A DNA stretch of 64,000 nt, taken from the NCBI GenBank assembly GCA_039621445.1, contig CP154954.1, forward strand, positions 40,789,572 through 40,853,571, given 5' to 3'. This document shows positions 1 through 64,000 of this stretch, in pieces. The notes under the pieces were generated by a model. That model had not been told where the DNA came from and did not search any database. It saw only the letters and a program-made list of their open reading frames with translations. A program made the translations under genes and the position numbers. Source of the stretch: Euglena gracilis (taxonomy: Eukaryota). How positions within the stretch are numbered: the stretch's first letter is position 1; each line of letters opens with the position of its first letter.

Positions 1-599
1 AACCAGGCCCTCCCGAATAGTGTCCCAGCACCACAGACCTGCCACCCGTACACCGAAAACATTAAAGTAGCCCATCTTCTGATTTTAATGGTCCCCGGGT
101 TTTCTGCACCGTGACCAAATAGTTGCCCCCAGGGGGCTTCTGATTGAGGGGTTCGGGTGGCAGGGAGCATCCCCACAACACGTCCCCAACAGGAAGCGCG
201 GCACCTCCCAGGCAGGGGTGTCCCCCCCCCATCAGCCCCACAGACACCCGGCCCGAGCCGCCAAACCGCTGGGCAGCCCTGCGCAGCATCTCGCTTCTCC
301 TCTGTTCTTTTGGGCTGCCGCCACGTGATTTCTCATTCCTGGGTTTCGCCATATCACCCTAGGGTTTGGCGGACTGGTTTTTTTTTCCAGAGTGACTGAG
401 CGTTTGGGGGGAGGCTGTCCACGGTGGGCCAGGGACAGCTCTGTCTTTTTTGGGAAGCAGAGTTCACTGAAGTTCACCCTTACTTTTTTTCAATACAATA
501 GCCAACTTGGTTCAGCAAAAAAAGACCAAAAATGACTGGAGTGTCTTTTTGAATGCAACCCTGATTGCCGGGTTGCGCTCTGCCTGTTTCCGGCTTCAG

Positions 600-3500
600 A
601 GCTGGCGGTCATCTGGCGGCAGTTCCTACCGCACCCTGAAGCCCCCCAGGGAACCCCAGCCATGCCCGTCCCGGCCGCCGCCGACCTCTCTGACAGACCG
701 TCGTCCCCGCCCACCGATGGGGTCACCCCTAAACTCCGGGGAGCGCCCCACAGAGGTGGTTGCTGTGGCACGACGGGGTGATCCCCAAAGCCACGCATCT
801 TCGTGCCCTCCGTCAGGGCTGCTGCGGTTTGGGGTTTGGCCATCGGTGCTGATCCCCCTTCAACTTCCATTTCGTCCATTTGACATCCCATCCCAGCCAC
901 CCGCCTGCAGAAGCGTACATTTTTAGGTGGGTGGGTGGCATACCCGCCCCCCCCCCCCGGGCAATTGACGCCCCCGGGCAATTGACGCCCCCGGGCAATT
1001 GACGCCCCCGGGCAATTGTCACCCCTGGCTGTGCCGGCCAATTTGTCACCCCGGGAAATTGTCACCCCCCTCCGTGCTGCCCAATTTGTCACCCCCCCCC
1101 CTACAGAAGATGTTTGTGAACTTTCTTTTCACCAACACGACTCGATTGATCGTCTATTTCGCCACAACATGCTGAGAAATGTCACATACCAAATGCTCTG
1201 CACAATATCACGACCATAGCTGCATTTTTGCGTGTTCACTGGTGTTTCAGATGGTGTTTTTGGTCATTTGGATTTAATGTGGCCTACATGGGTGGGCAAT
1301 TGACGCCCCCGGGCAATTGACGCCCCCGGGCAATTGTCACCCCCCTCTGTGCTGGCCAAATTGTCACCCCGGGAAATTGTCACCCCCCTCCGTGCTGCCC
1401 GATTTGTCACGCGACAATTGCCCGGGGAGGGGCGGGTACGAGGGTGCCTCCCATGACCAGGGAACAGAGCACAGTTTTTTGAGGACCCGGGGGGATCCAG
1501 CCATCTGGCTGGAAAAAAGGTGCTGGCCGGACCACCCCTCTGAGGGTGGGTTTAACCGGCTGCCAGCCTGAACCTGGATGGCACCCGAAAACAGGCAAAA
1601 AAAGCTCAAATCCAGCTTGAGTTTTTTTCCAGCCAAAACTTTGAGGTGAACCCCAAAACTTTCAAAACGGACATCTGCTGTCATTTTTGACCCATTTTTT
1701 TTAGAAAGCTTTTGGCGCTTTATGCCAGTTTTTTTTGATCCAGCCCAGCTTCACCAGGCTGTGAGAACTTTATTTCCACTCGACCCCACTCCCCGGAGAG
1801 AGGGGTCCGCAGCCCAGATGGGAGCTGCTGGCTGGAAAAAGGCCCTGGCTGGCTGAACCCCCCGTCCCCTCCCGGGTGGGGTGGGGCCCGGCTTAATGAA
1901 TTCCCTGCCTGTGGCCATGGGGAGCGAGGAGAAGTGGAGGTGTTCAGCTTCAACGATGTTGAGTGAGACATTCGGGGCCACAAACCTGGTGGAGAAACTG
2001 GCATTGTTGAAGGGTGGACAAAAACTACAGTGACAAGTTTTGTTTTTTGTAAAATACCAGAATTTTACCAAAATTATTTTTACCGTAGTTTCCGACCGGT
2101 GTCAACTTCCCACACCCTCTTTTGTGAAGCCTCAGCCCAAAATAACAAAAAATGACTGGGAAATGGTTTTATGCCCAAAAAAAATGACAAAAATTGCACA
2201 AATGTTGGTAAAAAAAATAAATACTGACCCTTGATTTTGAGGCAAAATGGCCAGAATTAGTTCGATTTACCCAATGAAATGCATGGACAGGACTCTTAGA
2301 CACATGACAAAAAAAAGGTTTTAAGAGGTGGTTGAATACCGAATTTTACCAAAAATTCATTTTCCAAAATCGAAGTTTTACCAAAATATTTTTTACTGTA
2401 ATTTTTTACCCGTAATTTTTTGTACCATAGTTTTTGTGGATCCTGTATTAAAAAAACAACAAAAAAACACGCAAAATGTGCTGCGAAGAGAAAGGAGAAA
2501 GGTGGGTGGAAGGGCCGGGCTCTCAAAGGGAGACCTCTCTCCCCCAACCGTGCCCCCAGCGGTGCGGGCGGCCCCTCCCCTCCCCTCGCTGCCCCGCGGG
2601 GTGGCGCCCGCGCCGCCGGCCCCCCTCCTGCCTCCCCCACCCCTGCGGCCCATCGGCCCGGCCGGCCCCTCCAGCCCCGCCTCCCTGCCGGGCCCCAGCC
2701 CCTCCCAGGCGGCCCTGGCAGGGGCGGCATACGTATTGTCAGATCGTGGGTGCCGCCGAAAAGCTCAGAAAACTGGGGGACAATCCGCCTACCTCCTGTT
2801 TTGGTGTTTTTTTGGAAGTGTTTTGCTTTTGCTCACCGTGCCCAGATGGCCGGCAGCAAACCCACCCATCCCCCACCCTCCTGCCTTCCCCCGAGGAACT
2901 GTGATGCCCGAGAGATTGCCAGGGTCTTCCCCAGGAAACTGTAGCGGTGCTGTCAATTTGTCTGTATTGGACGTTGCCAAGGTCCCATGATTTTTTCGCA
3001 CTCAGAATCCCAAAATCTCACAGTTTGCAGCATTTTTTTGCGCTTAAAATTAGGATTTCAGCATTTTTTCCGCGTCCCCAACTCTTCGCACCATCAGGGA
3101 GTGACCGTGCTGGGGGGAGGCTGTGGGGTGCACGTTGCCAATCTTCGAAATGCGGAAAAGTTTTTATTTGCAAGGTCGACCCCCCGACATGGGCAACGTC
3201 TATTTTCCAAGGGCAGTTAAAGAGCCATCCCAGCATCGAACTAACATCGATCCAGGTTAAAAATCAAAATGTTAGAACATGCTTTTTCTTTTGAGATTTG
3301 GGTGGATACACTGTTCCAGCGATGCCAGAAAGATTTTTTTCCTGGGGTTGGCCTGCTTTTTTCCCTCGAAATTTTGTCATTTCTCTTTTTGCTCAAAATT
3401 TGGAAAATTTTCCAGAACAAAATTTTGAGATCATCAGTGCCCCCCCCCCCCCAGACCATTCGTCCACGGTGTCCCTCCCTCGCTGTTGCGGTGGCCTGGC

Positions 3501-5085
3501 CCCACCTCCCGGCGGTCCCTCTCGCCCGTGCTGGACCTCGAGCCGCCGCCCCCGCCGCTGTCCCGCCGGTCCGTGACCCCGTCCACGCCCGTCGCTCCAG
3601 ACCGGACCCCGATGGGGCTGCCGGCTTTGGCCTCTGGGGAACGGGCGGGTTTGTGGTACGCCTGCCCCTCCCCCAAAATTGTCACATGCCCGTGAGGGTC
3701 CGCACCTGGGAAACTGTGAAGGCCCGAATACCATGGGCTCGGTGGGCGGTGAACATGTTCTCTGCAAACACATGCGCCCCGTATTCTGATGTGTTTTGTT
3801 TGGTTGGGCGTTCGGCGATGGCCACGGCATCCCTGTGGCCCCAACCCCGCAAAACACACCACTGGTGGACAAGGTCAGCGGCGGCCCCCGCCGTCCCCGT
3901 ACTACCCGCCCCGGTCCCCCGTCGCCGCTGCGCTACAGCTCTCCGGCCCGCTGGACGAGTCCCCTGCCGCCTCCCCGGGACCGCCGCCGGCCCCCGCCGC
4001 CGCGGAGCGCAGCGCCACCTCTGCTCCCCCGCCCTGGCCGCCCCCGGCCGCCAGGAGGGCCTGCCCCCCCCCCCCTGTCCCCTTGCTGGGCGGCCAGGCC
4101 CCGATGGGCCGCGACCACTTGCCCAGCGCCTACACCGCGCCGCCCGCCGCGGTCCGGGAGGAGCCGCTGCAGTGGGAGGAGTACGGTGGCGTCGTCGTGC
4201 CGCTGTCTGCCCGGCAGTCGGCTGCGGCGCAGCCGCCGAGGGCCAGGGTGGTTCGGCTGACCTTCAATCTTTTGTTTTGCAACGGTGCCTGATTTTATAC
4301 CTCTTCCCGCTTCTTCATGTGACTGGTGGTGGTGTCCCTCCGCTCCCCAGGTCCAGGCCACAGGAAGCCGGTGTTGGGTGCCCGGTCTTTGTGCATTTCC
4401 AGTTTTGATGATTCCCGTGAATGGGAATGAAAGATTTATCCCAGGGAGACATTTTCTTTTACAGTCCTGACAAAAATGACAGGAAACAAAAGCATGGGAA
4501 ACCACCCAATGTTTCCCATCATTCCCCCCCCACCGCCGTACCCTTTCTATGCCCTTTTGAGGGAGCTGTGAATTTTGGGGTCTTTTTCTTATGAAAAAAT
4601 CACAAAACTGCAACTAGGATCATTTTGACCATTTTGAATTGCTTTTTTTTGCTGAAAATCCTTCCTCGCAAGTGGGAAAATTACCACCAATTTCTGTGAA
4701 AAGTTGAATTCTCCCTTCATTACCTTTTCCAAAACCGACATTTTCCCATCATTTTTTCCCGTCAATTTCTCCCATCATTCTTGTTTCCTGTCATTTTTGT
4801 CCGGATTGTACATCCAAAATCCCACTCTGATGTGGTGAATCCCTGCACAGCGTGTGTTCCCAAGTCCCTGACTTCCCCACCCCATGCCACCACCAGACTA
4901 CCCTGCTCGTGCCCACACCGCCCACCGCATCGTCCTCCTCCTCCACCTCCAACGCCTCTGCCTTCACCGCCCTGCGGGCCACCACCCCCCAGCCCCCCAC
5001 CGCCCTCGCCCCCGTCTCGCCGTCACCTCTGCCACCGCCGGCGTCCTACACGGACCCGGCACCACACCTCGCCGTTGGTGGCGAG
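600..5085 (+). CDS. Probable upstream Pro/Ser-rich exons of the alpha-kinase gene (start not identified, possibly outside the window)
   Basis: GC-rich open blocks with coding-like composition at 600-755 (AG/GT flanked), ~2560-2731, ~3530-3620, ~3875-4247 and ~4910-5085. The last joins in phase to exon 5998 through a GC-AG intron. Phases between the earlier blocks were not all resolved. Confidence 0.55.
943..1436. mobile_element. MITE family A, copy 1
   Basis: TA|CCCGCCCC..CCGGGCAATTG ... CAATTGCCCGGGG..GGGGCGGG|TA terminal inverted repeats with TA flanks. Internal 16-bp tandem unit GGGCAATTGACGCCCCC. Confidence 0.85.
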
Positions 5086-5539
5086 GCGGGAGGGCGGCCC
5101 AGGCCCAAACCCGCTACCCCCCTAACCCTGATGCGGCAACAGTGCCCCCACCCAAAGCAGGCCATGATCTCCCCGACGGATGTTGGCAAAAGTGTTCGGT
5201 GAAGATATTGTTGCAACGACTTCCCCGGCCTTCTCAGGCAGTTGGTTTGGGGATGGGCATGGGCCTGCAAGGGCTCGTCGGGCCGCGGCCACACCCCAAG
5301 ACGCCCGGGGTTTTCCTGTCGGCGGCTGTGCGTCCGGTTGGTGTCCCCTCTGACAAAATGATGGTGTAAGAACCTGTGCTCCAGAGAGACGGTCCATGCT
5401 GAGGAGAGGTGGATTGCACTTTTGGAGGCACGTACATTTTATGTCATGCACACCCACCGGCCCACCCACCCACCCACCCAATCCACACATGCACGCACAC
5501 ACAGACACACCCACCCACCCACCACCCACCCAACCCAGA

Positions 5540-5627
5540 CATACACAGACAGACTGACAGACAGACACAGACACACACAGAGAGAGAGATACACGCGCAC
5601 AGAGACACGCGCGCGCGCGCGCGCGCG

Positions 5628-5709
<82 letters not shown>

Positions 5710-5763
5710 GGTACACGCAGACACAGACACAGACAAGCATACAGACGCAGGCACACAGACACC

Positions 5764-5805
<42 letters not shown>

Positions 5806-5900
5806 CACACACACACACAGACAGGCACACGCAGACACAGACACAGACACGCATACAGACACAGGCACACACACACACACACACGCACGCACACACACAC

Positions 5901-5940
<40 letters not shown>
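5540..5940. repeat. Compound (CA)n/(CG)n microsatellite, intronic
   Basis: Directly visible dinucleotide arrays. Confidence 0.95.
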
Positions 5941-5943
<3 letters not shown>

Positions 5944-5997
5944 CAGTGACCAACCGCCCTGTTGACTACAACCCTGCCGCCCCACTCCTCCGGCCAG

Positions 5998-8900
5998 TTG
6001 ACGTCCCCGCCGGCCGGGGAGCCCGTCACGCTCTTCCGCTACGAGTTCGACACCGCCACGTGGCAGCGCACCCCTGCCCGTGTGCGGCTGGACCCCTACC
6101 CCTGGCAGGAGGTGTGTTGGACGCCCCCCCCCCAATATGTGTGTGTGTGTGTGCATGTGCATGTGTGGGAGTGCCGATGCATGCGTGGACATCTGGGTGC
6201 ATGCGTGGACAGCGTCTGGCAACCGAGTGCAAATGCTGTGTGCCAATGGCCCCACATGGCCATGCACCTTGTATCCATGCACCTTGTTCCTCCAGGGAGC
6301 CCTGCGGCATGTCTACTACATGAAGAACCTGGACCGGCCATTGCTCAGGACCTCACCACATGCTCGGGTGAGGTTGAAGTTCCGGGGTTGTTGTGTGATG
6401 GGGAGTGGCTACAATTGTAATGAGTAGCTTTGTGAGCCCCCCCCCCAAGTTGTATTCCCCCCCAAAAAATAATACTCCCTCCAGAGCCCAAGTTCAGCCG
6501 CCCAAATAATATCCCCCCAACATGGATTTTGGGGTTGTTCAACACATTTCCGTGATCGAAATTTTGACCCAAAATTGCAACAATTCTCGCCAGATAATAT
6601 TCCTCCCCTTGGGGTCGCCGTCGGTCGACCAAACGCTGTTGTTGAAGGGACTTTGCTTCTTGGCATTGGGTTATTTGACAGCGGAATTGTTTCGTTGCAC
6701 GGTTTTCCCGACACCCATTGCATCCTTGTGGCGGACCCTTTTCCTTTGTGCTGCGTTTGTTGCTGAGCGGAGACGGGCAGGCCCTGCCCCCCGGGCCCGG
6801 AGCAGGACTTCGTGGTGAAGTGGAGCAAGAACGCCCGCGAGCCCCGCGATGAGTATTTCCTGGAGGCCGGGGCAGGGCAGCACACAACGCGTCTTTTCAT
6901 TTGTTTTCTTCTACTTTGGCAAAATTTGTTGGCTTTTTGCGTGTTTTTTTGTCGCCCCCCCCCCCCGCGTTTTGCAAAGCCTCCTGGAAAATGATCTCAG
7001 TTCAGCAAATTTCCAAATTTTGGACCTATTTTTCCCCGAGACAAAATTTTGGTCATCTTTTGTCTGTTTTATATTTTTTGGCTCAGCAAATTCCATATTT
7101 TTAGAATCGTCATGTTCCCCAGATTATGAAAGTCATGTTTTTTTTGTTTGGGGGGGTTGATTTGTCGCGTCACATTTTGAGGGTCTATGTTGCCCTCCCC
7201 CCCCCCCCCGCGTTGCACCGTGTGGTGCTTCATCTGTCTCGCTCTTTCCGGCCATCCCTGCCCTGGGGGCGGCCCGGATGCAAGCCACGGCTCAGTGGTA
7301 CGGGGAGCAGTTCAACCGGTGCAGGCTGGGGAGGGGTGCACACCCACAGGATAGAAGGTGCCGGGGCATGGCTGGCCCCATGTCCCGTGTAGCACCGTTC
7401 AAGGTGGCAGGACTTTTCCTTTCTCAAATGGGCAACAAATCATCCAACGAAAAAACAGGTGTGTCAATGCCTGCCACGTTCACACAATCAATAATGTGTT
7501 CATGTACAAAATGTACGCACACACCACAGATCATGATTAGATCCAGTGTAAATAAATACTAAAGAAAATATTAAAATTTTGCCCATTTTCTTCATTTTTG
7601 GTCAATTTCACATGGATCCCCAAGTGGCTGATCCGCCTGGGGTTGAATGAGTGATTATAGTTTAAAGTTAAAGGCTGTCAAAAAGAAAAAGGCTGTAAAG
7701 AAAGCTGTCGAAAGTGTTGTTGGTACTCGGCAGTGGTGTTGTTTATAGTGTTTCAACCAGAGCAACCTGTTGTCGATTAATAAATCATCCTCACACCTGT
7801 GCATAGTTGTTTGTGGCTTCGTTGATGGCATAGTGGGTTCGCTGGACCTCGTTTTTTTCATGTTGAATTTGCCACCTAGAATTGTTCACGTTGAAGTTGG
7901 CGACTTGTTTGGTGGCAGCTTCTCTGTGGGAAGGAGTCAACAAAGATTTTTTTATGGAGGGGTCGTCAAGGGAACGCCCTTCCCCAGCCCCCCCCCCCCC
8001 TGAAGGCTGCACCCGCCCCCTGCCCCACCCACCCCGGCAGGTCCGGTTCCTGTCGGCCTGGGTGATGGAGTGCAGCGAGCGATGTGGCCCAGACGGCAAG
8101 CCGCCCGCGGCCCGCCCGCCGGCGCGGCGGGACCTCCTTTTTGGAAATGACCCCGGTGGAGTCTTCCCCACAATTTTGGCGCTCTGTGCCGAAAAGCAGA
8201 AGTGGAAGGGGGGGGGAGGAACCTCCCCCCCTTCCACAGGGTACCCCCTCGGCCTAACCCCCACCCCCAGCCGGACTTCCCTCAGTCACCAACCCCAAGA
8301 AGAAAGCTCCGCACCTTATGCTGAGCAGCTGGGCCCCAACCCCAGGGGATCAGGGGTGCTGACTCCCCTGCGTCTCAAAAAAAAAGCCTCTGGCAAGTCT
8401 GCAGGGTGGCACACGCCGAAGAACTGTGTTGCGGCGGGGTGGGGGTGTCTGGACCAACCTGCTGCGGGACCCCTGAACCCCAGGAATGTGTCGCTTCCCT
8501 GCAGAAGGCTCATATTATGCCGGAGTGAGTTTGGGATGTCAGCTTGAGTTTGGGGTCAGGATGTCAGGTTGATGGTGCTGCCGGTCGAATGATTTCTCGT
8601 GGGTTGAACAGGGGGGTGGGCCCCGCCCCCTCCCCGTGGCCCACATTCCGTTGGGCGGGCTGCGGCCGTACTGGTGCTCCTCGCGGAGAAGTACATCGCC
8701 GGGACGTTCGTGAAGTACACCAACAACTTCGGCTGGGTCAACCCGAAGTTCCCCAACGCTTCAGCCAGCTCGACCCCGTTGCGGTTGATTTTGCCTCGGG
8801 GCAATGGTGGCATTCATTTCCAATGTTGATGATTTTTGAATGAATGAAATGAGCGATCTCGTGTCATTGCCATTGGGAGCAGTGCACCATTGAGCTTTTG

Positions 8901-11900
8901 CTTTACATGTCCAAATATGGCAACCCTCTGAATTATGGTTGGCCCACCACGAGGGACTTTTTTTGTACCCCCGCCCCCTTTGTCCAAAGACCAGACTTGT
9001 CCAACGACCACCCCCAATCTTTTTGTGTACGATGTTTGTTCAATAATTGTTGGATTTGTATGATTTTTTTTTGCATTTCCGTGTTTCAGAGAAACTTTTT
9101 ATTGCAATTTGTTGGGGTGATCACCATAAATTGGCTGAAAATGCCTCAAAATGGCATGAAACAGGCCAATAACTCCAAAAAAAACATGTTCCAAATTACC
9201 CAAAATGACAAAAATTGATGTAAGTGTGCGAGATTGTGACAAACAGCAAACAGCAAATAAAAAATTGTGGAAAGTTGGCCGAAATTGGCCAAGGATGGTC
9301 AAAATGGTCAAAAATGGTCAAAAATTGGCCCAAACTGGCCAAAAGTGACCAAAATGCCAAAAATGTCTAAAACAGCCCAAAATGGCCATATACCTGTACC
9401 TACTTTTTGCCCCCCCCCCCTGTTAAACCCCCCCCCCCGGTCGGAGACGAACATTAGTGAGAGCCGATTTTTTTGTTTTTCAAAAAAGTCGATTATCTGC
9501 TTTGGTCGGTTATTGCAAGAGGGCGATCGAAAGATGGGCTCGTCGTCGCTGTCTGGAACTTTTGAATTTGGTGCCCAACTGCACGTTGCCACCCAAGTGT
9601 TCCCCTTGCAACACCCCGTGCAAATCCTTGGCATGAGTCCGATGAGAAGCAGTGCCACGCAGTACACACAATGGGGTGGGAACCCCCCCCCCCAAGGGGA
9701 ACTGGCCTGCCCGAGAACATTGAGAGAAAGTGAGACCCTGCCGCCCCACCCCCAGAGGTGGGCCTCCTTCCCCGAAACCTTGTTGGGGCCGACATTGCTC
9801 GAGCCAGTGAGCCGGGGGGGGGGGGAGTCCCAGGCACTCAGAGGCAGGGGGTTGGGTCCAGGGCCGGTCTGGGTATGGGTTCCGTCTGGAGCAAGCACCG
9901 GAAAGTTTTTGAAGACGCCCTCAGATGACTTGATTTTGGGACCCCAAAAATCGGGAAAGAAACCAGGGGGGTCCTCCACCGAGTTGGCCGGAGGTACCCC
10001 CCCTCCCCTCCCCCCAGCCCCCAGGGGGTCTCAAACAGAACCCTGGCTCGGAGCTGGAATGACAATCGGTGCCGGGCTGGGGCCGACCCCGCAGGCCTTC
10101 AGTCACTTCACGTTCAACTTCTCGGAGGGGCTGCTGGTGGTGGCGGACATCCAGGGCTTTGTGTCGGAGGTGTGTGCCGGCCGTGCGTCTCCCTGGCCCC
10201 AGCTGGTGCGGCTGTGACTGAGGGGAGAAGCACCCCCGGATTGGAAAACGGTGCCTGCTTGGAGCCCTGGTGGGGCCACCCCTGCCAATGGGTTGCTGTT
10301 GTACTCCATAGTTGCTAGTTGCTCCCTGTTTGGCTCTTTTTTTAAAAGAAATATATCTAATGAATTGAAAAAAAACTCTCCCCTTGCAGTGTCAGTGCTT
10401 CCAAAAAATTTAATCAAACACCATTTTATTACATATTTCTACATATAATATTGCAGTACTATATATTATAATATCATATATTTTAATATTGTATAATTAT
10501 AACATTATATATCATATATTACTATTACATTATATATTTCTATTTTCGTCTCGAAGCGCCAATTTTTTTTGTACCCCAAATTTCCCCCCCCCCACAAGTG
10601 TGTCCCCCAGCCTGTCCCCCTGGCCCCCTAAGGGGCGGGTGGGTGAGCCCGGACCCCGGGTAGAAAACTCTCTGTCGGGGCTCAAAGATCAATTTCTGCA
10701 ATTGTCTAGAAATGGTTTGGGGACAGGGCTGCGCTCTTTACCCCCTCCCCCGCACCCCCAGGGCCCCGGGCCGGAGCTGTACACGGACCCGCAGATCAAC
10801 ACCATCGCCTCGGAGCGGCCCTTCGGCAAGGCGGACATGCGGCAGCGCGGCATCGACAAGTTCTTCGAGTCGCACGCCTGCAACGCCGTGTGCCAGCACT
10901 GGGGCCGGGGCCCAGCCGTCTTTAACAGTCTCCTCTTCAGTGGTTTGTATTAAATGAAGTATCATTTTTCAACCTCTTCACGAAGATGGACAAATTTTTG
11001 CAATGCACCCTTGCCATGAAGTCCCAGAAAGTTGGCAAGACATAAAAACCAACTTATGTCTTGGAACCAACGCAAATGGATGACATCAAAATTTTGAATA
11101 TTGCAATCCATCCAAAGAGTCATAAACAACAACCAGCGGACCGACAGTCGACAGCTGTACGGTCGGTGACAGTACTCCGGTTTTCTGTTAATGTCCCCCC
11201 CCCCTCATACTCGGCTGTGCCTTGCGGGGGACGGATGGCTGAAGGCTTCGGAGCCGTGCCATTGCTTTCGCTCTAGTCACACCCTTTCGCACAATGGGGT
11301 TGACAGGCTTCCTTTCTCTCTGTGTGATGAATGCTCCCCTCGCTGTCAGCCAGAGGTTGGGTTAACCTGCCTGGCCTCAGGGCTGTTTGGGAATCCTGGG
11401 GGGGGGGGAGCGACCAGGGTTCGATAAGGAGGGTGTTCGGGTTAGAGGGAGAAGTTCCCTCCCCCTCGTGGGCCAGACGGCGGGATCCGGACCCCCCCCC
11501 CACACCTGCCAAGGGGTCTGGACCGACCCTGGGGGACCCGGGACTCCTCTCCAGAAAAGGTCGGATTTTTCCTTCCGGTGCTCCACGCCGAAATTTTTTT
11601 TGTCCTTTTTTTGCCAAAAACTGCCCAAAATGGTCGTCCACCCCCCGAAAGGGCTTTTTCTCCAGCGCTAGGTTCCGAAAATTTTTGGCAAGTTTTAACC
11701 TAAAACCGATCCAATTTGCCAATTTGGGGCGTAAAAATTGTTGGTGCATAATTTTTTTGGCTGCATCAATGTTTAGGTGGGTTCGCCCCCCCCCCCCACG
11801 GACATCTAACTTATCACTCGGACTATCATCGACCCCCCTTCCTGGCAGGTCCAACCACCCCTCACCTGGCCTTCCCGTATTTCCAGCGGCGCCAATTTTC

Positions 11901-14344
11901 AGGCCAGAAATTTCTTTTGGCGCCTTCAAAAGAAGGGGGTCGACGCCCCCCCCCAAAACTCCGCCACTACAAACTGGGGTTCGAGTGTCCCGTTACGATG
12001 GATGGGTCCGTCCCCGCCGCCCTCTTGCGTGCGGCCAAGCAGTGGCGTGGGGAGGGCTGCGGGCACGAACGGCGGGCCGGGGGATGACGGCGTCGCCCAC
12101 GCTGCCCCCGCCCCCCTCCGGCCCCTCTCTGTCCAGGCCCGGCCTCGGGGGAAGGGACTCATTCATTTTGGTCTTGCTCTTCTCCCCCACCCCCCCCACC
12201 CCTCTGACACATCGCCAGCACATTTTTGCAACTCTTCCCCCCCCTCCCACCCTGCCGACCAAGCAAACAGGTCCGACAAACCAATTTCTCAATGGCGAGG
12301 GGGTTATGTGTTCAGGCTGAAGATAAGGATTTATTGGCCAAGCTCTGACTCTCAAGCATGGCCCCTGACAAATTGCAATTTGGAATGACCCGAAAAAAAG
12401 ACACAAAGAAATAAATTTTTCGGGGTTTCCCGGCGGCGCCAAAACACCGGCCTGCCCTTCGTTCCTCCCCGGGCTGGACGCAAATAATTCATCTTTTTTT
12501 GGGTGTCGCGCCCCGGTTCCCCTCGCATGCCCCCAGCAATCCCTCCCACGCCGCGCTCCGCACGGTGGCCCAGTGTGCACCCTCTGGCCACCCCAGACGG
12601 CCCAGCCGCAGCCGGCCTGCGCCGCCCTCCCCCTCGCCGCCCCCGCAGACCTCCGCCGCGACGGGGGACCGGCCTCGCCCGGCCCCGACGGCCGCGGAGC
12701 CCTCCGATGGGTTCGCCTACGTCAAGGGCATCACCCCGCACAGGCGGCGGCCCCAATGGCTCCCCCCCCCCTGCCCAGCCTTAGCCCCCCCCCCCCCGCA
12801 CGACGGTCGTCGGCACAACCTTCCCCCCAAAGAGCCCCCCCCCATGGTTCAATGCAAAGAGAAGATTCCAGACCCTGACCAACTCATGGCACACCCCACA
12901 CCCCCCGGGGTGGGTCCAGAGGCCCCAACGCACCCCTCTTACTCGAAAACCCCCGGGAAGTCACACAGGTGTTCAGTGAATCTATGGTCCAGAACCCTGC
13001 TTGATGCAGGAGGAGGGGTGACCCCCCTCCTCCACCCCGAACCTAACCCGACTCCACAGTTTATCTCCACTTTGTGATCAGCACCAAAAGACTGGTCGGT
13101 TCCAACAAAATTGGTTGCCTGGAGGAGCCTCCGCAAAGCTTCCGCAGAGGCTCCAGATAACCAAAAGTCAGGATTTCAGATTTTCTGGGAGCCAGGGGCC
13201 CGGAACAAAGTTTCATTTAGCGACTCTCCGGGAAGGAGTTGACCCCCGGGCCCAAGCCCACCCACCAACTTTTCGAATACCCACCCACCCATGACCCGGC
13301 CCCTCACCCGGGGGTCAACCAACCCATCCACCCACCCTAACCCTCACCCAAAAAAGGTCAATTTTTTGGCATATTTTCCCAAAAGAGTGCCCAAAATGGC
13401 ATTTTTGGCCGATTTGGGGGGATTTTTCGGCTCGGCGCTTTGCCCCCCCCCTCCGTCCCCCGGGGCAGAGGGGGCCCCGGCCTGGCCACGGAGATGATCG
13501 CCGCCGCCCAGCCCCGCCGCCCCTCCTCCCACGCCGCCGGGCCGCCCGCCGCCGCCGCCCCGGCCGCCCCCGCCGCGCCGCCCTACGCGCCCCCTCCGCC
13601 TCTGTTGGGCCGCGGCGGCGTTTGCCCCTCCCCCCCTCTCGGCGGCCTGAACGCTTCGGGTCTTGAGCGACTACTGAACCAGGCCCAGAGCCGCACGCAG
13701 ACAGGTGGGGGGACCGTGGAGGACCGTCGGAGGTCCGCCGATGAATGAACTGAACAGAAGCGGAGTTTTTGCTTTCGAAGGTTCCAACCATGGGCCACGA
13801 ACGGGTTGGGCGACCCCCCAGCCCGGTGGTCCCCCAACGCCGCCGTGCGGGCGTGCCCCCCTCGACCGTCCCCCTGCAGCCGGCCACCAAGCTGCAGGCG
13901 TACCACCTCGAGGGCCCCCGCCCGGCCTCCCGGCCCCGCTGCTGCCTGTCAGGCTGAGCAGGGCCGATCCGTGAATAGTGGCAGCCCCCCCCCCCAAATG
14001 TAAGCTCCCCAAATAGAACCAAACAGAACCCCGGGGTTGTTGAAGAGAAGCCTGAGCCCCAATCCAATCGCTTTCCCGACTTGCAAAAAAGGGAACATCT
14101 TTGAAGCCCCAAAGTTGCATTTCCCCGGGTCCATCATTTGCGTACGGGTTGTATTCCCCCCAACACCCCACACACACACACACAGGCATTGGCGGGCCGG
14201 CACGGGTACCCACTGCTGCCCCCGCAGCACAGTGCGCAGCTCGCCCCGGCCAGCCCCGTGCTTCCCGGTACCAACGTGCTGCGCTCCTTCTCCCCCACCA
14301 TCACCGGCTACGGCCCCGGGCCCATGCCGTACTACGCCCCGTAG
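5998..14344 (+). CDS. Alpha-kinase (eEF2K/myosin heavy chain kinase family), multi-exon; kinase domain plus Pro/Ala-rich C-terminal tail
   Basis: Joined exons 5998-6111, 6296-6336, 6781-6865, 7272-7318, 8016-~8102, ~8670-8757, 10086-10169 and 10762-~10903 read [13 protein letters not shown]...FVVKWSK...[21 protein letters not shown]...VRFL...[31 protein letters not shown]...LLVVADIQG...LYTDPQI...FGKADM...[11 protein letters not shown]. These are the diagnostic alpha-kinase motifs in order. The tail exons (~12060, ~12680, ~13490, ~13880, ~14250) are less certain; the last ends MPYYAP-TAG at 14344. Confidence 0.92.
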
Positions 14345-14556
14345 CCCCCGACCTGGGCTGTCCCCCCTGTCAATGTCGACCCCGCCTCTTGACCCTGTGT
14401 GAATAGAGTGTGGATTATCGCACTGGGGCTTTGCATTGATGCCAAGTGCCCCCCAGGCACGCATGCCGAAACCAATGCCAAAACTAGCCCCCCAGAATTG
14501 AAGGACCATAACACAGGCAAGGGAGTGCCAACAGCCAGGCCAGGACCAGACGTTTA

Positions 14557-15488
14557 GAGTGTGCACCAAAAAATTTTTTATGTGTATCACATGTTCACCA
14601 AGAGGAATTTTGTGTTCACCTGTTTTCACAAATTTTTATGTTCGCATCTGTTCACCAGGTATTTTTGTGTTCACCAAAAAAGGTGTTGAGAAGAATATCA
14701 AAGTTGTTTTTGTCCCTCGGAAAGGGGATAGGCTTTTGTTCGGGCATGAATGGAAAAATGAGATTTGTTGCACTTTGACCCGGGTCTTGGAAAGAGGAAC
14801 AACTGTGGCAGCATTGCAAGAGCGTTTTTTGCTTGCTTGAGCCCAATACTTTGGGCTGGCAAATGGCACGCCGTCCCGGAATGTGAATAAGAATGTTTGC
14901 GACGTTTCGAAGCAACACTCCAGGCAGAAGATTTTCAAACATTCGCTGGCACATGCTAAGAAAAGCCTTAAAAAAAGCTCAACCCCTCGCGTCATCGTAC
15001 AAGTGGGACCTATCCCCTAATGTTGGTATTTTTTTTCCTGATTCTGGCATTAAACTGGGATATTTTTGGACGTTTCCGGTGCGCGGAGCGTGCCCGGGTG
15101 TAGCCTGTCACAGGGATTTGGGGTTGGGTTTGAGATTTGGGGCAGGTCAGGAATTTTAGGCCAAATAAGGCCGAATTTTCAAAAATTGGACCTAAAATTG
15201 GGCCTTGATTTTCGGGTTTATTCAGGTTGAAAGTGAAGGCGGCCGACATCATAACCCCTATGAGTAACCCCAATTTCTCCTCACTCCGCATACAGAAAAC
15301 CCTGGACAGGTTCTGACAAGTGGAACCGATCACGGTCCCCCCCCTGTCACACATTTGGATCCCGCAGGGGATCAGTTTGAGGCCGCCTTATACTTTTTCT
15401 TTTTTTCTTGTTCACCCAAATTTCTCAGTGTGTTCACCTGTGTTCACCAAAAAAAAATTTGTGTTCACCAGCGTCTTTGTGAACACAG
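14557..15488. mobile_element. Probable MITE with repeated TGTTCACC motifs
   Basis: TA|GAGTGTGCAC ... GTGAACACAG|TA imperfect inverted ends, with TGTTCACC clusters near both ends. Confidence 0.5.
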
Positions 15489-15753
15489 TAAGCGGATGTC
15501 TGGCTGGAACGTGTGCACACCAAGGAGGCTTACAAGCCCTGGAGCCATCCTCCTCCTTTTTTTTCCATTTGAGGAGTTCATAGCTCCAACAGGCAAGTTT
15601 GAAGGTAGTTGCATTTTTTCATCAAATCACTGACCCCAAGGATTGAGTTCCTTCGGATAATTTGATGAAAATGCACTCACTCATCCAACTCAAGTATTCT
15701 CCAAAGGTGTAACTTTGGCCGATTTTCGGCCGACCTCTAATTTCCTGAGTCAT

Positions 15754-16613
15754 GGCACAAAGTGGGGCCCCCATACCCCCCCCCATACCCCATACCCCCC
15801 CATCCCCCCCCCATACCCCCCCATACCCCCCCATACCCCTCCATACCCCCCCCCATACCCCACACCCCATACCCCCCCATACCCCCCCCATACCCCCCCC
15901 ATACCCCCCCCCCATACCCCCCCATACCCCAAAATTTTTTTTGCCCGGAAGCGTTTCTTTTGGCCTCCTGGACCCTTTTGTGGTCAAATCGCGGGACGTA
16001 TGCAACTGTTCGAGTGCCCGGGGGGGGGGCTCCCGCCCCCCCCCCGGACCCCCCCCCGGCAAAAAAAATAACCTCATCCTTGTCTACCGATCTGTTTTTG
16101 TGGTCAAATCGCGCTTTGTGGTCAAATCGCGGGACGTATGCAACTGTTCGAGTGCCCGGGGGGGGGGGGCTCCCGCCCCCCCCCCCCCCGGACCCCCCCC
16201 GGCAAAAAAAATAACCTCATCCTTGTCTTCCGATCTGTTTTTGTGGCCAAATCGCGCTTTGTGGTCAAATTGCGGGATGTATGCAACTGTTCGAGTGACC
16301 GGGGGGGGCTCCCCCCCCGGACCCCCCCGGCAAAAAAAAATAACCTCACCCCTTGTCTACCGATTTTTTTTTGTGGCCAAATCGCGCTTTGTGGTCAAAT
16401 CACGCGACGTATGCAACTGTTCCAGGGGCCATAAACCTCATCAACAACGTCTCCAAACCCTTCCCCCATACCCCACCCATAACCCCATACCCCCCCATAC
16501 CCCCCCCCATACCCCCCCCATACCCCCCCCATACCCCCCCATACCCCCCCATACCCCCCCATACCCCCCCATACCCCCCCCATACCCTAGGTATGGGGGC
16601 CCCACTTTGTGCC
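15754..16613. mobile_element. MITE family B, copy 1
   Basis: Perfect inverted ends GGCACAAAGTGGGGCCCCCATACC / GGTATGGGGGCCCCACTTTGTGCC. Subterminal (C6-8ATA)n arrays and 3-4 internal copies of a ~120-bp unit. Confidence 0.9.
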
Positions 16614-16959
16614 ATATGTGAATTTCCTACTCCCAAAATATAAGTGACCTCTGACTGGACAATATGAAGGAAATGGAATTAAAGCGGCAGAATCAGCAAA
16701 TTCCAAACACAAGCAACCCCCAAATAACCGGTTGCTTCTATTTGGGGGGGTCTACCCCAACTGAATCGGATCGTGGGAATGGATCTGATCTTTGATGCGC
16801 TGCGGCAAGACCGCACTCCATGATTTCTGTCCAACTGTCTCGCAGGACAAGCCTGCAGTCCAAACCTTAAGGACCAGGGATTGGGTGCCTGCGTGTTCCC
16901 ACCCGTCTGTGCTCTTTCCAGGGCCCTTGCCATGCCGTCCTGATGTGACCGGCTCACAT

Positions 16960-25759
<8,800 letters not shown>

Positions 25760-26516
25760 CCCATGGGTGTATGCCAGGGAATTTCTGAAGCCGGACCCCA
25801 CCCTACCCCCAGAGGGGGCAGGGGGAATGGTCCAGCCAGCAAGCCAGCACTTTTTTTCCAGCCATCTCCCAACTGAGCTGAGCTGTGGAGCCCCCTTTAT
25901 TCATGTAAATAAAGTTTGTAGCCCGGACCGAAGAACTTTCGATGCAAAGCATTGAATTTTTTTTTCAAAAAAGGGTCAAATAGCCATCATCATCTGAAAA
26001 TTTTGCTGAAGAAAACCCCAGCTGGATTTGGGCAGTTTTCGCCCCCTTTTCGGGGACCAGCTGGGTGCCACACGGCAGCCATAGGACTCGCCCCCTGGAC
26101 CACTGATCCAGCCAGCCAGTACCTTTGTCCAGCCGGCTGGCTGGACCCTCCTGGGTCCTGAAGCAATTCCCTGGTAGGTGCATGTTTGTAGTCCCTTTGA
26201 TGCAATGTTGCCTGCTGTGGTGTGCGACGGTTCGATGCACGACAGCACAGCACAGTACAGCATGCGGGTTCTTTTTGATTCCTCCTTTTCATCATGTTGC
26301 CTCTTCTGGTCCGTATCGATGGCTGAAGAGATCTGCTCCAGGGGTGAGGTCTGGGAAGGAGGTATTTTTGCCTGAGATATGTGCCCTGTGAGGCAATGCA
26401 CATTTTCCCTCGGACCAATTGAGCATTTGAGGTTTTGGTGAGCAAAAAAAAATTGAATTGAGTTTTCTCCAATGAGTTTATGTTCCGTTTATTTTCCGGA
26501 TAGATGACTAGCTAGC

Positions 26517-26541
26517 TAGATAGACAGACAGATAGACAGGA

Positions 26542-26609
<68 letters not shown>

Positions 26610-26645
26610 GTAGATAACAGATAGATAGATAGAATAGATAGATGG
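26517..26645. repeat. (GACA)n/(GATA)n tetranucleotide microsatellite
   Basis: Directly visible array. Confidence 0.95.
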
Positions 26646-27619
26646 ATGGGTTCTCAATGAACAGATTGTTGAGAAGCATGTTTACACCCTTGAATATTAG
26701 CAAGTGTCGGCTATTTCAGAAGACTGCTGAATGTGCAAGATTTGATTCGTGTGGATTGTATGTGTCTGAGTTTTCATGCATTTTCCCGATTGCCAGTTGC
26801 CCCCGGCACAATCAGAAAGAACCTCTGGGTAGTGTGCATTCTTGGAGGTGCTTAGCCAACCAAAACAACAGTGTTTCTCCATATTTTGTGGTTAGGTTGC
26901 AAACACAAAATTTGTGGTTAGGTTGCATCTGCGGCTTGGGGGGGGGGAGGCAGGGTGGGTGCTGACCCTTGTGATATCCCACGTCATGCGTCAGGTGCCC
27001 CTTTCGTAGGGGGGCGAATGCCCCCCTATGGCCACTCCTGTGGCCAGAAGGGAAAATGGGGGGAGCGAGGGGAAGAAAGAGGGAACCGCTGTGGAGACCA
27101 ACAGCTGAAAATGCGACTCCGATGCCTCTGTCGGGGGGCATGGCGCTTCGTGCGACCGCCCGGGGGATATGGCAGGGGGTCTTCGGGCTCGCCGGCCTAG
27201 GAGGAGCACACCCCCCAGCAACCCAACCCCAAAGGGGAGCCAGCAGAGAGGACCCACCCGCGAGGCAGTGGACCGCCCAAACCAACCCCAGACAGGGCAT
27301 GGAGCGCGGGTACCAGAACGTAAGGAACTACTGGTACCCAGCGGCACACTACCCACCTGCCACCGGCCCTAAGGCCGAGACTTGGTAACCCGGGTTTACC
27401 GAAACCGCGGGACCGTGAGGCCACACTGGAATTTTCAAGTCATGGCGTTGTTCCCGCGCCATGCATCCCCCACACAGAAAAGTGGGAAGAGGGCAGGAGG
27501 CAAGAGCAGCACCGGGGCGCAAGGGTGTAGACCCACCCACAGGAACCACACCAACCACACAAGGTGAGTGTATGTCCCTACAGTGCTGGAATTACACCAG
27601 AGTTGCTCACCCGGCCAGG

Positions 27620-27741
27620 CGGAGCAACAAAAGAGCACTGGTATAAGGGGTCCTTGGCCACTCACCACACAGCAAACTGGGCCAGAAGCGAAGTTAGCGC
27701 CAGCCATAAACAGACGAGAAGCCTTAGTGCAACTAAGGGGG
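27620..27741 (-). repeat. Dispersed ~120-bp repeat; inverted copy at 30599-30717
   Basis: CCCTTAGTTGCAC...GGCGCTAACTTCGCTTCTGGCCCAGTTTG...CCAGTGCTCTT.TGTTGCTCC occurs at both sites. Confidence 0.85.
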
Positions 27742-28122
27742 GCGAATGCCCCGGGAAGCCCTTTGGTATCGAGGCAGGTGGTGGGGAGTCCTGACCCCCC
27801 CCCCTGGGGTCAAGGTGGTCGGGGGGGGGGGGGTCCAGGCTAACCCCCCAGAAGTTGAAGGGGGCTCCGGACCCCCCACCCTCTCCTTGGCGGGTTTTAA
27901 AAAGGCGAATCTTCCGTGTGCAAAAAGGACAAAAAATGCCCCCCCCCCTCACTTAAAAGCATGGTGCACTTTTTTGCTTGCTTTTTTGCTTGATATTTGG
28001 GTATATTCCATTTATGTGTATATATTCTTTTATGGCAGGTGGGAATTTTAGTACCCCCCAGGTGGTACTAAAGTTCACCCCACGATGGCCACCCGGGTAC
28101 CCTGGGGTTAGTGAAGGGCGTA

Positions 28123-28532
28123 ACCCCCCCCCCTAATAGTGCTGCGGGGCCAATAGAGCTGCGGGTCCAAATAGTGCTGCACCCCCTGCCGGATGAAGCG
28201 AGCGTCCAATAGTGCTGCACCCCCCCAAATCACAGCAATGTGAAATGCGTAGAAGCTGGTGCAGCCTACTGCAGGAACCTTTTTTAATCCACAGAGATGG
28301 GAAAGGGGGCAAATTCCCACCCGAGCAACTCACAGAAGTCGTCCGAAGATGAACCACACGACCTCACTGCCTCAGAGAAGGACATTGAGCAGACAAAAAG
28401 GGTGCCTGTGGTGATAGGCCGGGACTAAGAGGCACCCAGTCCAATAGTGCTGCGGGTCCAAATAGTGCTGCACCCCCCCCCGGCGGAGGCGGCCGTCCAA
28501 TAGAGCTGCGGGTGCAATACTATTTGGGGGGT
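28123..28532. mobile_element. MITE with TA flanks
   Basis: TA|ACCCCCC..AATAGTGCTGC ... GCAATACTATTTGGGGGGT|TA, with a repeated internal AATAGTGCTGC motif. Confidence 0.7.
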
Positions 28533-28839
28533 TAGGGTTAGGGTTAGGGTGAGGTCACCCATTTTTGTATTTTTGGATTTGGAGCAATTTTTGAATATTT
28601 TTTTTCATTTTGGCAATTTTTGCTTTTTTTCACTCAGATTTTTTGCGCATTTCTGCACACTTTCCAAACTGCGCATTTTTTTGTGCTTTTTTTGCTCATT
28701 TGTGCTCATTCGAGCCCGGCTGGCGCATTTTCCTCCCTGATCAAGGCTGTATGGAATCTAAGCCCAGCAGCCCAAGGACCATTTCTGTCCCATTGTTGCC
28801 TTCCTGCAGCCCTTAGCATGGTTTTGCCACTCCGCTCAC

Positions 28840-31800
28840 ATGGGTGAGATGGAGGAGCCGGGCGAGATGGGCGACCTCAGCATCGTGGACATCGATGTGG
28901 AAGAGTGTGCCCTTTCTGCTGCATGCCTGGCCCCTCTCCCGCGCCGTTCTGCCCCCGGGGTCGGCAACAACAACCCCCAGGGTTGGGACCCCTCCCTTTT
29001 ACCTTTAACAGCCGAGTCCAGTTGGCCAGTGCTTCGGTGCCTTTTCCAGTGAACAGCTCCTAGGTGGGGCTGCCGACCCCCCAAGGATCCACTGAAATAA
29101 AGCTAGGTCAAGTTCAGTCGAGCTGGGCTGTCCGAAATTTTTCGGTCAAGCCATTGAAAATTTTTGAATCCTTCAGGAAAAAAACTGGTGGCAAAATGGT
29201 ATTTTGAATGTTTTTTTTGTTTCTCCTAAAAAAACTGACTGAATTTTTTTTTACCGCCTGGGACCTATGACTTCTGGGTGGGCCTCTATTGGGGATCTTT
29301 TTTTCTGTTGCAAAGCCCAAAACATTTGGACCCGGAATGGACCCTCAGGGGGTCCCCTCAAAGTTCCCTACTTGGGTGTTTTAAAAAAACCTCTCTTCTG
29401 AGGTGGTTGAGGTTGGGCTGTCGCGGTGGTTGGCCGGCCCCGATCGGCCGCCATCAGCTCTGCCGGAACAACGTCGCCCCCCCCCCCCCCCTCAGGGGCC
29501 CAGCCGACCACGGCCTCGAGGCCCCCCCAGCCCCCGAGGGGCTGGAGCTCAGCGCCCGGTCCAGCAGCAGCCGCGGCGCCGCGGAGCCGGCGGGCCCCCT
29601 CCTCCAGGGCTTCATCAGCCGCGCCGACATCGACATGGAGGCCCCCGGCACGTACCACCCGCTGGACGACGAGTGGTGTGTGGCCGCCCCCTGTCTGGCG
29701 CGGTCCGAAGCGCGGCTGTGCATCCTCTCCGCGGGTTGTGTGGAGCCTTGCCTCCTTGCGGCTCCGATGGCGACCTTGGGCGCCGTCCCTACCTCGTAGT
29801 GTGATTTTGATGTGCGTTTCATGTCGTTGCCAGTCGTTATGTGAACGGTGCAGGCAGAGGTACCAGAAGGGGGATCAACCGGCATTTTGGCACTTCGCTT
29901 TTCGGAGTTTTGCTGGTCGCTGGCGGAGGGGAAGGGACTTATTTGTTGGGGCCAGAATTTTGGCTGAATCAACGCTGCAACCATGTAAATGGGACCCGGC
30001 CCTATCTTCCCTTCCTTGTCGGTTTTAAACAGTTCTTTTTTTGAAGCTCGAATTTTTTCCATAAATCAATATTTTTTGAAACATATGGTCGGCAGACAAG
30101 GGGGGTCTGAAATCTTCATTTCGTAATTTGACGTTGCATATTTTGTCAGGGTTTGATGCAAAACCGTCAGTTTTTGGGAGGGGGTTTTATCGTTCTCCAG
30201 AATTTGAAAACGAGTCGCGAGAAGACAGCCTCGCCGCGCCGCGCCGCGCTGTGCAGGTACACGTACGAAGCCACCAACGGGATGAAGTTCATCCTTCCGA
30301 AGCGATACCGAGTGAAGGAGGAACTGGGTACGGGTGTGACCCCCTGTCTCGGACCTTGCGGCGTGGCGGCCAGGGGGCCTGGGTTGCCCCCACCGCAGCG
30401 TTGCGTCGAGCGTGTGTCTGTGGTGTTTCCTCCCAGTCCTGCTTGCTCAGCCCCCCCCCCGAGGTTTTCAAATGTTGGGTGGCCTGCTTGGAGGGCGCTA
30501 CTCAGAAAATATGACCCACAACCCCGGGGGGGGGGGGAGCCAGCAGCCCCTTTCCAGCCCCGGACCATAGATTTGTTGAACACCTGGGTGGCCCCTTCCC
30601 CCTTAGTTGCACCGAGGCTTGTTGTCTATTTATGGCCGGCGCTAACTTCGCTTCTGGCCCAGTTTGTGTAGTGAGTTGGCCAGGGACCCCTTACACCAGT
30701 GCTCTTGTGTTGCTCCCCCTGGCCCCTCCCCCCCTGGGGGCGGGTGGTTTGGGGACCTGGGACCCCCCTGGGGGGTGCACCAGGTCAGGTTTTTGCCCAG
30801 CCAAAGGCCGGGCCGGAAAAATTTTCCGGCATTTCCCAAAGCGAAAACCCTTTGGGTATCTGGAATAAACAAAACTCATTGATGGGGGGGGTCTGGAGCA
30901 TAGATTAACTTAGTTACCCCCCAGGACACCCACCCACTTTTTCCAAAAACCCACTCACGTGCAACCCCCCCCCCTGGGGGCAACCACCCACCCACCCACC
31001 CAAATTTTCCAGCCATTGAGCTGGACCCCCCCCGGGGGGGGAGCGGTGGTTAAGCAACGCCCTGCCTGCTGGTGTGTGGAATTCCAGATGTTTGCACACG
31101 AACACCCCCACACACACGACATGCGCATCACTTCTTAACGCACCATGCCATGCCGCCTTGCGCTCCCTGCGCGTTGTCCGCCATACAGGGTCGTACGCCG
31201 CGGTGCTCTCCGCGTACGACCACAGCTCGGGGGAGACCATCGCCATCAAGAAGTGCGACCAGCTCTTCCAGCACCCGGAGGACGGGAAGCGCGTGCTGCG
31301 GGAGATCAAGCTGCTGCAGTTCTTCGACCACCCCGGCGAGGCCGCGGTCCACTGTCACCTCGTCCGGACAGCGCCGCTGCCGCTGCCAGCCGTTCATCCC
31401 GGGCCCCACTGTGACAGGCGTGGACCGCCCGGTCAGTGCTGCCAGGGCCGGCAAACTAACCCCAAGCAACTTTGCACTGCCCCCCCCCCCCAAAGCTTTG
31501 TGAACCCAAATGCCTTTGCAGGGGGTAGCGGGCTAACAAGTTCTCCTTTATCCCCCCCCAAGGCATCGGTCCACAGCACCGGGTACCATGGGGGTGGTTC
31601 CCTGGTCAACAGTGCCCAGCAGGCATTCCCATGTCCAAGGCGCTAGGAGCCAGGGAGGCCTAGCTTCTGCCCACTTTCAAAAAGTCCGCCTACGGACCCC
31701 CCGTGGAGTGGGGCCCTCCAAAACCCCACCACAAGGCAATGGAAAAGCCAGAGAAGGGGTGGAAAGCGCAGGTGCAGGAGTTGGGGGGAGGGCAGGTTGT

Positions 31801-34800
31801 AGGCGTTGCGGGGTTTCCACCAGTCTATTCATAAGCCAGAAAATTTTCCGAAATTTTTTGGGAATAAAAGGTTTCAAAAAGCTGGTTTTCTTAAAAAAAG
31901 GTTTTGAAAGGGGGTTCGAAGTTTTATTTATATTTTTCCGGGTATCGAACATCGAAAAGTGTGTCGAAAGCCCATTTCCCCAAGTTTTGGGTGGATCGAC
32001 AGTGCTCCAACGATGCCACATCACCGTTGATGTGGAAATCACTGTTCTTCCCCGAGTTGGCTGGTTTTTTTTTGAGATTTCATTTTTGCTCGGTCCGAAG
32101 ACTTCTGCCAAGCGGATTTCTTTAAAAAAAATTTAAGGCATTTCAAGGCGTGGTTTTCAAAGGTGCCTGAAGAAAAACAGGACCTGGGTCCCACTGCCAG
32201 GGGTGCAGTGAGAGGGGGGTCGGACCGCCGCCTCCCCGCCCAACCTCGTCCGCACGCGGGGGCTGCTGCCGCCCCGGTCGCCGCAGTTCCTTGACGTGTA
32301 CATCCTGACGGAGTTCCTCGATATGGACCTGAAGGAGCTCCTGCTTGTGTATGCCCCCGGAGTGTGGAGTGTGCCGTGGCTGTCTTTATGACAGCTGTCT
32401 GTATGATGAGGCATTTCTTTCTTCTTTTTTTTTTTTTTTTGAAGTTGAAGCTGGCGTCCACAAATTTTTTTTTCAAATTTTTCCAAATTTTTATGCATCA
32501 AAATTAATGCTTGAGTCAGAGGCATCAAGTGGTCGGATTGTTTTTTCTCCCGGCGAATTGCAATGGGAAACGTTGGTTTTTTGATTCAGCATTCCACCAG
32601 GTGTCTCTTTTTGTCTGCATGTTCTTCCGGGCACGGATCCGGTCCCACCCTCCCCTCCAGCGTGGGCCCCCTGGACGAGGACTCGTACCAAAGCATCTTC
32701 TACCAGGTCGCATGCGGCCTGAACTACATCCACTCCGCAGAAGTGATCCATCGGGACCTCGCGTTGGATGCCCCAAACCGGTGGCCAGGGGGGGGGGGGG
32801 GGGGTTGGCCCCTTGTCGAAGACATGGCCACATTCCAACCTTATGCTCTGACACGGAGGTGTTGTTACCCAAGTGTCTTGCCTGGGACAGGGGCGATAGT
32901 GTTGCCATGGGGCCCCCTGGCCTCCCTCCCATATTTGCAGGGAACCAGGAGGGATAGTGTATTGGGTGCCATTGGGTGCCACATCATTTGGTGTCGTATC
33001 ATTTGGTGTCCTGTCATTTGGTTTCACATCATTTGGTGCATATCATTTGCTCCTGTTTACACGGGGATGGAGACCAGCAGTATTTGCACCCAGTTGGATG
33101 GGCATGCTGAGGTGGTTTGGCATGATGAGGTGGCAAACGGGAGCTCCAAGCGGCAAGCCGGACAACATTCTTCTGAACGTCAAAAACAACCAAATCGTCG
33201 CGAAGATCTGCGATTTCAATTTGTCTCGTCAGGTGCGCTGCAGTCACTTTGTGAGTCAGAAGTGGAACCCCTCTAACAATTATCCTATGTGTTTGTTTTC
33301 TTGTGTGGATATCTGTAGAAGACTTTTTTTTTTAAAAAAAAAAAAGGTGGTACCGGCCAGGTGGGTCCAAAGTTGCAATTAATTTCAAAAAGGAAACAGA
33401 GGGAAACAGAAAGAGCAACATATGCAGTTCATACCCCCATATCCAAGCGCCTCCAGCAACAAATCCGGACAAATCCCAACAAATCCCCGCAACACCACCC
33501 AAATTTGAATTGTGCAAAAAAGATGAACAAAGTTTCCCAAGATAGGAATGTTTTTGTTGTACGTCAGTTGCAGTTGAGCAGTGGTAAATACCCCCCACAC
33601 ACACACCAAATAGTATGACCCCCCCCCAAAAGATCCCCCTGCTTATTTTCAGCAAATATCCGAAAAAAATCAGACCCCCAAAATAAGTCCCCCCTCGGGA
33701 TTTTCAGGGGAAATCCAAAAGATAGACCCCCCCTAAAACTGTGAGAATGCCCCCAAAGGGCATTTTCACATCTTTTTTTTGGCATTTTTTTACCTTTGCC
33801 CATTTTGCATGCGATAATATAAGCATTTATAAAATTTTTGTTCATTGCCAATAAATACCCCTTTTTGACCTATTTTGAACCCTCCCGCGGGAATGCTTTT
33901 TTTGGGTCAAATTCTTCAGCAAAGATCCAAAAGTAGACCCCCAAACATACGATTTTCAGCAATGGACTCAAAAAGTTGACCGGGGTCTTATTTTGGGGAG
34001 GGGGGGTAGTTTATGGCAAATGTTGGCACGAGAGTGGCACGTTTCAATAAATTTGACCAATGAGTATGGCAACTGATCTTTGACCAGGGTATTGGGGATT
34101 GTGGGACCCCCCCTCCAAAGGGGGAGGGGACCTCCCCCCCCCAAGACCCCCCCAGAGGGGGTCCAAGGACCCCCTGGAAACCAAAAGGTTTCTTTCCTGG
34201 GGCTTTTGAGTCAAAGGTTTTTTTGTTGTGTTTTTGTCGATTCATCAGAAATCACCTGAAAATCACCTGAAAGCACAGTTTTTGGGCATTTGTTCATTGA
34301 AACCCCCCGCAGAAATTTATGGCATTTCGCACCGTATTTTCCTCCAAGGATTGAGGAGTCAACCCCCACCCCAGGGGGAGGGGGATCCGGGATCACCTCC
34401 CCTCGTTTAATACCCTGTCTCTGACCCTCTATGCTCGTTGTTGATGATTTTGAAATGTGCCCATCCTCCTGACAACGTACTACTTGCCAACAATGGTGTT
34501 CACCCGATGACCAGGGATGCCCCATACCATTTGTCCCCGCTCCTTTGTTCACAAGTTTTTCACTGTCAGTCACAGACTCATTTGTGCTTTACATGAAGTA
34601 ATTTCAAAGCTGAGATGTGTGCAAAATTGTGTCATTGTGTTCTTCAAAGGCACCCTTGCTCCTCATCATTCCCAACTTGTCATATGCATTTTGTCTTCAC
34701 ATTTTCCACCTGAAATGTCGCCGAGTGCTGCCGCTTGTCCAATGACCCCGCCCGTTGGAGATGGTTTTGACCGTTTAAACTACTATCCAGTGGTCATTGG

Positions 34801-37800
34801 ACAAAAAAACGAGCATTTTGGAAGACAGGTTTGCATGTGTTCCCCAAGCGAGTCCCACACTCAGACCACGAAGTCATGCAAGGTTTCTGTTTCATCTATC
34901 AACCACATTGAGTACCACATTACGTCATAAACCTAAGACAATATTCTTCCAAATGGGCTGGGAAACCAGGGCAAGCACGTCCAGACCATACCATTGTTTA
35001 ATGTGTATCCGACCTTACCCTCGGGGGCAGGTGACTGACTAGTTTTGGCTCCAGATCCCCCCCTCGGGGTGGGCTCGGCCAGGTTTGGCCGAAAGTGGCC
35101 AACCGGCGTGGAAGGCACCAGAAATTTTTGGGGGGTTTTGACCAAAATCCTTTTTGGCCATTTTTGGCCAAGTTGCCGACCCCCAAGGGGGGAGGAAGTG
35201 TGTGGCTGGTTTTTGAAAAGTGAGCGACTGGTTTTTTTTGACAGTGGAAAGTGACCCCCCCCCCAGGGGGCCGGTCAGCAATGGTATGGTCTACTGCAGG
35301 TCCAGACGCTTGGTGTTTTGGTGCTGTTGTCGGGATTTATGTCCCCGGTGGCCAAAGGGGGGAACCCTTTTCACCTCCGAGTGGAACCCGTATTAAGCCT
35401 AAGTCCTGTGCACAACTGATTTTGGCCCAGGTATTTCCCCCCGATTTCCCGCTCCGTTGACCCTGTGGCCACTGCCCTCCCCCCCCCTCCCACGGGTTGC
35501 CACAGATGCAGCGGCGGGACATGACCCGGGACGTGGTCAGCGCGGCGTACCGGCCCCCGGAGCTGCTGCTGCAGACCAAGGCGCCGTACAACAGCGCGGT
35601 GGACATGTGGTCCCTCGGTGGGATCCTGTACGAGGTGTGGCCCACCGCCACCAGGCCGGGGCCCCCCCCCCCCCCCCCCCCCCCGCCGCCGCCTCCTCCC
35701 AGCAAAAGGCGCCGACGCTCTCCCATAAAAGGCATTATTTTTTAAGGCAAAAAAATCAATCAATAAATCAGGTGTTTAGGACGTTTTTATAAAGTTGTTT
35801 TGAGGGGGTTTCAGGCATTTTTTCAAAAAATAATTTAAGTGTCTATTTTCCAAGGCAATCAAAGAGTCCTGAACCAACGTCGGTCTGTTGAAAATCAAAA
35901 AAAACCAACCACCAAAAAACACCAACACATTGTTTTGAGTTAACTTTTAAAATTTTTCAAAACCTTTAAACAGTCGTTCTGGAAAAACGTTCAAGTTTCG
36001 AGCAAAGAATAAATTGCAAATTTATCAGCAAAACAAGCCAACTCTGGGGGAGAGATTGATCTCTGCAATCGCTGGGACATTGTCCCTCCACCCAAAATTT
36101 TTAAGCGTTTTGGCCAAGCTTTCAAGGCGTTTTTTGAAGATTTTTTTAGGACCCGTATCTTTTGTTGCAGTGGACAGCGGCCGCCTTGTCCCGACCGGTT
36201 CCCCCTCCCCTGCCCTTTTGCCCATTCCCATTTCCAGATGGTGACGGCCAAGCAGCTCTTCCCCGGCAAGAAGCCGAAGCACACCCTGCTGCGGGTGCTG
36301 AGCACCATCCCCCTCCCCAGGGCCGGGCCGGCGGTCCCCCTCCCCCGCCATCGTTTCGCGGTCCCGCCCGGAGAGAACGCCCCAAGTTCAGCAAGAAAGC
36401 CCCCCCCCCCCTGAGGGGTGGCCGGACCGCCCGGGGTTCGGCCACCGCTGGGCGTCTGCCCTTGCACTGAGCCGGCCCCAAAGGACCCTTCCAACTCCGA
36501 CGCTTCTTTTGTGTAGATTTGTATGCGGGTGTCAGGAATGGACAGGAGTGGGGCCGGGGTGAGGGGCTGCGGGCGGGCGTAAAGCAGGTCGAATCGCCAA
36601 AATCAAACCTCCCCCGCCCAGGGGTTACGCACGTTCCGGGCCACCCGCAGTCCTCCAAAGAACCCGGACCCCTCCCCCTAGCCCGCCGCCCTGCCGCCGC
36701 CCCCGTTCCCGGAGCTGGACTGGCTGACCAGCGAGTCCCAACAATTCCTGCGCCGCAACTGCCCAGGGCCCGCCCACCGCCCCCCCCCCCCCCTGTGGCG
36801 GTGGCTGCGGTGGACCGGGTCGGAGGGAGGGGGCAGGATTGGGTCTCCAGAGCCAAGGGGGGGCACTGCCGCCGTCCGCCGCTGCGGACCACACTGCAGG
36901 CGAAGCTGCAGGGCAAGATGGCCACCGCGGGGGTCACGCTGGCCGCCCGGCTGCTCACGCTGGACCCGGCGAAGCGGCCCACGGCGGCGGAGGTGATGCG
37001 CAACCCGTGGCTGAAGAAGGTGCAGGTGTGGCGGTTGCCCGGGTGGTGTTGATGTTGTTTTTTTGGCTTTGGGGTTCTGGTGGTTCCATGCTGTGAACAC
37101 CTGTTCATAATTTTTTGTGTGTGTGTGTGTTTTTTTTTTGCAGTGCGCATGCACAATTGGCACAGCTCGGTTTTTGTGGCAATTGAGGATGCATATTATA
37201 TCAAATCAAATCCCTCTTTGGCAATGCTTGTAACCAGTTCATTCACCAATCCATTCACCCCCGTTCGAGAGAGCAAGCGCCCCAACCATTAAACGGAGGT
37301 GCAAACTTGGCGGATATTTGGGGTGGTGCGAAAGCATTACGGCAGCCACAATAAGTGGATGCACAGTGATTGGGGGTTCCACGGTGCAAGAGGCATCAAG
37401 AGGTTTCAATAGCCCTGGGCAGTCCAAACAAAGAACTGGTCTTACGCATCGTTACATACACATTGAAGCCCCTGATGCTCTGACAATCCTCAGGCGGATC
37501 CCCCCGAAAGCCCCCCCCCATTTTTGGCGATTTTCCCAGCTTTTTTGAAACTTTGGCAAACCGGTCAAAAGTTCCCCCTCTTCCCAACCAAAAGAAAAAA
37601 GCCCCAAAATCCGCAAATTCAGCCATCACTAAAGGAGAGGCAGCTTTTATCTGATGAAAGCGCAGTTAATTTCTCATTTGAAGACAGGCTTTGTGCAATT
37701 TAGTCATGAACATACACCCCTTCTCTTTGTCCAAGAATGGGAATAGTGTGGTGAAAAGGTCAAGCTCCCTCCCAAAATGCCGAAAAACATTTAGGGGGGG

Positions 37801-37866
37801 ATACACGGTTCGGGACTGTAGGTTGATTGAGTATTTCATCTCCCGCAGCGTCTGGGTTTTGTTTGC

Positions 37867-37952
<86 letters not shown>

Positions 37953-38484
37953 CCAAGTTCTGTCCACACCTCCAATGACACATATGCAATTTGTCATGCC
38001 GCGCAGGGTTGGGGTTGCCCCGGGTATTAAACCGCTTCCTCTCCTGTGCAGAACCCTGCCAACGAGTTCACTGCCAACCGGAAGTTCCAGTGGCCCTCCG
38101 ATCGGGCAAACCTGTTCGGGGCGGTATGGGCCAAAGTGACGTTGGGTGTTGGGGGCAGGCTCAAGAGGCAGCCACACCTCCCTAATGACCACACCTCACG
38201 GGTTTGCCACGCACGCACGCATGCACATACATACACACGCACACATGCGTGTGCACACACGCATACACACACACACATACACACACAAGCAACACACGCA
38301 TGCACACACAAACAACACACACACGCACCCGGCCACCGCCCCGACCCCATCCGCCAGCCGGCTGCGGGCGCTGTTCTGGCAGGAGATGCTGGGGGAGACC
38401 GCCCCGCCGGGCCTCGTCCCTCCCCTCGCCGTGGGCACCTCCCTCTCCTTCAGCTCTCCCCCCAGCCCCAGCCCAGGGCCCAAG
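28840..38484 (+). CDS. MAPK-like (CMGC) Ser/Thr protein kinase, N-terminus and catalytic domain
   Basis: Exons 28840-28904, 29496-29675, 30257-30333, 31189-31334, 32242-32348, 32661-32760, 33155-33232, 35506-35634, 36238-36321, 36706-36767, 36851-37025, 38052-38113, 38349-~38484. Motifs in order: [104 protein letters not shown]. Confidence 0.93.
34984..35291. mobile_element. MITE family C (related copy at ~50071-50335 and a fragment at ~49295-49382)
   Basis: Inverted ends GACCATACCATTG / CAATGGTATGGTC. Internal GAAGGCACCAGAAA..TTTGGGGGG and GGAAAGTGACCCCCC motifs are shared with the other copies. Confidence 0.75.
37866..37953. repeat. (CAA)n microsatellite, intronic
   Basis: Pure trinucleotide array. 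Confidence 0.95.
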
Positions 38485-38749
38485 GCCGGACAATTGCCGC
38501 TCTGGACTCCTCCCGAGTGCCTCTCGGGCCGTCTTGGCTGCAGGAACTCCAACATTTGTCTGACTGCAAGGGTGGATGACAGCACGCAGGCTGTCATCCC
38601 GTCTTTGGACACAATTCTCATCATTCCGCATGACAGGAATGGGCTCGGCACAGCTGTCACTTTTCGCCCATAAACAAATCTAGGAACGGCCCCGCCAATG
38701 TGGGCCGAGGGAGGGCGGCCCCGGCCCTGCCCCCGCCCCCACCCGGGCC

Positions 38750-48900
<10,151 letters not shown>

Positions 48901-50819
48901 GGTGGGTGGAGGTTTTCTTTTGGTGTCTGCATTGCTTCGTTGTTTGGTGTTCTGTCATTGGACCACGTCGTTGTTTTGCACTTCTGGCACCGGGGAATGG
49001 GGCACACCCAGGCTGGCCCTTTTCCGCCTTCTTCCCCTGACCTTCGCCTAACCACATGTAGTGCACCACGGCCTTGTAGTGTGCGGTGCGGAATTTCTCA
49101 TCTCTCTGACGCCACCGGGGAGTTGCACACGCATAAATATTTCAGAAGTTATTCACATTTGATTTCAGGGTAGTCTGGTCAATGTTTTTTTTTTAAACCT
49201 CAGAGTTCTCACTCGATGCCCGCCGCTTCCGGGGCGTCGCGCACCTTTTGTTCTCGTTTCATTCACCCCTCTGGGGAGAATTGGGTGTAGGGATGCGGAA
49301 GTGGGTGACTGGTTCCCGAAAAGTGAATGACTGGTTTTTTGAAAGTGGAAAGTGACCCCCCGGGGATCGGTAATAATGGTCTGGACCCCCCCTCCCCCTC
49401 CTCCTGAGGGCTACCCTTGGTACCAAGAAAATCCTCCCTAGCGCTTTGCACCAGGGAAGTTGCTTTGCACTAGGGAACATGTGTTTTGCACCGTAAAACT
49501 CATGTTGTTATTATCTGCTTTGTCAATACGGGGGGAGAAAACTTGCGTGAAAATGCAGTGTGGGGCACTTTTTGAAGCCCCTCAAAAATCTTTCCATTTT
49601 TCGGCCACTTTTGGCCATTTTTGGCCAGTGTTTGTTGCTTCTGGCTCCTTCTTGCTGCTTTTCGCTGTCTTTGGCAATTTTTTTGCTGCTTTGTCTTTGT
49701 CACTTTTTAGCACCCTTTTTTCCCACCTTTGGCTATTTTTGACCACTATTGGCCTTTTTTGGCCACATTTGGCCATTTTGACCATTTTTGGCCATTTTTT
49801 GCCATTTTTGGGGATAAGCTCGAAAAATCTTCCTTTCTCAGCAATCTCGAGGGGGGGATTCCTCAAGAATCTCGATTTTCTCAGACCCCAGATCAAGACC
49901 CAACCTTGATGCAAATAAGTGAGGGGAACGCATTTGTGACACCGGAAAAATTTTTTATCCCCCAATGTCTGCCCTGGACGACCCCCTCCGGGGTGAGAGC
50001 ACCCCCTGGGGGGTGGGAGCATCCCCTGGGCAGTGCTCCCTCCCCCCGTCTGAAAACATCCCTGGTCCCAACCATACCATTGCTTAAGTTGTGTCTGACC
50101 CCCCCCCCCCTTGGAGGCGACTGACTGGTTTTTGCAGAGTGGCTGAATGGTTTTTGGACCCCCCCCCCCTGGGTTGGCCAGGAATGGCTGAAGGTGGCCA
50201 CCTGGCACCGAAGGCACCAGAAAATTTGGGGGGGGTTTGGCCAGAATCCATTGACAAAGTGAAAAGTGAGATTGATTGGCTGGTTTTTGAAAGGAAAGTG
50301 ACCCCCCCCCCGTGGTTGGTAAGCAATGGCATGTTCCCACCCCCCCAGGGTCATCCACACATCATCCTCATTCATATTTCCCTGATGGGGGGGGGGACGG
50401 AGGGACGGCTGGATTTCATTCAACGCATCCATTTCACATGTTTGTGAAGGTCTATGATGAAAGTTTCCGTCAATTGTGCCCATTCTTCATTCGATGCCAC
50501 ACTCCCTCTTCTTCTCTTTCTTCTCCATCTGTGATGCACCTTTTTGTCCACGGCCACTGTAAAATATTCTGGTCCTTGAGTGGGGCTCTTAATTGCTTTC
50601 CCCCCCCTCCCCCAGAAAATAATCCGGAATGGATGCCCCACAGGTTTTTCAATCACAAAATTGACACAAAACCTCGGTTTTTAAGGAGGAAGGGGCCCTC
50701 CCCCCCTCCGGGCATTGTTTTTCTGTCCACCCTCCCCTCAGGGTTGCCAAAGACAGGTTGGGTTCAGGTTGAATTTTAAGGCGGTGCTGACCCCGCACCC
50801 TGGGGGGTGCCTCCCTTTG

Positions 50820-53800
50820 CAGGCACTCCCAGACAACGCACCCAGCAGGGTACTTGGCCGAAAGTGCCTGGGCCTTTCAGCACCGAAGGCGCCAGACACC
50901 TCGGGTTCCGCACTTTGCCCTTGTGAGGCCATGCCTTGCTCGCCGGCGGTTTGATGCGATTGACACCTCGGGCTCCGCACTTTGCCATCGTGAGGCCATG
51001 CCTTGCTCGCCGGCGGTCTGTCGTGATTGCTCTGGTGCGCTGGGTTAGGAGTCCCTGCTTGGTGCCTTTTGTCGCCGGGGTTGACTGATTCTTGACTTGC
51101 CCTTCGACACCCAGAAGAAAGGAAGAGAGGTCACGAACGAAGAAGAGCCAAGAGCAGAAGTCGTACTCCCTCGAGGCAGACCGAGAAGGGAGGAAGGGAC
51201 ACCGAGGGCGAAGCACAAAGACATTGAATTCAATATCCAGAAGGACACGACCCAGACGAATATAAATTGTAAAGTCAATTATCAAAATTCAATTTGGACT
51301 TCAATGAGCAATGCAATGGAAAAGAAATTTGAATTCTATAGCCACAGACGTCCTGGGTCTGGCCGCAGCGGCTGGAGAACTCGGAAATGCGGTGGACAAC
51401 GTGAAAAAACTGTGGCCGCTCGTATCCCCCAGACCCCCACCCCAGAAATTTCCCAGCACAAATCCCCCCAATGACGGCCACGGTCCTTGGACCACTGTGT
51501 CCAGAAGGCCCAGAAAAAAGCAGTCAGCCCCAGCCCTTGGTGGGCAAAGGAGGGGCCATGGAGGCCCAAAATGCCTCCCAAAGAGACATTCAAGGCCCAC
51601 ACATCAGGGGCATCTACCCCAAAGGCGCACAGTCGCCTGTACACAACTTGGCCAGAAGATGGGGAGATGGAATCAACGCCAAGGAGGTGTTCGCCACGGC
51701 GGGGGGGGGTAGGTAGGGGGGTTAGGGGGTAGGGGGGGTTGGGGGGGTCGCTGAGCTCTTATCCCTTTATGGGTAAGAGCGAAGCTTACCCCTGGCGAAA
51801 CCCCCCCTCGACCCCCCCCTCCCCCCCCGCCCCCCCGGGGCCCCCCGGGTCGGGGCCACCTCGGGAACCGGCGGATTATCACCATGACGGTTCCCGGAAC
51901 TTTTTTTTCAGTCGCGAGCGACTGGATTCTAGTTTCCGAATCACCTGGGTTTGACCCCCAACTCCCCGCCAGGCCCGAGTTATTCACGCGCGAAGGGGTC
52001 CAAACTGGGTAGGATTCGCCCGCCCGCCCCTGGATAAGCCCCCCCCCCCTTTGGACTCTGCCATTTCGGCCAAAAAAAATGTCAATTTTCAAAATATCTC
52101 CAAAATGAAGCCAAATAAAAGGAAATGTCCGAAGACCAAATTTTATGACCTTGGAACGCCCCATCTGCTGGTATTTTGATTTCCCCGCAACTCCCCGCCT
52201 AGCCCGAGATACGGCCGTTTTCGTCCCGGATGGCCGTTTTGTGCACTTTTACCACTGTCCGACTTAGCCTTTTTTCGGCCAAAATTCAGCCAAAAATCAA
52301 TATTTTCAAAATATCTCCAAAATGATGCAAAATCAAAGGAAATGTCCGGAAACCTGAATTGAAGCCCTTGGAACGCTCTATCTACTGGGATTTTGGTTTC
52401 CTCGCAGCTCACCGCCCAGCCCGAGATACGGCCGTTTTTCGGGCCATGGGGGCCAATTTTACAAGCAAATCCCCTCAGTAAGGGGCAGAAAAGGTCTGTC
52501 AACCCCCCCCCCCAATTCATCTTACAGAACAGCCCTTGTCAAGGGCAAAACGGGTGGCCACAGCAGCCCCCCCGGATTTTCAGTGGGGTTGGAGGCCAAG
52601 AAGAATTCAAGGCCTGGAATAACAACAGATGTATTATGGAAAAATATTTATACCTGGAGACCTTGGAGGCCAGCAGGGTGCACCCACAGTGGCCACCAAG
52701 AAGCTAAGGAATATCATGCTGGAGAAAACCCCCGAGGGACCACAGAGGTCCTCTGCCAAAAAAAAATTGAAAAAGGGACCCACAGTGGCCATTTCAATGA
52801 CCCAGCCCCAGGAGGAAAATGGACCCATAGTGGCCCTTTCAAGGACCCAGTTCCCAGAGGAAAAGGGACCCACAGTGGCCCTTTTGGAGGGAGGGGCAAG
52901 AACCCCTCCAACAATTATTTCTCAATTCCCGATCATTCAATCAGGGGGGGACCCACAGAGGCCCTCCTATGGTATGTCAACCAACCATATCAACATGGAG
53001 GAGACCTGATAGGCAAAACAGGGGCATTGAGCCCTATGGTATGTCTTCCAACAACAAGATCCTCCAGGGAGGTGAGCAGAGAGTGTGTGTGTGTGTGCAT
53101 GCACATCCCCCCAGAGAAAAATTCTTTTTCCAAGGGCCCAAGCCCTAGGAGACCTAGGGGTGCAATGTCCAACACCCCCAGCCCCCCCCCCAAAAAATCA
53201 TCTCATCCAGGAAATAAATTCCATGGAGGAAAAATGGGGAGACACCCCCCTTCATCAAATGTTTCAAAAAATTAAAAAGGTTGACAAAAAACGCCCCCCC
53301 CCCCAACAACATGTCAACTCATCAGGGATGGCGTTCAATCCCCCCGGGGAAACCCACCAAAATTGTCCACCCACCCGAAAACCAGAGCAAATTTGAACCT
53401 AAACCAAGCAGAAAGAATACTACAGGATTACGAAAAATCTGGATCCGTAAAGAGGGTAAGGGATTCAACCACCCAGCCCCTGATCCCCTGGTTTTTGATT
53501 TCAAAACCAGAGGGGCAGACAAAATGGAGATTAATAAGCGATTGCAGGGAAATAAATCAACGGATCCAAGTGAAACCTTTCAAGCTGGATCACATCCAGC
53601 ACTTTTTTCCTGTGTTGGAAAAAGGCCACTGGGAAGCAAAAATAGACCTAAAGGATGCTCACGTCCACATCCCAGTGAGCCAGGCCCTAAGGCCCTTTCT
53701 AAGACATCAGGTGGGGGGGCAGGCCTGGGAATTCCAGGCAGGCTGTTTTGGCCTAAATGTGACGCCCCAAATTATCATGTCAGTAATGAAAACATTCGAA

Positions 53801-54900
53801 AAGTTGTGGAGGAAAAGGTGCATCCAGGTATTTATTTACCTGAACGACATTTTACTGGTAGCCCCAACACAAAACATCTTACACAGTGGTCAGGGATTTA
53901 ATAATATCAGGTTTCAAAATCAATGTCAAAAAGTCCACCCTGCAGCCCACCCAAATCGTAAATCACCTTGGGTTTCAACTAAACTTCCAAGAGCGCAAAT
54001 TACAAGTGCCCCCCCCAGAAAATAAAAACAGTAAAAAAGGAGCTGGGAAAAATGATGAAAAAGGATCACATGTCAAAAAGGCAGTTGGATGCCATTTTGG
54101 GGAAAATCGGATGCAATCTAATGGCCCTGCCCTTTCTAAGGGCCTTTACGGATGCCCTGGCAATTTTTTTGGTGGATAATTACACAGCCCCCTGGGCTCA
54201 AAACACCCCATTTCCCAAAGAATAAAGGACCAATTAAGACAAATAAAAATTCTCCTGGACTCCTGGGGGGGCAGCCCCTTCCCCCAAATTGCAACCAGTG
54301 AGTTGCACTCAGACTGAAGTACCCATGTCTGGGGGGGGGGGGGCTGGACATTCGAACAGGCAAAATCGCGCAAGAATTTTGGAGTGAAAACTCCATTTTG
54401 CACATAAATGTCAAGGAAGTGCAGCAATAAGCACAGTTCAAAGCCTCAGCCAGCCAGTAGAAACTGTGTCCCTGTCAGTGGACAATAAAGTAATTTACGA
54501 TTTCATAACAAAAGGGAGGGGGCAGAAAAGACCCCTTCGATTATATGCTAAGAACCTTTTTCAAATGGTGCATGTAACACAACATAAACCTGCAAGTAAA
54601 GTGGATCCCTTCAAAGGAATGCATAGCACACCCCATAAGCAGGTGGGAAATGGACAGGGGGATTATTCACTGGACCTCCAACTTTTTAAAGGGCCGAGGC
54701 AGCAGTTCAAACGTTACGTAACCCTGAAAACAGCCCTTTTTGCCTCACCAGGCAACAAAAAACTGCCACAATTTGTGGCCAGGTGGCCCCACTGGGAAGC
54801 CACAGCAGTGGACGCATTGCAATGTCCACTGGACAACATGGCGGGACTTAATGTAAACCCCCCCTGGTCAGTAATTCTCCAGATTAAAAAGGTGGCCACT
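50820..54900 (+). mobile_element. Decayed, 3'-truncated DIRS-like retrotransposon (ORF1 remnants, RT, RNase H, Dam-like methyltransferase)
   Basis: RT at 53363-54025 (WRLISDCREIN, KIDLKDAHVHIPV, FGL, YLND). Frameshifted RNase H remnants (HINVKE, SVDN). DIRS-type MT follows (LFASPGNKKLPQF...VDAL...NPPW at ~54855). The RT-RH-MT order is typical of DIRS1. No tyrosine recombinase seen. 5' boundary approximate. Confidence 0.85.
51700..52515. mobile_element. Insertion interrupting DIRS ORF1; related in reverse orientation to ~40510-40795
   Basis: G-run/C-run inverted ends and an internal ~220-bp duplication. GGCCAAAAAAAATGTCAATTTTCAAAATATCTCCAAA closely matches the reverse complement of ~40757-40791. 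Confidence 0.55.
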
Positions 54901-56264
54901 CCCCCTACTGGGATTCAGCGACATGGTGGCCCCAGTTAATAAAAATGAAAGTACCAGGAACTTGTTTACCGGTCCCACCCCCTGTGCGCCGCCGGTCGCC
55001 CCCGCGACCGGCGAGTCCCGTTCGGCCGAGGGCCCGGGGGGGTCCCAGCCGTCGTGGATGACCACCGACAGCCGGGGGGTGGGTGTTTCCGGGGCGGGGC
55101 CTGTGATTTTTCTGGGGGTTGGTGGGCTCAGGCCAACTCGCAATTTTTCACCCAGGTGTTTTCCCCTACCACAGCCGGTGCGTAATATCGTTTTTTGGCG
55201 GTTTCCGAAAATTTGGTAAAAAACGAAAAGTCTTCCATTTTGAATGAAAACTCACTTTTCTCTCTTACACTCTCTCACGCTCTCTTGCACACCTTGAGGA
55301 CAAAAACCAACCCACAGACCAATCCACTGAATCCTGAAACTCTGGAAGTGAGAAACTGAAAGTAACTTAAGTGTGAACAATTGAAAACGAACTGTGAAAT
55401 GTAAATGTGTGAAAATGTGCAAACCTGCGGCAAGGAGGAGGGGTATAGGTAAGGTGGTGGTGGCGGTGTTGTAGGCTCCTTCAATCCAATCCTCCAATAA
55501 TTCCAACCAACAATGTAATGACCAACAATGTAACTGCAAACTCCAATTCAAAGTTCCAACAATGTGATTGATCAAATCCAATTCAATGTATTTCTTCTTT
55601 GCCAAAAAGTGGGGTAAACCCCTCAAGTTCTGTAAAAAAAAAACAGAATTTAAAAGCGCAAAATAATTTGACCCGCTTCCAATTTGTTTCGCGGGTTTTT
55701 TTAACTGATTGGCTGTTACCCGCGACTTTGTAATTTGTGCTTTCTGACAATTTTTGGCTGTCGGCGAAAGCTGGCGGCCGACACCCCCTCCCTTGCGACC
55801 TTAGTCGGACACCAAAAACTAGCCCCCCCCCCCCCCAGTTCCTGAACAACGGGGGGAAATTCTCCATTCGGCACTCTTTCACTCAAAGCCTATGTCCCAC
55901 ACAGGCTCCCTTGAACCAACCAAACATACCAAACAGGAAACAAAATTCAGGGACTATGGCTTTCAAGTGCCCTCAAACCTTTGGTAAAGATTCGGTTCAC
56001 CAACCAATGGATATTTGGCTGCCCCTTCCCCTCTTCTGACGGGTGGAATGAGGGTCTTCACTAAAATCTGCCCCCCGCCCACCTTTTTCCAACGGGCCGG
56101 GGGATTTTTGGTCAAAAATTCGGTTGGCAACCCCCGATTTTTGTCAAAAAAATCCAAGCCCCCCCCCCCTCCTCGGGCCGGGGGCATTTTTGGTCAAAAA
56201 ATCAAGCGACCCCCCCCTCTCCTCGGGCCGGGGGATTTTTGTCAAACCGAAGGGGGGCTCATAA

Positions 56265-56640
56265 TGTGACCAAGGACTTCCAAGCACAATGTAATCCATC
56301 ATCTCAAAGAATGAATCTGAAAAAGAATCCTTCTCCACAAACCCTAACAACACCGCCATGTGTGTATACGAGGGAGACGTGACGGCAACGGCAACGCGGG
56401 GGGTAAGGTGGTGGGAGGGAAGGGAAGAGGGACAGCGGACGGCAAATATAGAAAACTGGCAGCGAATGTACTGCGGTGCCCCTTCGCACTCCCGGCCCCC
56501 TTGCGGGACTTTTTCTCCATTCTTGTTGGCCATTCCTTGTTGCTTGGCCCTGTACATTCCCTCATTTACACGCTCATGCGTGTGTGCGTTCACTCACACC
56601 CACACAGACGTGCAAACACGGTTTTTGAATTTTTTCAGCA
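56265..56640 (-). repeat. Candidate 3' LTR of the gypsy element
   Basis: On the minus strand a purine tract AAAGGGAAGGCAAAG is followed directly by TG at 56640. A ...GGTCACA end at 56265 fits TG...CA. The partner LTR is outside the window, so the distal boundary is unverified. Confidence 0.5.
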
Positions 56641-56789
56641 CTTTGCCTTCCCTTTGGGCTCACCGTAGAGTCTTAGGCAGGGCCTTATGGCTCCACTTAG
56701 AGCCTATGGCCCACCGTCAATTTTTAGTTCGGACATTATGTCCATCTTCACTTTTTTCTCACGGCAATACAAACTCCCCACTGAATCTG

Positions 56790-58085
56790 TGAATGAAATT
56801 TCCAGCTGGTTCTCAGGTTTTCTCCCCATCCTCATATCCGACCCACTTTGTTAAAAACTCCCACTTTCCATCCTTTCCTTTCCGGTGCCTTAGAATTTTC
56901 TCCACCTCCCACTCATCAGGTAATGCCTCTTCTTCTTTTCGGTTTGTTTATAATAAAAAAGAGGCACCCCCTTACCTTCGACTTGGGGTTCCCGATACTC
57001 CTTCAAAAAACTCCTATGAGCCTTTGTCTCCACCCCAGGTTTAATCTCAATTAAATAACTCCGTTTCCCTTCTCCACCCTTCACGACCCCAGGTCCTACC
57101 CACCTAGAGTCAAGCTTCTCACCCGAACCTTCGGGTCTCCTATACCAACCAAACCGTCGTCCCCACCTTTAGGTGTTCCATTTCTTTCCTCCCTTTATTT
57201 ACCCTTGCCACCTCCTCCTCATGCTTTTTGTTGAGTATCCTAGCCACCCTCCCATCAATGTCTTGCATCCTTCGGATAAACTCCACCGAACCCTCACATT
57301 CTTTGGGTGGTTGTGTAGGGTGCCCCTGCCAATGGTCTTTCCCTTCCATGCAAAATTTCATATGGGCTGAACCCGCTTTCCCCCTTCACATCGTGAATTC
57401 GGTCCAAAACCCAATTGATTTTTTCCTCCGATTACAGTTTTCTAAACACCTCCATTACCTGTTGTCCGGCTCTTTCAACCCTCCCGTTTGCTTGGTGGTG
57501 GTATGCTTGGGAATACGCTTGCCTAATCCCCAAAAGTGCACACATACTTTTCCACCAAGTGCTTGTGAAATGCCTCCTTTGGTCACTCGAAATGACCGAA
57601 GGAACCCCAAAAGGCCTCCACTGATTTTTCACCATTTCCTTGGCCAACTTGGCACCGGTTAATCCCTTTTCCTTGCATGCAACCCCCACAATCCAACCCG
57701 AATGCCTATCGACACAAACGGCAAGGGTGTCATATTTCCCCCCATCGTGTAAAACCCTTGGTATTCGAAACAAATCGATGGCCACACTTGTCATTAGTGC
57801 AGGGGGTATGGGTGTGGACTTGATTGGTCCTTTCAAACTCTCCCCCCTCACACTCGTTTGGCACGTGGAACAATTTTTGCTGCAATTTTGATTGATTTGC
57901 TTTGCAGCCTTTTCATCAGCCCAAACAAAACGGATTGCCATGTGTTTCCAAAATCTTTCAGGGCCAACGTGCCCCAAAAACTCGTGATTTTCTTGAATCA
58001 CCAAGCGTTGAAAACTTTCAGGCACACACAACTTTTCCTCAAAAAACAGTTGGCCATTTAGCACTTTGAAGCCCTTTGGCCACAT
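56790..58085 (-). pseudogene. Integrase with HHCC finger, DDE core, GPY/F-like motif and C-terminal chromodomain
   Basis: HEFLGH...CSTCQ, IDLF, ISSDQ, HHQANGRVER; KLDSRWVGP (~57117-57091); EWEVEKILRHRKGKDGKWEFLTKWVGYEDGEKT*EPAGNF (~56914-56795) with TGA replacing the conserved Trp. Confidence 0.92.
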
Positions 58086-58559
58086 TGAACCGCCTTTGGT
58101 AGCTACCTATTTTTCTTTCCATGTGGGACATTGGGAATATGCTTCCCCCAATCACGCTCCCAAACGGGCTTGATATCCTTAGGGGTCGTACTTGGCAGGG
58201 CGTCCCCCAATTCCATACGGGTGTCCCCCCTCGAACTTTCTGCCGTCTCCGGGACAGGGGTCGTCTCCCCCCCCCACTTTCTCATCCCAAAAATGAACTC
58301 GTTTCTTTCCTTTCCTGGGCCCTTGGTGAGTGGGTGTCCACAGGGGTGTCTTTTCCTCCTGGGTCTACCCCACCCTCGGTTCCCCTCCTTGCGCACTCTC
58401 CTTTTTCCTCCTCAGGTGTTACGTTTTTGCCGCGACGGGTTGTCACGCCCCGTATCCAGGTATTACGAAAATTTTTCCTCTTCTTTTTCTTCCCGGATAA
58501 AATTTTCCATTTCATCCTTGTCTTCGGCCGACCCGTGCTTACTTATGTCCCTTTGGTCC

Positions 58560-58886
58560 TGTGAAGCTGGGTATGCCCACCAACTAAGGATATCCGCTAT
58601 GGTATTTTCTTTTCCCAGGATATATCCCACTGTCAAATCATACTTGGAGAAAATTTGGTGCCATCTCGCCCTCTTCCCAACCGGACCTCTAGGGGTATCT
58701 AGGACTTCCCTTGTCCAAGACTCCAAACTTTGGTGGTCGGTTGAAACCAAAACGGGTTGCAATCCAATCAAACTCTCCCATTTTTGTAGTGCCAAATATG
58801 GCATACGTCTCCAACTCCCTGGGGGTCCATTTTCTTTGCCCCTCAGTCAATTTTCGAGACATAAAAGCCACTGGAACAGTCATCAC
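58560..58886 (-). pseudogene. RNase H (C-terminal half) of the gypsy element
   Basis: PVAFMSRKL..QRKW..RELE..AI, TDHQSL, RARW, GKENTIADILS. Confidence 0.9.
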
Positions 58887-59269
58887 ATTCTGTGGGTCTT
58901 CTCCTCTCCTTCATTTGCTCTAACTTTACTGTGCATCAATTGCACAAAGAGCAACACCTTTTTTCAGCTCCTTAGCAAAATTTTTTCAGCTCTTTTAACT
59001 TTTCTTTTCAATTCACACTCCTTTTTTCCAATCCTGGGCTCTTCTTTCTTGCAATTTGCTGCTACTGGCTACATTACCGATGTTTAATAAATTTATCCCA
59101 CTTCCTTAAAATTTTTTTCCATCCTCCCACATTTCAGTGCCTCCTAAAGTTTCATAAAATTTGCCCCAAAAATTCACCAAATTGTCTTCGTTCCCCTGAG
59201 CCCCCCGTGTACCACGTTCACGTCTTTGTCATCCCCTGCATCCAAATCTTTTGGTGTCACCACTAGATC

Positions 59270-59830
59270 CTTTGCTGTAAGTATGTCATCGATGTACCCT
59301 GTGGCGATATCCCTTACCGGTGTCAAACGGTCATCGATCATTTGCTGAAATTGTTTGGGGGCATTTGTCAAACCCATTACATTCACCCTCCACTGAAAAA
59401 TGCCTTTGGGGGTAAAACAACACGTTATGGTCGACTTTCTGGGTGTAAGGGTTGTTGGTCAAAAGCTTGCTTCAAATCGATGATCGAAAACATTTAGTTT
59501 GCACCATCTTTGACCAAAATGTCTTCAATTTTGGGTAGGGGGTAGTTGCATCGCCTTGTTTGGCTGTTTGGGCCCCTGAGGTCCACCACCCACCTCCAAG
59601 GAAAATTGTTGCATTTTTTTTGGAACTGGAAAAGTCTGTGACAGCCATTCAGAATTTTTGGCTGTGGCTGGCTCAATGAATTTTCTGTCAATCCAGTCTT
59701 GTGTGATATTTTCAAGTGCCTCTTTCCTCTCACCGTGCATGAAAAAAGGCTTCTGTCTGGTTGGCTTTGCCCCCTCCTTCAACGGTATGTATGCATAACC
59801 ATATTGCCCTCTTTCGGGGGGGTCTGGAAA
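59270..59830 (-). pseudogene. Reverse transcriptase of the gypsy element (frameshifted)
   Basis: IPLKEGAKP...FPVPKK, WRWVVDLRGPN...YPLPKIEDIL, MGLTNAPKQFQ...YIDDIL. Confidence 0.92.
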
Positions 59831-60350
59831 TGGCGATGACCGAAATACTGTTCCCCTGTAATCCTGCAAAACTTGTTCTCTCAACTTGACCACCCGTTCA
59901 TCCTCCTTTTTGTCCTCCCCCTCCCTTGCAATTATCATTCGGTTGATAACTTGCACTGGGTGGTCACTTCCCTCCAAATTGTGGCAACCTCCCTCAGGTC
60001 CTCATCGCTCCAAAATTGCAATTCCTGGTCCAACCCTTCCAAAGGCAAACAAAGACCAAGTTTTTGCAACCCAAACGAAGACCCGTCCACCGCTGTCACA
60101 TTGTCCACTGAAAAATTTGTGTCATCCCTGAATTTTTGCGGCCCCTCCGTCTTTCAAAACCCCGCAAAAAATTAGGTTGGGGCTGTCTTTCACCAACGCC
60201 TTGTGGTGTGGAAAAATTCCAGTTTTGCCTCTGCCAACCAAGGATAAGAAAGAATTGCATCAACTTTGATACTTGCCTCATAAAATTCAACTTCATATTC
60301 CACACACCCAGGTTCCCGTTCCTCATTCCAATTTTGTTGAAGGATCACTT

Positions 60351-60608
60351 TCACCTTAGCACATCCGCCTCCCCCCCCGCCAAAGTTTGCCCATTGGCAG
60401 TTTCAAACCTTAACGGGTCCTTAGCAGGATACATTAGGTGGTCCCCTTTCAACCCTTGTCGAATGAGGTTTGCCTCAGCCCCCGTGTCAGTCAAAATTCT
60501 GGCTGTTTTTTCCTCCCCATTTGCCAACTTAATCTGGGTTTTTAACAGAAGTTGTCTGTCCTCCCCGAGTTTCTTCGATCCTCCCCGAGTTTTCGTACCC
60601 CTCAACAT
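60351..60608 (-). pseudogene. Retroviral-type aspartic protease of the gypsy element
   Basis: ARILTDTGAEANLI...FETANGQ motif. Confidence 0.9.
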
Positions 60609-60659
60609 TCTTTTTTTTCAGCTGAACGATTTTTTTCTTCCCTGGGGCTGCCCCACTCT

Positions 60660-61070
60660 GAGAGGGTTGCCTTCTATCAATAAACAAGGCACACACACCC
60701 CAACGGGTGCCCCTCAAAATCCTCCCATCAGCCTCCCAAAACTTTGTCCCCTTGGGAAAATAAATCATTTTGAAAGCCATAGCAACCAGTTTTTCACCCA
60801 CCTCCGATCCAAGTCAGGGCAAATGCAAATTGCCCGAAAGCTGGCGTTTTGCAACTTTTCAGCCACATCAGGCCACAAAGTTTCAGGGGGGGGTTCATCC
60901 ACAACGTTTCCTCCGCACCCCATTCCTTTTCATGGCATCATCATCCTCCCCATAAAACTTTTCACACCTGGCATTTTGGCTGGTTGCAAAACAATCCCGT
61001 TCAGCCCTAACCTGAAATTCCTTTTCAGTATCCTCCATACAGACTTTCCTAACAGCATAATCCTCCCTAC
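60660..61070 (-). pseudogene. Dam-like N6-adenine methyltransferase domain inside the gypsy element (frameshifted)
   Basis: RDCFATSQNARCEKFY...DDAM, then after a frameshift EWGAEETLWMNPP (NPP ~60895-60887), then AICICPD. This parallels the DIRS MT in the same window (LFASPGNKKLPQF...DAL...NPPW). The residue after NPP is degraded. Confidence 0.75.
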
Positions 61071-61089
61071 GATATCCCCTTTTTTGTTT

Positions 61090-61690
61090 TAACACGGTTA
61101 ACAAATACTCCACCAGTTGTTTAGGCATCCTCCATATTTTTCTGGGTACCAACTGTCATTCCGTACCCTCCCAACTTTTCACGGTGAATCCTCCCCCCAG
61201 AATCAAATTCGGGCAGGTCTGGCCATCACAAAGTTTGTTTTTTAGCTTGCTCAGATTTTCGCTCCCCCAGATTCGAATGGGTTTTTAATATGACCAATCT
61301 GAAAATTGACAACAATAAACATCGACAAAAGTCAGATTTTGAACGCAGGGTCTTTTCCGCAAAAGCCCATGACAGGGATTTTCAATCCACCGCAACTTTG
61401 GTTTGAAATATTCGAAAATTTCCAAAGTTCTTTTTGACCAGCCGATCTGCCCCCTCCAAATTTCTGACTCCCAACGTTTTGGCCAAGCTATATTCTGTAC
61501 AGGGCACCCCCGCAGCAATGATCTGAAAATATTTGGGGGGGGTACCTCCAGTATCTCCACTCTAAAATATTTACATAGTGGGTTGGGTTAAATCTGCGGT
61601 TGATGCCCACTGACACAACCTTAAACCCCTGCTCTCTCAGGCAATACCCAACCGATCCTTTACCGCAAAAAAGGTCTGAAGCTCTTTTCT
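61090..61690 (-). pseudogene. C5-cytosine DNA methyltransferase domain inside the gypsy element (frameshifted)
   Basis: Motif I DLFCGKGS (61676-61653); catalytic motif IV IIAAGVPCTEYS (PC at 61504-61499); motif VI WIENP (ENP at 61383-61375); motif VIII-like Y*KPIRIW; terminal RMPKQLVEYLL. Two frameshifts lie in homopolymer runs (~61538, ~61433) and there is one TAA at 61287-61285. Confidence 0.88.
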
Positions 61691-61842
61691 TTACGGAAGG
61701 CTGTGCACGACCTCTCATGAGGTCTGGTTTTTTACGGATTTGCACGTCACGCACGCACGCACCCGTCACACTGGACACACCTTCTGCAGAGATCTCCTGT
61801 GGTTGCAGATTTTTCATCGTGGTTTCACTCGCACGCACATAT

Positions 61843-62897
61843 GGCCTAAAGTGGAGCCCCCACACTTAAGTGTGGGGTACTGTGGGGGGTATGTGTGGGG
61901 GGGGTGCGGGGGGGTGTGTGGGGGGGTGTGGGGGGGGTGGTGTGTGGGGTGGGGTGGGGGGGTGTGTGGGGGTGGTGCGGGTTTGTGTGGGGGGTGTGTG
62001 GGGGGTGTGTGGGGGGGGGTGTGGGGGGGGGGGGTAGTGTGGGGGGGGGTGTGGGGGGGGTGTTTTGTGGGGGGGTGTTGTGGAGGGTGTGGGGGGGGGG
62101 GGTTTGTGGGGGGGGTGTTGTGGGTTGTGTGGGAGGGGTGTGGGGGGGGGGGGGTGAGGGGGTGCCAAATCTGAGGAAAGTGGATTTTCTTTCTCTTGCC
62201 TTGCACACACAAGGGATGATGTTATTTTGGTTCTGGGGGGGGGTCCGGGGGGGCGCCACCCCCCCCCGGGCCGCGGCCGAAGTCCGCGGCGCGACGAGGC
62301 CGAAGGCCGAGTAAGTAAAAAAAAATGACACCCGAACAGTTGGTCACATTCAACTTGGGTTTAAAAAAGAATCAGGCTGTTGCTCACCCATGGTACTGTA
62401 AACCAACAAAGTGGATTTTCTTTCCCTTGCCTTGCCCACACAAGGGGATGATGTTATTTGGTTCTGGGGGGGGGTCCGGGGTGGGGCGCCCCCCCCCCCC
62501 CGGGCCGCGGCCGAAGGCCGCGGCGCGACGAGGCCGAAGGCCGAGTAAGTCAAAAAAATGACACCCGAACAGTTGCGCACAGTCAACATGAGTGTGGGGG
62601 GGAGTGTGGGGGGGTGTGGGGGGGTGTATGGGGTGTGTGGGGGGGTGTGGGTGTGTTTGGGGGTGTGTGGGGGTGTGGGGGTGTGTGTGGGGGGGTGGGT
62701 GGGGGGGTGTGGGGGGGGGTGGGGGTGTGTGTGGGGGTGTGTGTGGGTGGGGGGTGGGGGGGTGTGTGGGGGGGGTGTGTGGGGGGGGTGTGGGGGGGTG
62801 TGTGGGGTGTGTGTGGGGGGGTGTGTGGGGGGGTGTGTGGGGTTCTGTGGGGTACTGTGGGGTACTGTGGGGTACTGTGGGGGCTCCGCTTTATGCC
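61843..62897. mobile_element. MITE family B, copy 2 (opposite orientation, nested in the gypsy element between gag and the C5-MTase)
   Basis: Inverted ends GGCCTAAAGTGGAGCCCCCACA / TGTGGGGGCTCCGCTTTATGCC. G-rich subterminal arrays. Internal units are reverse-complement homologues of those in copy 1. Confidence 0.85.
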
Positions 62898-63006
62898 ATG
62901 TCTCCTCGCACGAGATTGATCATGCCACCTGGCTTTTGCGTTTGTCTTTGTGTGGGGCTGGGTATACAAGCCCGTGGCGGCTCCCGCCCCCAACGGTCCA
63001 CCCCGG

Positions 63007-64000
63007 CTATCCTAGCATCGGTTTCCTTTCCCCCTTCCTTTGCCTATGCCTTTTCCACCATCCTGGCCCTTTCCTCCTAGACCAGTCATTTCCATTGTTT
63101 CCTTTCCCGCAAGAATTGTTTCCTTTGCCCTTTCCTTTGCCTTTGCCTTTGCCACCACCAGATTGTGAATCGAAATTCTGTTTATTTGACTGCCACCAGT
63201 CACTTCCCTGTGAATTGGCATTGGCATTGGAATTCCACCCAGAATCGTTTCTCCATCGCCCCCGATTGCCAATTTCAGATTGTTGGGGGGGTGGCAACGA
63301 CTGTGATCGAACCACTGGCACTGGATTTTGTGCTGGGGGGTTCACGTTCGTATTGGTCATTGGAGCTGCCACCTGTGAAGAATCTGATTTTTCAACGGAC
63401 GGTTTTGCCATCGTTTCGCCCCCCTTTGCTGACCGTGTTTGGGAGGGTGTCCGGGACCCCTTGGCCCGATCTACCTTTGCAAACCTGGTCCTCTGGTTTC
63501 CAACCCCATTTGGCTCTTTGGAACTGTGTATCATGTCTTGATTGTCCCTGGATGACAATTTTCGCTCAACAAAACGGCAAATTTCCTCAGCTCCCATTTT
63601 TGGCTGTTCCTCCACGATTTTGATCCTTTTGTCCGTGCCTGTGATTGGTTTCCCACTGAGCTCTTTCAGTTTGTCGCAAATCGTAGTGTTGGGCAAAAAG
63701 ACTTCGAACTCCATCGGTGAAACTTTCAAAACCTTGCAGGGCTTTTCCCCAGTGACACGTTCCACGGCACAAATAATGTTTTCCTCGGTTGCAGGCACTC
63801 CAGGGTACATTTTGACTTTCGGTCCACACGTTGATTTCCTTTCCTCCTCATCGGCGACCCAATGCAAAATGAAATTTGGCAGTTCTCCCTTGACCAGCCT
63901 TTCTTGCTCATCGTCGGTGGCACTTTTCACCTGTCTCCAGGCCATTCTGAAATTTATCGCAAAGTCTGGCCATTGCCGTACGGTAATTTTCCCTTTGGTT
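63007..64000 (-). CDS. gag-like ORF of the gypsy element (5'-partial)
   Basis: Open frame of more than 312 aa upstream of pol on the same strand, with a low-complexity N/G/K-rich C-terminus (GKGKGKGK). Assigned by position, not by a conserved motif. Confidence 0.65.
   Translation of the reverse strand, partial: TKGKITVRQWPDFAINFRMAWRQVKSATDDEQERLVKGELPNFILHWVADEEERKSTCGPKVKMYPGVPATEENIICAVERVTGEKPCKVLKVSPMEFEVFLPNTTICDKLKELSGKPITGTDKRIKIVEEQPKMGAEEICRFVERKLSSRDNQDMIHSSKEPNGVGNQRTRFAKVDRAKGSRTPSQTRSAKGGETMAKPSVEKSDSSQVAAPMTNTNVNPPAQNPVPVVRSQSLPPPQQSEIGNRGRWRNDSGWNSNANANSQGSDWWQSNKQNFDSQSGGGKGKGKGKGKGNNSCGKGNNGNDWSRRKGPGWWKRHRQRKGERKPMLG

What the first reader, a model, noticed from the sequence alone, without database searches (positions are those of the whole stretch)
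60660..61690. Ty3/gypsy retrotransposon carrying tandem C5-cytosine and Dam-like N6-adenine DNA methyltransferases between gag and protease
Seen: on the pol strand, directly upstream of the DTGA protease, frame-corrected translation gives a C5-MTase motif series (DLFCGKGS, AGVPCTEYS, WIENP, Y*KPIRIW). It runs in frame (ORF 60895-61152) into a second domain, RDCFATSQNARCEKFY..DAM..W...LWMNPP. Established: FxGxG, PC and ENx are C5-MTase motifs I, IV and VI. D-x-FA...N...NPP(W/F) marks the phage Dam-like MTase usually found in DIRS1 elements. Retrotransposon-borne C5-MTases are known from dinoflagellates and a charophyte alga. Inference: a dual 5mC plus 6mA writer module in an LTR element of a probable euglenid is an architecture I do not recognise as described. 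It could methylate the element's cDNA for protection, mimicry of host DNA or self-regulation. This copy is decayed.
Basis: partly seen in the sequence, partly recalled or inferred. Interest (0 to 1): 0.93.

Follow-up and report, generated by a model that had tools for sequence, protein, structure and literature searches.

The report
Dead Euglena retrotransposon with two methyltransferases
This is a broken copy of a Euglena-type gypsy retrotransposon whose polyprotein carries both a cytosine and an adenine DNA methyltransferase domain, an unusual design that a 2026 preprint has already described as an "EpiLTR".

Summary
On the minus strand, directly upstream of the DTGA protease, lie a compact C5-cytosine methyltransferase domain (61682-61096) and a Dam-like adenine methyltransferase domain (61065-60676). 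PR, RT, RNase H, integrase and a chromodomain follow.

Intact relatives carry both domains in one ORF and pass Pfam's cut-offs: P0153 scores 28.5 bits on PF00145 and 45.1 bits on PF05869. An AlphaFold model of the C5 domain matches DNMT3 and DNMT1 structures.

The window copy is dead. It has 7 frameshifts and one stop in the module, about 24 frameshifts and 5 stops overall, a lost RT/RNase H stretch, and a nested 1069-bp TIR insertion between the gag-like ORF and the DNMT. It is about 90% identical in protein to a Euglena gracilis transcript ORF. The family is highly repeated in DNA runs and weakly transcribed.

The architecture is not new. bioRxiv 10.64898/2026.05.21.726589 (May 2026) describes E. 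gracilis "EpiLTRs" combining DAM, DNMT and a chromodomain.

Possibly new:
- The closest relatives of the DNMT module outside retroelements are standalone 195-236 aa DNMT genes on virophage- and PLV-like viral contigs and in Tetraselmis virus 1.
- Environmental relatives show DNMT, DAM and PR in all six orders.

Function, probably self-methylation of the element's cDNA, is inferred and not shown.

The parts
63010..63999 (-). gag-like ORF. It is 330 aa, runs off the window end, and has a basic C-terminus rich in Gly, Lys and Asn.
   Evidence: ORF listed. No Pfam hit, no homologue in the near-length search, no Atlas hit, and no similarity to the N-terminal extensions of 29 relatives. It is assigned to the element by position. 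In addition, family contigs run from 61835 straight into sequence matching 62913-62942.
61836..62904 (.). Nested insertion of a 1069-bp element with terminal inverted repeats and no long ORF. Inside are C-rich ACAC arrays and two internal repeats of about 185 bp.
   Evidence: Inverted arms at 61841-61864 and 62876-62899, 24 nt and 92% complementary. The arm pattern occurs only at these two places; 0 expected by chance. The internal repeats 62177-62360 and 62408-62593 are 91% identical. The empty site is seen in other family copies (loose ends at 61835).
61828..61835 (-). Target-site duplication CGTGCGAG, proximal copy. The distal copy lies at 62905-62912.
   Evidence: Read directly.
61096..61682 (-). 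Compact C5-cytosine DNA methyltransferase domain of about 197 model positions. It is broken by frameshifts at about 61532, 61429, 61190-61199 and 61135 and by a TAA stop at 61287-61285.
   Evidence: Motifs I (FCGKGS), IV (VPC), VI (ENP) and the KPIR remnant are present. Positions conserved in relatives are substituted here: SVD to SVG, VDYC to VYCC, KPTR to KPIR.
60676..61065 (-). Dam-like N6-adenine methyltransferase domain (PF05869 type). It is broken by frameshifts at about 60923-60932, 60882 and 60787-60790. The catalytic NPPW reads NPPL.
   Evidence: PF05869, 18.8 bits. (family HMM positions 1-130 covered). (215 of 243 residues identical to the E. gracilis transcript ORF P0002 across DAM and PR).
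60211..60554 (-). Aspartic protease, with DTGA at 60488-60477.
   Evidence: PF13650/PF13975, weak. (family PR HMM, E 8e-24 and 3e-16).
59212..59623 (-). Reverse transcriptase, N-terminal part, with YIDD at about 59296. The stretch 58881-59211 does not align to P0002 residues 610-775, which cover the RT C-terminus and RNase H N-terminus.
   Evidence: RVT_1, E 2.7e-5 on 59174-59458..
58463..58910 (-). RNase H remnant.
   Evidence: PF17917, E 1.3e-5 and 1.3e-3..
57435..58106 (-). Integrase: H2C2 zinc-binding domain plus rve core.
   Evidence: PF00665, E 1.4e-10; PF17921, E 1.2e-6.
56797..56911 (-). Chromodomain remnant. The internal region ends at about 56709.
   Evidence: alignment to P0002 residues 1471-1509. 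Pfam calls that stretch of P0002 Chromo (E 4.8e-13).

Best explanation
Window positions 56709 to at least 63999 (minus strand) hold a dead copy of a high-copy Euglena-type chromovirus (Ty3/gypsy) family. Its Gag-Pol polyprotein carries two DNA methyltransferase domains between the gag-like region and the protease. The first is a compact C5 DNMT of about 200 aa. The second is a Dam-like (PF05869) adenine MTase of about 130 aa. This is the 'EpiLTR' architecture of Fernandez-Moreno et al. 2026.

Shown here:
- the domain identities;
- their order (gag-like, DNMT, DAM, PR, RT, RH, IN, chromodomain);
- that both domains are integral parts of one ORF in intact relatives;
- that catalytic motifs are conserved across relatives that differ by 50% or more;
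- that this copy is inactivated.

Inferred, at about 40% likelihood: in active copies the two domains are translated as part of Gag-Pol and so are packaged in the virus-like particle. There they methylate the element's own cDNA, or the RNA:DNA hybrid, during or just after reverse transcription. The new insertion would then arrive already carrying CpG 5mC, the default state of the Euglena genome, plus 6mA, the host's mark of permissive chromatin. The chromodomain would steer integration.
For: Pfam on intact relatives:
- P0153 carries PF00145 (28.5 bits, cut-off 22) and PF05869 (45.1 bits, cut-off 28.1) in one 538-aa ORF.
- P0003 scores 27.1 and 45.5 bits on the same two profiles.
- P0011 scores 35.2 bits on PF00145.
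- P0001 reads DNMT C-half, DAM, PR and RT N-terminus in one ORF.
- P0002, named EG_transcript_113 by EukProt, reads DAM, PR, RT, RH, IN and Chromo.
- P0013 is a single 2513-aa ORF with DNMT, PR, RT, RH, IN and Chromo.

Fold: the AF2 model of the DNMT domain has pLDDT 88.8. Every PDB chain listed is a C5 DNA methyltransferase: DNMT3A/B/C, DNMT1, MET1 and DIM-2, with E about 1e-8.

Conservation:
- In 40 full DNMT domains, P-C (motif IV), E.P (motif VI), the motif II Asp and KPTR are at least 90% conserved.
- NPP[WFY] is present in 32 of 34 full DAM domains.

The window copy against P0002:
- 535 of 603 residues identical over residues 1-609, and 671 of 720 over residues 776-1540;
- 19 frameshifts and 4 stops.

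The DNMT adds 5 frameshifts and 1 stop.

Family membership of the module:
- 3013 and 2569 contigs from two DNA runs lie on 60300-61900.
- Summed depth over DNMT and DAM is similar to that over PR.
- The stop at 61287 is private to this copy (A>G in essentially all other depth).
- The indels at 61430, 60882-60886 and 60370 are absent from most or part of the other copies.
- RNA reads exist: 32 and 9 laid, mostly 85-95% alike.

Literature (sections 7-12 read): the preprint reports Euglena LTRs with DAM, DNMT and a chromodomain. It also reports near-default CpG 5mC in E. gracilis and a higher share of 6mA-methylated DAM-LTR insertions.
Against: - The window's own pieces fail Pfam cut-offs: no PF00145 hit, and PF05869 at 18.8 bits against a cut-off of 28.1.
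- PF00145 matches only profile positions 2-112 of 324 in every relative.
- Only 4 of the 10 relatives scanned reach its cut-off. Three score below it and three do not hit at E<=0.01.
- No single ORF was seen that holds every domain from gag-like to chromodomain for the DAM-bearing form. That architecture is pieced together from overlapping ORFs of different contigs.
- LTRs were not seen; the 5' end lies outside the window.
- The gag-like ORF has no homologues.
- No methylation activity is shown anywhere. The preprint's E. coli assay of eukaryotic DAMs was negative, and it reports low or undetectable LTR expression in E. gracilis.
- Most genomic copies share this copy's frame disruption at 61199 and 61136, so most of the family may be dead.
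Confidence: 0.8

Rival explanations
1. The two domains are retained as non-catalytic modules, for example for nucleic-acid or SAM binding, particle assembly or chromatin tethering. They no longer write methyl marks.
For: The preprint found no increase in 6mA when eukaryotic DAMs were expressed in dam-deficient E. coli. It also notes that eukaryotic DAMs lack the CD-1 and TR-1 regions of the prokaryotic enzyme. The DNMT is very short, about 197 positions, and PF00145 aligns only to motifs I-VI.
Against: Catalytic residues are at least 90% conserved among relatives that differ by 50% or more: the PC Cys, ENP, the motif II Asp and KPTR in the DNMT, and NPP[WFY] in 32 of 34 DAM domains. Standalone viral relatives of the same compact DNMT exist as complete genes.
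Confidence: 0.15
2. The enzymes act mainly in trans on host chromatin rather than on the element's cDNA. They would add to genome-wide CpG methylation or mark neighbouring DNA, as was suggested for Symbiodinium DNMT retrotransposons.
For: De Mendoza 2018 raises effects on the host epigenome (abstract and passages). The family is extremely abundant in DNA runs. The whole window is CpG-depleted, with observed/expected 0.61 and TpG/CpA at 1.2.
Against: Few RNA reads were laid: 32 and 9 from about 5% of each run. The preprint reports low LTR expression in E. gracilis. The element's CpG depletion (0.54) does not differ from its surroundings. Sarre et al. mention a Euglena DNMT1 and DNMT5 orthologues in euglenozoans, so host DNMTs exist (passages).
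Confidence: 0.12
3. The methyltransferase segment is a chimera: a separate element nested in a gypsy copy, or an assembly artefact.
For: The preprint itself warns of nested insertions, chimeric TEs and assembly artefacts in E. gracilis. A real nested insertion does lie immediately upstream, at 61836-62904. Domain order varies among relatives.
Against: Uninterrupted ORFs cross DNMT-DAM (P0153, P0003), DNMT-DAM-PR-RT (P0001) and gag-like-DNMT-PR-...-Chromo (P0013). They come from independent JGI and ENA contigs. Thousands of contigs from two runs cover DNMT, DAM and PR at similar depth, and joints that skip part of the module occur only in single low-depth contigs (depth 37-78). No termini or duplication flank the module.
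Confidence: 0.03
4. The C5 domain methylates RNA, for example the element's genomic RNA or tRNA primer as DNMT2 does, rather than DNA.
For: It is compact and single-domain, like the RNA-directed DNMT2 and DNMT6 described in Sarre et al. (passage). Its position in Gag-Pol puts it next to packaged RNA.
Against: All listed structural matches are DNA C5 methyltransferases (DNMT3, DNMT1, MET1, DIM-2). Its closest relatives are genes of dsDNA viruses.
Confidence: 0.05

Closest known systems
Euglena gracilis 'EpiLTR' (DAM-LTR subset with DNMT and chromodomain). Fernandez-Moreno et al., bioRxiv 10.64898/2026.05.21.726589. Abstract, sections 7-12 and passages read.
   Same: Same host lineage: the window is about 90% identical in protein to an E. 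gracilis transcript ORF. Same class (Ty3-like LTR element with a chromodomain) and the same pair of domains (PF05869-type DAM plus C5 DNMT).
   Different: Nothing established. The text I could read does not give the Euglena domain order, and figures and supplements were not available. This window copy is dead. The preprint places the DNMT as sister to DNMT4; here its nearest relatives are viral compact DNMTs, a comparison the preprint's text does not mention.
KnitGypsy-Dnmt3, SymbioDIRS-Dnmt3 and SymbioLINE-Dnmt. De Mendoza et al. 2018, PMC5890265. Abstract and passages read.
   Same: Retrotransposons with a C5 DNMT inside the coding region. Self-methylation of cDNA was proposed.
   Different: Those DNMTs are DNMT3-type (or another type in the LINEs), of presumed host origin, and full-sized. 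None also has a Dam domain. Here the DNMT is a 200-aa type related to viral genes and sits between the gag-like region and PR.
DIRS1-type elements with a Dam-like MT domain (cited in PMC5890265 and the preprint).
   Same: The same PF05869-type adenine MTase domain with D.FA...NPPW motifs. The preprint infers that LTR elements captured it from DIRS elements.
   Different: DIRS elements use a tyrosine recombinase and lack PR and IN. This element has PR, an rve integrase and a chromodomain. The DIRS-like remnant in the same window (53285-54936) is not a close relative of this DAM.
Standalone compact cytosine methylases of polinton-like viruses, virophages and Tetraselmis virus 1. The PLV 'cytosine methylase' is mentioned in PMC9356565 (passages read).
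   Same: Same length class (195-236 aa) and the same signature (DYC..[YF]..WGY.K.TR.W, a C...C...H cluster, ENP, PC). They are 33-43% identical over the whole domain to the reference copy P0011. TetV-1: Foldseek E 2.7e-18, TM 0.68/0.79, 32% identity.
   Different: The viral ones are free-standing genes on gene-dense, low-GC contigs. These contigs carry a virophage major capsid protein (L017, L020), Capsid_N (L009) or a primase-helicase (L007). They form the opposite side of one well-supported branch from all 50 retroelement copies.

Membership tests
Ty3/gypsy chromovirus (LTR retrotransposon) | pol order PR-RT-RNase H-IN with an rve integrase | tested here: met
   Window pieces hit RVT_1, RT_RNaseH, Integrase_H2C2 and rve in that order. 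P0002 shows the same order. Alignment.
Ty3/gypsy chromovirus (LTR retrotransposon) | chromodomain C-terminal to the integrase | tested here: met
   PF00385 in P0002 (E 4.8e-13) and in P0013. The window aligns to it at 56911-56797, with one stop nearby.
Ty3/gypsy chromovirus (LTR retrotransposon) | long terminal repeats and a target-site duplication | not testable with these tools
   The 5' end of the element lies beyond position 64000 and no genome is held.
Ty3/gypsy chromovirus (LTR retrotransposon) | recognisable gag (capsid or zinc knuckle) | tested here: inconclusive
   The ORF 63010-63999 has no Pfam, sequence or Atlas match. Only position and composition support it.
C5 cytosine DNA methyltransferase (PF00145) | Pfam gathering score of 22 bits | tested here: met
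   Met by relatives: P0011 35.2, P0008 29.1, P0153 28.5, P0003 27.1, P0013 25.3, L004 23.8 and L002 22.9 bits. Not met by the broken window pieces or by P0044, L003, P0055, P0015 and L005. P0019, P0007 and P0009 gave no hit at E<=0.01.
C5 cytosine DNA methyltransferase (PF00145) | motifs I (FxGxG), IV (PC) and VI (ENV) with the usual spacing | tested here: met
   The window has FCGKGS, VPC and ENP, with 55 and 40 codons between them. P-C and E.P are at least 90% conserved in 40 relatives.
C5 cytosine DNA methyltransferase (PF00145) | C5-MTase fold | tested here: met
   AF2 model with pLDDT 88.8. Every PDB chain listed is a C5 DNMT: DNMT3, DNMT1, MET1 and DIM-2, E about 1e-8, TM about 0.5.
C5 cytosine DNA methyltransferase (PF00145) | canonical C-terminal half (motif VIII QxRxR, target-recognition domain, motifs IX and X) | tested here: inconclusive
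   The Pfam alignment stops at profile position 112 of 324. The family has KPTR.W, a short Cys/His-containing insert and R.P..L..YL instead.
C5 cytosine DNA methyltransferase (PF00145) | methyl transfer to cytosine C5 | not testable with these tools
   Needs an enzyme assay.
Dam-like N6-adenine MTase (PF05869) | Pfam gathering score of 28.1 bits | tested here: met
   Met by relatives: P0001 46.1, P0003 45.5, P0153 45.1 and P0002 37.8 bits. The window piece scores 18.8 bits.
Dam-like N6-adenine MTase (PF05869) | catalytic NPP[WFY] motif | tested here: met
   Present in 32 of 34 full-length family DAM domains. In this window copy it reads NPPL followed by a frameshift, so this copy does not meet it.
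Dam-like N6-adenine MTase (PF05869) | adenine methylation activity | not testable with these tools
   The preprint's heterologous assay of eukaryotic DAMs in E. coli was negative.
EpiLTR (Fernandez-Moreno et al. 2026) | one LTR retrotransposon encoding DAM, DNMT and a chromodomain | tested here: met
   All three are found in one collinear minus-strand element in the window.
DIRS | tyrosine recombinase instead of PR and an rve integrase | tested here: not met
   PR and an rve integrase are present. No tyrosine recombinase was reported by Pfam in P0002 or P0013.
Viral compact DNMT family (PLV, virophage, TetV-1) | free-standing gene of about 200-240 aa in a dsDNA virus genome | tested here: not met
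   Here the domain is embedded in a retroelement polyprotein. It is homologous, but the 50 retroelement copies form their own side of a branch with SH-aLRT 100.

The most novel reading that the evidence does not exclude
The C5 module of the Euglena-type EpiLTRs is not a host-derived DNMT. It belongs to a compact DNMT family of about 200 aa otherwise found as free-standing genes of virophages, polinton-like viruses and a giant algal virus. One chromovirus lineage acquired it once. The DIRS-type DAM domain was added later, because DNMT-only full-length elements exist. The DNMT, DAM and PR modules were then repeatedly reshuffled, giving all six orders among environmental relatives. This would link dsDNA-virus epigenetic genes to retrotransposon epigenetic toolkits.
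Probability: 0.45. Interest if true: 0.55.

Novelty: already known. Interest (0 to 1): 0.4.

Why it matters
A mobile element that carries writers for both 5mC and 6mA, plus a chromatin reader, could set its own epigenetic state on arrival. That bears on how transposons evade or exploit host silencing. In Euglena it is especially relevant, because CpG methylation is the default state there and 6mA marks a subset of promoters, according to the preprint.

The architecture is already in a 2026 preprint, so this window adds only a dead example. What could still matter is the link seen here between the element's compact DNMT and virophage, PLV and giant-virus DNMT genes, together with the evidence for module shuffling. 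Both bear on where transposon 'epigenetic toolkits' come from, and both can be tested with a proper phylogeny.

Tried and rejected
- Own-genome search: no genome is held.
- Other copies in the window: blastn of 56800-64000 against the window found none, only the internal repeat of the nested insertion. tblastn of all 152 proteins hit only 56-62 kb.
- Rfam on the window: no family reached threshold.
- Earlier scan notes: nothing found.
- Homologues of the DNMT N-terminal window piece among longer proteins: none. This is weak evidence, because the piece is broken.
- Homologues of the gag-like ORF: none in the near-length search; longer and shorter proteins were not searched. No usable Atlas hit. 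No similarity to the upstream extensions of 29 relatives.
- PDB sequence search with an intact relative: only marginal DNMT1 hits, E 0.13-0.32. The fold search was needed.
- DAM of this element against the DIRS-like DAM in the same window: no significant BLASTP similarity beyond NPPW. I therefore rejected the idea that the neighbour was the donor.
- CpG depletion as a mark of the element: the element (0.54) does not differ from the rest of the window (0.61-0.64).
- DNMT tree with architecture labels (quick method): 27 of 58 inner branches were open and 8 label changes were needed among 32 labelled rows. It is too poorly resolved to order the rearrangements.
- Prokaryote genome scan: no match. 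The scan used only the single pattern GY[QKM]KPTR[IF]W, so it shows only that this signature is absent.
- Sequencing runs: no run held more than 0.24 of the sampled words of this exact stretch.
Full report
**1. What is in the sequence**

- Motif I: DLFCGKGS, 61676-61653.
- Motif IV: AGVPCTEYS, with the catalytic Cys codon at 61501-61499.
- Motif VI: WIENP, 61389-61375.
- Y*KPIRIW, with its stop at 61287-61285.
- Within ORF 60895-61155: WRMPKQLVEYLL...RDCFATSQNARCEKFYGEDDDAMKR.
- After a frame change: WGAEETLWMNPP.
- Protease: DTGA, 60488-60477.

Downstream, Pfam finds RVT_1, RT_RNaseH, Integrase_H2C2 and rve on window pieces in the gypsy order.

Pfam on the broken methyltransferase pieces is weak. 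None of the three DNMT pieces hit PF00145. PF05869 scored 18.8 bits, below its cut-off of 28.1.

**2. Relatives settle the domain identities**

A search with the bridging ORF found two proteins.
- P0002 is named EG_transcript_113 by EukProt and is 1540 aa. It reads Dam (PF05869, 37.8 bits), PR, RVT_1, RNase H, H2C2/rve and Chromo.
- P0001 comes from a JGI metagenome and is 588 aa. It reads the DNMT C-half, Dam (46.1 bits), PR and the RT N-terminus in one ORF.

Metagenome loci and an exhaustive phmmer search with P0001 gave many more. That search returned 2237 proteins at E<=1e-3, 848 at E<=1e-10 and 123 at E<=1e-30.

Intact relatives pass Pfam's curated cut-offs.
- PF00145 (cut-off 22 bits): P0011 35.2, P0008 29.1, P0153 28.5, P0003 27.1, P0013 25.3, L004 23.8 and L002 22.9.
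- P0153 and P0003 also carry PF05869 at about 45 bits in the same ORF.

Not all relatives pass PF00145. P0044 (21.8), L003 (20.4), P0055 (19.8), P0015 (16.3) and L005 (12.8) are below the cut-off. P0019, P0007 and P0009 gave no hit at E<=0.01.

In every case PF00145 aligns only to profile positions 2-112, which cover motifs I-VI. I therefore folded the domain, using P0011 with a 40-row alignment. The model has pLDDT 88.8 and pTM 0.79. Every PDB chain listed by Foldseek is a C5 DNA methyltransferase (DNMT3A/B/C, DNMT1, MET1, DIM-2), at E about 1e-8 and TM about 0.5.

HMMs built here from relatives alone hit the window's pieces strongly and cover both domains.

**3. The module is an integral part of the element**

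ORFs from independent contigs run uninterrupted across the domain boundaries.
- P0153: an N-terminal extension, then DNMT, then DAM.
- P0001: DNMT, DAM, PR, RT.
- P0002: DAM through to Chromo.
- P0013, the DAM-less form: 627 N-terminal residues, then DNMT, PR, RT, RH, IN and Chromo in one 2513-aa ORF.

I laid two DNA runs on 60300-61900 at 85% likeness or more. 3013 and 2569 short contigs lay on the stretch. Summed depth over DNMT and DAM was of the same order as over PR. Joints that skip part of the module occur only in single low-depth contigs.

**4. State of this copy**

Frameshift-aware alignment gives the following.

| Reference | Window span | Identical residues | Frameshifts | Stops |
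|---|---|---|---|---|
| P0003 (DNMT and DAM N-terminus) | 61682-60889 | 142 of 263 | 5 | 1 |
| P0002 residues 1-609 | 61038-59212 | 535 of 603 | 10 | 1 |
| P0002 residues 776-1540 | 58880-56709 | 671 of 720 | 9 | 3 |

P0002 residues 610-775 have no counterpart in window 59211-58881.

Residues that are nearly invariant in relatives are changed here:
- the motif II Asp is Gly;
- VDYC is VYCC;
- KPTR is KPIR;
- NPPW is NPPL.

The run lay-out shows which breaks are private to this copy and which are shared.
- The stop at 61287 is private: A>G in essentially all other depth.
- The indels at 61430, 60882-60886 and 60370 are absent from most or part of the other copies.
- The pair at 61199 and 61136 is shared by most DNA depth. 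Only about 2% (61199) and 0-1% (61136) carry the frame-restoring state.
- Yet 3 of 3 and 3 of 4 RNA reads of run X21 carry that restoring state. This hints that a small intact subfamily is what gets transcribed.

RNA reads are few: 32 and 9 were laid, from about 5% of each run.

**5. The gag-like ORF and a nested insertion**

The 330-aa ORF 63010-63999 has no detectable relatives.

It is separated from the DNMT by a 1069-bp insertion at 61836-62904.
- Its 24-nt inverted arms are 92% complementary, and the arm pattern occurs nowhere else in the window.
- It is flanked by an 8-bp direct duplication, CGTGCGAG.
- Other family copies run from 61835 directly into sequence matching 62913-62942 (26 of 30 bases). 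That is the empty site.

Without the insertion, the gag-like ORF ends about 230 nt upstream of motif I. So 'between gag and protease' is correct by position, but the gag identity itself is not shown.

**6. Comparison with what is known**

De Mendoza et al. 2018 (PMC5890265; abstract and passages read) described DNMT-bearing LINE and DIRS elements in Symbiodinium and a Gypsy-Dnmt3 in Klebsormidium. They noted Dam-like domains only in DIRS elements.

A full-text search then found bioRxiv 10.64898/2026.05.21.726589 of 22 May 2026. I read its abstract, sections 7-12 and passages. It reports the following.
- Dam domains occur in non-DIRS LTR elements, including a Euglena group.
- 'EpiLTRs' in Cymbomonas and E. 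gracilis combine DAM, DNMT and a chromodomain.
- The DNMT clade is sister to DNMT4.
- An E. coli assay of eukaryotic DAMs was negative.
- CpG 5mC is near-default in E. gracilis.
- DAM-LTR insertions are more often 6mA-methylated than other LTRs.

'EpiLTR' occurs in no other held paper.

I could not see the figures or supplements. I therefore cannot say whether the preprint shows this exact domain order or whether viral DNMTs were in its tree.

**7. What may go beyond the preprint**

(a) The DNMT model's best match among viral structures is a 218-aa putative cytosine DNMT of Tetraselmis virus 1, at E 2.7e-18, TM 0.68/0.79 and 32% identity. That is far closer than DNMT3 or DNMT1, at TM about 0.5 and 14-19% identity.

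(b) A scan of IMG/VR found 24 viral contigs encoding relatives at 32-47% identity over the best segment, 33-43% for those matched over the whole domain.
- Where the match is not cut by a contig end, it is a free-standing ORF whose Met-to-stop length is 195-236 aa in the ORFs I measured. These share the retroelement signature (DYC..[YF]..WGY.K.TR.W, a Cys/His cluster, ENP, PC). No DAM or PR hit was found on any of these contigs.
- Of 10 large neighbouring ORFs scanned, 4 had Pfam hits. Two were virophage major capsid proteins (L017 and L020, E 1e-80 to 1e-86), one was Capsid_N (L009) and one a primase-helicase (L007).
- PLV cytosine methylases are known (PMC9356565, passages read). My searches found no paper linking them to retrotransposon DNMTs.

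(c) In a quick ML tree, 50 retroelement copies and 16 viral copies fall on opposite sides of one branch with SH-aLRT 100. I left out P0094 as a long branch, rows covering fewer than 170 model positions, and identical viral duplicates. This fits a single transfer. Without an outgroup the direction is open.

(d) The signature pattern is absent from 185,579 prokaryote genomes. This was a one-pattern scan and is weak evidence.

(e) I classified 156 sequences with local HMMs.
- 21 hold both DNMT and DAM.
- The 9 that hold DNMT, DAM and PR show all six orders.
- 23 read DNMT then PR with no DAM between.

The relatives I looked up come from ENA and JGI metagenome contigs. One is labelled Genlisea aurea, which I take to be contamination from trapped protists (inference). 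Chimeric assemblies cannot be excluded, and the architecture tree is too poorly resolved to order the events.

**8. How it most likely works**

Shown: the two MTase domains are translated within Gag-Pol upstream of PR, and their catalytic motifs are conserved across relatives that differ by 50% or more.

Inferred, at about 40% likelihood: they ride into the particle with Gag-Pol and methylate the nascent cDNA or RNA:DNA hybrid. The new copy would then enter the genome carrying host-like CpG 5mC and permissive 6mA, with the chromodomain guiding integration.

The rivals are non-catalytic retention, action in trans on host chromatin, RNA methylation, and a chimera. The chimera is largely refuted.

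**9. Verdict**

Its interest is moderate. The residual novelty lies in the viral affinity of the DNMT module and in the module shuffling.

Noticed in passing
window 61836-62904 (duplicated 8-mers at 61828-61835 and 62905-62912): A nested 1069-bp non-coding element. It has 24-nt terminal inverted repeats, an 8-bp target-site duplication (CGTGCGAG), long C-rich ACAC arrays and two internal repeats of about 185 bp with GC-rich palindromes. It looks like a MITE. An 8-bp duplication is typical of hAT elements (recalled, not tested).
   Followed up: partly
window 53285-54936 (+): Remnant of a second, different retroelement. It has an RVT_1 hit (E 6.3e-9, YLND motif). Downstream is an ORF with FASPGN...NVNPPW that hits my family DAM HMM only weakly (E 6e-4) and hits no Pfam family at E<=0.01. 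It is probably a DIRS-like element with its own Dam domain. It is not closely related to the gypsy element's DAM.
   Followed up: partly
window 61199 and 61136: Most DNA depth in two runs shares this copy's frame disruption at these two sites. By contrast, 3 of 3 and 3 of 4 RNA reads of run X21 carry the frame-restoring state, which holds about 2% and 0-1% of DNA depth. This suggests that a small intact subfamily is the transcribed one.
   Followed up: no
P0003-P0152, classified: Among environmental relatives, DNMT, DAM and PR occur in all six linear orders. There are 9 three-domain proteins: 2 each for three of the orders and 1 each for the other three. PR followed by DAM without a DNMT occurs 13 times. 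This is either module shuffling or chimeric contigs.
   Followed up: partly
DNMT domain, P0011 numbering C125, C152, C157, H170 (window about 61320-61170): Three Cys and one His are invariant or at least 90% conserved, in the retroelement family and in the viral sequences I read. They lie in and around the short insert that replaces the usual target-recognition domain. They may form a zinc site. I could not inspect the model's coordinates.
   Followed up: no
P0008: A DAM-PR-DNMT protein is deposited as a hypothetical protein of the carnivorous plant Genlisea aurea, on a 2.5-kb contig. It is probably DNA of a trapped protist rather than of the plant (inference).
   Followed up: no
whole window: CpG is depleted throughout (observed/expected 0.61), with TpG and CpA in excess (about 1.2). 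This fits a genome heavily methylated at CpG. The window holds many CA, TA and C-rich microsatellite arrays, and no convincing host gene appeared among ORFs of 170 aa or more.
   Followed up: partly
window 28762-29049 (+): A marginal hit of the family DNMT HMM (E 0.0096, 11.7 bits). It is either chance or a very old fragment.
   Followed up: no
P0002 residues about 1450-1500: The E. gracilis transcript ORF holds a 22-residue tandem duplication at the start of its chromodomain. The window copy lacks one unit; this accounts for part of the 45 'missing' residues.
   Followed up: no
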